From contig JAJPHT010000006.1 in the NCBI GenBank assembly GCA_021325135.1, positions 18,481 through 82,480 of the forward strand: a stretch of 64,000 nucleotides of DNA. Direction: 5' to 3'. This document shows positions 1-64,000 of this stretch, piece after piece. The first letter of the stretch is position 1; every line of letters begins with the position of its first letter. The stretch is from Pseudomonadota bacterium. Lineage in GTDB: Archaea; Thermoplasmatota; SW-10-69-26; JACQPN01; JAJPHT01. The notes beneath the pieces are model-generated. The model worked only from the letters and a program-made list of their open reading frames with translations, had not been told where the DNA came from and searched no databases. A program made the translations under genes and the position numbers.

Positions 1-79
1 GAATTCCAGCCAGTCCACGGACGCCACGACCTTCCGTGCGAGCTTACAAGTTTCTGTTTCAGAAGGCGCAGCGATCGCG

Positions 80-1087
80 TTGCATGGATGGGAACGGGGT
101 GGAAGCGGCAAGGTGGAAAAAGCGAGAACAAGAAGGGAACACGATTCAACGCGTCTCTGGGCTCGGGAGATGGCTCAACGCTGGGTCGTGGGTGAGTATA
201 ATCTGGTTTGGGCGCTTCTTCGCGCCGCCGGCCGTTGCCTTGCGGGCGACGCCGGGGAGTTGTGGAACGTGCGCGAGCCAGAGGCAGGGCGGGTAGGATT
301 GGGCGAGATCGACGTCGTGGCGCCGGCGGCTTTGGAGGTGGAGGCGCGCGCGATCAGGTTTCGCAAGATCCCCGTGGTGGAGTACGACTGGGAGGGCGAC
401 CACGAAGGCCCCCTGGCCGTGCCCGGAAGCGCCATGGTGTTCATCGCCAAGAAGGGCTCCCCCGTCCTCAAGGAGATCCGGGCCGCGGCGAAGGCCCGTA
501 ACGGGAGCGACGCCGGCGTGGCGCGAAAGGTCTTCTCGCCCTTCCGCGAGCGGCGCCCCATGGCGCTCGCCGATGCCGTGGAGCTCCTGAAGCGCCAGCC
601 CGTCTTCGCCTCGATCCAGTACGGCGGCCTCACGCTGGCGACGTCGCTCTTCGTGGACGAGGGTCTCCACGCCTGCGTGGTTCCCCTTCCCTACAATGGA
701 GGACGCCTGGCGAAGGAGGGGTTCACCCTCGTCGAGCACGTGAAGGACGGGGCCAAGGACGCGTTGGACGCGATCGTCCTGGCGCGAGCGCCTCCCCTGA
801 CGCCGGCCGAGAAGGCGGCCTTGCGCCGCGTCCCGGCAAGCCAGCTTGGCCTCAACGTGGGGAAGGCCGCGGACTGCTGGGGCGTCACCGCCATCGCCGT
901 CGTCGCGGTCGTCGTCCTGGGCGTGGTCGCCGTCACCACCACCGGCTGCCATCCGGGCATGCGCGGCGGGCCCCTGGTGCGCCCACCCGCCATCGCGGCC
1001 GATCGCATCAAGAAGCTGGGCCCCGCCGCGACGGCTCGCGAGCTGCTCCGGCTGCGCCGGGAAGCCTTCTCCCAGGTCCAGAGGTGA
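80..1087 (+). CDS. Hypothetical protein with an internal hydrophobic Cys-bounded segment; candidate precursor/substrate of the adjacent LinL/LinG (SdpA/SdpB)-like proteins. True start probably TTG/GTG at about 260-338.
   Basis: Long ORF whose TGA overlaps the next GTG (GTGA at 1084-1087); contains CWGVTAIAVVAVVVLGVVAVTTTGC (875-949) followed by a charged C-terminal tail. Confidence 0.7.
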   Translation: MHGWERGGSGKVEKARTRREHDSTRLWAREMAQRWVVGEYNLVWALLRAAGRCLAGDAGELWNVREPEAGRVGLGEIDVVAPAALEVEARAIRFRKIPVVEYDWEGDHEGPLAVPGSAMVFIAKKGSPVLKEIRAAAKARNGSDAGVARKVFSPFRERRPMALADAVELLKRQPVFASIQYGGLTLATSLFVDEGLHACVVPLPYNGGRLAKEGFTLVEHVKDGAKDALDAIVLARAPPLTPAEKAALRRVPASQLGLNVGKAADCWGVTAIAVVAVVVLGVVAVTTTGCHPGMRGGPLVRPPAIAADRIKKLGPAATARELLRLRREAFSQVQR

Positions 1088-1605
1088 AGTCCACGCCTGG
1101 CGCTCTCTTGGACGCCATGGTCGTGGCCCTCTTCGGCTCCTGGCTTCTCCTCACCATCCTCTGCCAGGTCCCGGGCAGGGCATCGTCCTACCTGCGCACG
1201 TGGGACTTCCTTGGCCTGATCCCCGAGTGGAACTTCTTCGCGCCCCACCCCAACACCGGGGATTACCACCTCCTCTACCGCGATCGGCTCCTTGATGGCA
1301 GCTTCACGGAGTGGACGGAGCTGCGCCAGAGCGAGTCGTACCGCTGGTGGCATGCCGTGTGGAACCCGGCCCGGAGGCGCAAGAAGGCGCTCTTCGACCT
1401 GACCGCCGCCTTGGCCCGGGAGATCCGCGAGGCGCCCGACACCCTCCAGGTCTCCATGGCCTACCTCTCTCTTCTGCAGCACGTCTCCAGCCTGGGTCGC
1501 CCAGAAGCGGTGGTGGGAACGCAGTTCATGATCATGCGCTCCCACGGGATGATCTCCACCCAAGAGCCGGACGTCATGATGGTCTCCGAGGTGCATGGGC
1601 TCTGA
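1084..1605 (+). CDS. LinL/CypL-like (SdpA-like) membrane-anchored protein
   Basis: N-terminal TM helix, then LIPEWNFFAPHPNTGDYHLLYRD and WNPARRRKKALFD motifs typical of partners of HTTM proteins. Confidence 0.7.
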   Translation: MKSTPGALLDAMVVALFGSWLLLTILCQVPGRASSYLRTWDFLGLIPEWNFFAPHPNTGDYHLLYRDRLLDGSFTEWTELRQSESYRWWHAVWNPARRRKKALFDLTAALAREIREAPDTLQVSMAYLSLLQHVSSLGRPEAVVGTQFMIMRSHGMISTQEPDVMMVSEVHGL

Positions 1606-2423
1606 ACCCCTTCTCGGACCCCCAGGTGGCGGTCGGCGCCGTGGAACGCCTCATCGCCGTCGCGGTGATCGTTTGCACCGCGGAGCTCCTGGCCCAGCCT
1701 CGCGTCCTGAGCGACGAAGGCCTCCTGGGGTGGGAGGTGGCGCGCCTTCGCCACGCATGGTTTGTCCACGGCCCCCTCTCCTGGATCATGGACGCCTGCT
1801 GCAGCTATCCGCGCGTGCTCGTCCTCCTCGGCGTCCGCCTCCTGCTCGCCCTTGCGCTCCTCGTGGGCGTGCCCCCGGGCTGGCCGCACGTCCTCCTGCT
1901 GGGCGCCCTGGCCTTGGTCTGGATGATCTCCTTTCTCCGCGTGCCCCAGGGGGCCGACGGGGCTGACCAGATGATCACCCTCGTGCTCGTCTCCCTCGCC
2001 ATCGCCGGCCTCGCCGCCATGATGGGCGCTCGCTTCGCCTGGAGCGTTGCCCTCGCCTTCGTCGCGCTCCAGGCCGTCGTCTCCTACGCCACGGCGGGCA
2101 TCGCGAAGGCGACCTCCTCGTCCTGGAGGAGCGGCGCGGCGCTCCCGGGCATCGCCGGCACCGACATGTACGGCAACAGGTCCGTGGCGCGTTTTCTCCA
2201 AGCCCGACCCAGGACGAGCCGATTCCTCGCGCGGGGCATCATCGTGTGGGAATGCTCCTTCGTCCTGGTCCTGCTCCTCCCCCTGCCGTGGGCGGTCCTC
2301 GTAGTGGCCAGCGGCGTCGCGTTCCACCTCCTGAGCGCCTTCGGGATGGGCCTCAACACCTTCCTGTGGGCATTCCTCGCCACCTACCCCGCCCTCTTCC
2401 ACGCCCTTGGCTTCCTTGGGTGA
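1602..2423 (+). CDS. HTTM-domain integral membrane protein, LinG/CypH-N-terminal or SdpB-like (probable CTG start; alternative GTG at 1626)
   Basis: Multiple TM helices; GADGADQM, ALQAVVSYATAGIAK, WRSGAALPGI and FHLLSAFGMGLNTFLWAFLATYPA motifs; GAGGTG SD upstream of the CTGA overlap. Confidence 0.75.
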   Translation: MNPFSDPQVAVGAVERLIAVAVIVCTAELLAQPRVLSDEGLLGWEVARLRHAWFVHGPLSWIMDACCSYPRVLVLLGVRLLLALALLVGVPPGWPHVLLLGALALVWMISFLRVPQGADGADQMITLVLVSLAIAGLAAMMGARFAWSVALAFVALQAVVSYATAGIAKATSSSWRSGAALPGIAGTDMYGNRSVARFLQARPRTSRFLARGIIVWECSFVLVLLLPLPWAVLVVASGVAFHLLSAFGMGLNTFLWAFLATYPALFHALGFLG

Positions 2424-2523
2424 CGCGAGCGCAAGCCGGCGCAGGTGGAGCCTGTCGACGTCGAACGCACGATGGTGCTCCGCGTTTTGTCGCGAGGCGG
2501 CGCCGTTTCACGGCGTTCCTAGC

Positions 2524-3333
2524 CTAGCTGGCCATCCACATCAGCGCCCCGCACCGCTCCTCGTGGCGCAGCTTCCCCTCCGTCTCCAGGGATAGCAATT
2601 TCTCGGTGGCCACGTCCTCCAGCCAGTCGCACGCCTCGGCGATCTCCGCCGTGGCGAGGCGGCCGTGGCGGCGCACGAGGTCCACGGGGTCGGGCGCGGG
2701 GGCGTCGACCCAGCGCGCGCCGCTGATGCGCGTGAGCGCGGCCTCGAACGCCTCGGTGGGCTGGAAGCCGGAGAGCGCGACCTCGACGCCGCGCGCGTTG
2801 CGGAAGACGACGGTGGGGAAGCCGGTGACGCCCTTGAGGCGCCCCTCGGCCTGGTCGCCGTAGAATTCCCGGGTGGCCTCGTCGGTCTCCATCGCCTCGC
2901 GGAAGCCCTGCGCGTCGACGCCGCAGGCCTTGGCGATCTCCTCCTGCACCTCCAGGGCCTCGATGTTGCGGCCGTCCATGAGGGAGGCCTCGCGCAGCGC
3001 GCGCAGGTAGCGCGGGAACGCCTCGGGCGAGACGAGGGCGGCGGCCTTGGCGGCGATGCCCGCGCGCACGGTGGTGCCGGGCCACGGCTTCAGCACGATG
3101 TCGGGGTCCAGGGGCATGCCGCTGGCGCGCCGCGCGGCGCTGAACATGCGGCGGATCTCCTCGCGGGGGAACTCGGGGCCCACGGGCGACTCGACGATGG
3201 CGCCCAGCTTCACGCGGAAGTCGATCCCCTCGCCGTGGCGCTCCTTGAGGCGCAGCAGCTGGGGCTCCAAAGCCCAGCACCACACGCTCCACGGGTCCGT
3301 GTAGTGCGTGACGACGACGGGATCGTGGCGCAT
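2524..3333 (-). CDS. DsbA/YjbH-like thioredoxin-fold protein with C-terminal winged helix
   Basis: YTDPWSVWCWALEP and GVTGFPT motifs; ATG at 3333. Confidence 0.8.
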   Translation of the reverse strand: MRHDPVVVTHYTDPWSVWCWALEPQLLRLKERHGEGIDFRVKLGAIVESPVGPEFPREEIRRMFSAARRASGMPLDPDIVLKPWPGTTVRAGIAAKAAALVSPEAFPRYLRALREASLMDGRNIEALEVQEEIAKACGVDAQGFREAMETDEATREFYGDQAEGRLKGVTGFPTVVFRNARGVEVALSGFQPTEAFEAALTRISGARWVDAPAPDPVDLVRRHGRLATAEIAEACDWLEDVATEKLLSLETEGKLRHEERCGALMWMAS

Positions 3334-3433
3334 CGGCCTGGCCAGCGGGCTTGGGCGCATCAGGGTTGCGGGAGACGAATCGTCGCCGGCCGCAGCGCAA
3401 ACGCTCATGCGCCCCCGCCCTCCTGGCGCCTCC

Positions 3434-4633
3434 ATGCCCGCCAAGAAGGCCCCCGCGAAGCGAGCCGCCCGCAAGTCCGCCGAGCCCCAGGAGGGCTTCG
3501 AGACGCGGGCCATCCACGCGGGGCAGGCGCCCGACGCCGCCACCAACGCGGTCGTCACGCCCATCCACCTCACCACCACCTACGCGCAGGACGGCCTGGG
3601 CGGGCACAAGGGGTTCGAGTACTCGCGCAGCGGCAACCCCACGCGGCAGGCGCTGGAGACGTGCATCGCGAGCCTGGAGGAGGGCGCGCGCGGGCTCGCC
3701 TTCGCCAGCGGCCTCGCCACGCTCACCACCATCGGCATGCTGCTGGAGAAGGGCGACCACGTCGTGCTGGAGGAGAACGCCTACGGCGGCACGGTGCGCT
3801 ACTTCAACCAGATCGCGCAGCGCTTCGGCGTGGAGGCGACCTACGTCGACGCGTCCGACCCGGCCAACGTCGAGAAGGCGTGGCGCAGGAACACGAAGAT
3901 GCTCCTGGCCGAGACGCCCACCAACCCCAACCTCAAGCTCCTGGACCTGGAGCGCCTCGCGAAGATCACCGGCGCGCACGACGCGCTCCTCGTCGTGGAC
4001 AACACGTTCGCGACGCCCTACCTCCAGCAGCCCCTCAAGCTGGGCGCTGACGTCGTCTGGCACTCGGCGACGAAGTATCTTGGTGGCCACAGCGACGTGA
4101 TCGCGGGCGTCGCCGTCGCCAAGGACCCCGAGGTGGGCGACCGGCTCAAGTTCCTCCAGAACGCGGCCGGCGGCGTGCTCGGCCCCTTCGACAGCTACCT
4201 CGTGCTGCGCGGCATCAAGACGCTGGCCGTGCGCATGGAGCGCCACAGCGAGAGCGCGCTGGAGATCGCGAGCTTCCTCGCCTCGCACCCCAAGGTCACG
4301 CTGGTCAACTACCCGTGGCTCGAGGAGCACCCGCAGGCGAAGCTCGCGCAGCGCCAGATGCGCCTGGGCGGCGGCATGCTCAGCTTCGAGGTCAAGGGGG
4401 GCAAGGCCGGCGCGGTGCGCTTCCTCAAGGGCCCCAAGATCTGGACGCTGGCCGAGAGCCTCGGCGCGGTGGAGAGCCTCATCTGCCACCCCGTGAGCAT
4501 GACCCACGGCTCCATCCCCAAGGAGCAGCGCGAGAGGAGCGGCGTCACCGACGGGCTGCTGCGCCTCTCTGTCGGCTTGGAGGACGTCGACGACCTCAAG
4601 CGCGACCTGGAGCGCGGGCTCGCGCTGGTGTGA
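3434..4633 (+). CDS. Cystathionine gamma-lyase/gamma-synthase (PLP-dependent transsulfuration enzyme)
   Basis: YSRSGNPT, ETPTNP, VDNTFATP, HSATKYLGGHSD and LAESLGAVESL motifs. Confidence 0.95.
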   Translation: MPAKKAPAKRAARKSAEPQEGFETRAIHAGQAPDAATNAVVTPIHLTTTYAQDGLGGHKGFEYSRSGNPTRQALETCIASLEEGARGLAFASGLATLTTIGMLLEKGDHVVLEENAYGGTVRYFNQIAQRFGVEATYVDASDPANVEKAWRRNTKMLLAETPTNPNLKLLDLERLAKITGAHDALLVVDNTFATPYLQQPLKLGADVVWHSATKYLGGHSDVIAGVAVAKDPEVGDRLKFLQNAAGGVLGPFDSYLVLRGIKTLAVRMERHSESALEIASFLASHPKVTLVNYPWLEEHPQAKLAQRQMRLGGGMLSFEVKGGKAGAVRFLKGPKIWTLAESLGAVESLICHPVSMTHGSIPKEQRERSGVTDGLLRLSVGLEDVDDLKRDLERGLALV

Positions 4634-4753
4634 CCCGGGGCCGAGGGCCCATCACCTCCCTGGTGGAAGGGTGTTGATATCAGCGCCAGCCTTCACAGCT
4701 TCCCTCCACAAGGGACAAGCCCCGTCGCCGGGCTGCGACGTGCGGGTGTTATT

Positions 4754-5371
4754 TTGCTCCCCCGAACGTGGACGCGCTCCATCCTCTCCTGCCTCCTCCT
4801 TGCGACCCTCCTCGCGGCCCTCACGCCGGCGCACGGCGCGCAGGCGACCGTCCCCTCCGCCGCTCACGTGACGATCCACCACTGGCCCCCGGGCCTCCCG
4901 ACGATCTTGGACTCGGACCACTATGATATCTACGTCGCGGGAGGGTCCGGCTGGACCTGCACGCCCGCCCAGGGCACCATCATCTCTGGCTCCCAGCCCG
5001 TGGTGACCGTGACGTGCGATCCCTCCGCGACCAAGACCCTCTGCACGTCCGTCCAGGCTGGCGGCTACCACGTCCACCTGGACGTGGGCGGGCTCCAGAC
5101 GCAGCTGGCCGACGGCTCGCTGACCGTCACGGCCGCGTGCACGGACCTGTCGGTGAGCAAGGAGCTGACCTTCCCCACCAACGACCCCGGCACGAGCAGC
5201 GTCGTGCGCGGCGCGGGCAGCCCGTCGTTCACGTGCACCTCCGACGCCAGCCGCGTCGTGCCCAGCCGCATCCTGGCCGACTTCTGGGTCTTCTGCGACG
5301 TCACGGCCGAGGCGTCCGTCGATCCCACCTGCTCCAGCGGGCCGGCCTGCGCGGTCCCCGACCGCCCCTGA
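4754..5371 (+). CDS. Secreted hypothetical protein, Cys/Thr-rich
   Basis: Signal peptide ending AHG-A; several Cys; coding-like codon usage; TTG start. Confidence 0.7.
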   Translation: MLPRTWTRSILSCLLLATLLAALTPAHGAQATVPSAAHVTIHHWPPGLPTILDSDHYDIYVAGGSGWTCTPAQGTIISGSQPVVTVTCDPSATKTLCTSVQAGGYHVHLDVGGLQTQLADGSLTVTAACTDLSVSKELTFPTNDPGTSSVVRGAGSPSFTCTSDASRVVPSRILADFWVFCDVTAEASVDPTCSSGPACAVPDRP

Positions 5372-5378
5372 AAGGGGG

Positions 5379-5948
5379 CTACCCTTCGGCCGCCACCAGC
5401 GCCTGGAGGTGCGCGATGGGGCGCGCGTCGGCGGGGAGCTTCGCCAGGAGGCCCGAGGCGCGGCGGCGGAAGGAGGGCGCGAGCCACAGGCGGCGGCGGA
5501 AGCTGCCCTCCTCCTCGGTGAGCACGTAGAGCCGGAGAAGCTCGGGCACGTAGCGCTTCACCGTCGTCTCGGAGATGCCCAATTCGCGGGCGATCTCGCG
5601 GGGGAAGGTGCCCGGGTGCGTGGCGACGTGCTCCAGGATGGAGCGCGCCTCCTGCAGGGCGAGGATGGCGAGGATCTCGCGCTCCCAGAGGGTGAAGTGC
5701 CCCTGCGTGTCGAAGTGGACGCGGCGTTTGCCCCACAGCGTCGAGAGCACGTACCCCTCGTCCTCCAGGAGGCTGAGGTGGTACATGACCGTGGGGTGGG
5801 TGAGCTGGAACCGCTCCGCCATCTCCAGGATGTGGGCCGCCGGGTTGCGCTGCACGTAGTCGTACATCTGCATGCGCAGGGGGACCTTGGCCTGGCTCGT
5901 CGCGTCGAGCCCCAACTCCATGGGCGTCGCACGCGCGACCCGGGTCAA
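5379..5948 (-). CDS. Tandem winged helix-turn-helix transcriptional regulator (start may be ATG 5921)
   Basis: Two HTH units: YVQRNPAAH...VMYHLSLL and HPGTFPREIARELGISETTV. Confidence 0.8.
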   Translation of the reverse strand: MTRVARATPMELGLDATSQAKVPLRMQMYDYVQRNPAAHILEMAERFQLTHPTVMYHLSLLEDEGYVLSTLWGKRRVHFDTQGHFTLWEREILAILALQEARSILEHVATHPGTFPREIARELGISETTVKRYVPELLRLYVLTEEEGSFRRRLWLAPSFRRRASGLLAKLPADARPIAHLQALVAAEG

Positions 5949-5976
5949 AAGTGTTGCCGGTCTGCAACCAAGGCAG

Positions 5977-6393
5977 TTACAGCCCGCGGACGAGGGTCAG
6001 GCAGTTGGAGGCCGTGACCGAGACGGCGAGGTTCCCCGCGACGGAGACGCAGTCCCCCTCGGATCGGGTGTCGACGTGGGTGGCCTGGACGTGCCCCGAC
6101 GCGTCCACCGCGCTGATGGTGTAATAGACCGTCACGCCGGCGGGGACGTCAGCGGGGTCGTAGTACGCGGGCTCGGGACCCTCCTGGACGCGCACCATCC
6201 TGTCGGGGTCCGTGCCGCGGTCCACGGTGTAGTGCGTGGCGCCGGGGCTGGGCAGCCAGGCGAGCAGCGCGTGGCCGTCCCCGGCGCGGTAGATCATGAC
6301 GCCCGTGGGGCCCTGCACCTCGACGCGGCCCCCCGAGGCGAGGGGCGCGCTGAGGAGCGCGAGCGCGACGGCCAGGCCGAGAACGGTCCTCAT
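5977..6393 (-). CDS. Small secreted protein with fibronectin type III-like fold
   Basis: Signal peptide MRTVLGLAVALALL; LAWLPSPGATHYTVDR...YYTISAVDASG pattern. Confidence 0.7.
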   Translation of the reverse strand: MRTVLGLAVALALLSAPLASGGRVEVQGPTGVMIYRAGDGHALLAWLPSPGATHYTVDRGTDPDRMVRVQEGPEPAYYDPADVPAGVTVYYTISAVDASGHVQATHVDTRSEGDCVSVAGNLAVSVTASNCLTLVRGL

Positions 6394-6529
6394 GGGCCCC
6401 CCTTCGGGACGCGCAACGCCTGGAGGCCAGGATAAACGTTCCCTCTGACAGGGAGGGACGACGCTAGGATTAAGACGGGGCCCTCCGGTGGTGAAGCCTT
6501 CTCCGCCGAGGCTGGGAAGGGAGGTGCTG

Positions 6530-7912
6530 ATGAGCCGCGCTTGGGCTTGGCTGGGCTTCGCCGTCGCCCTCATCCTGCTCGCTCCCTCCGCGTCGGCCGC
6601 CAAGGCGGCCTCGCTCCAGATCGTGGGCTCCTCGCGCGCCACGGGCGCGGCGGACGCGCTCTTCGCCATCGCCGACGGGCGGGGCCTCTCGTGGAGCGCC
6701 ACCGCCAAGGAGATCGTCGTCGAGCGCGACGGCGCGAACTTCACCCGCATCGACGCGATCAAGTCCACGAGCTACGGCCGCGTCGAGCAGGCCTCCCAGG
6801 CCTACGGTCCCGGGGAGCTCCACGGCCTGGAGGCGCGCGACGGGGGCGCCATGCTGGCGCGCTCGCTGGGCGCGCCCTTCTCGGGCGTCACCTCCACCGG
6901 GTCGCGCCTCGTCGCGGTGGGCATCCAGGACCCCTCCTTCGCCGAGTTCGGCGCCTCCGACGTGCGCACCTCGCAGACGACGCACCTCTACGTCGACGAG
7001 TCCATGCCCGGTCGCTTCGTGAACCTCACCTCCTCGGGCGGCGACTTCGAGCTGCGGGGCACGCTCCTCCTGGTCCTCTACGACGTGGACTACGCCGTCA
7101 CGACCGCGCAGGGCTCGGCCGTCGAGCGCACGGGCCGCTTCGAGAGCGCCAGCGTCGCGGGCGTGACGCAGGGGCGCGACGAGCAGCAGCGCGTGACCCT
7201 GGTGGACGCCGTTCTCACGCTCCACGCCCCAGGCGAGGCCGCGCTCTTCGCCTCGCAGGGGCACGTCGACTTCAACGGCATCCTCTCGCTGCAAGGGGGC
7301 GACGCGCCCCTCGCAGCGCCGGGGCTCGCGCCGCTGGCGGCCGCGGAGGGCGAAGGGCGCTACCAGGGAAGCTCCTCCCTGGACCTGGCGCCGGCGGGCG
7401 GGTCGGCCCTGCGGCTGGAGTCCGCCCGCGCGCCCTCCCCGCTGGCGCCCGTGGCCGAGGGCGCCTCCGCCCCGCTCCTCGCCTTGGCCGCCCTCGTGCT
7501 CGTCGCCATCGCGGGCGTGACCTTCGGGCTCTCGCGCCGCGCCCGCCGCGCCGCGGACGACACCGCCGCCGCGCTCCTCGCCATGGAGGAGCGCCGCTTC
7601 GCGGACGCGCTGGCTCCGCTGGCCCGCGCCCTCGCGCGCCGCCCGCAGGACGCGCTCCTCCACCTGGACCTGGCGCTCTGCTTGGAGGAGACGGGCCGCG
7701 GGGAGGAGGCGCGGAGGCAGTACGAGACGACGCTGGGCCTCGCCCCCGCCAACGCGGAGGCGCTCTACTACTACGCGCGCCTGCTGGCCCGCCAGCGCCG
7801 CCCCGCCGAGAGCGCCGCGCACCTGGCCGAGGCCCTCGTGCTGGACCCGCGCCTCACGGACATGGCGCGCGCCGAGCAGGCGTTCCGCGGGATGACCGGC
7901 ATCTCCGTCTGA
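6530..7912 (+). CDS. Membrane-anchored protein: signal peptide, large extracellular beta-rich domain, TM helix, cytoplasmic TPR repeats
   Basis: GGAGG SD before ATG 6530; TM LLALAALVLVAIAGVTFGL; TPR motifs (LHLDLALCLEETGRGEEA, ALYYYARLL...DP). Confidence 0.8.
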   Translation: MSRAWAWLGFAVALILLAPSASAAKAASLQIVGSSRATGAADALFAIADGRGLSWSATAKEIVVERDGANFTRIDAIKSTSYGRVEQASQAYGPGELHGLEARDGGAMLARSLGAPFSGVTSTGSRLVAVGIQDPSFAEFGASDVRTSQTTHLYVDESMPGRFVNLTSSGGDFELRGTLLLVLYDVDYAVTTAQGSAVERTGRFESASVAGVTQGRDEQQRVTLVDAVLTLHAPGEAALFASQGHVDFNGILSLQGGDAPLAAPGLAPLAAAEGEGRYQGSSSLDLAPAGGSALRLESARAPSPLAPVAEGASAPLLALAALVLVAIAGVTFGLSRRARRAADDTAAALLAMEERRFADALAPLARALARRPQDALLHLDLALCLEETGRGEEARRQYETTLGLAPANAEALYYYARLLARQRRPAESAAHLAEALVLDPRLTDMARAEQAFRGMTGISV

Positions 7913-7926
7913 TCCGCCCTCGCTTC

Positions 7927-8085
7927 TGGGTCCGGCGGCGTTCTCTTCCTGGTCACCACGCAACGCCACGACGCCACGGCGCCACGACGCGACGAACGAG
8001 GAACCTTTGTTTCCCAATCGTCGCGTCGTGGCGTCGTGGCGTCGTCGCGTCCAGACGTGACAAGAAGGAGAACACCAGCGACCCC
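7927..8085. repeat. Long intergenic inverted repeat (hairpin) with arms built from 8-bp tandem units CGCCACGA
   Basis: Four units at 7964-7995 pair with four at 8018-8049; outer arms 7941-7956 and 8057-8072 also pair imperfectly. Confidence 0.85.
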
Positions 8086-8241
8086 ACCAAGGACGGAGAG
8101 CCAACCTCACGGCCGGACCGGCAACCCAGGAAAACGCGGGCGAAACGCGGCGTCCCGAGAGGATCACGTACCAACGGAATGGTCTTATACCGCTTGTCGC
8201 ATCGGCGCCGCGAGGGCCCTACCCTCTGGAGCGCGCCTGTC

Positions 8242-8613
8242 GTGGCGGAAGCGACACTCGGGAAGTACGTTCCCATCCTCATGTTGGCCGCGCTGGGCTT
8301 CGTCATCATCTTCGTGACGCTCATGCTCACGAAGCTGGTCGCCCCGCGCCGTCCCACCGCAGGCTTCCTCTCCACCTACGAGTCGGGCGAGGTGCCGGTG
8401 GGCAACGCCCGCGGGCCCATCGACGTGCAGTACTACCTGTACGTCATCGTGTTCCTCGTCATCGACATCGAGGCCGTCTTCCTGATCCCGTGGGCGCTGC
8501 GCTTCGCGAAGCTGGGCGCCGCGGGCCTCGTGGAGATGGCCATCTTCGTCGGCCTCGTCCTCCTGGGCTGGGCCTACGCCTGGAAGAAGGGGGCGCTGGA
8601 GTGGCAAAGCTGA
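8242..8613 (+). CDS. nuoA: Complex I-like subunit A
   Basis: TYESGEVP and FDIEAVF-like ([12 protein letters not shown]) motifs, WKKGALEW; GTG start. Confidence 0.95.
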
Positions 8614-9143
8614 TCACGCAGATCGGGGACACCGACGTGGCCCCGGACAAGGACCCCAACATCATCCTCACCCAGGTGGACAAGCTCCTCAAGTGGGGGC
8701 GCTCCAACTCGCTCTGGCCCCTGGGCTTCGGCCTCGCGTGCTGCGCGATGGAGATGTTCGCCACCATCGGCTCCCATTATGATATCGCGCGCTTCGGCAG
8801 CGAGGTGTTCCGCTCCTCGCCCCGCCAGGCGGACCTCATGATCGTGCCCGGCACGCTCACGAAGAAGATGGCGCCCCGCGTGAAGAAGCTCTGGGACCAG
8901 ATGCCCGAGCCCAAGTGGGCCATCGCCATGGGCGCGTGCGCCACCTGCGGCGGCCCCTACCAGAACTCCTACTCCACCGTGCTTGGCGTGGACAAGGTCA
9001 TCCCCGTGGACGTGTACGTCCCGGGCTGCCCTCCGCGCCCCGAGATGCTGCTGGAGGGCCTCATCCGCCTCCAGGAGAAGATCCGCGCCGACCCGCGCAT
9101 CAGCCCCGGCCTGGAGAAGTACCTCACGCGGAAGGTGGCCTGA
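8601..9143 (+). CDS. nuoB: Complex I-like subunit B
   Basis: [30 protein letters not shown]. Confidence 0.97.
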
Positions 9144-10145
9144 GTGGCCCTTCCCGACAGCGGCAGCGTCGAGGACTACACCGAGGCCGAGATGGCCGAG
9201 CTGGTGAAGCTCAACGAGACGGACAAGTCGAAGCTCACCAAGAACCAGAAGGCCGCCATCGCCCGCTACAACTTCAAGAAGGGCAAGGGCGAGCCCATCC
9301 CGTTCAAGGGCAGCGGCGTCGCGGCCGCGCCCGCCCCCGCCGGTGCGGCCGCACCTGCGGCCGCCGCCGGCATGGACGACATCATCAAGTCGCTCCCCCC
9401 GGAGATCCAGGCCCTCGCCGCGCGCGACCCGGCCTCGCTCTCCAAGGATGAGAAGATCGCGCTGGCCAAGGCCAAGAGCCAGGCCGTCCGCGCGCAGGCC
9501 GCCGCGGGCAAGCCCGCCGAGCCCGAGAAGCCCAAGGGACCCACCCCCGAGGAATTGGCCGCGCAGAAGGCGCTCACCTTCGCCTGGGCCAAGGAGCTTG
9601 ACGGCAAGTTCGGCAAGACCGAGCCGAAAGGCGAGGGGCCGACGAGCCGCAGCTCGTTGGGCCCAGCCATCGACGCGTGGGGCATGCAGACGCAGATCCC
9701 CTACGCGACGGTGAAGCCCGAGCGCATCCTGGACGTCGTGCGCTACCTCCAGATGGAGATGGGCTTCGACCAGCTTCGCGACCTCGCGGGCACGGACTAC
9801 CCGCCCACGCACCTCGAAGTGGTCTACAACCTGACCTCCCACGAGGGGCACCGCCACATCGCGCTCAAGGCCAAGGTCCCCCGCCAGCCCGCGGAGGGCA
9901 TGGACCTGCCCGCGCTGCCCAGCGTCTCGTCGGTGTTCAAGGGCGCCGACTGGCTGGAGCGCGAGGTGTACGACCTCCTGGGCATCCGCTTCCTGGGCCA
10001 CCCGTACATGGTGCGCCTGATGCTGCCCGAGGGCTGGGTCGGCCACCCCCTGCGCAAGGACTACGACCTCAAGACCGAGCAGTTCGTGGGCCTCGACGAG
10101 AAGGGCAACGACATCGTGAGCTTCAGGAGTGAGGACGGATGGTAA
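9144..10145 (+). CDS. nuoC: Complex I-like subunit C with long N-terminal extension
   Basis: ADWLEREVYDLLGIRFLGHP...GHPLRKDY; position between nuoB and nuoD. Confidence 0.93.
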   Translation: MALPDSGSVEDYTEAEMAELVKLNETDKSKLTKNQKAAIARYNFKKGKGEPIPFKGSGVAAAPAPAGAAAPAAAAGMDDIIKSLPPEIQALAARDPASLSKDEKIALAKAKSQAVRAQAAAGKPAEPEKPKGPTPEELAAQKALTFAWAKELDGKFGKTEPKGEGPTSRSSLGPAIDAWGMQTQIPYATVKPERILDVVRYLQMEMGFDQLRDLAGTDYPPTHLEVVYNLTSHEGHRHIALKAKVPRQPAEGMDLPALPSVSSVFKGADWLEREVYDLLGIRFLGHPYMVRLMLPEGWVGHPLRKDYDLKTEQFVGLDEKGNDIVSFRSEDGW

Positions 10146-11317
10146 CGCCAGTCCCCCCCGTGCGCGCGCCGCACACGCCCACCCACGGGGCCCACGGCCA
10201 GCGCCTCGTCATGATCAACATCGGCCCCCAGCACCCGGCCACCCACGGCGTGCTGCGCCTGAAGGTCATGCTCGAAGGCGAGATCATCCGCGACGTGGAG
10301 CCCGTGCTGGGCTACCTCCACCGCGGCGTCGAGAAGCTCTTCGAGGACGGCAGCTACCTCCAGGCCATCCCCATGACGGACCGCCTGGACTACCTGGCGG
10401 CCATGCACAACAACTACGCGCTCTGCCACAGCGTCGAGACGCTCATGGGCGTCAGCGCGCAGATCCCCGAGCGCGCGCAGTACATCCGCGCCCTCACCAC
10501 CGAGGTCCAGCGCATCGCGTCGCACCTGCTCTGGCTGGGCGCCTTCGCCCTGGACATGGGCGCCATGACGGTCTTCTGGTGGGCCGTGCGCGACCGCGAG
10601 GGCGCCATCGCGCTCCTGGAGCGCCTCTCGGGCGCCCGCCTCACGTACAACTGGTTCCGCATCGGCGGCGTTAAGAACGACCTGCCCCCCGGCTGGCTCG
10701 AGGAGTGCAGCCGCTACATCCGCTACATGCGGACGCGCCTCCAGGAGTTCGACAACCTCCTCCTGGACAACGACATCGTCAAGCTCCGCACCGTGGGCGT
10801 CGGCCCCCTCACCAAGGAGATGGCGAAGAACTACGGGTGCAGCGGCCCCATGGCGCGCGGCAGCGGCCTCGACTGGGACCTGCGCCGCGACGAGCCGTTC
10901 AACCCCGTCTACCAGAAGATCAAGTGGAACGTCATCACGCGCAAGGAGGGCGACGCCTACGCGCGCTTCATGTGCCGCTTCGGCGAGATGACGGAATCGC
11001 TGAACATGCTGGAGCAGATGATCGCCCAGATCCCCTCGGAGGGCGACTACATCAGCCCGGAGATCGGCGAGGGCCCGCGCCAGCACCGCGTCAAGCCCCC
11101 CGCGGGCGAGGTGTACGCGGCCGTCGAGGGCGCGCGCGGCGAGTACGGCTGCTACATCGTGAGCGACGGCACCAACCGCCCCTACCGCTTCAAGTGGCGG
11201 GCGCCCACGCTGCACAACCTCATGCCGCTGAACGAGATGGTGCGCGGCCAGAAGATCCCCGACCTCATCGTGGGCCTGGGGAGCATCGACATCGTGCTGG
11301 GCGACATGGACCGGTGA
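10139..11317 (+). CDS. nuoD: Complex I-like subunit D
   Basis: NIGPQHPATHGVLRL, GYLHRGVEK, C-terminal GSIDIVLGDMDR; no Ni-binding CxxC. Confidence 0.97.
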   Translation: MVTPVPPVRAPHTPTHGAHGQRLVMINIGPQHPATHGVLRLKVMLEGEIIRDVEPVLGYLHRGVEKLFEDGSYLQAIPMTDRLDYLAAMHNNYALCHSVETLMGVSAQIPERAQYIRALTTEVQRIASHLLWLGAFALDMGAMTVFWWAVRDREGAIALLERLSGARLTYNWFRIGGVKNDLPPGWLEECSRYIRYMRTRLQEFDNLLLDNDIVKLRTVGVGPLTKEMAKNYGCSGPMARGSGLDWDLRRDEPFNPVYQKIKWNVITRKEGDAYARFMCRFGEMTESLNMLEQMIAQIPSEGDYISPEIGEGPRQHRVKPPAGEVYAAVEGARGEYGCYIVSDGTNRPYRFKWRAPTLHNLMPLNEMVRGQKIPDLIVGLGSIDIVLGDMDR

Positions 11318-11323
11318 GACGCC

Positions 11324-12382
11324 ATGGCTTTCCTCCTTCCCGACGCCATCACCAACCTCCTGGAGCCCTACACGGGCCACGTCGCGGCGCGGCTCATCGC
11401 GTGGTTCGTCATCGCGTTCCTCCTGCTCAACTTCGTCATGGCCGTGGGCGGCCTCATGAGCTACATCATGCGGAAGTTCATGGCCCGCGTGCAGACGCGC
11501 GTCGGCCCCAACCGCGTGGGCCCCTTCGGGCTGCTCCAGTTCCTCGCCGACGGCGTGAAGATGGTCGCCAAGGAGGAGGTGCGCCCCGCGCAGGCCGACA
11601 AGTGGGCCTACCGCATCGCGCCCTACCTCGTCCTCCTCCCCATCATGATCGCGATGGCGCCCCTCCCCTTCGGCGAGGGCGTGCTCCTCAGCGACCTGCG
11701 CTTCGGCTTCCTCTTCATCATCGCCGTCTCCGCCATCTCGCCCATCGGCGAATTGGTCGCGGGCTGGGGCAGCAACAACAAGTACGCGACCTACGGCGCC
11801 GTGCGCGCGGCCTCCCTGGACGTCTCCTACGAGATCCCCATGGTGCTCGCGGCCGTGAGCGTCGTCATCCTCGCGGGCTCTCTCTCCACGCAGGACATCG
11901 TGGGCCACCAGCAGCCCCTCTGGTTCGTCTTCCTCCAGCCCGTGGGCGCGTTCATCTTCTTCGTGTGCGCGCTGGCCAAGGCCGGCGTCGTCCCCACGGA
12001 CCTCGGCGAGTCCGAGTCCGAGCTGATCGCGGGCTGGTTCACCGAGTACGGCGGCATGAAGTTCGGCATGTTCCAGCTCAACGTCTTCTTCGGCGTCGTC
12101 TTCATCGCGATGCTGGAGGTCATCCTCTTCTTCGGAGGCTGGAGCGTGCCCTTCGTCACGAGCGCCGTCGCGTTCAACATCGACTGGCTGCCCCTCCTGG
12201 GCGTCGTCGTCTTCCTCGCGAAGACCGTGATCCTCACGAGCATGGTGCTCCTGACCTGGTTCACGCTGCCCCGCCTGCGGCCCGACCAGTTCCTCACCCT
12301 GGGCTGGAAGGTCCTCTTCCCGCTGGCGCTCCTCAACCTCGTGGTCACCGCGGGCTTCGTCTACTACCTCGGAGGTGCTTGA
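11324..12382 (+). CDS. nuoH: Complex I-like subunit H
   Basis: RVGPNRVGPFGLLQFLADGVK, ESELIAGWFTEYGG, LPRLRPDQ. Confidence 0.97.
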   Translation: MAFLLPDAITNLLEPYTGHVAARLIAWFVIAFLLLNFVMAVGGLMSYIMRKFMARVQTRVGPNRVGPFGLLQFLADGVKMVAKEEVRPAQADKWAYRIAPYLVLLPIMIAMAPLPFGEGVLLSDLRFGFLFIIAVSAISPIGELVAGWGSNNKYATYGAVRAASLDVSYEIPMVLAAVSVVILAGSLSTQDIVGHQQPLWFVFLQPVGAFIFFVCALAKAGVVPTDLGESESELIAGWFTEYGGMKFGMFQLNVFFGVVFIAMLEVILFFGGWSVPFVTSAVAFNIDWLPLLGVVVFLAKTVILTSMVLLTWFTLPRLRPDQFLTLGWKVLFPLALLNLVVTAGFVYYLGGA

Positions 12383-12836
12383 TATCACCCGCATTCCGGT
12401 CGTCGGCATGGCGAAGGGATTCAAGGAGACGCTCAACGCGTTCTTCAAGAAGCCCGTGACCGTGGAGTACCCCGAGGAGTTCCGCGACGTCCCCGAGAAC
12501 TACCGCGGCCGCATCAAGGTCTACATGGACCTGTGCGTCGGCTGCACCACCTGCTCGCTGGTGTGCCCCAACGCGACCTGCCAGATGGAGGCGGTGGACT
12601 ACCACCACCCCAAGAACAAGCGCGCGATCTTCCCGCGCATCGACGTCATCAGCTGCATGTACTGCGGCCTCTGCGAGGAGGCGTGCCCCACGGACGCCAT
12701 CCGCCTGGAGAAGGAGTTCCCCGTCAGCATGTACGACCGGAGCCTCTTCGACTACGACTCGTACGAGATTTCCAAGGACCAGGGCCAGGTGGACCTGGAG
12801 CGCGCCCAGAAGGGCGGAGCGAGCAAGATCCCCTGA
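12375..12836 (+). CDS. nuoI: Complex I-like subunit I (2x[4Fe-4S])
   Basis: CVGCTTCSLVCP and CMYCGLCEEACP. Confidence 0.96.
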   Translation: MLDITRIPVVGMAKGFKETLNAFFKKPVTVEYPEEFRDVPENYRGRIKVYMDLCVGCTTCSLVCPNATCQMEAVDYHHPKNKRAIFPRIDVISCMYCGLCEEACPTDAIRLEKEFPVSMYDRSLFDYDSYEISKDQGQVDLERAQKGGASKIP

Positions 12837-13322
12837 GTGGAGACGAGACGCATGCTCATCGAGATCGCGTTCCTGGCCATCGCCGCGTGGGTCCTCCTCA
12901 GCGCCGTCATGGTCCTCGTGGCGAAGGAGCTGGTCCACGCGGCCGTCTGGCTCGCCAGCATGATGGTGGGCGTCGCGGGCGTGTTCATCACGCTGGGCGC
13001 CGAGTTCCTGGCCACCATCCAGATCCTCGTGTACGTCGGCGCCGTCATCACGCTGATCCTCTTCACCGTGATGCTCACGGTCCCCGAGGAGAAGATCGAC
13101 TTCCTCGACGAGGTCTACCTGCCCCCCGGCGTGCAGATCGAGTCCGTGCAGGAGATCCAGAAGGCGGTCCCCACCTTCGGCGGCGTCGGCCCCTACAAGG
13201 ACCTTGACACCACCAACCCGCGCCGCCCCCTGCGCAAGCCCACGACGCTCTACGGCGTGAGCCTCGCGGACAACGAGTACGGCACCGACCAGACCGACCG
13301 CAGCAAGGAGGCCAAGCCGTGA
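12837..13322 (+). CDS. nuoJ: Complex I-like subunit J, N-terminal part (J1) with soluble C-terminal extension; start may be ATG 12852
   Basis: AEFLATIQILVYVGAVITLILF. Confidence 0.9.
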   Translation: METRRMLIEIAFLAIAAWVLLSAVMVLVAKELVHAAVWLASMMVGVAGVFITLGAEFLATIQILVYVGAVITLILFTVMLTVPEEKIDFLDEVYLPPGVQIESVQEIQKAVPTFGGVGPYKDLDTTNPRRPLRKPTTLYGVSLADNEYGTDQTDRSKEAKP

Positions 13323-13636
13323 GCGACCCCGAGACGCAGGCCGCGCCGACGCCCGACGACAAGGCCGCGAGGCGCGCGAAGTCCTGGAAGGAGACGAAGA
13401 CGGACCTCAAGTGGGCCACCGCGCTCCTCTTCACCCTCATCCTCGCCATCAGCGGCTACCTGTGGTCCTTCTGGACCCCCGCGCCCGCCACCGAGGAGAA
13501 CATCAACGCCATGACCGACGGCATCTTCGACCCCAACGGGCCGCTCCTCGTGCCCTTCGAGGTGCTCAGCGTCCTCCTCCTCGCGGCGCTGGTCGCCGGC
13601 GTCGTCATCGCCATGCGCGAGATGGAGGCGGACTGA
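13319..13636 (+). CDS. nuoJ: Complex I-like subunit J, C-terminal part (J2)
   Basis: LVPFEVLSVLLLAALVAGVVIA; own AAGGAGG SD and GTGA overlap. Confidence 0.85.
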   Translation: MSDPETQAAPTPDDKAARRAKSWKETKTDLKWATALLFTLILAISGYLWSFWTPAPATEENINAMTDGIFDPNGPLLVPFEVLSVLLLAALVAGVVIAMREMEAD

Positions 13637-13951
13637 ATGGTGGACCTCACGCTCCAGACCTCGTGGTACTTCATCCTCAGCACCGCCATGTTCGGCGTCG
13701 GCCTCTACGGCGTGCTCTCCCAGAAGAGCGGCATCCGCCTGCTCATGTCCATCGAGATCATGCTCAACGCGGCGAACATCAACTTCGTCGCCTTCGGCGC
13801 CATGTACGGCCAGGCGACGGGCTTCGTCTACGCGCTGTTCGTCATCGCCATCGCCGCCGCCGAGGCCACCGTGGGGCTCGCGATCTTCGTGAACCTCTTC
13901 CGCGTGCGCCGCACCATCGATCTCGACCAGATCAAGACGCTCCAGGGGTGA
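13637..13951 (+). CDS. nuoK: Complex I-like subunit K
   Basis: LMSIEIMLNAANINFV, IAAAEATVGLAI. Confidence 0.97.
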   Translation: MVDLTLQTSWYFILSTAMFGVGLYGVLSQKSGIRLLMSIEIMLNAANINFVAFGAMYGQATGFVYALFVIAIAAAEATVGLAIFVNLFRVRRTIDLDQIKTLQG

Positions 13952-13956
13952 CGTGA

Positions 13957-16284
13957 TTGGCCTTCCTCGACTACGCGTGGCTCATCCCCGCCCTTCCCGC
14001 CCTCGCCGCGGTCATCGTCGCCCTCTTCGGCCTCCGCATGCCCTCCTCCATGGAGAAGGGCGGCTGGGTCGCCGTCATCCTCGTCGCGCTCGCGGGCGCC
14101 ATCTCGCTGGGCGTCTTCTACGAGGGCCTCAAGGTCAACCCCGTCGGCTGGGACGCGCCCTACCTCAAGCAGTTCGAGTGGATGAAGGTCGGAAGCTATC
14201 ACGTCGACATGGGCCTCTACGTCGACCCGCTCACCATCTTCATGCTCTTCACGGTGGGCATCCTCGTGACGCTCATCGCGCTCTACTCGACGGGCTACAT
14301 GCACGACGAGGGCACGGGCCGCCGCCGCTACTTCGCGGAGCTGACGCTCTTCATCACCGGCATGCTCGGCCTCGTGGTGTCGAGCAACTACCTCATGCTC
14401 TTCGTCTTCTGGGAGATCATGGGCCTCTGCTCGTACCTGCTCATCGGGTACTGGTACCACAAACCCAGCGCGGCGAGCGCCGCCAAGAAGGCGTTCCTCA
14501 CGACGCGCGTCGGCGACGCGTTCTTCCTCGTGGGCCTGGGCATCCTGTTCGCCTCGTTCCACACGCTCAACTTCAACGAGCTCTTCGCGGCGGCCGCCCG
14601 CGGCGCGCCCGGCGTCGACCGCAACGTGCTGCTCCTCGCGAACTCCTGCGTCTTCGTGGGCGCGGTGGGCAAGTCGGCCCAGTTCCCCCTGCACACGTGG
14701 CTTCCCGACGCCATGGAGGGCCCCACCACCGTCTCCGCGCTCATCCACGCGGCCACCATGGTCAAGGCCGGCGTCTACCTCGTCGCGCGCAGCTACCCCC
14801 TCTTCGTCCTCACGCCGCAGCTCCTCATCGCGGTGGCGATCGTGGGCGGCTTCACGGCGCTCTTCGCCGCGAGCCTCGCCATGACCAACTGGGACCTCAA
14901 GCGCGTGCTGGCGTACTCCACGCTCTCGCAGCTTGGCTACATGTTCCTGGGCCTGGGCGTCGCGGGCGCCCTCTTCTGGGCCAAGGGGAACGAGGCGGGC
15001 GCCATCGCGGCGGTGGCCCTCACCGGCCTCACGGTCGCGATCTTCCACCTCTTCAGCCACGCGTTCTTCAAGGCCGGCCTCTTCCTCAGCGCCGGCGCCG
15101 TGGGCCACGGGTTCCACGGGACGGAGAACCACTACGACATGCGCCAGATGGGCGGCCTTCGCAAGATGATGCCCATCACGTGGTTCGCCATGCTCATGGG
15201 CTGCATCAGCATCGCGGGCATCCCGCCCTTCTCGGGCTTCTACTCCAAGGATGCGCTCCTGGCCGCGGTCTACGAGGCGTGGAAGGCCTCGGGCGCGTGG
15301 ATCTACCTCGTCCTCTTCGCCGCGGGCGTGCTCACGGCGATCATGACGGCCTACTACATGTTCCGCCTCTACTTCCTCACCTTCGAGGGCGAGCACCGCG
15401 GCCCCCAGTGGTGGGCCGACTTCAAGCGCAGCCGCGGCGAGACGTGGAGCGTCCCGCCCGACTACGTGCCCCCCATCCCGGCGGGCTCCGCGCACGCCCA
15501 CGCGCACGTGGAGCACGTCCACGAGGCGCCCCACGCTCACGGGCCCCACAGCGGCCCCGCGGGCCCCGCCTCCATGGCGCACGCGCACGACACCCACGAG
15601 GAGCACGGCGAGGACCACGGCCACCACGCCGGCCCCCACGACGGGAACTGGACCATGAGCCTGCCCCTGATCATTCTGGGCGCCTTCGCCATCCTGGGCG
15701 GCTTCATCGCCGTCGCCTTCGCGGGCGGCGCGTTCGGCCACCTCATCCACGCCAGCGACGCCACCGTGCAGGCCTCCGGCGTCAACGCCGAGGTCGAGCA
15801 GGGCCCCGCGGGCTTCGCGTCGGCCCTCGTCGCGCCCTTCGGCGAGTGGACGACCTACCTCTCCATCGCGGCGGCGGTCGCCGGCATCGGCATCGCGTGG
15901 GCCCTCTGGGGCCCGGGCCGCGCCGTGGCGAACATCAAGACCGACAGCGAGGCGCAGGGCATCGAGCGCGTCTGGCAGAAGCGCTACTACATCGACCAGC
16001 TCTACGACACCGTCTTCGGCAAGTGGGTCCTCCGCCAGGCGGAGTCGGAGAACGACTTCGACCAGGAGGTCATCGACGGCGCGGTCAACGGCATCGCGAC
16101 CGTGAACGACCGCGCCTCGGGCCGCATCCGGCGCTGGAACACCGGCAACGTGCAGGACTACGCCCTCACGATGCTCTTCGGCTTCATCCTCATCGTCCTC
16201 GTCGTGATCTACGTGCCGCAGCTTCCCGACCTCTGGGCCCGCATCCGCAGCCTCTTCGGCGTCATCTTCCCCGGAGGGATCTGA
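13957..16284 (+). CDS. nuoL: Complex I-like subunit L with His-rich insertion
   Basis: GKSAQFPLHTWLPDAMEGPTTVSALIHAATMV; HAFFKA. Confidence 0.97.
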   Translation: MAFLDYAWLIPALPALAAVIVALFGLRMPSSMEKGGWVAVILVALAGAISLGVFYEGLKVNPVGWDAPYLKQFEWMKVGSYHVDMGLYVDPLTIFMLFTVGILVTLIALYSTGYMHDEGTGRRRYFAELTLFITGMLGLVVSSNYLMLFVFWEIMGLCSYLLIGYWYHKPSAASAAKKAFLTTRVGDAFFLVGLGILFASFHTLNFNELFAAAARGAPGVDRNVLLLANSCVFVGAVGKSAQFPLHTWLPDAMEGPTTVSALIHAATMVKAGVYLVARSYPLFVLTPQLLIAVAIVGGFTALFAASLAMTNWDLKRVLAYSTLSQLGYMFLGLGVAGALFWAKGNEAGAIAAVALTGLTVAIFHLFSHAFFKAGLFLSAGAVGHGFHGTENHYDMRQMGGLRKMMPITWFAMLMGCISIAGIPPFSGFYSKDALLAAVYEAWKASGAWIYLVLFAAGVLTAIMTAYYMFRLYFLTFEGEHRGPQWWADFKRSRGETWSVPPDYVPPIPAGSAHAHAHVEHVHEAPHAHGPHSGPAGPASMAHAHDTHEEHGEDHGHHAGPHDGNWTMSLPLIILGAFAILGGFIAVAFAGGAFGHLIHASDATVQASGVNAEVEQGPAGFASALVAPFGEWTTYLSIAAAVAGIGIAWALWGPGRAVANIKTDSEAQGIERVWQKRYYIDQLYDTVFGKWVLRQAESENDFDQEVIDGAVNGIATVNDRASGRIRRWNTGNVQDYALTMLFGFILIVLVVIYVPQLPDLWARIRSLFGVIFPGGI

Positions 16285-17841
16285 GTGGCCTTCCCGCTCA
16301 TCTCCGCGACGCTGGTCCTCAGCGCCCTGGGCGCGGGCCTCGTCGTCTTCGCCGGCCGCACGCAGAAGATCGCCAAGTGGATGGCGCTCGTCGCGAGCCT
16401 CGTCCCCCTCGTCCTCTCCGCCTACGCGCTCGCCGCCATCATGGGCGTCGGCGGCCTCACCGCGCCTGCGGGCACCGCCTGCGCGGACGGCTCGGCCAGC
16501 GGCGCCGGCTACTCGTTCCACGAGTGCCACGACTGGATCCCCAGCCTGGGCATCCACGTCATCCTGGGCCTCGACGGCATCAGCGCGCCCATGTTCTTCC
16601 TCACGGCGCTCCTCGTCACGCTGGGCATCGTCTTCGCGTGGGACGAGAGCAAGGCGCCCAACCGCTTCTACGGCATGCTGCTGCTCATCAACGTCGCCGT
16701 GATGGGCGTCTTCGCCGCGCTGGACCTGTTCCTATTCTACGTCTTCTGGGAGCTGACGCTCATCCCGATGGCGTTCCTCATCGGCATCTGGGGCGGCCCC
16801 CGCCGGCGCTACGCCGCGATCAAGTTCTTCGCCTACACGTTCGTCGCCTCGCTGATCATGCTGCTGGGCTTCGCGGCGCTCTACTTCCAGACGCCGCTGG
16901 TCAACGGCCACCACAGCTTCGGCTTCGAGGCCATCCAGGCCGCGGGCGCCGGCATGGGGCTCGCGCTCCAGCGCGTCGTCTTCCTGGCGCTCTTCATCGG
17001 CTTCGCGACGAAGTTCCCCGTGGTGCCCCTGCACACGTGGCTCCCCGACGCGCACGTCGAGGCGCCCACCTCCGGCTCGGTCATCCTGGCCGGCGTGCTC
17101 CTGAAGCTGGGCGCCTATGGCCTCATCCGCATCGCGCTCCCCTTCACGCCCCTGGGCGCCAAGTGGGCCGTGCCGCTGATGTTCGTCATCGCGGTGCTCA
17201 GCATGGTCTACGCGGCCATCATCTGCCTCGCGCAGCGCGACTACAAGCGCCTCGTGGCGTACTCCTCCATCGGCACCATGGGCCTCGTGCTCCTGGGCAT
17301 CGCGGCGTCGGTCTACACGGGCAACCCCCTGGGCCTCGTCGGAGCCAACTTCATGATGCTCGCGCACGGCTTCATCAGCCCCGCGCTCTTCATGCTCTGC
17401 GGCATCCTCGCCCACAACCTGGGCACGCGCGACATCCCGCTCATGGGCGGCCTCGCGGACAAGCTGCCGCGCACCTCCTTCTGGATCGTCGTCTTCAGCA
17501 TGGCGGGCCTGGGCCTCCCGGGCCTCGCGGCCTTCGTCGCGGAGTTCCTCGTCTACAGCGGCACGTGGGACGCCTTCGGCTGGCTCGTCTTCATCCCGCT
17601 GCTCTACCTCATCGTGAGCGCCGCGTACTACCTCTGGGCCGCGCAGCGCGCGCTCTTCGGGCCCTTCGTCGAGCGCCCCGAGGTGGACTACCACCACGCC
17701 TACGACACGCACTGGTTCGAGCTGACCTCGCTGGTCGTGCTCTTCCTCTTCACGCTGGCCTACGGCGTGTGGCCCAAGTTCCTCACCGAGATCCTGGACG
17801 CGCCCGTGCGCTCCATCCTCGCCGCCGTGGGGGGTGCGTAA
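16285..17841 (+). CDS. nuoM: Complex I-like subunit M
   Basis: PLHTWLPDAHVEAPT, LLKLGAYG. Confidence 0.97.
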   Translation: MAFPLISATLVLSALGAGLVVFAGRTQKIAKWMALVASLVPLVLSAYALAAIMGVGGLTAPAGTACADGSASGAGYSFHECHDWIPSLGIHVILGLDGISAPMFFLTALLVTLGIVFAWDESKAPNRFYGMLLLINVAVMGVFAALDLFLFYVFWELTLIPMAFLIGIWGGPRRRYAAIKFFAYTFVASLIMLLGFAALYFQTPLVNGHHSFGFEAIQAAGAGMGLALQRVVFLALFIGFATKFPVVPLHTWLPDAHVEAPTSGSVILAGVLLKLGAYGLIRIALPFTPLGAKWAVPLMFVIAVLSMVYAAIICLAQRDYKRLVAYSSIGTMGLVLLGIAASVYTGNPLGLVGANFMMLAHGFISPALFMLCGILAHNLGTRDIPLMGGLADKLPRTSFWIVVFSMAGLGLPGLAAFVAEFLVYSGTWDAFGWLVFIPLLYLIVSAAYYLWAAQRALFGPFVERPEVDYHHAYDTHWFELTSLVVLFLFTLAYGVWPKFLTEILDAPVRSILAAVGGA

Positions 17842-17842
17842 G

Positions 17843-19429
17843 ATGATCACCCCGGACTACGCCGCGATCCTGCCCCTCTTCGTGATGACGGGCGTCGGCG
17901 CCCTGCTGCCGCTCATCGGCGCCTTCCGCGCGCGCCCCGGCCTCCTCGCCGGCATCGCCCTCGTGGGCGTCCTCGCCTCGGGCGTCCTCACCGTGGGCAT
18001 GGTCACGGGCCTCCCCGGCCTCTCCTTCCTCCCCCGCGTCGGGCCCAGCCTGCCCGCCGTCCCGTCGTTCTCCGTCCTGGAGATGACGCCCTTCGTCGTC
18101 CTCTTCGACCTCGTCTTCCTCGCGGTCGCCGCGATGGTCGTCCTGGCGAGCCCGCGCTACATCAGCAGCCGCCACCAGGGCGAGTACTACAGCCTCGTGC
18201 TCCTCTCCACCGTGGGCATGATGGTCGTGGCCGCGAGCACCGACCTCATCACGCTCTTCGTGGGCCTGGAGCTGTCGAGCTTCTGCACCTACGCCCTCGC
18301 GGGCTTCTTCAAGCGCCGCCTCGACAGCAGCGAGGCCGCGATGAAGTACTTCCTCATCGGCTCCATCAGCAGCAGCCTCGCCATCTTCGGCATATCCATG
18401 GTGTATGCGCTGACGCACAGCACGAGCTTCAGCGCGCTGGCGAGCCTGTGGGGCAACCTCCTGAGCGTCCGCGACGCCTCCGGCGTCGCCCACACGACCA
18501 CCATCGGCCAGCAGCTTCTCCAGGGCAAGTTCGTCCTGGGCGCCTTCGCGCGGGGCCTGCTCCTCGCGGGCTTCGGCTACAAGATCGCCCTCGTCCCCTT
18601 CCACAACTACGCGGTGGACGTCTACGAGGGCGCGCCCGACACCGTCTCCGGCTTCGTCGCCGCGGGCGGCAAGCAGATGGGCTTCGCCGCGCTCTTCAAG
18701 GTCTTCCTCCTGGGCCTCTTCGCCGTCAAGGCCAACTGGGACATCATGGTGGGCGTCATCGCCATCGCGACCATGATCGTGGGCAACGTCGCCGCCCTCC
18801 AGCAGACCAACATCAAGCGCATGCTCGCGTACAGCAGCATCGCGCAGGCGGGCTACATCCTCATGGCGCTCGCCATCGGCACGGAGTACGCGCTCTCCGG
18901 CGGCCTCTTCCACATCGTCACCTACGCGTTCATGAAGGCCGGCGCCTTCCTCGCGCTGGCCGCCGTGGCCACGTGGGGCGTCGGCGAGGAGCTGTCCGAC
19001 TGGCGTGGCATGGGCCGCAAGGCGCCCTTCGTCGCCCTCTGCATGACGCTCTTCATGCTGAGCTTCGCCGGCATCCCGCCCCTCGCGGGCTTCGCCAGCA
19101 AGTTCGTCCTCTTCAGCAGCGCCATCAGCGCGGCCACGGCCACCGGCACCTCCGGCGTCTACGTCACGCTCTACCTCGCGCTGGCCATCGTGGGCATCCT
19201 CACCTCCGCCATCAGCCTCGTCTACTACTGGCGCGTCATCCGCGTCATGTACATCGAGGAGGGCGAGGGCCGCCGCATGCAGGTCGCGCCCAGCGCGGCC
19301 ATCGCGGTGTTCGTCGCCGCCGCCGGCACGGTGCTCCTGGGCCTCTTCCCCGCCGTGGCGTACAACCTCGCGGCGGACGCGGCGCACCACATCTTCGGAA
19401 GCCTCGGGCCGGCGCTGGCCTCCCCCTAG
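17843..19429 (+). CDS. nuoN: Complex I-like subunit N
   Basis: EAAMKYF, KIALVPFH..DVYEGAP, KRMLAYSSIAQAGY, GIPPLAGF. Confidence 0.97.
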   Translation: MITPDYAAILPLFVMTGVGALLPLIGAFRARPGLLAGIALVGVLASGVLTVGMVTGLPGLSFLPRVGPSLPAVPSFSVLEMTPFVVLFDLVFLAVAAMVVLASPRYISSRHQGEYYSLVLLSTVGMMVVAASTDLITLFVGLELSSFCTYALAGFFKRRLDSSEAAMKYFLIGSISSSLAIFGISMVYALTHSTSFSALASLWGNLLSVRDASGVAHTTTIGQQLLQGKFVLGAFARGLLLAGFGYKIALVPFHNYAVDVYEGAPDTVSGFVAAGGKQMGFAALFKVFLLGLFAVKANWDIMVGVIAIATMIVGNVAALQQTNIKRMLAYSSIAQAGYILMALAIGTEYALSGGLFHIVTYAFMKAGAFLALAAVATWGVGEELSDWRGMGRKAPFVALCMTLFMLSFAGIPPLAGFASKFVLFSSAISAATATGTSGVYVTLYLALAIVGILTSAISLVYYWRVIRVMYIEEGEGRRMQVAPSAAIAVFVAAAGTVLLGLFPAVAYNLAADAAHHIFGSLGPALASP

Positions 19430-20313
19430 GCGCGGCCCGCGTCCGTCTCCCCCTTCAGCAGCCACCGGCTCATGAGCAGGTAGGTCGTGAAGCTCACCAG
19501 CATGAGCACCACGCTGTACGCGGCCGCAAGCTCGATGCTCCCCGACTCGGCCTCGCTGTAGATCTTCACGGGCGCCGTGCGCAGGACCGCGCTCACGACG
19601 ATGATGGTGGCGCCGAACTCGGCGATGCTGCGCGAGAGGACCAGCACGCTGCCCGCCACGAGGCTCGGGCGAAGCTGGGGCAGCGTGATGGTGCGGAACA
19701 CCTGCCACTTGCTGCCTCCCAGGCTGCGCGCCGCGCTCTCCAGCGTGGGGTCCATGCGTTGGAGGCCCGCCGTCACGCTGCGCACCATGTAGGGGAACGT
19801 CTCCAGGACGTGCGCGAAGACGAGGATCCAGAGCGTCCACGTGAGCGTCAGGGGGTTCCCGAAGATCGCGCCCGCCACCGCGCTGATGGGGCCGAAGGGG
19901 CCGTAGAACGCCAGGAGGGCGAGGCCCACGACGACGCTGGGCAGCGCGATGGTGATGTTGCTCATGGCGTCCAGCGTGCGCGCGCCGAAGATCTTGCCGC
20001 GCACCGTGGAGTACGCGATGAGCGTGCCGAAGACGAGCTGGATCGCGACGACGATGAGCGCGACCTCGAAGCTCCGCACGAGGGGCTGGTAGAGCTGCGC
20101 GTTGCTGAAGAGGTCCACGTAGTGCTGGAGCGTCGTGGGCCTGACGCCTTGGAAGACGTTGGACGTGAGGCTGAACGCCAGCACGGTGAGCAGGGGGCCC
20201 AGGATGAAGAGCGCGAAGAGGAGCCAGACCACCAGCGTCCACGCCGCGCGCTCCACCGTCTCGCCCGCGTGCCGCACGCGGATGGGCCTCTCGTCTCCGG
20301 TCGCGATGGTCAC
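19426..20313 (-). CDS. ABC transporter permease (Fe3+/thiamine/sulfate-type family)
   Basis: EAA loop LESAARSLGGSKWQVFRTITLP; EFGAT; GTG start overlapping the SBP stop. Confidence 0.9.
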   Translation of the reverse strand: MTIATGDERPIRVRHAGETVERAAWTLVVWLLFALFILGPLLTVLAFSLTSNVFQGVRPTTLQHYVDLFSNAQLYQPLVRSFEVALIVVAIQLVFGTLIAYSTVRGKIFGARTLDAMSNITIALPSVVVGLALLAFYGPFGPISAVAGAIFGNPLTLTWTLWILVFAHVLETFPYMVRSVTAGLQRMDPTLESAARSLGGSKWQVFRTITLPQLRPSLVAGSVLVLSRSIAEFGATIIVVSAVLRTAPVKIYSEAESGSIELAAAYSVVLMLVSFTTYLLMSRWLLKGETDAGRA

Positions 20314-21287
20314 GTCTGCACCTCGTAGTCGGGGAGCTTCGCTTCGAGGTCCCGCCACTGGGACCAGTCGTAGGTCACGGGCGCGAGGCCCGTCAGGTTC
20401 GCTCCGCCCGCGGGGGCCGGGAAGCCGGGCTCCACGGAGCGGAAGTAGGACTTGCCGAGGCGCGACTGCGTCTCGTGGGTGAAGAGGAACGCGATGAAGC
20501 GCTCCGCGTCGCGGTTGTGGTGGTGCGCGACCAGCGCCGCGCTGAAGAGGACGGGCACGAGGCGCGGCTCGCCGTGGAGGATGGGCAGCGCAGTCGCGAC
20601 CTTCGCGCCCTTGGCCTGGTAGAGGAGCGTCACGGCCTCGTAGCCCAGGGTCAGGTCGAAGCTCCCGTCCGCGATGCCGTTGATGGTGCTGCGCGAGTCC
20701 GTGGGCTGCACCGCCGTCCGCGCGAGGGCGAACCTCCCCGCGGCGGGGTCCAGCGTCTCGTAGAAGAGGACGTTGTAGACGCCGTTGTTGGAGAGGAGCG
20801 GGTGCGCGAGGCCGAACTTCACGTCGGCAGTCGCGAGGTCCGGCGCCTGCCCCAGGCGCGGCGAGTAGACCTCCAGGAGCGGGCTCCACGCGAAGGCGTA
20901 CCAGGCGCGGCCCCCGTCCACGGGCGCGCCCTGGAACGTGGCGTCGATCCCCTGCGCGCCCGAGAGGTTCACGGGGAGGAAGTGCCCCTCGGAGTACCCC
21001 TTCTCCAGGTAGAGCGGGCTGGCGTGGAGGAACACGTCGGCTTCGGGCGAGGCGCCGCTGAGGCGCAGGCGGTTGTACTCCTCGCCCGCCGCGACGTAGA
21101 CGGGCTCCACGCGCTCGCCGGTCGCGTTCTGATATCTCGGGATGACGTCCTTCTCCAGGAGGTCCTTGAGGGCGGGCGTCGTGTAGACGACGATGGTCAC
21201 CTGCTCGGCGCGGCGCAGGTCGGCCGTGGCGAGCGCGGCGCCCGCGAAGAGGATGACGAGCAGGACGACGGGGAGGCTAGTCCGCAT
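20310..21287 (-). CDS. ABC transporter substrate-binding protein
   Basis: Signal peptide; SPEADVF and AERFIAFL motifs; lies between ATPase and permease. Confidence 0.85.
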   Translation of the reverse strand: MRTSLPVVLLVILFAGAALATADLRRAEQVTIVVYTTPALKDLLEKDVIPRYQNATGERVEPVYVAAGEEYNRLRLSGASPEADVFLHASPLYLEKGYSEGHFLPVNLSGAQGIDATFQGAPVDGGRAWYAFAWSPLLEVYSPRLGQAPDLATADVKFGLAHPLLSNNGVYNVLFYETLDPAAGRFALARTAVQPTDSRSTINGIADGSFDLTLGYEAVTLLYQAKGAKVATALPILHGEPRLVPVLFSAALVAHHHNRDAERFIAFLFTHETQSRLGKSYFRSVEPGFPAPAGGANLTGLAPVTYDWSQWRDLEAKLPDYEVQT

Positions 21288-22161
21288 CGGTGGGCCACAC
21301 CTCGATGCTCTGGGTCGGGCCCTTCTTCACCATCACGTGCACCACGTCGCCGGGCGCCACGCCGGGGATCTGGATGGGGATCTGGGCGCCTCCCTCGGCG
21401 GTCACGAACATGGTGCCGGACGCGTACGTCTCGACCTTCGCCTCGTGGATCAGGCACATCTTCACGAAGTCCTGCACGAACGGGTGGCTGTGCCGCATCA
21501 CGCGCTCGGGCTCGTCGAAGGTCACGACGCGCCCCTCGTTAAGCACCAGCACGCGCCGGCTGAAGAGGAACGCCTCCTCCTGGTCGTGGGTGATGAGGAG
21601 CGTCGTGACGCCCAGGCGCTTGATGATGGCGCGCACCTCCTGGACGACCTGCGAGCGCGTCGTGGCGTCGAGCGCGGTGAAGGCCTCGTCCAGGAGCAGC
21701 AGGCGCGGGTTCACGGCCAGCGCGCGGGCCAGCGCCACGCGCTGCTTCTCGCCGCCGCTGAGGGTCCCCGGGTACGCGTCGGCGCGGTGGCGCAGCTGCA
21801 CGAGGTCGAGCATCTCGGAGACCTTCTCGTCCGCCTCGCGCCGCGGCGCGCGCCGCATGCGCAGGCCATAGGCGACGTTGTCGCGCACGCTCATGTGCGG
21901 AAAGAGCGCGTAGCCCTGGTACACGATGCCCACGCCGCGCTTCTCCTGCGGGACGCGCGTGACGTCGAGGTCGTCCACGACGACGCTGCCCCCTTCGGGC
22001 CGAAGCTCGCCCAGGATGCACCGGAAGAGCGTCGTCTTGCCGCACCCGCTGGGGCCGATCACCGCGACGATCTCGCCGCTGGGGACGTCGATGGAGACGT
22101 CCTCGAGGACGACCTTCCCATCGAAGGCCTTCCGGATGCCGGCGAGCCGAAGCTTGGCCAC
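21277..22161 (-). CDS. ABC transporter ATP-binding protein
   Basis: GPSGCGKTT, LSGGEKQRVALARAL, LLLDE, ITHDQEEA. Confidence 0.95.
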   Translation of the reverse strand: MAKLRLAGIRKAFDGKVVLEDVSIDVPSGEIVAVIGPSGCGKTTLFRCILGELRPEGGSVVVDDLDVTRVPQEKRGVGIVYQGYALFPHMSVRDNVAYGLRMRRAPRREADEKVSEMLDLVQLRHRADAYPGTLSGGEKQRVALARALAVNPRLLLLDEAFTALDATTRSQVVQEVRAIIKRLGVTTLLITHDQEEAFLFSRRVLVLNEGRVVTFDEPERVMRHSHPFVQDFVKMCLIHEAKVETYASGTMFVTAEGGAQIPIQIPGVAPGDVVHVMVKKGPTQSIEVWPTDAD

Positions 22162-22182
22162 AATGGACCTGCGACGTGACCA

Positions 22183-22208
22183 TGCATATACACGCGAGAT
22201 GTCTCGCG
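22183..22208 (-). promoter_or_regulatory. TATA-like box (TATATG) with adjacent palindrome CGCGAGA-N2-TCTCGCG upstream of the ABC operon
   Basis: TATA about 25-29 nt upstream of GTG 22161; perfect 7-bp inverted repeat 22193-22208. Confidence 0.5.
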
Positions 22209-22238
22209 GCCCCTCCGCCGCCCGCGCTTGGCTGCCTG

Positions 22239-22820
22239 TCAGCGGCGGTCGAGGTGGTTGTGGAGGACGGTGATGCACTGGTCGGCCTGGAGCGAGACGG
22301 GGCCGAGGCTCACGCGCGCGGCGGCCCGGGCGCGCAGCATCGCCTCCTCCTCGGGCGTGAAGCCCAGGTGGTCGCCCAGCACGTACGTCGCGCTGGCGGG
22401 GAGCGCGGCGCCCGCGACGTCCTCGCCCGACTCGTCCAGGAGGACCAGCGGCTCGCGCAGCCCGTCGAGCAGCTCCTCCAGGCCGATGGCCGCGACGCTG
22501 ACGCCGGGCGTCGAGGGCTGCCAGACCGGCCCCGTGGTGCCGGTGCCCAGCGCCTTCTCCAGCAGCAGCGCGCTGGAGCGCTCGTCGGGGTTCGCGTGCT
22601 GAAGGCGCGACGAGTCGAAGCGCACCGCCTTGGGCGGCGAGGGGGGCCCCAGGTGCATCGTGACAAGCTCCACGTCGGGCCTCAGGCCGTGGCTCACGAG
22701 CATGGCGGCGCCGACGCAGCGCGCGAGGATGTCGAGGCGGCCCCCCGTGCCCGCGAGGTCCTTCAGCGAGAAGCCGGGGGCCGAGGCGGCCTTGTGGCCC
22801 ACGACGACGAAGCGGCGCAT
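22239..22820 (-). CDS. trmY: tRNA (pseudouridine54-N1)-methyltransferase
   Basis: MRRFVVVGHKA..FSLKDL..GGRLDILARC, SHGLR, NPDERS, SPOUT motif LGDHLGF...SLGPVSLQADQCI. Confidence 0.93.
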   Translation of the reverse strand: MRRFVVVGHKAASAPGFSLKDLAGTGGRLDILARCVGAAMLVSHGLRPDVELVTMHLGPPSPPKAVRFDSSRLQHANPDERSSALLLEKALGTGTTGPVWQPSTPGVSVAAIGLEELLDGLREPLVLLDESGEDVAGAALPASATYVLGDHLGFTPEEEAMLRARAAARVSLGPVSLQADQCITVLHNHLDRR

Positions 22821-22858
22821 CGCGCGGGCAAGCGGCCTTGCGGCCTTGAGCTTTCGGC

Positions 22859-23473
22859 TCACGCGCGCAGCGTCGGCAGCGGCTCCCGGAGCGGCGTGCG
22901 CTGCGCCTCGGCGAGGGCGCATTCCACGAGGGCCGCGCGGTCCGCGAGCCTCGCCCACGGCGCGCCAAGCTCCTCGCGAAGCTCCATGCGGCACGCGGGG
23001 TCGTAGCGGCCCGGCGCGCACGCGCCGCACGACCAGTTGCCGCGCAGCGGGTGGCGGCGGCGCCAGCGCTGGTCGCACTGGCGGCAGGCGTAGACGAAGC
23101 GGAACGCGGCGTTCTCGGGGCCCAGGTCGCGCTCGCCGTTGGCCTCGACGCCCAGGCGCGCGAGCCGGCGGTGGAACTCGGCCGAGTGGCCCGTCTCGCC
23201 GCGGCGCGCGTAGAGGTTCGCGTGGACCGCCTCGTGGCGCAGCGTCGCGTCAAGCTCGCGCCAGTGCGTGCCGCGCGGCAGGTCGGCGGGGTCCAGAAGG
23301 AACAGGTAGGGCGAGAGGCGCACCAGGTGGCGCCGGTAGTAGATGAGCGCCCAGCTCGTGGTGATGCGGCGCGAGAACTCGACGCGGTGCGGAGGCGCCC
23401 CGCCAGGCAGGAGGGCGAGATAGGCGTCGAAGCGCTCGTTCGCCAGGTCCTCAAGGGCTTGCAGCGCCCGCAT
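22859..23473 (-). CDS. SprT-like zinc metalloprotease with C-terminal Zn ribbon
   Basis: TLRHEAVH, GHSAEF, CRQC...CGAC. Confidence 0.85.
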   Translation of the reverse strand: MRALQALEDLANERFDAYLALLPGGAPPHRVEFSRRITTSWALIYYRRHLVRLSPYLFLLDPADLPRGTHWRELDATLRHEAVHANLYARRGETGHSAEFHRRLARLGVEANGERDLGPENAAFRFVYACRQCDQRWRRRHPLRGNWSCGACAPGRYDPACRMELREELGAPWARLADRAALVECALAEAQRTPLREPLPTLRA

Positions 23474-23572
23474 CGGCCCCTGCTCGCGCCGCGGGGACTT
23501 TGAGCCCCACGGGCGCGCCGGAGCGACGCAGCGCGCCAAAGCGTCAAGAGGGGGCGCCGCCTTGGCCGCCGC

Positions 23573-24058
23573 ATGCGCGGGGCCCCTCTGCTCCTTGCAT
23601 GCCTTCTCCTGGCCTCGGGGTGCCTGGGCCAGGGGGGCGGCAGCGCCCTCGTGGGCAAGCCCGTCCCCTCCTTCTCCCTGGTGACGAGCGAGGGGCAGCG
23701 CGTCAACGAGTCGACGTGGCTGGGCCGCTACGTCGTGCTGGACCTCATGGCGACGTGGTGCGCGCCCTGCCGCGTCGAGGTGGGCCACCTCCAGGCGGTG
23801 CAGCGGACGTATGGCGACCGCGTCGCGATCCTCTCCATCGACGTGGACCCCACGGAGTCCTCCGCGGAATTGGACCAGTTCGCCCAGGAGCACAACGCGA
23901 CGTGGCCGCACGCCTTCGACTTCGACGGGCGCGTGGGCCGCAGCATCGGCCTGGGCATCCCCACGCTGGTCATCGTCGACCCCACGGGGAAGGTCGCCTA
24001 CCAGCACGAGGGCGAGGTGACGCCCGAGGAGATCGGCCGCGTCGTGGGGCCCGCGTAG
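23573..24058 (+). CDS. TlpA/redoxin-family thiol-disulfide oxidoreductase, lipoprotein
   Basis: Lipobox LASGC; ATWCAPC; GIPT. Confidence 0.9.
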   Translation: MRGAPLLLACLLLASGCLGQGGGSALVGKPVPSFSLVTSEGQRVNESTWLGRYVVLDLMATWCAPCRVEVGHLQAVQRTYGDRVAILSIDVDPTESSAELDQFAQEHNATWPHAFDFDGRVGRSIGLGIPTLVIVDPTGKVAYQHEGEVTPEEIGRVVGPA

Positions 24059-24097
24059 GAGGCGCCCGCGGGCGGGCAAGGGGCCGGACCCCTGCCC

Positions 24098-24676
24098 TCA
24101 CACCGTGTAGCGCATCTCCATGTCGACGTACTTCACGTCGATGGGGGAGCCCGTGGCGGGGAGCGGCTGGAGCTCCAGCGCGTAGAGGACGTTCACCTGC
24201 GTGTCCGCGACGATGTTGGCCTGGGCGAGTGCCAGCACCCAGCACGACTGGCCCGACTTGAGGGTGACCCAGGGGCCAGCCGTGCCGGATGCGGGCGCGA
24301 CGCCCGTCTCGGTGATCTCGGTGGTGGTCGCGGTGCCGTTCTTGATCTGGAGGTCGCAGCGCGCGCACTGGCTGGCGGCGCCGCCCGTCTGCGTGCGGTA
24401 GACGAGGCGGACCTGCACGTCGGTCGCGGCGTTGTTCCTCACCGCGGTGCTGTTGAGCGTCGTCGCCACGCCGACGCCGCCGCTCACGCTGTCCGTGCTG
24501 CTGGTCGCGTTGGCCCCGATGGTCGCCGTGCCGCCCGCCGCGCGGGAGAGCGCGAGGGGCGGGGCCGGCGCCGCGAGGGCGGCAAGGCTGTCGCTGCCGC
24601 TGAGGTGGAGGACCGTCGAGGCCAGCGCGGGCTGCGCGGCCAGGACGAGCGCCCCCAGGAGCGCCAGGCGTCGCAT
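24098..24676 (-). CDS. Secreted beta-rich protein, possible fibre/pilin-like subunit
   Basis: Signal peptide ending PALA; Thr/Ala/Val-rich beta pattern. Confidence 0.7.
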   Translation of the reverse strand: MRRLALLGALVLAAQPALASTVLHLSGSDSLAALAAPAPPLALSRAAGGTATIGANATSSTDSVSGGVGVATTLNSTAVRNNAATDVQVRLVYRTQTGGAASQCARCDLQIKNGTATTTEITETGVAPASGTAGPWVTLKSGQSCWVLALAQANIVADTQVNVLYALELQPLPATGSPIDVKYVDMEMRYTV

Positions 24677-24685
24677 GGGCGGGCC

Positions 24686-24955
24686 TCAGGCGGCGCGCGC
24701 GGCGACGAGCGTGAACGTCGTCTCCCGGCGCGCGAGCGCGCGCCACGCGACGCGCGCGGCGAGGCCCAGGTAGGCGGCGTCCAGCAGCACGCCCCATGCG
24801 TTGAGCCGCGCGTTGAGGACCATGAGGACGACCCCTGCGGCGCCCACGAGGAGGGGCCGCTTGACGCGGTGCCCGCCCATGAGGACGACGGCGCTCACGA
24901 CCACGCCCATGAACGTGGCGGACTTCATCGCGATCTCGACGAGATGCAGCGTCAT
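24686..24955 (-). CDS. Small integral membrane protein
   Basis: About three hydrophobic segments; tightly packed in the operon. Confidence 0.6.
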   Translation of the reverse strand: MTLHLVEIAMKSATFMGVVVSAVVLMGGHRVKRPLLVGAAGVVLMVLNARLNAWGVLLDAAYLGLAARVAWRALARRETTFTLVAARAA

Positions 24956-24965
24956 CGTGGCGCCC

Positions 24966-25541
24966 TCACGAGATCGACAGGCTCAGCCGCACGGGGCTGG
25001 GGAGGTCCTGCGTGCCGGCGTTGCTGGCGAGCTGCGCGATGACGCGCACCGAGAGCGAGGCGCCCGCGGCCATGCTGCCCAGGCTCGCGCTCGTCTGGCC
25101 CGCCGAGAGGTTCAGCGCGGCGACGGTGCCGCCCGGGTTGTAGAACTCCAGGCGGAACGTGACGACCTTCGTGTAGCTCGACAGATCGGGCCCGCCCACC
25201 GAGACGGTCCACGCCTGCGTGTCCGTGTTGGTGAGCGTCGTGAGGTTCTGCCACGTGACGTTGGCCTCGGGGACCGAGTTGAGCGTCACGGTGAAGTAGG
25301 TGTGGTTCGACGAGAGGGACCACGACGGCACGAACCCCGTGCTGCTCGCGTCCGCGCCGGCGGCCCACTGGATGGGCGGCGCCTTGATGGCGAGGGACGA
25401 GGAGGAGGCCGTGTCGTACGTGACGAGGACGCCTGCCACCGCGGCGGAGGCCACGAGGAGCAGGCCGGCCAGGATCGCGAGGACCTGGCGCGTCTGTCGA
25501 AAGAGCTGAGGCTGGCGGTGAGGCGGTGCGGTCGCGCTCAT
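24966..25541 (-). CDS. Secreted beta-rich protein, possible fibre/pilin-like subunit
   Basis: GGGAGG SD; hydrophobic signal; several N-x-S/T sequons. Confidence 0.75.
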   Translation of the reverse strand: MSATAPPHRQPQLFRQTRQVLAILAGLLLVASAAVAGVLVTYDTASSSSLAIKAPPIQWAAGADASSTGFVPSWSLSSNHTYFTVTLNSVPEANVTWQNLTTLTNTDTQAWTVSVGGPDLSSYTKVVTFRLEFYNPGGTVAALNLSAGQTSASLGSMAAGASLSVRVIAQLASNAGTQDLPSPVRLSLSIS

Positions 25542-25789
25542 GCAGCCTCCCGGTTGCGGGCGGACGCCATCAAGAGGCGTGGGCGGGCCCCTGGGGGACT
25601 GGGCCGTCCGGGAGCGCCGTTCGCCAACGCGCTCCTTTGGACCTCCTCCGCCTGCGCATTCCCGGTCACGGTCCGCGGCGCCTCCGCGCTGCCCGTGCGC
25701 GCCCCCGGACGGCCCCCTGCGACCTGCTTCTCACCCCGGAGAACCCCGGCGCCCGGGCGACGACGAGGGGGCGCGCCAACCTCAGAACC

Positions 25790-25795
25790 CTTAAG
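25790..25795 (+). promoter_or_regulatory. Archaeal TATA-like box (CTTAAG) of a probably leaderless operon starting at 25821
   Basis: About 26-31 nt upstream of ATG; AT-rich island in GC-rich DNA. Confidence 0.5.
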
Positions 25796-25820
25796 CGCCG
25801 GGCGCCGGCATTTTGGCGCG

Positions 25821-26015
25821 ATGCTCGACGCGATGCAGCGCCTCTCGAACCAGCTCCCCCCGCGGCTGAAGGCGCTGCTCAACCTCGCGATCACCCTCGT
25901 CCTCGTGGGGCTCTCGGTGCCCCTCCTGTGGGCGGGCGTCGCGTCCTCCTCGTGGAGCGACGCGGCCCTGGGGCTGGGCCTCCTGCTCCTGGGCGTGTTC
26001 AACCTCTTCACGTGA
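25821..26015 (+). CDS. Small two-TM membrane protein
   Basis: MLDAMQRLSNQ...; two hydrophobic helices; first gene before TPM and LemA genes. Confidence 0.65.
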   Translation: MLDAMQRLSNQLPPRLKALLNLAITLVLVGLSVPLLWAGVASSSWSDAALGLGLLLLGVFNLFT

Positions 26016-26019
26016 TCCC

Positions 26020-26898
26020 TTGCGCGCCGCCGCCCTCCTCGTCCTCGCGCTCCTCCTGGCGCCCCCCTTCGCGGCCGCCGCGTCGTACCCGGACCCGCAG
26101 AAGGCGCCGCGCTACTTCGACAGCCGCTGCATCGCGCAGTACGACCGGCGCTTCGTGTACGACTTCGTGGGCGTCATGGACGCGGAGCACGCCTCCGCCA
26201 TCGAGGGCGCGGCGTGCGAGATCTACGCGAACACCAGCGCGCACTTCGTCCTGGCCGCCGTGCCGGACACGGGGGACGAGAGCCTGGAGTTCTACGCGCT
26301 CCACCTCTTCGAGACGTGGGGCATCGGCTCCAAGGAGACGAACGACGGCATCCTCCTGCTCTACGTCGACCACTACAACCTCTCGGGGAAGTCCAGCGCG
26401 CTCCGCGTCGAGGTGGGCTACGGGCTCGAAGGCACCATCAACGCCCACGTGGCCAACAACGCCATCCGCCTCATGCAGGACGCCAAGGCGCGCGCGCTGG
26501 ACGCCGGCCAGGACGAGGCGTGGGCCAAGAGCTACGCGCTCCTGGACGGCGCCGCGTACCTCCTGGAGACGATGAACGACAGCTACGTGGACGGCCACTA
26601 CCCCGCGCCCGCGCCGGACGCCTCGGAGTTCCAGCCCCCGTGGTGGTTCTGGGTCGTGGTGGTCTTCGTGGGGATCGGCCTCCTGCGCGCGCTGGCGGCG
26701 GGAGCGCACGGCGCGCGGGGCTGGGGCTACCAGACGGGCTCCTCCGCGGCCTGGCAGGGCGCCGTGGCGGGCATGTTCATCCGCGACCTCATGCGCCGCG
26801 GCGGCGGGGGCGGCGGCGGGTTCGGGGGAGGGGGGTTCGGCGGCGGAGGGTTCGGCGGAGGCCGCTCGGGCGGAGGGGGCGGATCGGGTGGGTTCTGA
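26020..26898 (+). CDS. TPM-domain (YgcG-like) protein with Gly-rich tail
   Basis: LFETWGIG..NDGILLL, RVEVGYGLEG, C-terminal GGGFGGGRSGGGGGSGGF. Confidence 0.92.
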   Translation: MRAAALLVLALLLAPPFAAAASYPDPQKAPRYFDSRCIAQYDRRFVYDFVGVMDAEHASAIEGAACEIYANTSAHFVLAAVPDTGDESLEFYALHLFETWGIGSKETNDGILLLYVDHYNLSGKSSALRVEVGYGLEGTINAHVANNAIRLMQDAKARALDAGQDEAWAKSYALLDGAAYLLETMNDSYVDGHYPAPAPDASEFQPPWWFWVVVVFVGIGLLRALAAGAHGARGWGYQTGSSAAWQGAVAGMFIRDLMRRGGGGGGGFGGGGFGGGGFGGGRSGGGGGSGGF

Positions 26899-26952
26899 GC
26901 GCGGAGTTCCGGAGGATTCTGATAGCCGGACGTGGAATGGGAGGGCGAGAGC

Positions 26953-27546
26953 ATGGTGAAGGGAACCTACGTCGCGCTGGGCGTGCTCGCGGCCATCGCG
27001 CTGCTTGCGCTGGGCACCGTCGGAGCCGGCGTCGCGGCCTACAACAACCTCAACGCGCAGAGCGTGGCCGTCGACGCGCAGGCCAAGAACGTGGACGTCA
27101 TCTACCAGCGCAACTTCGCGCTGATCCCCGTCCTGCAGAACCTCACGGAGAAGTACATGCAGAACGAGAAGGACATCCAGACGCAGGTCGCCGCGCTGCG
27201 CAGCGGCCTGCCCACGGCGACCACCGGGAACCTCAGCGTGCGCGACAACTACACGCAGCAGTTCGCGAACCTCGTGGCCCTCGTGGGGAACCGCGCCGAA
27301 GCGTACCCCAACCTCAAGGCCGACCAGCTCTTCGTCAACCTCCAGGACGAGGTCACCAACTCGCAGAACAAGATCGCGGCCGAGAAGCTGCGCTACAACG
27401 ACAAGGCGCAGGAGTACAACACGCTGCGGAACACCTGCTGCTTCCCGATCCTCGTGAGCCACATGGCTGGCTTCGGGCCCAAGGAGTACATCGGCTACTC
27501 CAACCGCCCCAACCAGGTGGACTTCCCCAGCGGGCAGACGATCTAG
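26953..27546 (+). CDS. lemA: LemA family protein
   Basis: N-terminal TM, YNNL, AEAYPNLKADQLF..LQ, RYN; next to the TPM gene. Confidence 0.9.
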   Translation: MVKGTYVALGVLAAIALLALGTVGAGVAAYNNLNAQSVAVDAQAKNVDVIYQRNFALIPVLQNLTEKYMQNEKDIQTQVAALRSGLPTATTGNLSVRDNYTQQFANLVALVGNRAEAYPNLKADQLFVNLQDEVTNSQNKIAAEKLRYNDKAQEYNTLRNTCCFPILVSHMAGFGPKEYIGYSNRPNQVDFPSGQTI

Positions 27547-28016
27547 GGCGCGCCGCGGGAGGGCACGCTGGCCTCGACGAGCGCCTTGATGCGCTGCTGC
27601 GCGGCGCGGATGTCCCGCGCGATCACGCGGCGGATGAACGGGCGGAACAGGCGGAAGGCGAGCATGCTCCATTCCAGCTCGAAGTGCTGCTCGACGCGCG
27701 TGCCCCCCTCCACGGGGAGGAAGCGCCAGCGGGAGAGGTAGTGGCGCTCCAGGGGCGTCGGCGCGGCGTTGCGCAGCGCGAAGAGCGCGGGCGGCTCCCA
27801 CTCCTCGACGACGACCTCGCGCTCGCGGCGCTTGCCCTGGATGACCTGCGCCTCGCGGCCGCGCGCGCCCTTCTGCATCGGCCCCTCGGAGGTCTTCACG
27901 GCCTCGACGGCGGCCGGGTTGAACTCGCGCACGTGGTCGAAGAACCCCTCCGCCAGGAAGCGGAACACGTCCTCGGGGGCGCGCTCGATGACGACCTGCT
28001 CGTCGACGACGATCAC
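27543..28016 (-). CDS. SRPBCC/polyketide cyclase-like protein
   Basis: VVIERAPEDVFRFL, EWEPP, VEGGTRV; GTGA overlap with the SDR gene. Confidence 0.8.
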   Translation of the reverse strand: MIVVDEQVVIERAPEDVFRFLAEGFFDHVREFNPAAVEAVKTSEGPMQKGARGREAQVIQGKRREREVVVEEWEPPALFALRNAAPTPLERHYLSRWRFLPVEGGTRVEQHFELEWSMLAFRLFRPFIRRVIARDIRAAQQRIKALVEASVPSRGAP

Positions 28017-28843
28017 GGGGCTCGCGAGGACACCGGGGCCCCGCCGGATGAGCCTGCCGGGGCGCCGCCGCGCATCCGCGCCTCGAACGCCGCGACGTCG
28101 CCGAAGTAGCGCAGCGCGGTCTCGTGGGACGACGGGTTCGTGTACATCTCCGGCTGGGGGCGATCGATCAGGTCCGCCATCATGTGCGCGACCTCCTCGG
28201 CGCTCTGCACGACCTGGGGCCCGACGCGCTGGCCCGGCGTCCAGGGCTCGCCTCCTCCGCCGCGGACGCTCGTGGGGAAGTCCGTGGCGACGATGCCCGG
28301 CATGACCAGCGAGACGTGGATGCCCGGCCAGCCCTCGCGCAGGTCCATGCGCAGGTTGGCGGTGAGCGCGTTGAGGCCCGCCTTCGCCGCGTTGTACGCC
28401 GAGCGGTACGGCGCCAAGGGGACGCGCCCCAGGAAGCTGCTCACGTTCACCAGGTGCCCCGCCCCCCGCGCCTGGAAGTGCGGCACGATGGCCTGCATGC
28501 CGTAGAGCGCGCTGCGGAGGTTCGCGTCGATCATCGCGTCCAGGTCCTCGTCGGTGAGCGCGAGCACGGGCTTGTTGATGCCCTGCCCGGCGTTGTTCAC
28601 CCAGGCGTCGACGCGCCCGAAGCGGCGGATGGCCTCGTCGCGGACGCGCTCCACGTCCGCGCGCTTCGTCACGTCCGCCGCGACCGCCAGCGCCGAGGGC
28701 CCGCACTCGCGCACGACCGCGTCGAGCTTGTCCTTCGTGCGCGCCGCGAGGACGAGCCTGTCCCCCTTCGCCGCAAGCTGGCGCGCAAGCTCCGCGCCGA
28801 TGCCGCTGCTGGCGCCCGTGATGACGACGACCTTGCCGTCCAT
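28013..28843 (-). CDS. Short-chain dehydrogenase/reductase
   Basis: TGASSGIG, NNAG, YNAAK. Confidence 0.95.
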   Translation of the reverse strand: MDGKVVVITGASSGIGAELARQLAAKGDRLVLAARTKDKLDAVVRECGPSALAVAADVTKRADVERVRDEAIRRFGRVDAWVNNAGQGINKPVLALTDEDLDAMIDANLRSALYGMQAIVPHFQARGAGHLVNVSSFLGRVPLAPYRSAYNAAKAGLNALTANLRMDLREGWPGIHVSLVMPGIVATDFPTSVRGGGGEPWTPGQRVGPQVVQSAEEVAHMMADLIDRPQPEMYTNPSSHETALRYFGDVAAFEARMRGGAPAGSSGGAPVSSRAP

Positions 28844-28950
28844 GGGCGCGCATCGCCAGGTCCACCTTTCTCTCTTGCGTCAGCGGAATTCACAATCCAC
28901 CTCGAATAGTGTCAAGCCGCCCGCGCCCGCTGGGGGCCGCGCGTGAGACC

Positions 28951-29367
28951 ATGACGTACTCCAAGCCCCTCTTCGCCCCGGCGCACAGCGACCGCGAGTC
29001 CGCCGGCTGCTGCTTCTACTTCAACAACGCCGGCCAGGGCTTCTACTACTACCCGAACTCGGGAGGCAACGGGAACGGCAACGTCGCGACCGTGGGCAAC
29101 AACAGCGCCTCCGTGACGCCCCTGTGCATCGCGTCGGGCACGCCCCTCACGGCGCCCCAGACGTTCGGCGTCCCCGCGGGCGTGACGGGCGTCAACGCCA
29201 CCGTGGCGAACGACGGCAGCGCGACGCTCGCCGTGGACACCGCGAGCCTGGGCGGCTCCGTCGCGGGGCAGCCCATCCCGGGGACCCCCACCGGCGCCGG
29301 GCTGCCCACGGGCTGCATCGGCCTGGCGTCGCCCACGACGGGCGCGGGGCTCGCCACGGTGTGCTGA
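28951..29367 (+). CDS. Hypothetical Gly/Thr-rich protein with Cys and aromatic-rich N-terminus
   Basis: Coding-like codon usage; ATG at 28951; convergent with thrS. Confidence 0.65.
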   Translation: MTYSKPLFAPAHSDRESAGCCFYFNNAGQGFYYYPNSGGNGNGNVATVGNNSASVTPLCIASGTPLTAPQTFGVPAGVTGVNATVANDGSATLAVDTASLGGSVAGQPIPGTPTGAGLPTGCIGLASPTTGAGLATVC

Positions 29368-29375
29368 GCGCCCCT

Positions 29376-31271
29376 TCACCCGTGGAAGATGGGCCGCAGG
29401 CTCAGCTTCGCGGGGATGGGGAGCTTCGCGTGGGGGCGGTGCCCCTGCATGTCGCGGGCGAGGTGGGCCAGCTCGTCGAAGCTGACCTCCTTGCTCTCTC
29501 CGGTGCGCATGCGCACGGGGAGCTTGCCCGCGGCGGCCTCCTTCTCGCCGTACACGATGGTGAGGGGGACCCAGTCCTTCTCGGCGTCGCGGATCTTGCG
29601 GCCCACACCCTGGTCGCGGTCGTCCACGTCGACGCGGAAGCCCAGGAAAGAGAGCTTCTGCGCCATCTCCAGGCAGGCGGGGACGTAGGCGTCGGAGACG
29701 GGCAGGAAGCGCACCTGCGTGGGGGAGAGCCAGAAGGGGAGCATGCCCTTCTGCCCCTGAGCGATGCGGCGCGCCTCGGTCTCCAGCAGTGCGTACACGT
29801 TGCGGTCGATGGAGCCCGAGAGGGAGGTGTGCAGGATGAGGGGGTGCTTGCGCTGCCCGGCCTCGTCCACGTACTGGATGCCGAAGCGCTCGCCGTTCTC
29901 GACGTCGATCTGCACCGTGCTGAGCGCGGCGGCCTTGCCCTGCGTATCGACGACGTTGAACTCGAACTTCATGACGAAGTAGAAGAAGCGCTCGTCCCAC
30001 ATCTCGATGAGGATGGGGCGGCCGAGGAGCTTCGCGAGGTTCACGGCGAACTCGCGGTTCTCCTCGAAGAACGACCGGACGAAGCGCACGCCCGCGTTGT
30101 AGGGGACGTTGATGTCGTCCATCCACTGCATGCTGAGCTTGAAGTGGTTGAGGAACTCGGCCTTGGCCTGCTCCATGTCCGCCACGACGGTGTGCATGTC
30201 GGGCATGGTGAACGTGCGCAGGCGCCTCAGGCCGGAGAGCTCGCCGGTCTGCTCGCGGCGGAACGAGTAGTGCGTCAGCTCGTACACGCGCATGGGCAGG
30301 TGGCGGTAGCTCATCGTCGTGTCGTGCATGATGAGGTACTGGCCGAAGCAGGCCGCGAACCTCAGGAAGTACTCCTTGTCCTCGGACTTGAGCACGTACT
30401 GGCGCGCGGGGAAGCGGTTGAGGTACTTCGAGAGCGCCGGGTGCTCGTAGTCGTACATGATGGGCGTCTCGACGCGCATGCCGCCGGCGTCCGCGACGAT
30501 GTCCGAGACGTGCGTCTCCAGCAGGCGCTTCACCAAGGAGCCCTTGGGGTACCAGCGGAAGTTGCCCGGGTCGGAGCCGGGCTCGTAGTCGACGAGCTCC
30601 ATCTCCTTCATCATGCGGACGTGGGGGGGCTCCTGGCCTGCGGCGCGCGTGCCCTGCGTCTCGTGCTTGTGGAACGCCGCAAGCTCGGGGTAGGGAGAGA
30701 AGTCGAAGTCCTTCGCCAGCGTCAGCTCGCCCTGGGGCGTGAGGACGTACCAGTTGGAGACGAGCTTCTTCTCCTTCTTGAGCGCCTCGGACTCGCGGGC
30801 GTCCTCCTTGCCTTCGGCCTTGGCGGCCTCGACCGCCTTGACCTCCTCGGCGCCGATGCTGCGCGAAAGCTCCGAGAGGGGGTGCCCCTTGACCTTCACG
30901 TTGAACATCTTGTACCAGCCGAAGGGCGCGGACGTGACCTGGTAGCCCGCCTCCGTCGCGGCCTTCTTCAGCTTCTCGCCCGCAAGCTGCGCCTTGGCGG
31001 GCGCCGCGAGGCTGCTGCTGAGGTGCGCGTAGGGGTAGAGGACGACCCTCTCGGCCTTGACCTGGCCCGCGACGTCCTTGAGGTTGGCCAGCGCGGCGGC
31101 GACCGCGCCGTCGATCTTGTCCTCGTCGACCTTCTCGACGCTGTACATGACGACGAGGGCGTCCTCGACGCGCGCCTGCTTCTCGGCGTCAGTGAGCGGA
31201 GGCGGGCTCCGGAGGGCCGGCTTCTTCGCCTCGAACTCAATGAAGTCGCTGTGCAGGAAGAGGAGCTTCAC
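29376..31271 (-). CDS. thrS: Threonyl-tRNA synthetase, archaeal type with N-terminal editing domain
   Basis: KLLFLHSDFIEF, YPYAHLS, APFGWYK..KGHPLSELSR, LRFAACFGQ, FRREQ..RLRTFTMPDMH. Confidence 0.97.
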   Translation of the reverse strand: MKLLFLHSDFIEFEAKKPALRSPPPLTDAEKQARVEDALVVMYSVEKVDEDKIDGAVAAALANLKDVAGQVKAERVVLYPYAHLSSSLAAPAKAQLAGEKLKKAATEAGYQVTSAPFGWYKMFNVKVKGHPLSELSRSIGAEEVKAVEAAKAEGKEDARESEALKKEKKLVSNWYVLTPQGELTLAKDFDFSPYPELAAFHKHETQGTRAAGQEPPHVRMMKEMELVDYEPGSDPGNFRWYPKGSLVKRLLETHVSDIVADAGGMRVETPIMYDYEHPALSKYLNRFPARQYVLKSEDKEYFLRFAACFGQYLIMHDTTMSYRHLPMRVYELTHYSFRREQTGELSGLRRLRTFTMPDMHTVVADMEQAKAEFLNHFKLSMQWMDDINVPYNAGVRFVRSFFEENREFAVNLAKLLGRPILIEMWDERFFYFVMKFEFNVVDTQGKAAALSTVQIDVENGERFGIQYVDEAGQRKHPLILHTSLSGSIDRNVYALLETEARRIAQGQKGMLPFWLSPTQVRFLPVSDAYVPACLEMAQKLSFLGFRVDVDDRDQGVGRKIRDAEKDWVPLTIVYGEKEAAAGKLPVRMRTGESKEVSFDELAHLARDMQGHRPHAKLPIPAKLSLRPIFHG

Positions 31272-31309
31272 GGGGACGCACCAACGGCCGCCGCCAGCGG
31301 GGCGCGCCT

Positions 31310-31693
31310 CTATAAGATTGACGGGGGGCCAGACCGCAAGCGGCGCAGCGTCCACGCGCCCGCGCCCGAGGCGAGCAGCCCGCCGGCGAGGGACGCCCAC
31401 ACCCAGCCGCCCTCGCCCTGCGCGAGCGCCCACGCCGAGGCCGCGAGCGCGACGAGCCCGGCCACGAGGAGCCCCGCCCCCGCCGCGGCGCGCAGGCCGG
31501 CGCCCAGACGCGCGCCCGCGACCGCGAGCCCCAGGCCCGCGCCCACGAGGGCGTAGAGGGGCGCGCGCTCCCCCCTTTGGCCGCAGCCCGCGGAGCAGTC
31601 CGCGACGAGGAAGAGGAGCCCGAAGAAGAGGGCCACCAGGGCACCCGCCAGGACGAGGAGGAGGGAGAGCGCGATCCGGGGCGCGTGGCGCAT
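31310..31693 (-). CDS. Small membrane protein
   Basis: About four hydrophobic segments; ATG at 31693. Confidence 0.55.
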   Translation of the reverse strand: MRHAPRIALSLLLVLAGALVALFFGLLFLVADCSAGCGQRGERAPLYALVGAGLGLAVAGARLGAGLRAAAGAGLLVAGLVALAASAWALAQGEGGWVWASLAGGLLASGAGAWTLRRLRSGPPSIL

Positions 31694-31751
31694 GCCAACC
31701 CCATGACGTCGCCCCCACAAGGCTCATCTCCTCCCGGGCCGAGTCGCGGGC

Positions 31752-32150
31752 GTGCACCAGGGCGCCAAGGTGGGGCTCCTCCTCCTTCTCGTCGTGGCCG
31801 GCGGCGCGCTGGCCTACGCCGGGAGCCGCCCCGAGGGCTACCAGGGCGTGGGCGACGTGGTGGCGAACCCCGCGGCCTTCGCGGGGAAGGACCTCCAGCT
31901 CAAGGCCACCGTGGTCGAGGGGAGCGTCAACCGCACCGGGGCGCCCATCACGTTCGTCATCGAGGACGGCCACGCGCGCCTCCCCGTGCAGTGGGACCCG
32001 CAGAAGCCCCTCCCCGACCAGGAGGCGGGCGGCACCATCGAGGGGAAGAACGTCGTCGTCACCGGCTACGTCGTCTCGGACGCCGCCGGCGCGCACCTCG
32101 TCGCGCGAGACCTCAGCGTCGGCTGCGCGAGCAAGTACCGCCCCGCCTGA
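31752..32150 (+). CDS. ccmE: Cytochrome c maturation heme chaperone CcmE, CxxxY variant
   Basis: N-terminal TM, OB-fold pattern VVEGSV...VVVTG, C-terminal CASKY. Confidence 0.85.
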   Translation: MHQGAKVGLLLLLVVAGGALAYAGSRPEGYQGVGDVVANPAAFAGKDLQLKATVVEGSVNRTGAPITFVIEDGHARLPVQWDPQKPLPDQEAGGTIEGKNVVVTGYVVSDAAGAHLVARDLSVGCASKYRPA

Positions 32151-32230
32151 ACCCATCCACCTCCGCACCAGGTGCGCGGCCGAAGGCGCTATCCCCCGGC
32201 CCGCGCCTCCAGGGCCGGAGGCACCACCTC

Positions 32231-32416
32231 TTGCGCACCACGACCACCCTGCTCCTCGTCCTTGCCCTCGGCATCGCCCTCTCCGGCGTCGCCGCGGTGA
32301 TCCCCGGCGCCGACGTCCTCGCCCCCGTGGGCTTCGCGGACGCCCGCGCCTGCCTCATCGGCTCCTCGGGCGACTGCATCATCCCCATCTACTGCTTCAC
32401 GGACCCGTGCCCGTAG
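32231..32416 (+). CDS. Small secreted Cys-rich peptide (61 aa)
   Basis: GGAGG SD before TTG; signal peptide; C-terminus CLIGSSGDCIIPIYCFTDPCP. Confidence 0.6.
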   Translation: MRTTTTLLLVLALGIALSGVAAVIPGADVLAPVGFADARACLIGSSGDCIIPIYCFTDPCP

Positions 32417-32467
32417 GGCCCCTCGCGGCGCGCGTCGGCGCGCCGCCCTTCCTCTTCATAGAAAACT

Positions 32468-32474
32468 CTTAAAT
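32468..32474 (+). promoter_or_regulatory. TATA box (CTTAAAT) with upstream purine-rich BRE-like GAAAA for the sdh operon
   Basis: Sequence GAAAACTCTTAAAT upstream of the SD and start at 32516. Confidence 0.55.
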
Positions 32475-32515
32475 CACCCTGCCCCGGTGGCCGCGCGTTC
32501 TCCGGAGGAGTCGCA

Positions 32516-33376
32516 CTGGCCACTGCCACGTCCTCGCCCACGAGCGAGCCGCTGACCCATCGCCGCGACGCGTGGTGGGCGTTCCCCGCCTTCACGGTCG
32601 TCGTGTACCTTGGCTTCGTCGTGTACGCGACCTACCGCGTGCTGGAGCCCGCCCTCTTCCCGGGCCGCTTCGCGGACGCGCCCTCGTTCTACTTCGCCGA
32701 CAGCGGCGTCCAGAACGGCTACTACTACCTCTCGCCCCTGGGCACGCCGAACCTCACGTTCCTCGTGCCGACGTTCCTCTACTCCATCCACCCCTTCGTG
32801 GCGTCGGTGCTCCGCAGCCCGGCGTTCATCATCCTCCCCTTCCCCGCCCTCTTCCGGTTCACCTGCTACTACTACCGCAAGAGCTACTACCGCGCCTTCA
32901 CCGGGCGCCCCGCCGGCTGCGCCGTGCCCGCCACCAAGGGCTTCGGCTACAAGGGCGAGCGCGGCCTGCTCATTCTCCAGAACGTCCACCGCTGGTTCCT
33001 CTACGCGGCGATCCTCATCACGCTCTTCCTCGCCTACGACGCCATCCGCAGCGTCGTCACGCCCCACGGCCTCTACTTCGGCCTGGGCAGCGCGCTCATG
33101 CTCGTGAACGTCGCCTTCCTCATGGCGTACACGTTCGGCTGCCACAGCTTCCGCCACCTCGTGGGCGGCAAGCTGGACTGCTTCACCTGCGACCCCGTCG
33201 CGCAGACGCGCTACAAGCTCTGGACGCGCGTGACCATGCTCAACAACCGCCACGCCCTGTGGGCCTGGCTCTCGCTCACCACCGTCTGGGGCGTGGACGT
33301 CTACATCCGCTACGTCGTGATGGAGGACAAGTTCGGCATCGCGGCGGCCCTCAAGTCCATGGGGGTGCCCCTGTAA
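32516..33376 (+). CDS. sdhC: Succinate dehydrogenase membrane anchor, Rv0249c/Sdh1 type (CTG start)
   Basis: RRDAWW, TCYYYRKSYYRAF..GCAV, GCHSFRH motifs; GGAGGAG SD before CTG; TAATG overlap with sdhA. Confidence 0.85.
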   Translation: MATATSSPTSEPLTHRRDAWWAFPAFTVVVYLGFVVYATYRVLEPALFPGRFADAPSFYFADSGVQNGYYYLSPLGTPNLTFLVPTFLYSIHPFVASVLRSPAFIILPFPALFRFTCYYYRKSYYRAFTGRPAGCAVPATKGFGYKGERGLLILQNVHRWFLYAAILITLFLAYDAIRSVVTPHGLYFGLGSALMLVNVAFLMAYTFGCHSFRHLVGGKLDCFTCDPVAQTRYKLWTRVTMLNNRHALWAWLSLTTVWGVDVYIRYVVMEDKFGIAAALKSMGVPL

Positions 33377-35241
33377 TGGCGAAGCCTCGCTACGCGGTCC
33401 ACGAGTTCGACGTGGTCGTCGTCGGAGCCGGCGGCGCCGGCCTGCGCGCGGCCATCGAGTCGGCGCGCGCCGGCCGCAAGACCGCGGTCCTCTGCAAGAG
33501 CCTCCTGGGCAAGGCCCACACCGTGATGGCCGAGGGCGGCGCCGCGGCGGCCATGGGCAACGTCGACTCGCGCGACAACTGGAAGGTCCACTTCCGCGAC
33601 ACGATGAAGGGCGGTCGCTACGTGAACTCGTGGCGCATGGCCGAGCTTCACGCCAAGGAGGCGCCCGACCGCGTCCGCGAATTGGAGCAGTGGGGCGCCG
33701 TCTTCGACCGCACCCGGGACGGCTGGATCGGCCAGCGCGCCTTCGGCGGCCACACCTACCCCCGCCTCGCCCACGTGGGCGACCGCACGGGCCTGGAGAT
33801 CATCCGCACCCTCCAGGACAAGGGCGTCCACTCCGGGCTCTCGGTGTTCATGGAGACCACCGTCGTCCGGCTGTTCAAGAGCGGCGACCGCGTCGTGGGC
33901 TGCCTCGCCTACGAGCGCGACACCGGCGCGTTCCACCTCTTCAAGGCCAAGGCCGTCGTGCTCGCCACGGGCGGCTTCGGCAAGGCGTTCCAGGTCACGA
34001 GCAACTCGTGGGAATACACCGGCGACGGCTACGCGCTGGCGTGGCAGGCCGGCGCGGACCTCCAGGACATGGAGTTCATCCAGTTCCACCCCACGGGCAT
34101 GGTCTGGCCCCCCAGCGTGCGCGGCATCCTCGTCACCGAGGGCGTGCGCGGCGAGGGCGGCAAGCTCACCAACACCAACGGCGAGCGCTTCATGTTCCGC
34201 TACGTGCCCGACCTCTACAAGGGCGAGTACGCGGAGACCGAGGAGGAGGCTGACCTCTGGGTCCAGCAGCAGGTCGACCTCAAGGCGGGGACCATCGCCG
34301 CGGCCCAGGCCAAGGCGCGCCGCCCCCCCGAGCTTCTCCCCCGCGACATCGTCGCGCGCGCCATCATGGCCGAGGTCAAGAGCGGACGCGGCACGCCCCG
34401 CGGCGGCGTCTATCTCGACATCTCCTGGCGCGACCCCGAGTACGTCAGGCGCAAGCTCCCCTCGATGTACCACCAGTTCAAGGAGCTGGCCAACGTCGAC
34501 ATCACCAAGGTGCCCATGGAGGTGGGCCCCACGATGCACTACACCATGGGCGGCATCCGCGTGGACCCCGAGACGCAGATGACCCCCAAGGTCAAGGGCC
34601 TCTTCGCGGCCGGCGAGGCCGCCGCGGGCCTGCACGGCGCCAACCGTCTCGGCGGCAACTCCCTCACCGACCTCCTCGTCTTCGGCCGCCGCGCCGGGCT
34701 GCACGCCGCGGAGTTCGCCGCGTCCGCCCCCGCCGCGCCCGTCAACGACGCAGAGGTCGACGCCGCGGTCGACCACTTCCTGTCGTTCGTCGATGGCACG
34801 CCCGGAGAGAACCCCTACAAGGTCTGGGAGGACCTCCAGGTCGTCATGCAGAACAAGGCCGGCATGGTCCGCTTCAAGGGCGAGCTTGCCGAGGCCATCG
34901 AGGAGCTTCAGGCGATCAAGAAGCGCGCCGCGGCGTGCAAGGCTCCCGGAGGCACCGCGTTCAACCCGGGCTGGCACGTCGCCATGGACCTCCAGTTCAT
35001 GGTCATCGCCTGCGAGGCCTCGTGCCGCAGCGCGCTCCTGCGCGAGGAGAGCCGCGGCGGCCACACGCGCGGCGACTTCATCGAGACCAACGAGAAGGAG
35101 TGGAGCGGCCGCAACGTGGTCGCCCGCAACGTCAACGGCCGGATGGAGATGGCCGTCGAGATGATCCCGCCCATCCCCGCCGAGCTCCAGAAGATCGTCG
35201 ATAGCAAGGCCGAGGAGATCAGCACGAAGGGGGTGGCCTGA
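33376..35241 (+). CDS. sdhA: Succinate dehydrogenase/fumarate reductase flavoprotein
   Basis: GAGGAGLRAA, AHTVMAEGG, QFHPTG, HYTMGG, HGANRLGGNSL, ESRGGH. Confidence 0.97.
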   Translation: MAKPRYAVHEFDVVVVGAGGAGLRAAIESARAGRKTAVLCKSLLGKAHTVMAEGGAAAAMGNVDSRDNWKVHFRDTMKGGRYVNSWRMAELHAKEAPDRVRELEQWGAVFDRTRDGWIGQRAFGGHTYPRLAHVGDRTGLEIIRTLQDKGVHSGLSVFMETTVVRLFKSGDRVVGCLAYERDTGAFHLFKAKAVVLATGGFGKAFQVTSNSWEYTGDGYALAWQAGADLQDMEFIQFHPTGMVWPPSVRGILVTEGVRGEGGKLTNTNGERFMFRYVPDLYKGEYAETEEEADLWVQQQVDLKAGTIAAAQAKARRPPELLPRDIVARAIMAEVKSGRGTPRGGVYLDISWRDPEYVRRKLPSMYHQFKELANVDITKVPMEVGPTMHYTMGGIRVDPETQMTPKVKGLFAAGEAAAGLHGANRLGGNSLTDLLVFGRRAGLHAAEFAASAPAAPVNDAEVDAAVDHFLSFVDGTPGENPYKVWEDLQVVMQNKAGMVRFKGELAEAIEELQAIKKRAAACKAPGGTAFNPGWHVAMDLQFMVIACEASCRSALLREESRGGHTRGDFIETNEKEWSGRNVVARNVNGRMEMAVEMIPPIPAELQKIVDSKAEEISTKGVA

Positions 35242-36105
35242 ATGGCCGACGCGCCCAAGGTCGATATCACGGTCCAGCAGCTCACGAGCCAGAAGGGCCC
35301 CGTCGTCATCCAGGCGTCCAAGAAGAGCCTCGTCCACCTGCGCGTCCGGCGCGGCTTGGGGCCCGAGGGCGCCTCCACCATGGAGGACTTCCAGGTGGAG
35401 GTCGAGGAGGGCAACGTCGTCCTCGACGCCATCCACAAGGTCCAGGCCACCGAGGACCCCTCGCTGGCGTGCCGCTGGAACTGCAAGGCGGGCAAGTGCG
35501 GCTCGTGCAGCGCGGAGATCAACGGCGTGCCGCGCCTCATGTGCATGACGCGCATCGAGGAGCTTCCCGAGGGCCCCATCGTCGTGGAGCCCGTGAAGAC
35601 CTTCCCGCGCAAGAAGGACCTCGTCACCGACGTGTCGTGGAACTACCGCGTCAACGAGGCGATCCAGCCCTTCACGCCCCGCGAGATGACGGCGGAGGAG
35701 AAGGCGAAGGGCGAGTTCAACATGAAGCAGGTCGACGTGGACCGCTCCCAGGAGTTCCGGAAGTGCATCGAGTGCTTCCTCTGCCAGGACGTGTGCCACG
35801 TGCTGCGCGACCAGGGCAAGGCGCTTGATCCCACGAAGGACGGCGGCTTCTACGGCCCGCGCTTCACCATCCGCATCGCCTCCCTGGAGATGCACCCCGC
35901 GGACGCCGCGGACCGCGTGCCGCTCCTGCGTCGCGAGGCCGGCGTCGGGTATTGCAACATCACCAAGTGCTGCACCGAGGTGTGCCCCGAGCACATCCAC
36001 ATCACCGACAACGGCATCATCCCGATGAAGGAGCGCGTGGCGGACCGCTACTTCGATCCGCTGCAGCTGGTGATCCGGAAGGTCACCAACACGAGCCGGA
36101 AGTAA
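35242..36105 (+). CDS. sdhB: Succinate dehydrogenase iron-sulfur subunit
   Basis: CKAGKCGSC, CIECFLCQDVC, CNITKCCTEVCP. Confidence 0.96.
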   Translation: MADAPKVDITVQQLTSQKGPVVIQASKKSLVHLRVRRGLGPEGASTMEDFQVEVEEGNVVLDAIHKVQATEDPSLACRWNCKAGKCGSCSAEINGVPRLMCMTRIEELPEGPIVVEPVKTFPRKKDLVTDVSWNYRVNEAIQPFTPREMTAEEKAKGEFNMKQVDVDRSQEFRKCIECFLCQDVCHVLRDQGKALDPTKDGGFYGPRFTIRIASLEMHPADAADRVPLLRREAGVGYCNITKCCTEVCPEHIHITDNGIIPMKERVADRYFDPLQLVIRKVTNTSRK

Positions 36106-36120
36106 CGGCGGCCATCGGCG

Positions 36121-36204
36121 GGGGGTTCAGGGGGCGAAGCCCCCTGACGTCCCGTCTTCTCCCCCCGCGATCAAAGCCTCAGGGGGCTTCGCCCCCTGAA
36201 ACCC
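36121..36204. repeat. Inverted pair of REP-like hairpins (GGTT(T)CAGGGGGCGAAGCCCCCTGA)
   Basis: Copies at 36121-36150 (+) and about 36176-36204 (-); same family as 45218-45312. Confidence 0.85.
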
Positions 36205-36677
36205 GCGGGAGGGCTCGCACTCCCCCACTCCGGGCACGTCGCGCCCGCGCGCGCCTTGGCGACGCACGTCGCGGCGCCCGGGGCGAGCATGGCGCGCCCC
36301 GTGGGCGAGCGCTGCGCGAGGCCGATGCGCCGGAGCACCTCGAAGGCCCAGCGCGCCTCGCCGCGGGGCAGCCGCGTCGCGTCGGCGAGCATGCCGATGG
36401 TGCTGGGCGTCTCCTGGAGCGCGGCCGCGACGGCGGCGACGCCGGGCCGGCGGAACGCGGGCGCGGCGCGCCGGAGCACGGGGCAGAGGTCGCAGCCGAC
36501 GTTGAACCAGGCGCGCTCGCGCCCGGTCGCGTCCAGCGTCACGCGCGCCGCGCGGCGGAGCCGGCGCAGGTGGTAGTCCGCGGTCGACGGGTCGACGCCC
36601 AGGTGCTGGGCGACCATGCGCGTGCTGGCGCCGGGCGTCTTCGCGAGGTAACGGTGGATGCGCTGCCGGATGTCCAT
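36171..36677 (-). CDS. Tandem winged-helix transcriptional regulator
   Basis: RQRIHRYLAKTPG...LGVDPSTADYHLRRL; second HTH downstream. Confidence 0.75.
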   Translation of the reverse strand: MDIRQRIHRYLAKTPGASTRMVAQHLGVDPSTADYHLRRLRRAARVTLDATGRERAWFNVGCDLCPVLRRAAPAFRRPGVAAVAAALQETPSTIGMLADATRLPRGEARWAFEVLRRIGLAQRSPTGRAMLAPGAATCVAKARAGATCPEWGSASPPAGFRGRSPLRL

Positions 36678-36766
36678 GGGGAGGCGCGTGGGCCTCGCGG
36701 GTCCCAAGCTCTGCCCCGCTTGTCACGACGCTCCGCGACGCGTCCATCCCTGGGGGAAAACCGTTA

Positions 36767-36778
36767 TCACCCGGGTGA
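36767..36778. promoter_or_regulatory. Palindromic operator candidate TCACCCGGGTGA between divergent wHTH genes
   Basis: Perfect 12-bp palindrome flanked by AT-richer TATA-like segments. Confidence 0.45.
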
Positions 36779-36847
36779 GTTACAACGTGCTGCCCCGTCT
36801 GCGCGGGGCGACGCGGGCAAGCCGTCGGCTGAAGGAGGCAACGGCAG

Positions 36848-37324
36848 TTGATCTCGGCATTCCTCGTCCTGTACACCCGGCTTGACGACGCGCGCGTGCT
36901 CGATCACGGGCTGCGGCGCGCCATCGTGCGCTGCGTGCGCGAGCGCCCCGGCCTCACGGTCGCGGAGCTGGCGCGCGTGAACGGCGTCGACCCGAAGACG
37001 ATGACGCACCACCTGCGCGTGCTCGCGCGGGCCGGCTGGCTCCAGCCGCTCCCCCAGGGGCGCGGGCGGCTCTGGTTCCTCCCCGGCGACACGCGCGAGC
37101 CCGCGCCGGCCCCGCGCGTCGTGCGCGCGCTCCATGCGCTGCGCGGGGGCGCGGCGACGCCCGCCGCGCTGGCGCGCGCCCTGGGCGTGCCCCGCGGCAC
37201 GGCGGGGGGCCTGCTCGAAGGGCTCGCGCGCCTGGGGCTCGCGCGCCGCGGCGAGTCCGGATGGAGCGTCTCCGCCAAGGGGGACGAAGCCTTATGTCAA
37301 GAGGCCGGCCTCGGCGACACGTGA
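36848..37324 (+). CDS. Tandem winged-helix transcriptional regulator
   Basis: LYTRL...LDHGLRRAI..VRERPGLTVAELAR...HHLRVL; GAAGGAGG SD. Confidence 0.8.
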   Translation: MISAFLVLYTRLDDARVLDHGLRRAIVRCVRERPGLTVAELARVNGVDPKTMTHHLRVLARAGWLQPLPQGRGRLWFLPGDTREPAPAPRVVRALHALRGGAATPAALARALGVPRGTAGGLLEGLARLGLARRGESGWSVSAKGDEALCQEAGLGDT

Positions 37325-38190
37325 ACGCCGAGGACGCGCTGGAGCTTCGCCCCATGGCGGAGGGGGACCTGGCCGACCTGCTCGCCTTCGCGCACGCGCA
37401 GGGGCGCAACGTCCACCGCGAGGAGTACGCGCGCTTCCTCGCCCTGGAAGGCGCGCGCGGCTTCGTGCTGCGCCAGCAGGGCTCGCTCGCGGGCGCCATC
37501 ACGGCAATCCGCTACTTCGAGCACGGCTTCCTGGGCCCGGTGCTCGCGCCCGGCGGCGCGGACGGCCTCGCCATCGCGCTCCTGGCGCACGCCATCGAAG
37601 GCCTTCAGCGCGGCGGCGCGAGCCTCCTGGAGGCCGAGGCCACGGAGGAGGAGCGCGCGATCCTCGCCCGCATGGGGTTCCACGCCCTCCGCAGCACGCT
37701 GGTCCTGGAGCGGCCCGCGGGCGCGGGGAGCGGCGCGGCGACGCGCACGGAGCGGCTCGGCCCGGGCGACTTCCTGGACCTGGGCGCGCTGGACGCCGCG
37801 GCGGTGGGCTACGGGCGCAAGGAGTTCCTCTACGCGCTCATGCAGGACTACCCCGAGGGCGCGCGCGTCGTGCGCGGCGGGGGCGACGTCCACGGCTACG
37901 CCTTCCTGCGCCGCTCGCGCCGGGGCTATCACCTGGGGCCCCTGGTCACGCGCGAAGGCGACCTGGAGTCCGCCCGCGCGCTCCTCTCCGACGCGGCGGC
38001 GCTCGCTGCGGGGTGGCCCCTGGTGGCGCTGGCGCCGGAGGAGAGCCCCCTGGTGGGCGCGCTCTCGGAGGCCGGGTTCGCCCCCGTGGGGCGGCTCACG
38101 CGCATGCGCGCGGGCGCGCCGGGCCGCGAGGTCGCGGGCGACGCCACGCGGGCCACCGAGTGGCTCGTCGGGTCGCGCATCACCGGATAG
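37321..38190 (+). CDS. Tandem-domain GNAT N-acetyltransferase
   Basis: LRPMAEGDL, LEAEAT..MGF, second domain with LGPLV; GTGA overlap. Confidence 0.8.
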   Translation: MNAEDALELRPMAEGDLADLLAFAHAQGRNVHREEYARFLALEGARGFVLRQQGSLAGAITAIRYFEHGFLGPVLAPGGADGLAIALLAHAIEGLQRGGASLLEAEATEEERAILARMGFHALRSTLVLERPAGAGSGAATRTERLGPGDFLDLGALDAAAVGYGRKEFLYALMQDYPEGARVVRGGGDVHGYAFLRRSRRGYHLGPLVTREGDLESARALLSDAAALAAGWPLVALAPEESPLVGALSEAGFAPVGRLTRMRAGAPGREVAGDATRATEWLVGSRITG

Positions 38191-38221
38191 GCTCAAGCGG
38201 ACCCCCCGCGCTGCGGACCGC

Positions 38222-38695
38222 ATGGAGGAGCCGGTGGCGCGCGGCGCGTTCGTCCTCGCCGGGCATCGCCACGCCGTGAGCATGGCCGCCCTCGCGAAGG
38301 AGTGCTCGGGCATGCTGCGCGCGCTGCGCGCCGAGACGGGCGCGCCCCCCGCGGAGGCGGACTTCCTCGTCCTCCTCGTGGAGGAGGGGAAGGACCCGCG
38401 CGACGCCGCTCTCCCCGATCTCAAGGACCGCGCCGCGGCCGCGCTGGGGTTCTCCCACGGAGAGTCCGACGCCGAGGCGCGCGCCGTGGTCGCGGCCGCC
38501 CGGAGGCATCTGCGCGCGCACGGCGCGAGCCTCGGAGCGCGAGAGCTGGTCTTCCGCCCCGGCGATTTCGGCCACCTGGGCCTGGAGAGCGACGGCCTCC
38601 GCGAGCGCCTGGAGGTGCTGCTGCGGGCCCTCGTGCTTGACGCCGAGCGCCTGCGCCTGAAGCGCGAAGGCTGGGAAGAGCCCGAGCCGCGCTGA
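38222..38695 (+). CDS. Hypothetical protein
   Basis: Coding-like ORF filling the gap between co-oriented genes. Confidence 0.55.
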   Translation: MEEPVARGAFVLAGHRHAVSMAALAKECSGMLRALRAETGAPPAEADFLVLLVEEGKDPRDAALPDLKDRAAAALGFSHGESDAEARAVVAAARRHLRAHGASLGARELVFRPGDFGHLGLESDGLRERLEVLLRALVLDAERLRLKREGWEEPEPR

Positions 38696-38756
38696 CAACG
38701 CCCGCACAGGAAACGCTTTAGGCCGCCCGCCGGGCTCGGACCCCTGAGGGAAGGCT

Positions 38757-40103
38757 TTGTCGCGCCACTCCATCCTCGCGGTCGCTCTCGTGCTCGTGGG
38801 CGCCGCCGTCGCGGGCTGCGTCTCGCAGACCCCCGCGGACGTCAAGCAGGCCTCGGCCTCGCTCCCGGACCTCACGAAGCCCGTCTTCGCCGCGACGAAG
38901 CTCCTGGACACCGTGCGCGCGGGCGGAGAGCCCGTCATCGCCATCACGCCCAAGGGGACCATCCTCGTGGGCGCGCACCCGGGCTGGACGCACACGCGCT
39001 ACCCGCCCTCGCCCAACCTCGTCGAGCCCGCCACGGGGCAGAGCTACATGTGGCGCAGCACCGACAACGGCACCACCTTCGCCCCCGTGGGCCTCCCCGG
39101 CGCCAACGGCGTGGGCCCCCGCGGCATCGGCCAGGGCGTCAGCGACCCCGACTTCGCCATCGACAAGAACGGGCGCATCTACTTCACCGACCTCGAAGGG
39201 CTCGCCAGCGCGTCCGTCTCGTGGAGCGACGACGACGGCCAGACGTGGCTCATGGGCAACGACGTGGCGGCGTCCTTCGGCGGCGGGCCCATCGACCGCA
39301 ACTGGCTCGCGGCGCAGGGCACGGACGTCTACTTCGAGGGCAACTACTTCCAGAACGGCGAGCAGATCCTCAAGTCCACCGACGGCGGCATCACCTGGAG
39401 CGTCGTGGGCCAGCCCCCCTGCGAGCAGCAGTTCGTCGTGCCCCAGCCCAAGACGATCCTCGTGGGCTGCCCCACCGGCATGGCGGTGAGCACGGACGAC
39501 GGCGCGCACTTCGAGCCGCGCCTGGTCCCCGGCGCCAAGGCCGAGAGCCGCGGCATGTCGCTCCCCGCCCTGGACGCCGCGGGCAACGTCTACGTCACGT
39601 GGGCCGCGGCGGACGGCATCTACGTCGCGGGCACCCGCGACCTGGGCAAGACCTGGAGCCACCCCATCAACCTCGCCAAGGCCGGCGGCCTCACCGGCAC
39701 CAACGTGTGGCCCTGGGTCGTGGCGGGCGACGCGGGCCGCGTCGCGGTGCTCTGGTACGGCACCAACGCCACGGGCGGCCCTGCCAACGCGACGGGCGAC
39801 TGGTTCGTCTACGAGGCCACCGTCCTCGATGCCATGAACGACACGGCGCAGGTGTCGGCCACGCAGGTCACGCCCAAGCCCATCTTCCAGGGGCACATCT
39901 GCCAGAACGGCACGACGTGCCAGGCCGACCCCTCCCCCGCGGGCGACCGCCGCCTGGGCGACTTCTTCGAGGCCGCCGTGGACGCGCAGGGCTACGTGCA
40001 CGTCGTCTACGCCGTGGCCCTGGGGGACAGCATCAGCCACCCCGGCTACAGCAAGCAGACGGGCGGCATCCCCCTGAAGGCGCCCTCGTCTGCCAACGGC
40101 TGA
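38757..40103 (+). CDS. BNR/Asp-box repeat (sialidase-like beta-propeller) lipoprotein
   Basis: Lipobox VAGC; repeated S-x-D-x-G-x-T-W/F boxes. Confidence 0.88.
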   Translation: MSRHSILAVALVLVGAAVAGCVSQTPADVKQASASLPDLTKPVFAATKLLDTVRAGGEPVIAITPKGTILVGAHPGWTHTRYPPSPNLVEPATGQSYMWRSTDNGTTFAPVGLPGANGVGPRGIGQGVSDPDFAIDKNGRIYFTDLEGLASASVSWSDDDGQTWLMGNDVAASFGGGPIDRNWLAAQGTDVYFEGNYFQNGEQILKSTDGGITWSVVGQPPCEQQFVVPQPKTILVGCPTGMAVSTDDGAHFEPRLVPGAKAESRGMSLPALDAAGNVYVTWAAADGIYVAGTRDLGKTWSHPINLAKAGGLTGTNVWPWVVAGDAGRVAVLWYGTNATGGPANATGDWFVYEATVLDAMNDTAQVSATQVTPKPIFQGHICQNGTTCQADPSPAGDRRLGDFFEAAVDAQGYVHVVYAVALGDSISHPGYSKQTGGIPLKAPSSANG

Positions 40104-40115
40104 CAAACATCCCAT

Positions 40116-40239
40116 CTTGGTGCGGGACGGAGACAGAGGGTTCGTTCCCGGCGGCTCCCGCAAGCCTCCAAGCCTCCCAACAGCCTCCGTTCTCTCACAG
40201 CCTCCTGTGGGTCGCCGGGATTCATTCTCCACCGCCAAG
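40116..40239. repeat. Structured repeat element, copy 1: hairpin enclosing four AGCCTCC units
   Basis: 33-nt core CAAGCCTCCAAGCCTCCCAACAGCCTCCGTTCT (40161-40193) identical to 41561-41593; closing stem CCCGGCGGCTCC/GGGTCGCCGGG. Confidence 0.85.
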
Positions 40240-40253
40240 CTCTCCAGCGACCG

Positions 40254-40260
40254 CTTTAAG
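40254..40260 (+). promoter_or_regulatory. TATA box (CTTTAAG) of the leaderless PAS-V4R gene
   Basis: 25 nt upstream of ATG 40285. Confidence 0.55.
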
Positions 40261-40284
40261 GCCCGTCCGGACAAAGCAGGGTGC

Positions 40285-41499
40285 ATGGTGGCGCCGCCGT
40301 CCTCGCCTCTCGACGAGCACGACCTCCATCGCATCGTCTTCGCGGCGCAGAGCGACCTGGGCGAAGGCATCCTCGTCGTCGACCGCACGCGCGTCGTGTA
40401 CGCCAACGACGCGTACTGCCGCATCGTGGGCCGCACGCGCGAGGAGGTCCAGGGGTTGGCCAGCCTCCTCGACATCGTCGTCCCCGAGGATCGCCAGGCG
40501 ATCTACGAGCGCGAGATGCGCCGCGGCCGGGGCGAGGACGTGCCCCTCTTCTACGAGACGACCATCGTGCGCCCTGACGGCACGCGCGTCCCCATCGAGA
40601 TCGGCCTGCGCCCCGCCGCGGGCGACGTGCCGGGGCGCTACGTGAGCGTCGTGCGCGACGTCACCTCGCGAAGGGCCAGCGAGGCCGCGCTGCGGGAGAC
40701 CGAGGAGCGCTTCCGCCGCGCCTTCAGCGACGCCGCGACGGGCATGGCCATCTACGACACCCAGGGGCGCTTCCAGCGCGTGAACCAGGCGCTCTGCGAC
40801 CTCCTGGGTTACAACGAGGAGGAGATGCTCAAGCTCACCTACCGCGAGGTCACGCACCCGGAGGACCTGGAGGCCCTCGTCGCGCTGGGCCGCCAGTTCA
40901 TCAGCGCCAGCGCGACGGACTCCGTGCGCTTCGAGCGCCGCTACCGGCGCAAGGACGGCGCCACCGTGTGGGCGCACGTCAACAGCAGCCCCATCCTGGA
41001 CGACCAGAAGAGGACCCTCTACTACGTGACGCACATCTTCGACATCTCCGCGCGCAAGGCCGCGGAGGACCTCACGCGCAAGGACCAGGTGAGCCGCCGC
41101 GTCGTGCGCCACATCCTGCGCGACATCTCGGACCGGCCCTCGACGAGCACCGCGATCCGCCGCGACCTGGGCCGCAGCCTCGCGGGCGAGACGTCCGAGG
41201 AGACGATCAAGGGGTGCCTGGACTTCTTCGGCTCCCTGGGGATCGGCGCCCTGGAGGTGGAGAGCGGCGAAGGGGACCGCTACTCCATCCGGGGGCGGGA
41301 CCTCCTGGAGATGACGCCCGGGGCCGGGGTCCCCACGTGCCACATCGCCTTGGGCTTCCTGGAGGGGTGCGTCGCCCGGCTCCACGGCGGGAACGCCCTG
41401 GGCGCCGAGTTGTCCTGCCAGAGCACGGGGCAGGAGGCGTGCCGGTTCGTGGTCCACGCCCGGGCCGCCCCTGGGGAGAAGTTGTCTGGTCGATCCTGA
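40285..41499 (+). CDS. PAS-PAS-V4R sensor protein
   Basis: Two PAS/PAC domains (YANDAYC..GR, VNQALCDLLGY..THPED, RKDG..W); C-terminal V4R with CH..GFLEG...C..G...CRF. Confidence 0.88.
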   Translation: MVAPPSSPLDEHDLHRIVFAAQSDLGEGILVVDRTRVVYANDAYCRIVGRTREEVQGLASLLDIVVPEDRQAIYEREMRRGRGEDVPLFYETTIVRPDGTRVPIEIGLRPAAGDVPGRYVSVVRDVTSRRASEAALRETEERFRRAFSDAATGMAIYDTQGRFQRVNQALCDLLGYNEEEMLKLTYREVTHPEDLEALVALGRQFISASATDSVRFERRYRRKDGATVWAHVNSSPILDDQKRTLYYVTHIFDISARKAAEDLTRKDQVSRRVVRHILRDISDRPSTSTAIRRDLGRSLAGETSEETIKGCLDFFGSLGIGALEVESGEGDRYSIRGRDLLEMTPGAGVPTCHIALGFLEGCVARLHGGNALGAELSCQSTGQEACRFVVHARAAPGEKLSGRS

Positions 41500-41528
41500 C
41501 AAGCATCGTACCATGCCCGCCGGCGCCC

Positions 41529-41639
41529 CCTGGAGGGATGGAGAACCCGGCGGCTTCCGACAAGCCTCCAAGCCTCCCAACAGCCTCCGTTCTACAGCCT
41601 CCCAACAGACGGAGCCGCCGGGTTTGCTCTCCACCAAGG
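41529..41639. repeat. Structured repeat element, copy 2: hairpin enclosing four AGCCTCC units
   Basis: Stem AACCCGGCGGCTTCC/GGAGCCGCCGGGTT; core identical to copy 1, exactly 1400 bp away. Confidence 0.85.
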
Positions 41640-41739
41640 TCTTCCGAACGCCCGCGGGCTTCCGCGGGACTCCTTCTCCATAGACCTACGGAGAATCCAA
41701 CGCGATGCTCCATAGGCTCCGGACGACAAAGCTGGGGCG

Positions 41740-42396
41740 ATGATGAACCGAACCATGGACCCGACCCTGGAGGTCGCGGTCAAGACGGCCGGACCTGCGG
41801 GCCGGCCCCCCCGCCCCAACCTGCGCATCGCGGTGGACTTCGACGGAGTCCTCTTCGACCACATCCCCTACCTCCTGCGCGGCTTCCGCGACGCGCACGG
41901 CATCGACCTGGCCGCGGAGGGGCTGCGCCACTGGGACTTCTTCCAGTACCGCGCCGTCCGCGAGCGCAACCTGAGCTGGAACGCCGTGAAGACGGTCCTG
42001 GAGCGCATCGACCAGGACCCCGTGCTGCACGACTGCGACGCGCGCGACCCCGACGCGGCCGACGTGATCGCCTCCTGGCGCGCGCAGGGGCACCAGGTCA
42101 GCGTCGTCACGGCGCGCGAGCCCGGAGCCCGCGCCACCACCGAGGCGTTCCTCGCCCGCAACGGCATCCGCGTGGACGAGGTCGTCATGGGCGCGCGCCT
42201 CAAGACGGGCTACGACGTGCTCGTCGACGACGCGCCGCACAACGTCCTCATGGCGGCGGCCGACGGCGGCCTGGCCCTCCTCATGGACCACCCCTACAAC
42301 CGCGACGTGCCCAGCAAGAGGAACCCGCTGCGCGTGCGCCGCTGGCGCGAGATCGAGCCCATCGTCGCGGGCCTCGCCCTGGAGGCCGCCGCGTGA
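41740..42396 (+). CDS. HAD-family 5'(3')-deoxyribonucleotidase-like (NT5C type)
   Basis: IAVDFDGV, VVTAR, LVDDAPHN, HPYN. Confidence 0.85.
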   Translation: MMNRTMDPTLEVAVKTAGPAGRPPRPNLRIAVDFDGVLFDHIPYLLRGFRDAHGIDLAAEGLRHWDFFQYRAVRERNLSWNAVKTVLERIDQDPVLHDCDARDPDAADVIASWRAQGHQVSVVTAREPGARATTEAFLARNGIRVDEVVMGARLKTGYDVLVDDAPHNVLMAAADGGLALLMDHPYNRDVPSKRNPLRVRRWREIEPIVAGLALEAAA

Positions 42397-42674
42397 GCGC
42401 CTGGTGGGCCTACGCGGGCGCGGCGCTCCTTGTGGCCGCGACCCTCCCCCAGGCGGCCCGCCTCGTGCGGACGCGCCGCGCCGACGACCTCACGTGGGGG
42501 TTCGTGGCCTTGAACGCCGGGGGCATCGCGCTCCTGGGCCTGCGCAGCGCGGAGATCGGCGAGTGGGGGTTCGTCGCGGTGAACGCCAGCACGGCGGCCT
42601 TCTGGCTGCTGGTGGCAGGAATCAAGGCGTGGCCCCACGCCACAGAGAAGAGAAGTGCGGGTGTCGAGATTTGA
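42393..42674 (+). CDS. PQ-loop/SemiSWEET-like small membrane transporter
   Basis: TLPQAARLVRTRRADDLT; three TM segments; GTGA overlap. Confidence 0.8.
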   Translation: MSAWWAYAGAALLVAATLPQAARLVRTRRADDLTWGFVALNAGGIALLGLRSAEIGEWGFVAVNASTAAFWLLVAGIKAWPHATEKRSAGVEI

Positions 42675-42729
42675 ACTCGAGCAGCAACGTTGGCAACGTT
42701 GTGTACTAGCCAGGCTATACTACACCCGC
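42656..42729 (-). tRNA. tRNA-Gly(GCC)
   Basis: GCGGGTG/CACCCGC acceptor stem; anticodon arm CAACG-TTGCCAA-CGTTG; T-arm TCGAG-TTCAAAT-CTCGA; CCA not encoded. Confidence 0.95.
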
Positions 42730-42862
42730 GGATGCGAGCCCCCCTCAGGAAGGGTGGCAACCCTCGAATGCAGAACCCCTATTTGACGATTTCTTGGGCC
42801 AGAACGAGGCCCCTCCCGCGCGCCACGCGGCTTCATGCCGGGCACCCTCCATCGTGCATCCC

Positions 42863-42947
42863 GCAGGAGTACTCAAGCCCGGCCAACGAGGCGCGACTTA
42901 AGATCGTGTCCTGAAGAGGTTCCCCGGTTCGAATCCGGGCTCCTGCA
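42863..42947 (+). tRNA. tRNA-Leu(TAA)
   Basis: GCAGGAG/CTCCTGC acceptor stem; anticodon arm CGCGA-CTTAAGA-TCGTG; long variable arm; GGTTCGAATCC. Confidence 0.95.
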
Positions 42948-42965
42948 CTCGCGCGCCAGCGCGAG

Positions 42966-44645
42966 TCAGGCGCCGGACAGGGCCGGCCCAGTAACACGGG
43001 CCCCGCCCGCGGGCAGCGCCATGCGGAACGTGGCGCCGCGCCCCTCCTGCGAGCGGAACGTGAGCGACCCGCCGTGGCTCTCCACGATGCCCAGGGAGAC
43101 GGAGAGACCCAGCCCCGTGCCTTCGGGCTTGGTGGTGTGGAAGGGCGTGAAGATCTTCGCCGCCTCCCCGGAGGGGATGCCGCGGCCCTCGTCCTCCACC
43201 TCGACGACGACCCAGGGGCCCTCCTCGAAGGTGCGGATGGCGAGGCGCCCCGCGGGGCTGCCCTCCATGGCGTCCACGGCGTTGAGCACGAGGTTGAGGA
43301 GCACCTGCGAGATCTCGTCGGCGTCGACCACCACGGGCGAGCGCGCGTGGAGGTCCACCATCACCTCGCGCTCGTCCTTCACGCGCGAGAGCGCCACGGT
43401 GACGACGCTCTCGACGATGGCGTTGATGCTCTCGCTCTGCCGCAGGGCGGAGGGGCGGCGGGCGACCTTGCGGAGGCTCTGCGCGACGTGCGCGACGCGG
43501 TCGGCGCCCCGCAGCACGGCCTCCTCCAGGCCCGCGGCCTCCTGGAGCGAGGCGCGCAGGCGAGGCGGGAGCGCGGGGTCGGCGAGCGCCTCCTGGAGCG
43601 ACATGAGGACCAGCTCGCTGTTGCCGCGCATGTAGGTGAGGGGGTTGTTGATCTCGTGCGCGACGCCCGCGACCAGCGTGCCCAGCGTGCTGAGCTTCTC
43701 GCTGGCGATCACCTGGCGGCGCGTCTCCTCCAGGTCCTGCTGGGCGCGCTTCTGCTCGGTGATGTCCTCCACGACGCCGTCGTACCAGACGGTGCGGCCG
43801 TCGGACCCGCGCACGGCCCGCGCGCTGTCGCGCAGCCAGCGCACGCCGCCGTCGGTGCGAAGCCCCTCGATCTCCTCGCCGCGCACCTCGCCCTCGCGCT
43901 CCAGGCGCGCCATCCACTCGGCGCGGCGGCGCGGGTCGCGATAGAGCCGCTCCACGGGCGTGCGCAGCAATTCCTCGCGCGTGCCGATGCCCATGAGGCG
44001 CGCCGCGGTGCCGTTGGCGTCGAGGACGCGCCCCTCGGGGCTCGTGCGGTAGACGCCCACGGGGAGCCCTTCGACGAGCGCTCGATATCGTTCTTCGCTG
44101 GCGGAGGCCGCGCGGCGGAGCGCGTCGTGGCGCAGCGCGGAGCGGCTCCGCACGAACGTGAGGCACCCGGCGACGACGACGGCCAGGACCATGATGAGCA
44201 GCGCGGTGGAGGGGATGGGCCCGTCGCGGAACGCGGCGGCGGAGCCGAGCCACGCGAGGAGCGTCGCGGCGGAGAAGGCCATGACCCACGGCGGCGACAC
44301 CAGGATGGCGGCCGTGCAGAGGATGACCAGCAGGAACGAGGTGAAGCCGATGCCCGCGGGCGCGTCGGGGTAGTCCAGCGTCGTCGCGGCGAGCCCGATG
44401 GCCATGACCGCGGCCGCGACGGGGTGGCTCCAGCGCGAGGGGAGACGGTCCGAGCGCACCGCGCGCAGCGCGGCGAAGGAGGCGAGCGCCCCAGCGGCCA
44501 GCGTGAGGATGACCGGAAGGGAGCCCGCGCGGGTCGCCGCCTGCTCCACCGCCGCGAGGAGGAAGCCGCCCCCGATCCAGGGGAGGAGGGTGCCCAAGGT
44601 GTCGCGCTCCTCCTGGTCGAGGACGGCACGAGCCTCCGGGCGCAT
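42966..44645 (-). CDS. Membrane-bound PAS sensor histidine kinase
   Basis: Multi-TM N-terminus, PAS, GVAHEINNPL, N-box NAVDA, DEGRGI, FTPFHTTK, GTGLGL. Confidence 0.93.
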   Translation of the reverse strand: MRPEARAVLDQEERDTLGTLLPWIGGGFLLAAVEQAATRAGSLPVILTLAAGALASFAALRAVRSDRLPSRWSHPVAAAVMAIGLAATTLDYPDAPAGIGFTSFLLVILCTAAILVSPPWVMAFSAATLLAWLGSAAAFRDGPIPSTALLIMVLAVVVAGCLTFVRSRSALRHDALRRAASASEERYRALVEGLPVGVYRTSPEGRVLDANGTAARLMGIGTREELLRTPVERLYRDPRRRAEWMARLEREGEVRGEEIEGLRTDGGVRWLRDSARAVRGSDGRTVWYDGVVEDITEQKRAQQDLEETRRQVIASEKLSTLGTLVAGVAHEINNPLTYMRGNSELVLMSLQEALADPALPPRLRASLQEAAGLEEAVLRGADRVAHVAQSLRKVARRPSALRQSESINAIVESVVTVALSRVKDEREVMVDLHARSPVVVDADEISQVLLNLVLNAVDAMEGSPAGRLAIRTFEEGPWVVVEVEDEGRGIPSGEAAKIFTPFHTTKPEGTGLGLSVSLGIVESHGGSLTFRSQEGRGATFRMALPAGGARVTGPALSGA

Positions 44646-44670
44646 TCCTGCCGCCCTCTCCCCGGGGCAT

Positions 44671-44678
44671 TATTTAAG
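44671..44678 (-). promoter_or_regulatory. TATA box (CTTAAATA on the minus strand) for the histidine kinase gene
   Basis: 26-33 nt upstream of the start at 44645. Confidence 0.5.
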
Positions 44679-44749
44679 CGCGCGTCCACCTCCAAAGGAC
44701 GGGCCTGGGGGCCGATACGGCCAAACCGGGCGTGGCGCCTCGGCCCCCG

Positions 44750-45166
44750 ATGAGCTGCCTCTTCTGCCGCATCGCGGCCGGCGAGATCCCCTCGGAGAAG
44801 GTCCTGGAGAACGAGCGCGCCTTCGCGTTCCTGGACATCCGCCCCCTCCAGCGCGGGCACGTCCTCGTCGTGCCCAAGCGGCACCACGAGCGCTTCTCCG
44901 ACATGACGCCCGAGGACGCGGCCGCCGTCATGGACCTCGCGCAGCACGTCGCGCGCCGCCAGTCGCGGGCCCTGGGCGCGGCGGGGATCACCATCGCGGT
45001 CAACGACGGCCGCGCCGCGGGCCAGGAGGTCATGCACGTGCACGTCCACCTCGTGCCCCGCGCGGAGACGGACGGCATCGGCCCCGTGCACGCGCTCTTC
45101 CGGGGGAAGACGCCCACGCTGCGCGACGGGGAGCTTCGGGAGATCGGGGCGGAGATGCGCGGGTAG
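44750..45166 (+). CDS. HIT family hydrolase
   Basis: CLFCRI, AFLDIRP..GHVLVVPK, HVHVHLVPR. Confidence 0.95.
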   Translation: MSCLFCRIAAGEIPSEKVLENERAFAFLDIRPLQRGHVLVVPKRHHERFSDMTPEDAAAVMDLAQHVARRQSRALGAAGITIAVNDGRAAGQEVMHVHVHLVPRAETDGIGPVHALFRGKTPTLRDGELREIGAEMRG

Positions 45167-45217
45167 TGCTTTTTGTTAGAGAAGAGTCGTTCGGCCGCGC
45201 CGCAGCGCGGCCAAAAT

Positions 45218-45312
45218 GGGGGGTTTCAGGGGGGCTCGCCCCCCTGACGTCTTGATCGTCTGCTGGAACAGTTCTTTCACGTCAGGGGTCTTCGCCCCCT
45301 GAAACCCCCGCC
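45218..45312. repeat. Second inverted pair of REP-like hairpins
   Basis: GGGTTTCAGGGGGGCTCGCCCCCCTGACGT (+) and GGGGGTTTCAGGGGGCGAAGACCCCTGACGT (-) between convergent genes. Confidence 0.85.
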
Positions 45313-46118
45313 ATGGCCTCCTCCACCGACGCGCGCAGCCGCTCTGCGTCGAGGCCCTCCTTGGAGAGCAGCGCGTCGGCGCCCGCGGCGACGAGCTCCA
45401 GCGCGACGGCGTCGCTGCCGTGCGCGGTGAGGGCCAGCACCGCGCCGCGCGCGCCCAGTGCGGTGGCCTCGTCCAGGAACGCGGCGCCGTCCAGGTCGGG
45501 GAGGAGGTAGTCCACGATGAGCAGGTCGAAGGAGGCGAGGTCCGTCTCCAGCGCGGCTTCGGCGCTGGGCGCCTCGACCACGGTCCACCCGTCGGCCTGG
45601 AGCGTGCGGCGCACGAACGCGCGCGCGACGTCGGTGTCGTCCACGACGAGCGCGCGCTGCCCGTCGTGCCGTCTGCGCTCGAAGGGGCCAGGCTCCGCGG
45701 GCGCGCGGGCGGGGACGGGCGGCAATTCCTCCTCGGGGTAGCCGGGGGGTCCGCCCGTCGCCTCGATGGCGGCGAGGAGCTTCGTCGCGTCGAGCCCCTC
45801 CTTGGCGATGACGTCGTGCGCGCCCGCGAGCACGAGCGCCTCGTACACCGCGTCCGTGCCCGCGCCGGTGAGCGCGAGGACGGGGGTGCCCACGCGGCTC
45901 TCGCGCCACCGCTCCAGGCACGCGACGCCGTCGCGGTCGGGCAGCGAGAAGTCCAGCACGATGACCTCGTAGCGGCGCTGCGCGAGCAGTTCGTCCGCAT
46001 CGGCGGCCGTTGCAGCTTCGTCCACGCGCCACCCGCGCCGCGTCAGCGCGCTGTTCACGACGGCGCGGAACGTGCCGTCGTCGTCCACGAGGAGCGCGCG
46101 CCGCTCGGGGAGGGGCAT
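45282..46118 (-). CDS. Response regulator with two receiver domains and no output domain
   Basis: LLVDDD...LDFSLPDRDG..LT..K and LVVDDT...VDYLLPDLDG..LT..K. Confidence 0.9.
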   Translation of the reverse strand: MPLPERRALLVDDDGTFRAVVNSALTRRGWRVDEAATAADADELLAQRRYEVIVLDFSLPDRDGVACLERWRESRVGTPVLALTGAGTDAVYEALVLAGAHDVIAKEGLDATKLLAAIEATGGPPGYPEEELPPVPARAPAEPGPFERRRHDGQRALVVDDTDVARAFVRRTLQADGWTVVEAPSAEAALETDLASFDLLIVDYLLPDLDGAAFLDEATALGARGAVLALTAHGSDAVALELVAAGADALLSKEGLDAERLRASVEEAMAGVSGGEDP

Positions 46119-46161
46119 CGGGGGCGCGAGCCCCCGGCGAGGGCATGAACCCCGCGGAGCC

Positions 46162-48318
46162 TCACCGGCGGCGCCGCGCCACGAGCGCGGCGCCCGCGCC
46201 CGCGAGGACCAGCGCGGCGACGCCCGGGAACGGCACGGGGCTCGCGGGCGAGGTCGCCTCGGAGGGCGTCTGCGTCCCGCGCGGCGTGGTCGTCGAGGGC
46301 GCGCGCGTCGTGGAGGGCGGGGTCGTCGTCGTGCCCGGCGTCGGCGGGGTCGTCGAGGAGGGCGGCGTGGTGGACGAGGGCGGCGTCGAGGGCTGCGGCA
46401 CGTCCGCGCTGGCGGGATCGGAGGCGGGACCCTCGCCCGCGGAGTTGACCGCCGTCACGGTGTACGCGTGGACGCCGGGCGAGGGGCTCGCGTCGGTCCA
46501 CACCGTCGCGGTGGCGTTGCCCGCCGGCTGCCCGTCGCGGTACACGCGGTAGGAGAGCACCGCCGCGCCGCCGTTGCTGGCGGGCGGGCTCCACGTCAGC
46601 GTGACCGCGCCGGTGGCGTCCGCGCTGGCGACGGCCCCCTGGGGCGCGCCGGGCCGCGAGGGGCCGGAGCCGCCGCTGCCGTGGGGCGTCGCGACGTGGT
46701 CGTCGCTGAGGAGGAAGTTGGCGCTGAACTTCGCGCTCCACGCCTGGCCCGTGTCGATGACGTGCAGCTCGCCTTCGCGATAGCCCACGTCGAGGCTGCG
46801 GTAGTTGGGCTGCGAGAGCTGGTGGGCCGCGGGGACGACGAGGTAGAGGTGGCCGTCGCCGTAGAGGTCGCCCGCGACCGGGCCGCGCGTCTCGCCCCAG
46901 CCGTCGGTGAGCGGGAACCAGCCCGTCTCCTTCCCGGTGGCGAGGTCGAAGACGCCGATCCCGTCGTAGCCCAGCTTGGGCTCGGGGCAGAGGACGTCCA
47001 TCTTGCCGTCGCCGTTGCCGTCGGCGATGACGAAGTCCTTGTTGCTCCAGTAGATGGGCACGCTCGTGCGCCAGAGCACGCTGCCGTCGCGCCCGTCCAG
47101 CGCGAAGAGGTTGCTGCTGCGGCTCGTGGGCTCCCAGTTGCCCGGCTTGTGGCCGATGGTGTTCCAGTCCAGCGCCACGAAGTCCAGCACGCCGTCGCCG
47201 TTCACGTCGATGGCCGCGGGGTGGTTGTACTGGACGGGGTTCATCCAGTCGTAGCTCACGTTCCACACCATGTTGCCGTGGGGGTCGAGGAGATACCACA
47301 CGGCGTGCGTCTCGTTCATCCAGTTGCGGTCGTACGTCGGGTCCTTGCTGCTGGGCGGGTATGGGTACGTCGCGTTGTAGACCGCGTTGCGCGCGCCGAA
47401 GAAGGTGTAGAGCCCGCCGTTCCCGTACACGTCCGCGAAGGTGGGCGCCAGGGGCACGCTGCCGGGGTACGCGCCGTGCTCGCGCGCGCGGAAGACCCAC
47501 TTCTGGGCGCCGGTCTTCGCGTCGTAGCAGGCGATCTCGCCCGCGTCGGAGGCGAAGCAGGCGTCCTTCCTGCCGTTCTGGTCGATGTCGACGACGACCG
47601 CGCCCGCGTTGCCGTCGTAGTACGACTTGGACCACTTGTAGTTGCCATGGCAGTCGAATGCGAGCTGGCCGGGCCAGCCGTCCGTCTCGGCGAAGACGTA
47701 CTTGCAGCCCGAGCCGTCCACGTCGGCCATGAAGGCGTCGCCGTCGCTGCCGACGCTGTATTGCGACTGGATGGTCCCGTTGGGGTAGTAGAGCCACGGG
47801 TGCGCGTCCTTGAAGCCGGGCTCGTAGCGCGACGCGTCGATGCTCACCTCCCACTTCTTGTCGAAGGCGAAGCTCGTGGGCGTGGAGTTCGCGGCGGAGT
47901 AGCACCACGCGGCGAGCATGGCCGCGTCGCTGGGGACCACCATGCAGGGGACGCCGTCGCCCATGAGGTTCCCGACGGCGATGGGGTTGATGTCGCGCAC
48001 GGGCCACGTCTCGCCGCCGGGGTGGCTCGTGGGAAGCTCCGCGAGCACGCCGCCCGTGCGGCTGTCGAGGACGTAGGCGCGGTTGTTGTCGTTGTTGCTG
48101 ACGATCTCCAGCTGGCCGTCGCCGTTGAAGTCGTAGAGGTTGAGGCTCGCGGTGTCGAACGCCTCGAACGTCTTCGCGGGGTGCGCGCTTGCGCTCGTGA
48201 TGGTGAGCGGCTCGGTCCAGCTCGAGGCCGCGCCCTGGGGCGCCACGGCGGCCCCTTGCGAAGCCGACAAGGAGGCAAGCACGAGCAGGGCGGCGGCGAG
48301 GGGGGCCATCCGTCGCAT
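46162..48318 (-). CDS. Cell-surface FG-GAP/beta-propeller protein with Fn3 domain, Thr/Pro linker and PGF-CTERM-like anchor
   Basis: Signal peptide; repeated DxNGDG; TWSPPASNGG...YTVTAVNSAGEG; C-terminal VPFPG + TM + RRRR. Confidence 0.88.
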   Translation of the reverse strand: MRRMAPLAAALLVLASLSASQGAAVAPQGAASSWTEPLTITSASAHPAKTFEAFDTASLNLYDFNGDGQLEIVSNNDNNRAYVLDSRTGGVLAELPTSHPGGETWPVRDINPIAVGNLMGDGVPCMVVPSDAAMLAAWCYSAANSTPTSFAFDKKWEVSIDASRYEPGFKDAHPWLYYPNGTIQSQYSVGSDGDAFMADVDGSGCKYVFAETDGWPGQLAFDCHGNYKWSKSYYDGNAGAVVVDIDQNGRKDACFASDAGEIACYDAKTGAQKWVFRAREHGAYPGSVPLAPTFADVYGNGGLYTFFGARNAVYNATYPYPPSSKDPTYDRNWMNETHAVWYLLDPHGNMVWNVSYDWMNPVQYNHPAAIDVNGDGVLDFVALDWNTIGHKPGNWEPTSRSSNLFALDGRDGSVLWRTSVPIYWSNKDFVIADGNGDGKMDVLCPEPKLGYDGIGVFDLATGKETGWFPLTDGWGETRGPVAGDLYGDGHLYLVVPAAHQLSQPNYRSLDVGYREGELHVIDTGQAWSAKFSANFLLSDDHVATPHGSGGSGPSRPGAPQGAVASADATGAVTLTWSPPASNGGAAVLSYRVYRDGQPAGNATATVWTDASPSPGVHAYTVTAVNSAGEGPASDPASADVPQPSTPPSSTTPPSSTTPPTPGTTTTPPSTTRAPSTTTPRGTQTPSEATSPASPVPFPGVAALVLAGAGAALVARRRR

Positions 48319-48406
48319 GGGGCGCCGGTGCCCGGGGGGCCTTATGGTGGAGTTGGGACGTAAGGCGAAGCGTAGGAGGTGGCAAGCACTATCTGGGGGC
48401 CCCTTC

Positions 48407-49138
48407 ATGGTGGCCCTCGTGGATGCGCCTCAGGGAGGCCCGTTGCCCTGGCCGCCGCCCGGCGCGCGGCCCGCCCCCCGCCAGGCCACGTTCTTCGAGC
48501 GCGCGCCCGCCAACCCCCTGGCGTTCGGCGCCGTCCTCTTCCTCGTCGGCTGGGCGGGCATCCTGTTCCAGCACGGCGTCCTGCGGCAGCTCGTCGTGGG
48601 CGCGCCGCTCTTCGAGGAGATGGCGAAGCTGGGCCTCGCCCTGGCCCTCGTCGCGCTCCTGGGCATCCGCGCGACGTGGCTGCGCATGCCCTTCGCGTGG
48701 GCGTCGGGGGCGGCCTTCGGCGTGCTGGAGCACTTCCTGACGTACGCCGACGAGCCGGCCCTCTTCTGGGAGCTGCGCGTGGCGTTCCACCTCGCCACCG
48801 CGGGGCTCTCCATGGCGGTCTACGGCATCCTGGAGCCCCTTCCCGACGCGCGCGTCCGCTGGGCGACGACGCTCCTCTCCAGCGCGATCCACGCCGCGAA
48901 CAACCTGGGCGCGCTCTTCTTCCTCATCCTGGGGGGCTACGTGGACACGGACCCTGCCGCGACGGCGTTCTCGGCCCTCGTCACCGCGGCGGCGCTGGGG
49001 CTGACGCTGGTCGTCCTGGCGGCGCGCGAGCGCGCGCGGGCCCGCGCCCTGCTTATGCTGCGCCGCGTCTTCGGCCCGATCAGCGAGGCGCCGCGCGCTC
49101 CGTCGCCAGCTCCTCCCCTGGACCCTCCGGGCCCGTGA
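48407..49138 (+). CDS. PrsW-family intramembrane metalloprotease
   Basis: APLFEEMAK, GAAFGVLEH, FHLA and IHAANN motifs. Confidence 0.8.
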   Translation: MVALVDAPQGGPLPWPPPGARPAPRQATFFERAPANPLAFGAVLFLVGWAGILFQHGVLRQLVVGAPLFEEMAKLGLALALVALLGIRATWLRMPFAWASGAAFGVLEHFLTYADEPALFWELRVAFHLATAGLSMAVYGILEPLPDARVRWATTLLSSAIHAANNLGALFFLILGGYVDTDPAATAFSALVTAAALGLTLVVLAARERARARALLMLRRVFGPISEAPRAPSPAPPLDPPGP

Positions 49139-50399
49139 CGCGCGCGGGGTGGTCGATGGCGACGGGCAGGACGCGCCCCAGCCACCACCACCCGGCGAGG
49201 CTCAGCAGGACCACAGCCGCCACCGTGGGCCAGAGCCAGGCGGTCGCGTGCGCGTCGAAGAACACGCCGCCGATGACCGCGCCCACGCCGCTGGACACGC
49301 TCCACGTGAGGTCCATGGCGGCCAGGTACTTGCCGTAGCTCGTGGGGCCGCCCGCCATGCCTGCGGCCAGCGAGGGCCCCATGCCCGCGTTCACGATCTC
49401 GCCCACGGTCATGACGACGACGCCCGCCGCGACGATGCCGTAGGCGAGGAGGGGCGGCCGGCCGACGGCGGCCCAGTTGAGGAGCAGGCTGGCGGCCAGG
49501 AGCGCGTTGCCCAGGAGCAGCACGCGCGTGCGCGAGCGCCGGTCGGCCCAGGCGGAGAGCGGCACCTGGAGCGCCACCACCATGACGGTGTTGATGGCGA
49601 CGACCACGCCGATGCCCATGGCGGTCGCGGAGAGGACGTCCTTCATGAACGGCGCGTAGGTGCTGTAGAACTGGCTCCAGCCGATGCCGCCCAGCGTGGC
49701 CACGAGGAGCACGGCGAGGAAGCGCCGGTCGCGCAGCGGCGTCGAGAGGTCGCGCACGTGGTGGCGCAGGCGCGCGAGCCCGCCTTCCTCCTTCGCGCCG
49801 GGCGCGCGGGCGTGGCTCTCCTCCACGGCGAGGGCGACCACCACGAGGTAGGCCGCCGCGCCCGCGGCCTCGGCGAAGAAGAGCGAGCGGTAGGGCAGGA
49901 ACGCCACGAGGATGGCGCCCACGAGGAGCCCCACCGAGAGGCCCAGGTTGTTGGCAAGGTAGAGGAGGCCGTAGGCGCGGCCGCGGCGGTCCTCGGGCGT
50001 CACGTCCGCGACCATGGCGCGCGCGGAGGGGCCCCACGCGGAGACGGCGATGGCGTAGAGGATCGTGACCTCGAAATACGCGGGCACGGTGACGACGAAC
50101 GCGTAGGCCACGGCGCACATGGCCTGCCCCAGGAAGCCCAGGAGCATGAGCGGCTTGCGGCCGATGCGGTCCGCGACGCCGCCCCAGAAGATGCCCACGA
50201 GCGCGCCAAGGGGGAACGCGATGGCCAGCGCGAGGCCCACGAGCGTCAGCGGGAAGTGCCGCACGTCGTAGAAGTAGAGCGTCGCGAAGGGCATGATGAT
50301 GCCGCGCCCCGTGGAGAGAAGCCCCTGCCCGTAGGTGAGGAGCCAGACGCGCGCGTCCATCTGGCGATGGAACGCCGCGACGCGCGCGAGGGCATTCAT
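49080..50399 (-). CDS. MFS transporter
   Basis: GGVADRIGRKP, ADVTPEDRRGRAYG; about 12 TM; TATA-like CTTTAT about 27 nt upstream supports ATG 50399. Confidence 0.92.
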   Translation of the reverse strand: MNALARVAAFHRQMDARVWLLTYGQGLLSTGRGIIMPFATLYFYDVRHFPLTLVGLALAIAFPLGALVGIFWGGVADRIGRKPLMLLGFLGQAMCAVAYAFVVTVPAYFEVTILYAIAVSAWGPSARAMVADVTPEDRRGRAYGLLYLANNLGLSVGLLVGAILVAFLPYRSLFFAEAAGAAAYLVVVALAVEESHARAPGAKEEGGLARLRHHVRDLSTPLRDRRFLAVLLVATLGGIGWSQFYSTYAPFMKDVLSATAMGIGVVVAINTVMVVALQVPLSAWADRRSRTRVLLLGNALLAASLLLNWAAVGRPPLLAYGIVAAGVVVMTVGEIVNAGMGPSLAAGMAGGPTSYGKYLAAMDLTWSVSSGVGAVIGGVFFDAHATAWLWPTVAAVVLLSLAGWWWLGRVLPVAIDHPARVTGPEGPGEELATERAAPR

Positions 50400-50486
50400 C
50401 ACGGCGCCCAGGCCCCCTTCGACCATAAAGGCGCCTTCGGCCTTCGCAAGCGCTCATGTATCGGAGGGCGCTGCGGAGGACTGCCG

Positions 50487-52697
50487 ATGCTCGAAGCCTG
50501 GGCCCGCCTCGTCCACCGCCACCCGTGGATCACGCTCCTCGTCTCGGGCGCCATCCTCGCCGCCTCCGTGGGCGCGCTCCTCGCGGGCGGCACGCTCACC
50601 AACTCGCAGCCCAAGGGCACCGAGGCGGGCCGCGCGTTCCAGCTCTACGACCAGGAGCTCGCCGCGCAGGCCAACGCCACGTTCGCGTTCATCGCCGCGA
50701 GCCCCACGATGAAGGTGGACGACCCCGCGTTCCGCGACGCGCTCAACGCGACGATCGCGGGGCTGGAGCGGGACCCGCGCGTCGCCAGCGTGCGCTCGCC
50801 CTACGACGCGGGCGGCGCGGGCCTCGTCTCCAAGGACGGCCGCGAGGCGCTGGTCATCGTGGGTCTCAAGGACTCCTTCGACCGCGCGCGCTCGTACTTC
50901 CCCGAGGTGCGCGGCGAGATCCGCTCCCCGTCTCTTGATATCACCGCGACCGACGGGCTCGCCATCGCGTCCGACTTCGACGCCATCCTGGAGAAGGACC
51001 TCGCCCGCGCCGAGACGGTGAGCCTGCCCCTGACCCTCGTCCTGCTGCTCCTGGTCTTCGGCGCCGTCGTCGCCGCCCTTCTTCCGCTGGGCGTCGGCGT
51101 GCTGGCGGTCCTGGGCGGGCTGGGCAGCGTGATGGTCCTCGCGCGCTTCGCCGACGTCTCGACCTACGCGCTCAACATCGTGACGCTCATCGGCTTGGGC
51201 GTCGCCATCGACTACTCGCTCTTCATCGTGAACCGCTTCCGCGAGGAGCGCTCGCGCGGCGGGAGCGCGGAGGACGCGCTGGCCAAGGCCATGGCGACCG
51301 CGGGGCGAGCCGTCGTCTTCTCCGGCTTGACCGTCGCCATCGGCCTCTCGGGGCTCCTCTTCTTCCGCGGCACGTTCCTCGCCAGCATGGGCCTCGCGGG
51401 CGCCATCGTCGTCGTGTTCGCCGTCGCCTACGCGCTCTCCTTCCTCCCCGCGCTCCTGGCTCTTCTGGGCCCGCGCCTCGACAAGGGGAGCGTCGTCCCG
51501 CGCCGCTGGACCGCGGTGCCCAGCGAGCGCGGCTTCTGGCACCGGCTCGCGCACGCCGTCATGCGCCGGCCCGTCCTGGTCCTCGTCGCGACCCTGGCCC
51601 TCCTTCTCGCGGCGGGTTCGCCCTTCCTCCACGTGCGCCTCGCCAGCGGCGACGTGGGCATGCTGCCCGCGAGCGCCGAGTCGCGCCGCGGCTACGAGAC
51701 GCTCGTCTCCGACTTCCCCGGGCACGACGAGACGCAGATCCTCGCCCTCGTCCACTTCGCGGAGGGGCACCCGCTCACCAGCGACCGCGTGGGCGCCCTG
51801 GTGGACCTCAGCCGCGCCATCGCGAAGCTCCCCGGCGTGCTGGCCGTGCAGAGCGTCGTCGACCTCGACCCGTCGATGAGCAAGGAGGACTACCAGCGCG
51901 CGCTCAGCGCGCCGCCCTCGACGTGGCCGCCCGCCCTGCAGGCCGCCGCAAAGGCCAGCGTCGGCGAGCACGTCGTCGTCCTCAACGTCCTCACCCACGC
52001 CGCGGCCAGCAGCGACGAGGCGCGCGGGATCGTGAAGGGCATCCGCGCGCTCTACCCCGCACAGGGCGAGCTCCTCGTCACGGGCGCCACGGCGTTCGAC
52101 CTCGACACGATCGCGTTCATCCTCCAGCAGATCCCCCTCGCCGTCGCCTTTGTCGTGCTCGTGACCTACGCGCTCCTCCTCGTGCAGACCGGGTCGGTCC
52201 TGCTGCCGCTGAAGGCGGTGCTTATGAACTTCGTCTCCATCAGCGCGAGCTTCGGCGCCCTGGTCTTCGTGTTCCAGGACGGCCACCTGGCGGGCCTGTT
52301 GCGTTTCTCCGCCGCCAGCATCGACCCCACGCTGCCGGTCATCATGTTCTGCATCATGTTCGGCCTCTCCATGGACTACGAGGTGCTGCTCCTCTCCCGC
52401 ATGCAGGAGGAGCTCCGCAGGTCGGGTGACAACCGCGCCGCCGTCGCCGCGGGCCTGGAGAAGACGGGCCGCCTCATCACCGGCGCCGCGGCCATCATGG
52501 TCGTCGTCTTCTCGGCGTTCGCCCTCGCCCAGGTCACCATCATCAAGGCCATCGGGTTCGGGCTCGCGCTGGCCGTCGCCGTGGACGCGACGCTCGTGCG
52601 CGCGCTGCTGGTGCCCGCCACGATGCGCCTGCTGGGCCGCGCCAACTGGTGGGCTCCGGGCTGGGTGAAGCGGCTCCAGGTCGGAGTGGAGCACTAG
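50487..52697 (+). CDS. MMPL/RND-family transporter
   Basis: GLGVAIDYSLFIVNRFREE, FGLSMDYEVLLLSR, DATLVRALLVPA. Confidence 0.95.
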   Translation: MLEAWARLVHRHPWITLLVSGAILAASVGALLAGGTLTNSQPKGTEAGRAFQLYDQELAAQANATFAFIAASPTMKVDDPAFRDALNATIAGLERDPRVASVRSPYDAGGAGLVSKDGREALVIVGLKDSFDRARSYFPEVRGEIRSPSLDITATDGLAIASDFDAILEKDLARAETVSLPLTLVLLLLVFGAVVAALLPLGVGVLAVLGGLGSVMVLARFADVSTYALNIVTLIGLGVAIDYSLFIVNRFREERSRGGSAEDALAKAMATAGRAVVFSGLTVAIGLSGLLFFRGTFLASMGLAGAIVVVFAVAYALSFLPALLALLGPRLDKGSVVPRRWTAVPSERGFWHRLAHAVMRRPVLVLVATLALLLAAGSPFLHVRLASGDVGMLPASAESRRGYETLVSDFPGHDETQILALVHFAEGHPLTSDRVGALVDLSRAIAKLPGVLAVQSVVDLDPSMSKEDYQRALSAPPSTWPPALQAAAKASVGEHVVVLNVLTHAAASSDEARGIVKGIRALYPAQGELLVTGATAFDLDTIAFILQQIPLAVAFVVLVTYALLLVQTGSVLLPLKAVLMNFVSISASFGALVFVFQDGHLAGLLRFSAASIDPTLPVIMFCIMFGLSMDYEVLLLSRMQEELRRSGDNRAAVAAGLEKTGRLITGAAAIMVVVFSAFALAQVTIIKAIGFGLALAVAVDATLVRALLVPATMRLLGRANWWAPGWVKRLQVGVEH

Positions 52698-52699
52698 CA

Positions 52700-52722
52700 A
52701 GAAGAGGAGAAAAACAGAGGAA
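52700..52722 (-). terminator. Pyrimidine/T-rich tract, probable archaeal terminator for the minus-strand gene ending at 52761
   Basis: Minus strand reads TTCCTCTGTTTTTCTCCTCTTCTT between convergent genes. Confidence 0.4.
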
Positions 52723-52760
52723 GCCTCGCCTGCGGGGCAGGGTCATGGGCTAAGGGGGCC

Positions 52761-53615
52761 TTAGGCGTTCGCCGCGAGGGTGCCGGTCGTGGCGGTGGCC
52801 GCGGTGACGCTGCCGCCGTCCTCGGTGACGCCGCTCTGGAGGAAGAGCCAGTAGCCGTCGTCGCCGCCGTGGCCGATGGCGCAGACGGGGTCCGTGCCGG
52901 GGCTCCAGGTGTTGACCCAGACGTTGAGGCAGTCGTTCGTGTCCGTGTCGGGCGTGATCGAGCCGTCGACCTGGCACGAGACGGTGGCGCCGGTGTTGGG
53001 GTCCGTGACGACGACGGGGCCCGCGGTGTCGTCGACGCCCCAGGTGCCGCCCACGGGGAGGCCGCTCAGGTCCGTCGCGGTGCCGCTGGTGCTGTGGACG
53101 TTGAGGCCGTAGCCGCAGCCGTCGGTCGTGTCCCACTCGGTGGACGAGCCGAAGAAGCCGCCGCCGACGCCGACATCGAGGTCGCCGTCGAAGTCGCCGG
53201 GCACGCCGTCACCGTTGCAGTCCGCGACGTTGCTGTCCTGGACGGTCACGAAGCCCGCGCTGGCGCCGCTCACGGGGGCGCCCTGCTCGGTGAGCGTGTT
53301 GGAGTTGCCGCCGAGGGAGCCGGGGAGGCCGTAGGTGTGCACGGGCTGGTTGTTGGTGCAGCTGCCCTGCGAGACGCAGGTGTTGAGGTTCACCAAGCCG
53401 CTGCAGCTGTCGCCGCAGGTGCCCACGTTCACCAGGTACGTACACGTGTCCTTGCACGTCCCGGCGTTCACCGTGCAGTTCGCGGTGGCATCACAGCTTC
53501 CCAGGTTGACCGCGCACGACGCCGACGCGGCGGGCATGAAAACGCCCGCGGCGCCGAAGGCGAACGCGAAGGCCGTGAGGAACGACAGCAGCGTGGCTAC
53601 TCGAATCGTGGTCAT
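52761..53615 (-). CDS. Secreted Cys-rich repeat protein with acidic Ca-binding-like loop
   Basis: Signal peptide; four C-x(1-3)-VN-x-G/N-x-C repeats; DCNGDGVPGDFDGDLD. Confidence 0.8.
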   Translation of the reverse strand: MTTIRVATLLSFLTAFAFAFGAAGVFMPAASASCAVNLGSCDATANCTVNAGTCKDTCTYLVNVGTCGDSCSGLVNLNTCVSQGSCTNNQPVHTYGLPGSLGGNSNTLTEQGAPVSGASAGFVTVQDSNVADCNGDGVPGDFDGDLDVGVGGGFFGSSTEWDTTDGCGYGLNVHSTSGTATDLSGLPVGGTWGVDDTAGPVVVTDPNTGATVSCQVDGSITPDTDTNDCLNVWVNTWSPGTDPVCAIGHGGDDGYWLFLQSGVTEDGGSVTAATATTGTLAANA

Positions 53616-53931
53616 TGGATTCACCAAGGGTGTCCGCGAAGCCCGATCCCGCCAGGGCCCTTGGCATCGCGGCAGCGCGCCTAACACGGCAATGATGCAT
53701 CAAGGGTCTAGAGGAAAATTGTGAAAGAAATTTTGTTTGATAACACTAAACGTTGCGGCCTCCCCGCGCCGCCCCGCACGCCCGCCGGTGACCGCCTTGG
53801 CTCAAAATCTTCGGAGAATCTTCCGGGGAAGCATCCATCGTACACAAATGAATTCGTGCCAGTGGGCCAGAAAATCGAGCCCACATTGGCACGGGGTTGT
53901 TATGACCAAGATAGAATTGATAGAATTGAAA

Positions 53932-54053
53932 GAGGACCCGCCTCACGCCGCGGCCGCGAGGGGCGAGGGCGGGAGCGCGGGGTCGTCCAGGCGGAGGGGG
54001 AACACGCTGGCCTCCTGCGCCCTCTCGGGCGGGTGGGGCTTGCGCAGGTCCTC
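53932..54053. repeat. Long imperfect GC-rich hairpin
   Basis: Nested pairings GAGGACC/GGTCCTC, CTCAC/GTGGG, CGAG/CTCG, AGGGC/GCCCT, CCAGGCG/CGCTGG. Confidence 0.55.
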
Positions 54054-54067
54054 CACGCGTTCGAGGA

Positions 54068-54268
54068 TCACACGCTGGCCGACAGGTCCGAGATCCGTTC
54101 TCTCACCGCCTTCAGCTCCGCCTCAAGCTCCTGCGCGTAGTCTTCGAGCCAGGCCTTGCGCTCCTCGCGGGTGAAGTAGCGCCGGCCGCCATACGCTTGT
54201 CCTTGGCACATGGGCATCAGTCGCGCCCCGAAGGGCACGCATCCACATGGGTCGCGCTTCCTCATCAT
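54068..54268 (-). CDS. Small Cys-containing coiled-coil protein (DUF5320-like)
   Basis: CGC..MC N-terminus then RRYFTREER..LEDY..ELEAELKAVRERI. Confidence 0.75.
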   Translation of the reverse strand: MMRKRDPCGCVPFGARLMPMCQGQAYGGRRYFTREERKAWLEDYAQELEAELKAVRERISDLSASV

Positions 54269-54319
54269 GACCAGACGGGGGCGTGACCAGGTCGGGGGCG
54301 GGCCCGTCAGGGGGCCGCG

Positions 54320-54940
54320 CTACGTCAGCGGGAACCCGTTGGACGACCGGTAGTGGAGCGGGTCGACCTTGGGGGCGCCGCCGTAGATCTCCGCCAGCGC
54401 CGCGAGGACGGGCCGCGCCGCGCTGAAGCCGCCGGTGGGGTCCTCCGGGTCGGCCTGGACCTCCATGCGCAGCGCGCCGCCGTGCACGCGCACGGTGACG
54501 CGCCCCTTGCCGTTCTCGGTCATCCAGTGGAGGACCGTCTCGCCGGGGCCTTCGCTCTGGGCGTACCAGCGCAGGCCGCCGAACCAGCGGCGCGAGAGCT
54601 GCGCCGCCACGTCGCCCGCGCCCAGGTGCGGCGGGAGGAGCGCCTCCAGCAGGGGGAGCGGCGGCGCGGCGGGGCGCGGGAAGGCGTGCCCCTGGAGCGC
54701 GGCGGCCCCGCGGTCCGTCAATTGATAGCCCTTGCCGTCGTGGGCCACGAGCCCGTCGGCCTCCAGCCGGCGCAGCGTCCGCGCGAGGGCCTGCTGGTGG
54801 ACGCCCAGCTGCCGTCGAAGGCCCTGGAAAGTGACCCAGGCGTCGACCTCGCGGGCAAGCTCGGCCAGCACGGTGCGGTCCCGGTCCTCCAGGGCCGCCA
54901 CGGCGAAGGAGGGCGCGGGGGGGAGCGGCGCATCCGCCAT
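54320..54940 (-). CDS. Winged-helix DNA-binding protein
   Basis: TFQGLRRQLGVHQQALARTLRRLEADGLV; TATA-like GTTTATG about 28 nt upstream. Confidence 0.8.
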   Translation of the reverse strand: MADAPLPPAPSFAVAALEDRDRTVLAELAREVDAWVTFQGLRRQLGVHQQALARTLRRLEADGLVAHDGKGYQLTDRGAAALQGHAFPRPAAPPLPLLEALLPPHLGAGDVAAQLSRRWFGGLRWYAQSEGPGETVLHWMTENGKGRVTVRVHGGALRMEVQADPEDPTGGFSAARPVLAALAEIYGGAPKVDPLHYRSSNGFPLT

Positions 54941-55092
54941 ATGGTCCTCGGTGAGGGTCGTGCGGAGCATAAACCTCCCGGGCGCGGCCGCGGGGTGTGA
55001 CCGGCTTCGGCCGCGGGGAGTCACGCGACGGAGTTGCGTCACTTCGGGACGCAGGACGAACCCTGAAGCGCGGACGCCGCCCTCCGGCGCGC

Positions 55093-55821
55093 GTGCCCGA
55101 GGCGCCTCCGGACTTCGGCTCGCTCGTCCACGAGTACGACCGCCACCGGACGGGCTACTCCCCCGCGCTCCTCGACCGCGTGCTGCGCGGACGCGCCGCG
55201 CCTCGCGTCCTGGACGTGGGCGCCGGGACGGGGCTCGCCGCGCGCGACCTGGCCCCGCGGGCCCGCCGCCTCGTGGCCGTGGACGTGTCGGGCCCCATGC
55301 TGCGGGCGTGCCCCGTGGGCGAGCGGGCCCTGGCCAAGGGGGAGGCGCTGCCCTTCCGCGCGGGCTCGTTCGACCTCGTCACCTGCGCGCAGGCGTTCCA
55401 CTGGCTCGACGCCGAGGCCGCCTACCGCGAGTTCCACCGCGTGCTGCGGCCCGGCGGCGTCGCGGCCCTCTGGTGGAAGTACGAGGCGCCGGGCGACCCC
55501 AGCGCGGCCGCGGCCGACGCCGCCTTCGAGCGCGTCGTTGGCAGGCCCGCGCCGACGACGTCGCTGGAGACGGAGCCGCTCCCGGGCCTGCCGGGCCCCT
55601 TCGCGGAGGTGGAGCAGCGCGTCATCCCCTGGTCGCTGCCGCTCACCGTGGAGGGGTACGTGGGCTATCACGCGAGCCGCGAGAACCTGCGGCGCGGCGC
55701 GGGGCCCCTGCGCGAGAAGGTGCTCGCCGAGATGCGCCGAGCGCTGGAGGCGATGCATCCTTCCGGCCGCTTCACGCTGGCCTACGAGCAGCGCCTCTGG
55801 CTGCTGCGCAAGGAGGCCTAG
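55093..55821 (+). CDS. Class I SAM-dependent methyltransferase
   Basis: VLDVGAGTG, FDLVTCAQAFHW, LRPGG. Confidence 0.9.
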   Translation: MPEAPPDFGSLVHEYDRHRTGYSPALLDRVLRGRAAPRVLDVGAGTGLAARDLAPRARRLVAVDVSGPMLRACPVGERALAKGEALPFRAGSFDLVTCAQAFHWLDAEAAYREFHRVLRPGGVAALWWKYEAPGDPSAAAADAAFERVVGRPAPTTSLETEPLPGLPGPFAEVEQRVIPWSLPLTVEGYVGYHASRENLRRGAGPLREKVLAEMRRALEAMHPSGRFTLAYEQRLWLLRKEA

Positions 55822-55822
55822 C

Positions 55823-56581
55823 GTGCGCGTCGCCCTCGTCCTCGTGGCCCTGCTGCTGGCGGGCTGCGCCGATCTCCCTTCGCTCCCGGACCTCAACCCG
55901 CTCCCCGCCGCGCCGGAGGCCTCGCCCCTGGAGTCGATCCTCGCGCTCCCCAACGGGACGCCCGTCGCGACGGAGCCCGTCCACGTCGTCGCGGTGCAGA
56001 ACGGCACGCCAAAATCGGGCCAGGGCTCGTGGAAGGTGCCCAGCCTCGTCACGCTGGAGAACGACCGCGGCGCGCGCCTGGGCATGGTGCTTGACACCGT
56101 GGAGACGACGCAGCACCGCAAGCAGCTTGGCGTGCCCCTCGTCGGCATGCGCCTCCAGGCGCAGGGCACGCTGGCGCGCAACGCCACGGGCGCGGCGCTC
56201 CTCAAGAACGTCACGCGCTGGGCGCCGCTGGACCACGACGGGCCCGAGGTCGCGCCGGAGATCGTGGCCGCGGGCGCCGTCCCTGAAGGCGCCTACATCT
56301 GGCTCCAGCAGGCGACCGTCCAGAAGGTGCGCCACGAGTCCGACGGCGACTACCACGTCGAGCTGTCCATCCCGGGAGGCCGCCTCGTCACCGAGGAGAC
56401 GCCCCCCTTCGGCACGCGCCTCGATCCTCCCCAGGAGGGGGACGCGGTGAGCGTCTACGGCATGGTCCTCTTCGACGCGACCCACGGCTGGTGGGAGGTC
56501 CATCCCGCCCAGTGCTGGAGCCGGTCCCGCTGCGCGCCCCCCCTGGACGCCGTCTCGGGCGCCGGGGGCGGCGAGGACTGA
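55823..56581 (+). CDS. Lipoprotein with C-terminal OB-fold-like domain
   Basis: Lipobox LAGC; DGDYHV...GDAVSVYG..FDATHGWWEVHP. Confidence 0.75.
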   Translation: MRVALVLVALLLAGCADLPSLPDLNPLPAAPEASPLESILALPNGTPVATEPVHVVAVQNGTPKSGQGSWKVPSLVTLENDRGARLGMVLDTVETTQHRKQLGVPLVGMRLQAQGTLARNATGAALLKNVTRWAPLDHDGPEVAPEIVAAGAVPEGAYIWLQQATVQKVRHESDGDYHVELSIPGGRLVTEETPPFGTRLDPPQEGDAVSVYGMVLFDATHGWWEVHPAQCWSRSRCAPPLDAVSGAGGGED

Positions 56582-56617
56582 CGCAACCTTGAGAACGGGT
56601 CGCGCGCTCGCCCCCGT

Positions 56618-57478
56618 GTGCAGTACGCGCTGGAGACGTGCCGCGACCCCGAGGAGCTAGCCCGCTTCGAGGCGGCCCACGGCTCCAAGCGCGGGCCCGC
56701 CGAGGTGGCGCGCCGCGTCGCGGCCGACCCCGAGGGGACCTTCCTCGCCCGGGGGCCCGACGGGCGAGTGCTCGGCTGCGGCAGCGTGATCGTCCACCGC
56801 GACGCGGGGCAGGGCGCCTACGCGTGGGTGGGCGGCATGATGGTGGACGAGAGCGCGCGCCGGCACGGCATCGCCCGCGCCCTCCTGCGCGAAGGCCTCG
56901 CCCGCGCGGAGCGCGAGGGCGCGCGCACGATCGCGCTGGCCGCCAGCGAGATGGGGCGCCCGCTCTATCTTTCTGAAGGCTTCCGCGACGTGGCCGTGAG
57001 CGCGCGCTGGGAGCGCGCAGGCGAGCCGCGCCTGCCGGAAGGCGGAGCGAGGCGCGTCTCCATCTACCCCATCTCGTCGTGCGAGATCATGGACCTCCTC
57101 CGCTACGACGCGCCGCGCTTCGGCGCCTCGCGCGCCCCGTTCATCTCGGCGGCCATGGCGGCGTTCCCCGAGCGATCGTTCGTCGCCTTCGACCGCGCGA
57201 GCGGCGAGATCGCGGGCTACTGCTGCACGCAGGAGCGCGTCACCGGGCCCCTGGTCGCGGACCACGACGAGGCCGCCGCGCGGCTCCTCCACGCCGCGGC
57301 CCTCTCCGGCGCGCCCCCGCGCGTCGTCGCCTCCGGTGTCAACCCCGACGCGGAGCGCCTCCTGGCCTCGGTAGGCTACGCGCCCGACGGGACGACGTGC
57401 GCGCTCATGGTCAAGGGCCCCGCGCTCCCGGGGCGTCCGCAGGCGATCTACGGGCTGGGCGCCTGGGCGGTGGGTTGA
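56618..57478 (+). CDS. Tandem-domain GNAT N-acetyltransferase
   Basis: MMVDESARRHGIARALL, ASEMGRPLY..GF, GPLVA; probable paralogue of 37321-38190. Confidence 0.88.
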   Translation: MQYALETCRDPEELARFEAAHGSKRGPAEVARRVAADPEGTFLARGPDGRVLGCGSVIVHRDAGQGAYAWVGGMMVDESARRHGIARALLREGLARAEREGARTIALAASEMGRPLYLSEGFRDVAVSARWERAGEPRLPEGGARRVSIYPISSCEIMDLLRYDAPRFGASRAPFISAAMAAFPERSFVAFDRASGEIAGYCCTQERVTGPLVADHDEAAARLLHAAALSGAPPRVVASGVNPDAERLLASVGYAPDGTTCALMVKGPALPGRPQAIYGLGAWAVG

Positions 57479-57527
57479 GAGGAACCGGCGAGAAGGGTCT
57501 TCCTCCCCTCCCGCGCAACCTGCGCGC

Positions 57528-57950
57528 ATGGACCCCACGGACTGGCGCGCAGGGGCGCCCACACCTCCCGAGAGCTTCAGCGGCATGGGCATGGACGAGA
57601 TCCACCTCGCGGACATCAAGGGCCGCCGCGTCATCGGCAACCACGGCACGACCCTGGGCACCATCGAGGACGCGGCCATCGACCCGCGCACCTGGCGCGT
57701 CTCCGGCTTCGTCGTGAGCCTGCGGCGCGACGTGGCGGAGCGCTTCGACGTGGAGCCCCGGCACCACCGCGGCGGCCTCTTCGAGCAGGGGGGCCCGCGC
57801 ATCCAGATCGGCGCCGAGCGCGTGCAGACCTTCGGCGAGAACGTGATCCTCAACGTCGACGCGGACCAGATCGCCAGCACGCTGCGGGCGGCCTCGCCGG
57901 GCGAGGAGAACGTCGACTACACCGACGAGCCCCCCGGCCGCGCGTTCTGA
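57528..57950 (+). CDS. PRC-barrel domain protein
   Basis: IKGRRVI..GTTLGTIEDAAIDP..WRVSG. Confidence 0.8.
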   Translation: MDPTDWRAGAPTPPESFSGMGMDEIHLADIKGRRVIGNHGTTLGTIEDAAIDPRTWRVSGFVVSLRRDVAERFDVEPRHHRGGLFEQGGPRIQIGAERVQTFGENVILNVDADQIASTLRAASPGEENVDYTDEPPGRAF

Positions 57951-58026
57951 GCCCCGGCAGGCGGGCGAGGGGCCCCACCGTCGGGGCTCCGGCTCAAGCG
58001 AACCCATATCGTGGGGGAGGGACAGC

Positions 58027-59940
58027 GTGGAGAGCGTTGTTCGCATGGGCGAATCAGGGTCCGCGCTCCCCCGGGGCCGCGCGCGCGTGATGCTCGTCGA
58101 GGACGAGAGCGCGACCGCGGCGGCGCTCCGCAAGAGCCTCGCGAGGCTGGGCTACCAGGTGGCGGCCAGCGTGCCCAGCGGCGAGGAGGCCCTCACGGCC
58201 GCGCGGCGGCATCGCGTCGACGTCGTGCTCATGGACGCGCGCCTCCAGGGGGATGCGAAGGAGCTCCGCGAGGCGGCGGACGCGCCCGTGATCTACCTCG
58301 GCGCCGCGGAGCCCGAGGCCCTGGACGGCGCGCGCGAGGGCGGGAGCCACGGCTCCATCGCGAGGCCCTTCGAGGAGAAGGACCTGCGCGCCGCCATCGA
58401 GACGGCCCTGCGGGACAGCGCGGCGCGGCGGGAGCGCGAGGCGGAAGGCACGGGAGAGTCGCGCGAGCGCCACCTCCAGGAGGTGATCGACCACAGCCCC
58501 GCCCTCGTCTACATGAAGGACCTTCAGGGGCGCTACACGCTGGCCAACCGCGAGTTCGAGCGCGTGTTCCGCACGCGGCGGGCCGACCTGCGGGGCAAGG
58601 TGGACCGCGAGGCGCTGCCCCTGGAGTTGCGCGACGCGCTCCAGGCGGACGACGAGCGCGTCCTGCGCGAGGGGACGCCGCTCCAGGCGCGGGTCCAGCT
58701 TCCCGGCGATGAGGGGCCCCACGACTACGTGGCGCTGCGCTTCCCGCTCCTGGACGCCGCCGGGAGGCTCGACGGCGTGTACGGCGTCTTCACGGACATC
58801 ACGGAGATGACGCGGGCGGAGGCCGCGCTGCGCCAGACCGAGGCGCGCTACCGGATGATCGCGGAGTCCAGCACGGACGTCATCACGCTCACGGCGGCGG
58901 ACGGTGTCCTCCGCTACGTCTCCCCCGCGAGCCGGCGCCTCCTGGGGTACGAGCCTTCGGAGCTCGTGGGCATCAGCGGGCTCGCCATCATCCACCCCGA
59001 CGACGCGGACCGCGTGCGCGCCACGCCGACGCCCCCTCCCCAGGAGGGGATCGCGCCGCCGATCACGTTCCGCGCCCGCAAGAAGTCCGGGGAGTACGTC
59101 TGGGTGGAGGCGAGCCTGCGCGCCATCGAGGAGCCCATCTCGGGCGAAGGGCCCCTCGTCCTCGCCGTGGCCCGGGACGTCACCGAGCGGCGGCGCGTGG
59201 AGGAGGAGGTCCTCCGGCTCAACCAGGAATTGGAGCGGCGCGTCGACGAGAAGACGAGGCTCCTCTCCGTCGCGAACCGCGAATTGGAGTCGGTGGTGCA
59301 GACCGTCTCCCACGACCTGCGCGCGCCCATCCGGGGCATCTCCCAGCTTGCGGACGCGCTGCGCGAGGACTACCCCCTCTCGCTTCCCCCGGAGGGGTCG
59401 AGCCTCGTGGACCGCATCCAGGCCGCCAGCCGGCAGCTCTCCGACCTCGTCAACGAGCTGATGAGCTTCGCGCAGTCGCGGAAGGTGGAGCTTCGCAAGG
59501 CGCCCGTGGACCTCAGCGCCCTGGCGGAGGACGTCCTGGCGGCGCTGCGGCGCGCCGAGCCGGAGCGGGACATGGAGGCGCGCGTGACGCCCGGCCTCGT
59601 CGCCCAGGGGGACGCGCCGCTTCTCCGCCTGGTGCTGGAGAACCTCATCGGGAACGCGTGGAAGTTCACGCGCGGCCGCAAGCACGCCATCATCGAGTTC
59701 GGCTCGGTCCTCGGGGCCAACGGGGAGGTGGAGTACCACGTGCGCGACAACGGGGCCGGCTTCGACATGGCCGCCGCGGGGCGCCTCTTCGAGCCCTTCC
59801 AGCGCCTCCACCCCTCCCGGGACTACCCGGGGACGGGCCTTGGGCTCTCCAGCGTGCGCCGCATCGTCGAGCGGCACGGGGGGCGCGTGTGGGCGGAGGG
59901 GCGCGTCGGCGAGGGCGCCACGTTCCACTTCACGCTCTAG
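58027..59940 (+). CDS. REC-PAS-PAS sensor histidine kinase (start may be ATG 58045)
   Basis: LVEDE receiver; two PAS; VSHDLRAP, NAWKF, DNGAGF, FQRLH, GTGLGL. Confidence 0.93.
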   Translation: MESVVRMGESGSALPRGRARVMLVEDESATAAALRKSLARLGYQVAASVPSGEEALTAARRHRVDVVLMDARLQGDAKELREAADAPVIYLGAAEPEALDGAREGGSHGSIARPFEEKDLRAAIETALRDSAARREREAEGTGESRERHLQEVIDHSPALVYMKDLQGRYTLANREFERVFRTRRADLRGKVDREALPLELRDALQADDERVLREGTPLQARVQLPGDEGPHDYVALRFPLLDAAGRLDGVYGVFTDITEMTRAEAALRQTEARYRMIAESSTDVITLTAADGVLRYVSPASRRLLGYEPSELVGISGLAIIHPDDADRVRATPTPPPQEGIAPPITFRARKKSGEYVWVEASLRAIEEPISGEGPLVLAVARDVTERRRVEEEVLRLNQELERRVDEKTRLLSVANRELESVVQTVSHDLRAPIRGISQLADALREDYPLSLPPEGSSLVDRIQAASRQLSDLVNELMSFAQSRKVELRKAPVDLSALAEDVLAALRRAEPERDMEARVTPGLVAQGDAPLLRLVLENLIGNAWKFTRGRKHAIIEFGSVLGANGEVEYHVRDNGAGFDMAAAGRLFEPFQRLHPSRDYPGTGLGLSSVRRIVERHGGRVWAEGRVGEGATFHFTL

Positions 59941-60467
59941 TCGACCGGGCGCACGTGCCCCGTCTCGTTGTCGTAGAGGAGGCCGAAGACCTCCAGGTCG
60001 CGCGGCATGTAGGGGTGGCCGCGCACCATGGCGACGCTCAGGCGGACGTTGGCCTCGGGGTCCGGGAAGCCGCCCAGCCAGCGCTGGAAGTCGGGCCGCA
60101 TGACCTCGTGCAGGGGGACGCCGGTCGTGCGCGCGATGCTGTTCGCGATGCGGAACTCGCCGCGGCCCACCACCGTCATGCCGCACTTGGTGTGCCCCAT
60201 GACGGCGACGTGCCGCACGCCCAGGAGATGCACCGCGACGATGAGGCTGCGCAGCGTGCCGTCGTCCACGACGTTGCCCGCGTTGCGGATGATCTTGGCG
60301 TCCCCGTGCTGCAGGCCCAGCACGCGCTCCACGTTGTGCCGCGTGTCCATGCACGCCACCACCGCGAGGCGCTTGCCCGGCGGCGCCGCCAGCTCGCGGT
60401 CCATGGGGTCGAACTCGCTGATCGCGTAGTGGGCATTCCCCTTCAGCAGGTCGTCCCGCACGCTCAT
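59937..60467 (-). CDS. Beta-class carbonic anhydrase
   Basis: ACMDTR, IRNAGN, GHTKCG. Confidence 0.93.
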   Translation of the reverse strand: MSVRDDLLKGNAHYAISEFDPMDRELAAPPGKRLAVVACMDTRHNVERVLGLQHGDAKIIRNAGNVVDDGTLRSLIVAVHLLGVRHVAVMGHTKCGMTVVGRGEFRIANSIARTTGVPLHEVMRPDFQRWLGGFPDPEANVRLSVAMVRGHPYMPRDLEVFGLLYDNETGHVRPVD

Positions 60468-60564
60468 GGTGGCGCGGATGCGGGACCGCCGCATCAGCCT
60501 TCTGGAGTCGTTTCACCCCACCCCGACGGGAAGGCCCTCGGCGCCGCCCGGCCGTGGGGAGGGC

Positions 60565-61497
60565 ATGGCCCTGGCGGGACTCGACGACGCGCGCCACTCG
60601 GTGCTGGGCAAGGCGCGGCCCCTCTCGCAGTCCTCGCTGGGGGCTTTTCTAGAAGAGGAGGGGCGCCGCGCAAGCCTGCTGGCCCCCGCGGAGTTCGGCC
60701 GCTACGAGGTGAAGGAGGTGGACGTGAAGTCCGCCCTCACCGTCTGCCGCATGCCCGGCGAGCCCTGGTCGCTCAACCCCTACGTGGGCTGCTCGCACGA
60801 CTGCGCGTACTGCTACGTCCCCGACGTGGCCCACGTGCAGCGCGAGCGGTGGGGCCGGTACGTCATCGTGAAGCGCAACCTCCCCACCGTGCTCTCCCAC
60901 GAGCTGAAGCGCAAGGGGAAGCGCGCGGTGTTCCTCAGCAGCGCCACCGACCCGTACCAGCCCGCCGAGGGGACGCACCAGGTGACGCGCCGCTGCCTGG
61001 AGCTGCTCTCGCGCGCCGACTGGCCGCTTCGCGTGCTCACGCGCAACCCCCTGGTGCGCCGCGACGTCGACCTGCTCTCAAGGTTCTCCAGCGTGGCCGT
61101 GGGCATGTCGGTCCCCACGCTGGACGAGGAGGCGCGCAAGCTCGTCGAGCCCGGCGCGCCCCCCATCGAGGGCCGCCTGCGCGCGCTGCGGACGCTGGCC
61201 GACGCCGGGCTGCCGACCTACGTGAACCTCGCGCCCGCGTATCCGCTCAGCGGCGGCGTGAAGCCCTCCGACCTCGCGGAGGCGTTCCGCGAGGCGCGGG
61301 TGGGCAAGGTGTACGTCTGGCCGTGGCGCTACCTGGACGGGGTCGTGCCCGCGCTGCGCGAGCGGCTCGCGGGCCACGAGGCTGAGCGCGCGTTCGTGGA
61401 CGCGGTGCAGGACCCGCGCTACTTCGACCGCCTCCTGCGGCAACTGCGCGCCGCGTTCCGCGAGGCGGGGGTCGCGCTGGAAGGCGGGGCGCGTTAG
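60565..61497 (+). CDS. Radical SAM protein, SplB-related/Rv2578c-like
   Basis: NPYVGCSHDCAYCY, SSATDPYQPAE. Confidence 0.9.
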   Translation: MALAGLDDARHSVLGKARPLSQSSLGAFLEEEGRRASLLAPAEFGRYEVKEVDVKSALTVCRMPGEPWSLNPYVGCSHDCAYCYVPDVAHVQRERWGRYVIVKRNLPTVLSHELKRKGKRAVFLSSATDPYQPAEGTHQVTRRCLELLSRADWPLRVLTRNPLVRRDVDLLSRFSSVAVGMSVPTLDEEARKLVEPGAPPIEGRLRALRTLADAGLPTYVNLAPAYPLSGGVKPSDLAEAFREARVGKVYVWPWRYLDGVVPALRERLAGHEAERAFVDAVQDPRYFDRLLRQLRAAFREAGVALEGGAR

Positions 61498-61550
61498 GCT
61501 TCAACGTCGCGACCAACCTCCTTAGGACGCTCCCCCCGCGGTGGGGCCCC

Positions 61551-62216
61551 ATGCGCGCCCTTGTCCTCCTCGTGCTCGCCCTTCTCGCCGCCGGATGCAC
61601 GCAGCCCAACGCCCCCGTCCAGCCCGCCAGCGTGACGCCCGCGACGCCCACTGACGCACCCCCCGCCAACGCGACGGCCAACGCCACCGAGGAGCCCCCC
61701 ACCGCCCAGGCCAACGACACGCCCGCGGACAACGGGACGCCGCCCGCGCCGGAAGCGGCCCCCGCGCCGACCCCGTGGAACCTGACCGCGAACGCCGCGC
61801 TCGGGTGGCTCGCCGCGGCGAGCACACCCGCGGGCGCCGGCGTCAACAAGACCGACCCGGACCACTGCCCCATCGCGCACGCGACGATCCCCGCGGGCGC
61901 CACGCGGCTCCTCGTCACCTTTGGCGGCGACGTCGCGGGCCAGGCGGGCGTCGCGGCGCTCTCGCTGGAGGTGCGCGACCCCGCGGGCAAGACGGAGATC
62001 CTCTCCTTCGACCCCACGACCGCGACGCCGGGGCAGCCCGCGTCGCTGGCGAAGGCCTACGACGCGCCCGCCGCCGGGGCCTGGACGTTCACCGCGCAGC
62101 CCTCGCCCGCCGCCGCGTCCGCGACGTGGGCCCTCGCGCTCCAGGCGTCGGGGACCGCGCTCTCGGGCGCCCCCGCCTCGCTGGCTCTTGCCAAGGACCC
62201 GTCGTGCTCCGGCTGA
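61551..62216 (+). CDS. Lipoprotein with Pro/Thr/Ala linker
   Basis: Lipobox LAAGC; low-complexity linker; beta-rich domain. Confidence 0.75.
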   Translation: MRALVLLVLALLAAGCTQPNAPVQPASVTPATPTDAPPANATANATEEPPTAQANDTPADNGTPPAPEAAPAPTPWNLTANAALGWLAAASTPAGAGVNKTDPDHCPIAHATIPAGATRLLVTFGGDVAGQAGVAALSLEVRDPAGKTEILSFDPTTATPGQPASLAKAYDAPAAGAWTFTAQPSPAAASATWALALQASGTALSGAPASLALAKDPSCSG

Positions 62217-62271
62217 GCGATCCGGCATCCGTCAAGGAACGCTCAAGGACGGCCTGGCGGCCGATGCGCGC

Positions 62272-63636
62272 ATGCGTCTCCGCCAAGCCATCGCCCCGGT
62301 CGGCCTTCTCGTGCTGGCCGCCGCCGCCCTCGCGCTCCCGCTCCTCCTGCAGCCGCGGGGAGGCGGCGAGGTGACGACGGCCTCCACCGGGCCGCCCAAG
62401 CCCTTCGCGTTCACGCCGCCCAGGCACGTCGATCCCCTGCGCAACGCCAGCGAGCCGGGCGTCCTGGTGGACGCCGACGGGCGCATCTTCGCGTCGGGCC
62501 CCCTCGACGTCGCCGACGGCTTCCAGGGGCGCCTGTGGCGCAGCGTGGACAACGGCACGACGTGGCAGCTCGTCCACGAGGCGTCCGGCAAGCGCGCGGA
62601 GCCCGGCATCGGGAGCGGAGCCAGCGGCGTCGCCGCCACGAAGGGCGGGCGCATCTACTATGCGGACCTCTGGCTGGGTGATATCAACGTCGCGCGCAGC
62701 GACGACGGGGGGCTCACGTGGACGCAAGCCGCGCCCGCCGCGAGAGGCGTCCCGGGCGCGGATCGCCCGTGGCTGGGCGTCTACGGCGAGAACGTCGTGT
62801 ACCTCGTCTACGACCAGGCCTCCGGGCCCACCGTCTCCAGGAGCCTCGACGGGGGCGTCACGTGGGTTACGCGCCCCATCGTGGACCCCGCCGCCGGAGA
62901 GCGCCCGTGGACGCTGGGCAACGTCCAGGTCGACCCGCGCGACGGGAGCCTCTACGTGCCCTTCACGCGGACCAGCGCGGCGGGGACCGGCGCGGACGTG
63001 TGGTGCGCGCGCAGCTTCGACGGCGGCCAGACGTGGGACGCCGTGAAGGTCCACGCGGGCGAGGGGAGCTCGTCCAACCTCCTCGCCACCAGCGCCATGG
63101 ACTCGGCGGGCAACCTCTACGTCGCGTGGAGCGAGAAGGTCGGGGGCCGCTACAAGGTGTTCGTCTCCCACTCGACCGACAAGGGCGCCCGCTGGAGCGC
63201 GCCCGCGCGCGTGGGCGCGGGCACCGGCAACTCGGTCTTCCCGTGGATCGTGGCCGGCAGCCCGGGGCGCGTCGGCGTCACGTTCTACGGGACGAAATAC
63301 TCGGGCGCGTCGGACTTCGCGCCCATGAACGTCTCGTGGTTCCCGTACTACGCGGAGTCCCTCGACGCGCTCAGCTCGGCCTCCACCTGGACCTACGCGC
63401 CCGCGACGGGCACGCCCAGCCACTACGGAAGCATCTGCGTGCAGGGGATCGGGTGCGACGCGGCGGCGCCCAAGGGGGACCGCACGCTGGGCGACCTCTA
63501 CCAGATGGCCCTCATGCCCGACGGGCGCGTCGTCATCGTGTACGGCGACAACCACGACGCGTGCAAGGCGGGAAGCTGCGGCGACGCCTCCGTGACGTTC
63601 ATCCGCCAGAGCGCGGGGGACCCGCTCTACTCCTGA
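62272..63636 (+). CDS. BNR/Asp-box repeat (sialidase-like) secreted protein
   Basis: Repeated SxDxGxTW; PWIVAGSPGRV and GDRTLGD shared with 38757-40103. Confidence 0.88.
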   Translation: MRLRQAIAPVGLLVLAAAALALPLLLQPRGGGEVTTASTGPPKPFAFTPPRHVDPLRNASEPGVLVDADGRIFASGPLDVADGFQGRLWRSVDNGTTWQLVHEASGKRAEPGIGSGASGVAATKGGRIYYADLWLGDINVARSDDGGLTWTQAAPAARGVPGADRPWLGVYGENVVYLVYDQASGPTVSRSLDGGVTWVTRPIVDPAAGERPWTLGNVQVDPRDGSLYVPFTRTSAAGTGADVWCARSFDGGQTWDAVKVHAGEGSSSNLLATSAMDSAGNLYVAWSEKVGGRYKVFVSHSTDKGARWSAPARVGAGTGNSVFPWIVAGSPGRVGVTFYGTKYSGASDFAPMNVSWFPYYAESLDALSSASTWTYAPATGTPSHYGSICVQGIGCDAAAPKGDRTLGDLYQMALMPDGRVVIVYGDNHDACKAGSCGDASVTFIRQSAGDPLYS

Positions 63637-63878
63637 GCCTTGTCGTCGACCGCGCGCAGGCTCCCCGTGAAGCCCGTCACCTGCCCGCGTTCGCGCAGGC
63701 GGTTGAGCAGCGGGTGGACGTGCGCGAGGGGCACGCGCGCCCGCCGCGAAATCTCCTTGGCGTCCTGCGCGCCGCGCTTCACGGCGTTGAGCACGCGCTG
63801 GGTCTGGGTCAGGGGGGGTCGCCCAGGTCCCTTGCGCGACGAACTCCTCTTCTTCGAAGCCACCACTCTTGCCACCAC
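63627..63878 (-). CDS. Small basic HTH (TrmB-like) protein with AT-hook-like motif
   Basis: KGPGRPP, then AKEISRRARVP..HVHPLLNRLRERG. Confidence 0.65.
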   Translation of the reverse strand: MVARVVASKKRSSSRKGPGRPPLTQTQRVLNAVKRGAQDAKEISRRARVPLAHVHPLLNRLRERGQVTGFTGSLRAVDDKAQE

Positions 63879-64000
63879 AGGACTTTCACAAGAAAGCTCC
63901 GATAAAAGAGAATCGGTCCGGATCGGGCCGGACCGCGCGGCGACGCAAACGGGTTCGAACGAATGCGATCAGGTTGCCCCGGCCCTCGTCGGCCGCGCCG

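Follow-up and report, generated by a model that had tools for sequence, protein, structure and literature searches.

Gene organization of the locus

Three translationally coupled genes lie close to the left terminus of the window, by which is meant the whole 64,000 nt stretch of DNA that was analysed. They are all on the plus strand and, as a sequence-only reading of this DNA had described, overlap at GTGA (1084–1087) and CTGA (1602–1605). Gene 1 (269–1087; 272 aa, GTG start) specifies a putative scaffolded precursor of an unannotated family; gene 2 (1084–1605; 173 aa) a DUF5819-related protein of LinL type that has a single N-terminal TM helix and a domain that is probably cytoplasmic; and gene 3 (1602–2423; 273 aa) a stand-alone, LinG-like HTTM membrane protein. 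The motifs reported for the two enzymes are present, namely WNFFAP and DYHLLYR in gene 2, and DGADQ (within G.DGADQ at 1956–1970, plus strand), ALQ..SY..AG..K and WRSG in gene 3. The start of gene 1 had been placed at the TTG at 80, but this was rejected in favour of GTG 269, which is most likely the true start because a homologue of 86% identity (locus L003) begins at the equivalent place and a G-rich, Shine-Dalgarno-like GGGGAG (254–259, plus strand) lies ahead of it, an arrangement repeated in L003. The CTG start of gene 3 was deduced from a similar element, GAGGTG (1588–1593, plus strand), and from the closest homologue, also of L003, being called as 273 aa.

As had been stated, no LinE, methyltransferase or transporter gene is found downstream of the cassette, and a check of the 10 kb lying 5' of the window found no LinE-like sequence there either. 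The genes that follow are a DsbA-like thioredoxin (2524–3330, minus strand; Pfam E 2e-23) and a cystathionine gamma-lyase-like gene (3434–4633, plus strand), both host genes that are syntenic in same-genus genomes, and the start of a nuo-type (complex I-like) operon occupies about 8300–12400. The DsbA-like gene was considered as an accessory of the cassette and rejected, as it is a syntenic host gene that also occurs without the cassette.

The gene 1 family: scaffold, putative core and follower

The product of gene 1 has three parts. A conserved, folded N-terminal scaffold or leader (299–874, plus strand), modelled by AlphaFold2 with pLDDT mostly above 90, includes PYNGG at 689–703 (plus strand) and ends at 874 with the conserved motif L-T-x-A-E-x-A-A-L..VP..Q..NVG. 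It is followed by a putative core (875–949, plus strand), recognized by composition, variability and low pLDDT at residues 195–223, which consists of 25 uncharged residues between two Cys, is rich in Val and Ala, and has four Thr. Last come conserved follower helices (989–1078, plus strand; LGPAATARELL..RR) with an invariant Arg and pLDDT of 96–97. The whole model has a pLDDT of 86.6, and its single low-confidence stretch, residues 195–223, corresponds to the variable insert, which invariant residues flank on both sides.

The family comprises 415 cluster representatives (E 0.001 or better), and every named member is labelled hypothetical. Gene 1 has no match at E 1 in Pfam or NCBIfam, and the only match of the family libraries to any of the three genes is a sub-threshold one between gene 2 and DUF5819. 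Neither the family nor its architecture was found described in the literature searched, which mostly did not extend to subscription journals, although the enzymes, LinL and LinG, are already known. Fold searches with the model were similarly empty (Foldseek best E 0.12, VIA best Z 2.9, Atlas TM at most 0.34), which does not prove a new fold, and an Atlas feature search was blank. Longer fused forms were sought and none were found, itself weak evidence. In one homologue (P0159:1-130) the N-terminus is extended, and the extension weakly matches a helix-hairpin-helix (E 5e-4).

Conserved flanks and a variable core had been anticipated, and the mean pairwise identity across the family is 31% for the scaffold, 21% for the insert and 42% for the follower. 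In the alignment used, inserts are 29–55 aa long, with outliers of up to about 280 aa. A Cys occurs among the first ten insert residues of 99 of 115 members, with a second Cys at least ten residues further on in 72 of 115. The uncharged part has a median length of 26 aa and contains 24% Ala, 19% Val, 12.6% Thr, 8% Leu and 3.4% Ser; Glu and Asp are absent from it, and each makes up only 3–4% of whole inserts. Cores are hydrophobic enough (KD19 at least 1.8 in 105/115 members) to pass as membrane segments. Their composition differs from that of the gene 2 and gene 3 TM helices, which are Leu-rich and Thr-poor (about 5% Thr). A signal-like N-terminal hydrophobic stretch was seen in none of the 115 members, so the earlier suggestion that gene 1 lacks a signal peptide holds across the family. 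Self-cleavage by the scaffold was considered and rejected: it has no conserved Ser or His, and the sole conserved Cys is the first residue of the core.

Within one subfamily, 19–20 of 25 core residues are kept while the scaffolds are merely 42–45% identical; core types thus stay conserved on divergent scaffolds, which indicates that selection acts separately on the core. Other members have cores poor in Thr or Cys, or inserts with long acidic repeats, and the Gly-Asp-Ala repeat inserts that reach about 280 aa show that the loop at this position is permissive. In L006:6956-8458, P0067, P0033 and P0118, the hydrophobic core is followed by very long repeats, either Gly-Asp-Ala or acidic. Gene 1 is present in tandem copies in locus L020, and L097 (Reticulibacter) carries a second precursor of 133 aa made up of the leader end, a different core and the follower, without a scaffold.

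Linkage and distribution of the cassette

Co-occurrence of gene 1 with the enzyme pair proved consistent: gene 1 is succeeded by gene 2 at every one of the 27 distinct informative loci, of which 18 were found via gene 1 alone, and gene 3 comes next wherever the contig reaches far enough. When loci were picked through gene 2 instead, a gene of similar size lay directly upstream in 6/6, and five of these were confirmed as gene 1 family. The 27 loci span at least four bacterial phyla, and many soil bacteria carry the cassette. Named hosts include Nocardia, Streptomyces, Rhodococcus, Chloroflexia, Ktedonobacteria, Bryobacteraceae and Verrucomicrobiales, and gene 1 is also present in a Phycisphaerales genome. 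No fourth gene is conserved across the cassette loci, and proteases, exporters and immunity genes likewise show no conservation. In Ktedonobacteria, the loci also contain a LinC-like oxidoreductase that shares 43% identity with one from a linaridin cluster, but this is modest evidence since the oxidoreductase family is common. An MsbA-type ABC (LinT-like) transporter gene occurs in two of the ktedonobacterial loci (L007 and L097). The LinE profile matched none of 47 gene 1 loci, many of them short, and its best match in the host genome (E 2.5e-10) lies on a separate contig; conversely, none of the LinE-bearing loci examined contained gene 1.

Several related arrangements were encountered. In Streptomyces G122 (L068:about 6770-8379), a LinL/LinG pair close to the gene 1-linked family is preceded by an ORF of about 75 aa with a follower-like end motif (14 bits) and no scaffold, a possible mini-precursor. 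In Streptomyces G164 (L069:6246-8919), a LinL/LinG pair has no gene 1 match and adjoins a RimK-type ATP-grasp ORF on the opposite strand. The LinH clusters at L071:8644-8946, L072 and L073 have 100-aa precursors with a follower-like C-terminal extension past the hydrophobic core. On the Haloplanus plasmid NZ_CP098516.1 (L084:3433-6369), a haloarchaeal LinL/LinG-like pair is preceded by an ATP-grasp gene and by an ORF of 77 aa that has no annotation and repeats the motif SCGGPGCGGPSC; a YcaO/SagB cluster occupies the other strand, and the whole is possibly a hybrid archaeal RiPP cluster. A different cassette was seen in Streptomyces (L087, L088 and L092), consisting of a small signal-peptide ORF with DUF5819-like and HTTM genes, to which L087 and L088 add a beta-lactamase-like membrane protein.

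Relationship of genes 2 and 3 to linaridin enzymes

The sequence-only reading had compared the pair with both linaridin and SDP enzymes, and it was the former likeness that was upheld. Gene 2 is LinL-like (hhalign probability 99.8%, E 8e-29; profile E 1e-25 to 1e-35 against linaridin clusters), and gene 3 is LinG-like (profile E 1e-44 to 1e-55). In cypemycin-type (type A) clusters, located through the cypemycin-type core pattern, E values were 1e-25 to 1e-27 for gene 2 against LinL and 1e-44 to 1e-45 for gene 3 against the LinH N-domain, with pairwise identities of 35–37% and 30–33%, respectively. The G.DGADQ motif is common to gene 3 and the linaridin enzymes and does not align in SdpB or generic HTTM proteins. 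Matches of the gene 3 homologue profile to Streptomyces fell into two bands, an upper one (E 1e-41 or better) of LinH fusions, stand-alone LinG and the gene 1-linked cassette, and a lower one (mostly 1e-6 to 1e-15) of generic HTTM proteins. In a tree that left out Bacillus SdpB, scaffold-linked gene 3 proteins and linaridin LinG/LinH share a single branch (100/100) separate from generic HTTM proteins, within which the scaffold-linked proteins are not one resolved clade.

Three residues of gene 3, K169, W175 and F254, are invariant. The K/R bias puts the gene 2 domain inside the cell in 110/114 homologues, and a cytoplasmic domain fits a precursor without a signal peptide. A fold search with the gene 2 model gave nothing (best Z 3.9), and searches of PDB sequences with profiles of both enzymes were empty. 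A prediction of the three-chain complex scored a median of 0.06 and is not drawn on as evidence.

Dehydrobutyrine in the product defines the linaridins as a class; how LinL and LinG install this residue and D-residues is poorly understood. CypH-N and CypL are said to suffice for dehydration and epimerisation. Deletion of cypL or cypH abolishes linaridin formation, and grmL, a proposed epimerase, is indispensable for grisemycin, which contains D-residues (PMC10373908).

Host and origin

The host is archaeal, as its RpoB scores above the TIGR03670 cut-off and the product of the CBS gene upstream of the cassette clusters with a Thermoplasmata protein. Contamination of the bin was considered and rejected, since flanking genes have orthologues of 64–90% in same-genus genomes. 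Gene 1 was not found in 60 relatives, including all 20 other genomes of the class, and in a same-genus genome the flanking CBS and dsbA-metB genes are syntenic but enclose different genes. Most of the family is bacterial, and the absence from 60 relatives together with the variable slot points to a transferred bacterial system rather than the archaeal one first supposed. Horizontal acquisition, also proposed earlier, is well supported. The codon usage cited for it bears this out mildly: the GC3 of the cassette (0.90–0.92) is below that of dsbA, metB and nuoD (0.98–0.99) and corresponds to the 22nd–30th percentile of the genome. The archaeal gene 3 protein shares a group (100/96) in the tree with a copy from Verrucomicrobia, copies from Ktedonobacteria and metagenomic ones. 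The same cassette lies beside a different neighbour in L003, where the next gene looks like an archaeal endonuclease IV, and a divergent copy is found near a transposase on a Rhodococcus plasmid. The variable slot is also occupied, upstream of the window (L001:7181-8571), by a tandem pair of paralogous ORFs, each about 200 aa long, secreted-looking and rich in Ala, Val and Thr.

Interpretation and alternatives

What was observed is homology, linkage of the genes, a gene 1 built in three parts and a sporadic distribution. The explanation preferred for this, with some confidence, is a minimal linaridin-related peptide-modification (RiPP) cassette that lacks LinE and whose core is dehydrated or epimerised, which would probably be a previously undescribed route to modified peptides. 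That gene 1 is the substrate appears very probable and that the chemistry is linaridin-like appears reasonably probable, but release of the core as an active peptide is a more tentative proposal. Genes 2 and 3 would combine into a single membrane enzyme resembling a split vitamin-K carboxylase; the domain of gene 2 would lie on the cytoplasmic side, where the enzyme would meet its substrate, gene 1. The scaffold and follower helix are envisaged to co-fold and present a hydrophobic, Thr/Cys-rich loop of roughly 20–35 residues, which would enter an active site embedded in the membrane. There, C-alpha deprotonation could convert Thr to dehydrobutyrine and/or L- to D-residues; as MloH carboxylates C-alpha, we infer that such deprotonation is a plausible common step. 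The two core Cys might also become linked. In the least certain step, the core would be excised by proteases, placed elsewhere in the genome because the cassette has no LinE, and become a membrane-active peptide. On this reading the cassette moves horizontally and has been taken up by a Thermoplasmata-like archaeon. Speaking against the explanation are the lack of any conserved processing, export or immunity gene (LinT occurs in 96% of linaridin clusters, and legonaridin is lost on deletion of legE), the near-absence of linaridin leader motifs, the membrane-segment hydrophobicity of the core, and members with cores poor in Thr or Cys or with long acidic repeats. A further, rather speculative idea is that gene 1 is a new kind of precursor, whose scaffold of about 230 residues, for which no structural match is known, clamps both ends of the loop core and so replaces the LinE hydrolase, the two never having co-occurred in the loci examined.

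The closest alternative accepts that the pair modifies gene 1 but takes the product to be the whole protein, which would insert into membranes as an effector or serve for display and would at no point give up its loop. No protease or cleavage motif is conserved, the scaffold far exceeds NHLP leaders (about 80 aa) in length, and the loop is bounded on both sides by invariant residues, all of which would suit such a protein; this reading is nevertheless unlikely, given that the scaffold-less precursor and the tandem copies suggest that the loop is cargo, and that LinC-like and ABC transporter genes occur at some loci. Carboxylation of the quinone-dependent, GGCX/MloH-like kind, or a redox reaction, could also be performed by the pair in place of dehydration, with gene 1 as substrate or accessory subunit. 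A preprint models DUF5819-HTTM as a split GGCX/MloH-like enzyme, the DUF5819 partner being predicted to complete it and the quinone (vitamin K) pocket containing Lys189, Trp195 and Phe273 (bioRxiv 10.64898/2026.08.19.745780). The invariant Lys, Trp and Phe of gene 3 have about the same spacing; GGCX was not among the matches returned by the gene 2 model and the sequence searches. The pair is, however, far nearer to linaridin enzymes than to generic DUF5819/HTTM proteins, the cores lack the acidic residues Glu and Asp, which are also scarce in whole inserts, and no DCC domain is fused to the pair, so that this alternative seems quite improbable.

Membership of an SDP-like cannibalism toxin operon, in which genes 2 and 3 would be SdpA and SdpB processing a secreted, SdpC-like toxin, is disfavoured and the most remote of the explanations weighed. 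The layout is alike, with an internal hydrophobic segment that begins at a Cys, as in SDP (C141–S182; PMC6818787), and 6 of 13 gene 3 homologues have weak matches to the SdpB family TIGR04033. The best of these reached only E 2.8e-6, gene 3 of the window was unmatched, and the SdpA family TIGR04034 matched neither the host genome nor 17 homologues. The SDP side of the earlier reading was not supported by profile comparison, as hhalign probabilities were 1.3% for gene 2 against SdpA (a mere trace), 49% for gene 3 against SdpB (which scored only about 1e-4) and 0.4% for gene 1 against an SdpC-family toxin. In addition, gene 1 has no signal peptide, SdpI and SdpR are absent, and the gene order differs.

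Should the scaffold do the work of LinE in the linaridin-related cassette, three genes would suffice to make dehydrated, D-residue-containing and possibly Cys-bridged peptides or modified proteins, and such products would be made in both bacteria and archaea. Native linaridin precursors are small and hydrophobic. Here, a system of three genes whose folded substrate is probably soluble and whose core occurs in hundreds of natural variants should make the enzyme chemistry directly testable, and the family could serve peptide engineering as a means of displaying loops. The cassette would escape surveys scoring short PxxxTP precursors. Linaridin-type chemistry would extend past Actinobacteria to Chloroflexota, Acidobacteriota, Verrucomicrobiota, Planctomycetota and a Thermoplasmata-like archaeon, whereas in the survey of Georgiou et al. 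all but two linaridin clusters were actinobacterial.

Comparison with known systems

Bacillus SdpABC and YitPOM resemble the cassette in having a large precursor, an internal hydrophobic segment beginning at a Cys and a two-protein HTTM maturation pair, but the cassette precursor has no detectable homology to theirs and no signal peptide, the enzymes are distant, and immunity genes are missing. Proteusins, with NHLP or Nif11 leaders, similarly combine a structured, conserved leader with divergent cores rich in Val, Ala and Thr (PMC12537861). The gene 1 scaffold, in contrast, has over twice the length of their leaders, surrounds the core on both sides, has no family match and no Gly-Gly site (GG or GA precedes the Cys in 2/115 members), and the cassette enzymes are different. 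GGCX, MloH and the DUF5819-HTTM pairs share the HTTM domain with invariant Lys, Trp and Phe, but gene 3 belongs to a separate clade.

The linaridin clusters, represented by cypemycin, grisemycin and salinipeptin (type A) and by legonaridin, pegvadin and corynaridin (type B), are the nearest in kind. They share LinL and LinG/LinH-N homologues at 30–37% identity with the motifs G.DGADQ, AG..K and W.FF[AG]P, and Thr-rich, hydrophobic cores (a mean of 3.1 Thr in linaridins and 3.9 per insert in the gene 1 family); LinT, present in 96% of linaridin clusters, has counterparts at some cassette loci, as does LinC. They differ in that the core of the cassette lies inside a folded precursor of about 270 aa and is succeeded by a follower, while linaridin precursors are 60–70 aa with PxxxTP, a leader motif seen in 1/115 gene 1 members (FANxxL in 0/115). 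The cassette also lacks LinE, LinM and LinD, although deletion of legE blocks legonaridin, and is spread over many phyla and an archaeon. Altogether, the cassette is not an Sdp operon but would act like a linaridin system, from which it departs in two features, LinE and the short PxxxTP precursor.

What the first reader, a model, noticed from the sequence alone, without database searches (positions are those of the whole stretch)
40116..41639. Duplicated structured element with iterated AGCCTCC (anti-SD on +, GGAGG on -) flanking a PAS-V4R gene
Seen: two 110-125-nt direct repeats 1400 bp apart with an identical 33-nt core. Each is closed by a GC stem whose sequence differs between copies while pairing is kept, and each loop has four AGCCTCC units. 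On the + strand these display CCUCC (anti-Shine-Dalgarno); on the - strand they give repeated GGAGG, reminiscent of CsrB/RsmZ-type protein-sponge RNAs. Inference: a new ncRNA family or miniature mobile element. The pair might also have mobilised the enclosed gene as a cassette.
Basis: partly seen in the sequence, partly recalled or inferred. Interest (0 to 1): 0.7.

Follow-up and report, generated by a model that had tools for sequence, protein, structure and literature searches.

The report
Archaeal small RNAs with CCUCC-repeat loops
The two repeats are real, and they are two copies of an undescribed family of small non-coding RNA genes found in one class of uncultured soil archaea (Thermoplasmatota); each holds several copies of the ribosome's own mRNA-docking sequence (CCUCC) in an open loop, so it probably controls translation, though nothing has been tested.

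Summary
There are two about 90-nt hairpin elements, at 40146-40235 and 41545-41640 on the + strand, exactly 1400 nt apart. They share a 33-nt identical core and each has four AGCCTCC units in a loop closed by a GC stem.

They are not a local oddity. A covariance model finds the same architecture in 18 of 21 genomes of this Thermoplasmatota class, at 2-8 copies each, and in essentially none of 130 other genomes of the phylum.
- All 12 stem pairs show compensatory changes (94.5% paired; 36-54% when the partner is slid).
- The heptad AGCCUCC in the loop is conserved.
- Copies are intergenic and lie in every orientation relative to their neighbours.
- Many have a BRE/TATA upstream, and all end in the pyrimidine tract that also follows this genome's tRNA genes.

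I read them as stand-alone small RNA genes transcribed on the CCUCC strand. They most likely mask GGAGG Shine-Dalgarno sites; the mechanism is inferred.

The minus-strand CsrB-like reading fails: the organism is an archaeon, no CsrA was found, and the strand evidence points the other way. The cassette idea fails too. A sister species has both copies side by side with no PAS-V4R gene between them.

No Rfam family matches.

The parts
38757..40103 (+). Upstream gene: BNR/Asp-box repeat protein. Its stop codon lies 43 nt before stem A.
   Evidence: Pfam PF02012. GC3 0.98. An ortholog flanks element a in G002.
40086..40120 (+). Conserved upstream block of copy A (TCGTCTG-N10-GACAAACATCCCATC). Putative operator plus weak BRE/TATA of the sRNA gene.
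   Evidence: GTCTG, ACAA and CATC are invariant in all four A/B-type copies of G000 and G002. The promoter role is inferred.
40146..40235 (+). sRNA copy A. 5' stem arm 40146-40155. Loop 40156-40210 with AGCCUCC at 40163, 40171, 40182 and 40199. 3' stem arm 40211-40220. Pyrimidine tail 40221-40235.
   Evidence: Covariance model R2: 84.8 bits, E 3.5e-16. Folds.
40255..40261 (+). TATA box (TTTAAGG) of the PAS-V4R gene, about 28 nt before its ATG. This implies a leaderless mRNA separate from the sRNA.
   Evidence: Sequence. The same TTTAAGG / AAATAGGGG boxes lie upstream of this genome's tRNA genes.
40285..41499 (+). PAS-PAS-V4R protein gene (404 aa), lying between the two sRNA genes. Its last codons overlap the conserved upstream block of copy B.
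   Evidence: Pfam PAS_9 1e-30 and V4R 1e-9. No close ortholog in the genus: best match 43% identity, at another locus.
41482..41518 (+). Conserved upstream block of copy B (TTGTCTG-N10-GACAAGCATCGTACCATGCC). Putative operator plus TATA-like TACCATG.
   Evidence: TTCATG-type boxes occur upstream of several tRNA genes. The role is inferred.
41545..41640 (+). sRNA copy B. 5' stem arm 41545-41554. Loop 41555-41613 with AGCCUCC at 41563, 41571, 41582 and 41596. 3' stem arm 41614-41623. Pyrimidine tail 41624-41640.
   Evidence: R2: 82.6 bits, E 1.1e-15. Fold. Ortholog is G002 element b.
41740..42396 (+). Downstream gene: NT5C/HAD-type 5'-nucleotidase, with a TATA-like CATAGG at 41711-41716.
   Evidence: Pfam PF06941. 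Orthologs in other species lack an upstream element.

Best explanation
Each repeat is a stand-alone gene for a small structured RNA of roughly 100-140 nt, transcribed on the + (CCUCC) strand. The RNA is a hairpin. A GC-rich stem of about 10-15 bp, free to change sequence as long as it pairs, holds open a C/A-rich loop of 50-60 nt. The loop displays two to six copies of the heptad AGCCUCC. A pyrimidine tract (CUUUCCUCC-like) after the stem ends the transcript. The CCUCC core is identical to the anti-Shine-Dalgarno core at the 3' end of this lineage's 16S rRNA (...GGAUCACCUCCU). The most likely mechanism is therefore that the open loop pairs with GGAGG(CU) ribosome-binding sites of SD-led mRNAs and blocks (or modulates) translation initiation, with several sites per RNA. 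The two window copies are an old tandem pair of such genes. The PAS-V4R gene lies between them, by insertion in this species or by loss in the sister species. Shown here: the family, the structure, the intergenic stand-alone position and the phyletic range. Inferred: the transcribed strand (strong indirect evidence), the RNA ends and the target mechanism. The confidence of 0.5 is for the whole statement including the mechanism. Taken separately, I put a real structured RNA family at about 0.9 and the CCUCC strand at about 0.8.
For: 1. Family. Model R2 hits 18 of 21 genomes of the class at E<=0.01, with 2-8 copies each. Outside the class, 1 of 130 genomes of the phylum hit at E<=0.001, and that hit looks spurious. 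The own genome has four or more copies: A, B, C48:6896-6991 and C24:101122-101200 (32.3 bits).
2. Structure. On 36 sequences all 12 stem pairs have compensatory changes, and 94.5% of cells are paired against 36-54% for slid partners; 0/500 shuffles reach the covariation score. The orthologous C48-type copy keeps about 40 loop nucleotides identical in five species while its stem changes.
3. Motif. Across 107 CCUCC units, the -2 position is A in 84% and the -1 position is G in 89%. The loop is 46% C and 15% G, so it cannot pair with itself.
4. Stand-alone. 33 of 35 copies do not overlap a supported ORF. The downstream gene is on the opposite strand in 17 of 29 cases with called genes on both sides, and the upstream gene in 10 of 29.
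5. Strand. BRE/TATA boxes (gCAAAaCTTAAGg) lie 30-50 nt upstream in family f6 copies. TATA-like matches number 9/34 upstream against 2/34 at the mirror position. The 15 nt after the stem are 83% pyrimidine, against 53% on the other strand, and resemble the tracts after this genome's tRNA genes. There are 30 G.U against 9 A.C cells in the stem.
6. Plausible targets exist. The 16S rRNA 3' end in relatives is GGAUCACCUCCU. GGAGG peaks at -15 to -11 before ATG, and about 10% of crude gene starts are SD-led (238 of 2252).
7. Precedent. M. mazei sRNA41 and sRNA154 mask ribosome-binding sites (PMC5867862). Cuckoo RNAs carry CCUCCUCCC loops on variable, covarying stems (PMC4615179).
Against: - There are no expression data of any kind, so transcription, strand and ends are inferred.
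- The window copies A and B have no canonical TATA box, only a conserved block. They lie 43-46 nt after same-strand stop codons, so they could be transcribed by read-through.
- The strongly conserved AG before CCUCC is not needed to mimic the anti-SD (the 16S rRNA has CA-CCUCC).
- GGAGGCU is only about twofold enriched among SD-led starts (24 of 238). That gives no clear regulon and leaves room for a protein partner.
- The covariation counts were made on alignments fitted to the model, which favours the model's structure and G.U over A.C.
- Gene calls are crude (GC3-based).
- All genomes are MAGs.
Confidence: 0.5

Rival explanations
1. A protein-titrating (sponge or scaffold) RNA on the + strand. 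The iterated heptad AGCCUCC, spaced 8-14 nt apart in one open loop, is a multivalent binding platform for an RNA-binding protein. One candidate is a protein that normally recognises the CCUCC-containing 3' end of 16S rRNA.
For: The conserved unit is 7 nt (A 84%, G 89% before CCUCC), and spacings cluster at 8, 9, 11 and 14 nt. There are 2-6 units per loop. GGAGGCU is not clearly enriched at SD sites. Multivalent repeats in unpaired regions are the hallmark of known sponge RNAs (own knowledge).
Against: No candidate protein was identified, and no gene is consistently linked to the element. CsrA was not found. C-rich loop sRNAs with known function act by base pairing.
Confidence: 0.2
2. A cis-acting element of the flanking genes: a 3'-UTR stabiliser or terminator hairpin of the upstream gene, or a 5' leader of the downstream gene.
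For: A and B follow same-strand stop codons by 43-46 nt. The upstream gene is co-directional in about two thirds of copies. The tail looks like a terminator.
Against: 10 of 29 copies lie downstream of a divergent gene, and 17 of 29 face a convergent one. Many copies have their own BRE/TATA. The PAS-V4R gene has its own TATA and is leaderless. NT5C orthologs in other species lack the element. A plain terminator does not explain a conserved loop heptad.
Confidence: 0.1
3. A minus-strand RNA displaying GGAGG repeats: a CsrB/RsmZ-like or ribosome-sponge RNA.
For: The reverse complement also folds (z -2.2 for copy B), and the model gives weak hits on the - strand because the stems are near-palindromic.
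Against: The organism is archaeal. No CsrA was found. There are 30 G.U against 9 A.C cells. The promoter-like and terminator-like signals are on the + strand.
Confidence: 0.05
4. A mobile or recombination element: a MITE, or attC-like cassette boundaries that moved the PAS-V4R gene.
For: Direct repeats flank a gene that is absent from the syntenic site in G002. Element positions differ between species.
Against: The arms vary and the loop is conserved, the reverse of terminal inverted repeats. Copy number is low. G002 keeps both copies without the gene. No GTTRRRY-type attC core is visible in the arms (by inspection). No target-site duplication is visible.
Confidence: 0.03
5. A tiny protein-coding gene. 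The loop of the C48-type copy reads ATG plus 13 conserved codons (MATASQPPSNSLP...).
For: The ATG and frame are kept in five species (earlier first-reader note e1-5622444).
Against: Stop positions differ (14 to about 37 codons). There is no synonymous change in 39 nt across species whose NT5C proteins are only 80% identical. Copies A and B have no ATG, and their cores are read in different frames. There is no SD, and the ATG is not at a 5' end.
Confidence: 0.02

Closest known systems
Cuckoo RNAs (RSs0680a-d/CcsR1-4, SmelC397 and relatives) of Alphaproteobacteria (PMC4615179)
   Same: Multi-copy, often tandem, intergenic small RNAs. The only conserved sequence is an anti-SD-like C-rich loop motif. 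The stems are dominated by compensatory mutations. Genomic neighbourhoods vary.
   Different: Cuckoo RNAs are bacterial. They have 2-4 adjacent hairpins with one CCUCCUCCC per loop. Here there is one hairpin with 2-6 AGCCUCC heptads in a single large loop, archaeal promoter and terminator signals, and no sequence homology or Rfam match.
Methanosarcina mazei sRNA41 and sRNA154 (review PMC5867862; Buddeweg et al. 2018, doi 10.1111/mmi.13900, not read here)
   Same: Archaeal intergenic sRNAs whose loop sequences are complementary to ribosome-binding sites and repress translation of SD-led (internal operon) genes.
   Different: Those have experimentally shown targets, and they belong to a different phylum with different sequence and fold. 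The Thermoplasmatota family has iterated motifs and no known target.
RsaE/RoxS and other C-rich-loop sRNAs of Bacillota (own knowledge)
   Same: Several unpaired C-rich motifs that pair with G-rich SD regions.
   Different: They are bacterial, with UCCC/CCCC motifs spread over several loops and linkers. They are unrelated in sequence.
CsrB/RsmZ protein-sponge RNAs
   Same: Many copies of a short motif displayed in unpaired regions of one RNA.
   Different: Their motif is GGA on the transcribed strand and they need CsrA. Here the transcribed strand carries CCUCC and CsrA was not found.

Membership tests
Stand-alone archaeal small RNA gene | Intergenic position, independent of neighbour orientation | tested here: met
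   33 of 35 copies do not overlap a supported ORF, and all four neighbour orientations occur. Gene calls are crude.
Stand-alone archaeal small RNA gene | Own BRE/TATA promoter upstream on the RNA's strand | tested here: inconclusive
   Clear gCAAAaCTTAAGg boxes occur in family f6 copies, with 9/34 upstream against 2/34 at the mirror position. The window copies have only a conserved non-canonical block.
Stand-alone archaeal small RNA gene | Conserved secondary structure supported by covariation | tested here: met
   12 of 12 pairs have compensatory changes, and 94.5% of cells are paired against 36-54% when slid.
Stand-alone archaeal small RNA gene | A discrete transcript is detected | not testable with these tools
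   No RNA-seq data are available here.
Anti-SD (RBS-masking) sRNAs (sRNA41/sRNA154, cuckoo, RsaE type) | Unpaired motif complementary to the organism's SD | tested here: met
   The loop CCUCC matches the core of the 16S rRNA 3' end GGAUCACCUCCU. GGAGG peaks at -15 to -11 before starts. The loop is predicted to be open.
Anti-SD (RBS-masking) sRNAs (sRNA41/sRNA154, cuckoo, RsaE type) | Demonstrated pairing with, and regulation of, target mRNAs | not testable with these tools
   Only motif counts were possible: GGAGGCU occurs at 24 of 238 SD-led starts.
Cuckoo RNA family | 2-4 adjacent hairpins, each with CCUCCUCCC in the loop | tested here: not met
   A single hairpin, the heptad AGCCUCC, and no CCUCCUCCC. 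No Rfam hit.
CsrB/RsmZ sponge RNAs | GGA motifs on the transcribed strand, and CsrA encoded in the genome | tested here: not met
   PF02599 has no hit in the 94%-complete genome. Strand evidence favours the CCUCC strand.
MITE / mobile element | Conserved terminal inverted repeats, target-site duplication, many near-identical copies | tested here: not met
   The arms vary and the loop is conserved. There are about 4-5 copies per genome.
Integron attC site | R''/R' core sites (RYYYAAC/GTTRRRY) and a linked integrase | tested here: not met
   No such core is visible in the arms by inspection. The integrase was not searched for.

The most novel reading that the evidence does not exclude
The RNA is not an mRNA-pairing regulator. 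It is an archaeal sponge RNA whose iterated AGCCUCC heptads titrate a protein that reads the CCUCC-bearing 3' end of 16S rRNA (a small-subunit biogenesis or initiation factor of the KH/PIN type). That would couple ribosome maturation or initiation capacity to a signal sensed at the conserved TTGTC-N12-GACAA operator-like site upstream. It would be an archaeal functional counterpart of Csr/Rsm with a different motif and partner.
Probability: 0.12. Interest if true: 0.8.

Novelty: new member of a known kind. Interest (0 to 1): 0.5.

Why it matters
Regulatory small RNAs of archaea are known in detail from only a few cultured models, and I found none described for Thermoplasmatota in the searches I could run. 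This family is well defined, with a covariance model, about 35 members and clear covariation. It is restricted to one uncultured soil and groundwater class. It displays the ribosome's own docking sequence several times per molecule. That offers a concrete handle on how archaea that mix leaderless and SD-led mRNAs might tune the SD-led subset. It is also a ready candidate for an Rfam entry and for metatranscriptome checks. Finally, it removes a false lead: the PAS-V4R gene is not a cassette bounded by mobile repeats.

Tried and rejected
- Rfam at gathering threshold on the window and at E<=1 on five copies: only tRNA and chance miRNA hits.
- MAFFT alone misaligned the stems. I therefore built a model from the five A/B-type copies (R1) and iterated to R2.
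- Pairing of a purine-rich 5' flank with the pyrimidine tail looked convincing in a few copies (for example G017:C3) but is not general: mean z -0.24, and 8 of 34 with z<-1.
- An exact 18-mer scan of metagenome contigs gave 23 stretches, of which only one is a family member. The single hit outside the class (G037) is a low-GC coding-like stretch without heptads.
- A complement search for extended targets (GGAGGCTGTTGG and similar) gave mostly chance hits. The best, an 11-nt match before a 61-codon ORF on C40, is within chance expectation.
- No GGAGGCU was found in the 16S rRNA of relatives; the one match found lies outside the 16S gene.
- By inspection I found no K-turn, H/ACA, C/D-box or bulge-helix-bulge features conserved across copies.
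- The sigma-70 promoter scan was not used, because the organism is an archaeon.

Full report
**What is in the window**

The stretch 40104-40284 and the stretch 41500-41739 are the two intergenic regions on either side of a PAS-PAS-V4R gene (40285-41499; Pfam). All three local genes are on the + strand: BNR-repeat protein 38757-40103, PAS-V4R, and NT5C/HAD nucleotidase 41740-42396.

Each intergenic region holds a hairpin.
- Copy A has stem arms at 40146-40155 and 40211-40220.
- Copy B has stem arms at 41545-41554 and 41614-41623.
- Each closes a 55-59-nt loop with four AGCCTCC units.
- The two copies share a 33-nt identical core and are exactly 1400 nt apart.
- The similarity begins about 60 nt upstream of the stem, with an invariant block TTGTCTG-N10-ACAAnCATC.

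It slightly understates the length of the repeat and slightly overstates the local covariation, which amounts to one compensated pair and one G.U/G-C difference.

**The organism**

The window is part of a 3.77-Mb, 71.6% G+C metagenome-assembled genome (94% complete).
- It encodes an archaeal SRP RNA above Rfam's cut-off.
- The closest relatives of its NT5C gene are records titled Thermoplasmata/Thermoplasmatota archaeon.
- Its tRNA genes are preceded by AAATAGGGG / TTTAAGG / TTCATG boxes and followed by TTCTCTCC-like pyrimidine tracts.
- The PAS-V4R gene has TTTAAGG 28 nt before its ATG, as expected for a leaderless archaeal mRNA.

**It is a family**

A simple pattern (three AGCCTCC within short spacers) hit all four other genomes of the genus and all six genomes of another family of the class, with 0-1 hits for the reversed control pattern. 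I built a covariance model from the five A/B-type copies (R1), realigned the hits and rebuilt it (R2).
- R2 finds 2-8 copies in 18 of 21 genomes of the class at E<=0.01.
- At E<=0.001 it finds 15 of the 20 other class genomes but only 1 of 130 genomes elsewhere in the phylum. That one lacks the heptads and looks spurious.
- The own genome has copies A and B, C48:6896-6991 and C24:101122-101200 (32.3 bits). A divergent candidate lies at C24:66635-66692.
- Only one of 23 metagenome contigs carrying an 18-nt loop word is a member, so the family is narrow.
- Rfam has no match.

**Structure**

On 36 aligned sequences, all 12 pairs of the closing stem show changes on both sides. Of all cells, 94.5% are standard pairs, against 36-54% when the 3' partner is slid by 1-3 columns, and no shuffle of 500 reaches the observed covariation score (the 11-sequence set gives the same picture). 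These alignments were fitted to the model, which favours its structure. The raw sequences nevertheless show the point directly: stems such as TCGCCCGCGCCCCC/GGGGGCGCGGGCGA, ACGAAGGCAGCC/GGCTGCCTTCGT and GAGGGAGTCGCCG/CGGCGGCTCCCTC all close the same kind of loop.

The loop is 46% C and only 15% G, so it is predicted to be open. Across 107 CCUCC units, the two preceding bases are A (84%) and G (89%), and the following bases tend to be C and A. Spacings cluster at 8, 9, 11 and 14 nt. An orthologous copy (C48-type) keeps about 40 loop nucleotides identical in five species while its stem changes. A suggested outer helix between a purine-rich 5' flank and the tail holds in some copies only.

**Which strand, and is it a separate gene?**

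Four independent indications favour the CCUCC strand.
1. In family f6 and several other copies, a BRE/TATA-like gCAAAaCTTAAGg lies 30-50 nt upstream. A strict TATA pattern is found upstream in 9 of 34 copies, against 2 of 34 at the mirror position.
2. The 15 nt after the stem are 83% pyrimidine, against 53% on the other strand. They look like the tracts after the genome's tRNA genes.
3. The stem has 30 G.U cells against 9 A.C cells.
4. The C48 copy folds significantly better than shuffles on this strand only (z -3.4 against -1.0).

Copies are intergenic (33 of 35). Their neighbours are in all orientations: among the 29 copies with a called gene on both sides, the downstream gene is on the opposite strand in 17 and the upstream gene in 10. 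So the element is neither a leader nor a 3' UTR of a particular gene. NT5C orthologs of other species have no element upstream.

For the two window copies the promoter is less clear. They have the conserved block but no canonical TATA, and they follow same-strand stop codons, so read-through transcription cannot be excluded.

**The cassette idea**

In the sister species G002 (JAXDQU01) the syntenic locus reads: BNR gene, element a, a 200-nt palindromic spacer, element b, NT5C gene. There is no PAS-V4R gene, and a and b align with A and B including the upstream blocks. No close ortholog of this PAS-V4R protein exists in the genus: the best match is 43% identity, at another locus, and the protein belongs to a paralogous family with seven matches in G000. 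The tandem pair therefore predates the difference. The gene was either inserted between two existing sRNA genes or lost from between them. Its last codons overlap the upstream block of copy B.

**How it most likely works**

The 16S rRNA of six relatives ends in GGAUCACCUCCU. In G000, GGAGG peaks 11-15 nt before ATG codons, and about 10% of crude gene starts are SD-led (238 of 2252). An RNA that holds several CCUCC in an open loop can pair with such sites and compete with the 30S subunit. This is the mechanism proposed for M. mazei sRNA41 and sRNA154 (PMC5867862) and suggested for the cuckoo RNAs, which share the combination of a conserved C-rich loop motif and covarying stems (PMC4615179).

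My estimates:
- about 0.9 that this is a real structured RNA family;
- about 0.8 that it is made from the CCUCC strand;
- about 0.45-0.5 that it acts by masking SD sites.

The main reservation is the conserved AG before CCUCC. The anti-SD does not have it, and GGAGGCU is only about twofold enriched at SD-led starts (24 of 238). A multivalent protein-binding platform is the best rival.

The CsrB-like minus-strand idea fails on domain, on the absence of a CsrA hit and on strand evidence. A small-ORF reading of the C48 copy fails because stop positions differ and there is no synonymous variation.

**Relation to earlier notes of this scan**

Comparable CCUCC-loop small RNAs were reported by other agents in Asgard archaea. 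I used those notes as leads only. None of them concerns the Thermoplasmatota family as a whole.

**Verdict**

It is an undescribed, class-restricted archaeal small-RNA family of a known general kind (anti-SD-loop sRNAs). Function is inferred, not shown. It is not mobile and not a cassette boundary.

Noticed in passing
window 40086-40106 and 41482-41502; L049:~357-385 and ~655-680: An invariant TTGTC(TG)-N10-12-GACAA inverted repeat lies just upstream of the A/B-type sRNA copies in G000 and G002. It looks like an operator for a dimeric transcription factor. In G000 it overlaps the last codons of the PAS-V4R gene.
   Followed up: partly
L049:~545-650 (G002:C61): The spacer between the two elements in the sister species is a long near-perfect palindrome (CCGAGCCCGATTCCGATTCCTCTTCCGAGCCCGGC ... 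GCCGGGCTCGGAAGAGGAATCGGAATCGG). It occupies the place of the PAS-V4R gene.
   Followed up: no
G000:C48:6992-8468 (L047:~1600-3070): About 1.5 kb downstream of the C48 sRNA copy has no ORF with the genome's codon-position GC signature and no Rfam match. It may be non-coding, or a poorly scoring gene.
   Followed up: partly
G000:C24:101122-101200 (+) and C24:66635-66692 (-): Two further, more divergent copies of the family in the same genome. The first scores 32.3 bits with R2 and has a TATA-like GATATCGGGG upstream and a GTTTTCTCC tail. The second was seen only as a heptad cluster.
   Followed up: partly
G000 genome-wide (for example C21, C22, C33, C15): A recurrent translation-initiation region GGAGGCTTCCC(C)ATG is shared by several SD-led genes. 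It is fully complementary to the sRNA heptad.
   Followed up: no
G000 tRNA flanks genome-wide; window 42655-42948: tRNA genes show a lineage-specific promoter box AAATAGGGG / TTTAAGG / TTCATG 30-40 nt upstream and pyrimidine-rich (TTCTCTCC) 3' flanks. These are useful as promoter and terminator references for this uncultured class.
   Followed up: partly
L021 (G013:C308:12639-12735): A 15-nt tandem repeat, AGCCTCCGGTCGAGG, with at least seven copies matched the heptad pattern. It is unrelated to the sRNA family and is probably a coding repeat.
   Followed up: no
L049:3-356 (G002:C61 start): The 3' part of the BNR gene matches on both strands at the contig start (3-125 minus, 120-356 plus). This looks like an assembly fold-back artefact.
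   Followed up: no
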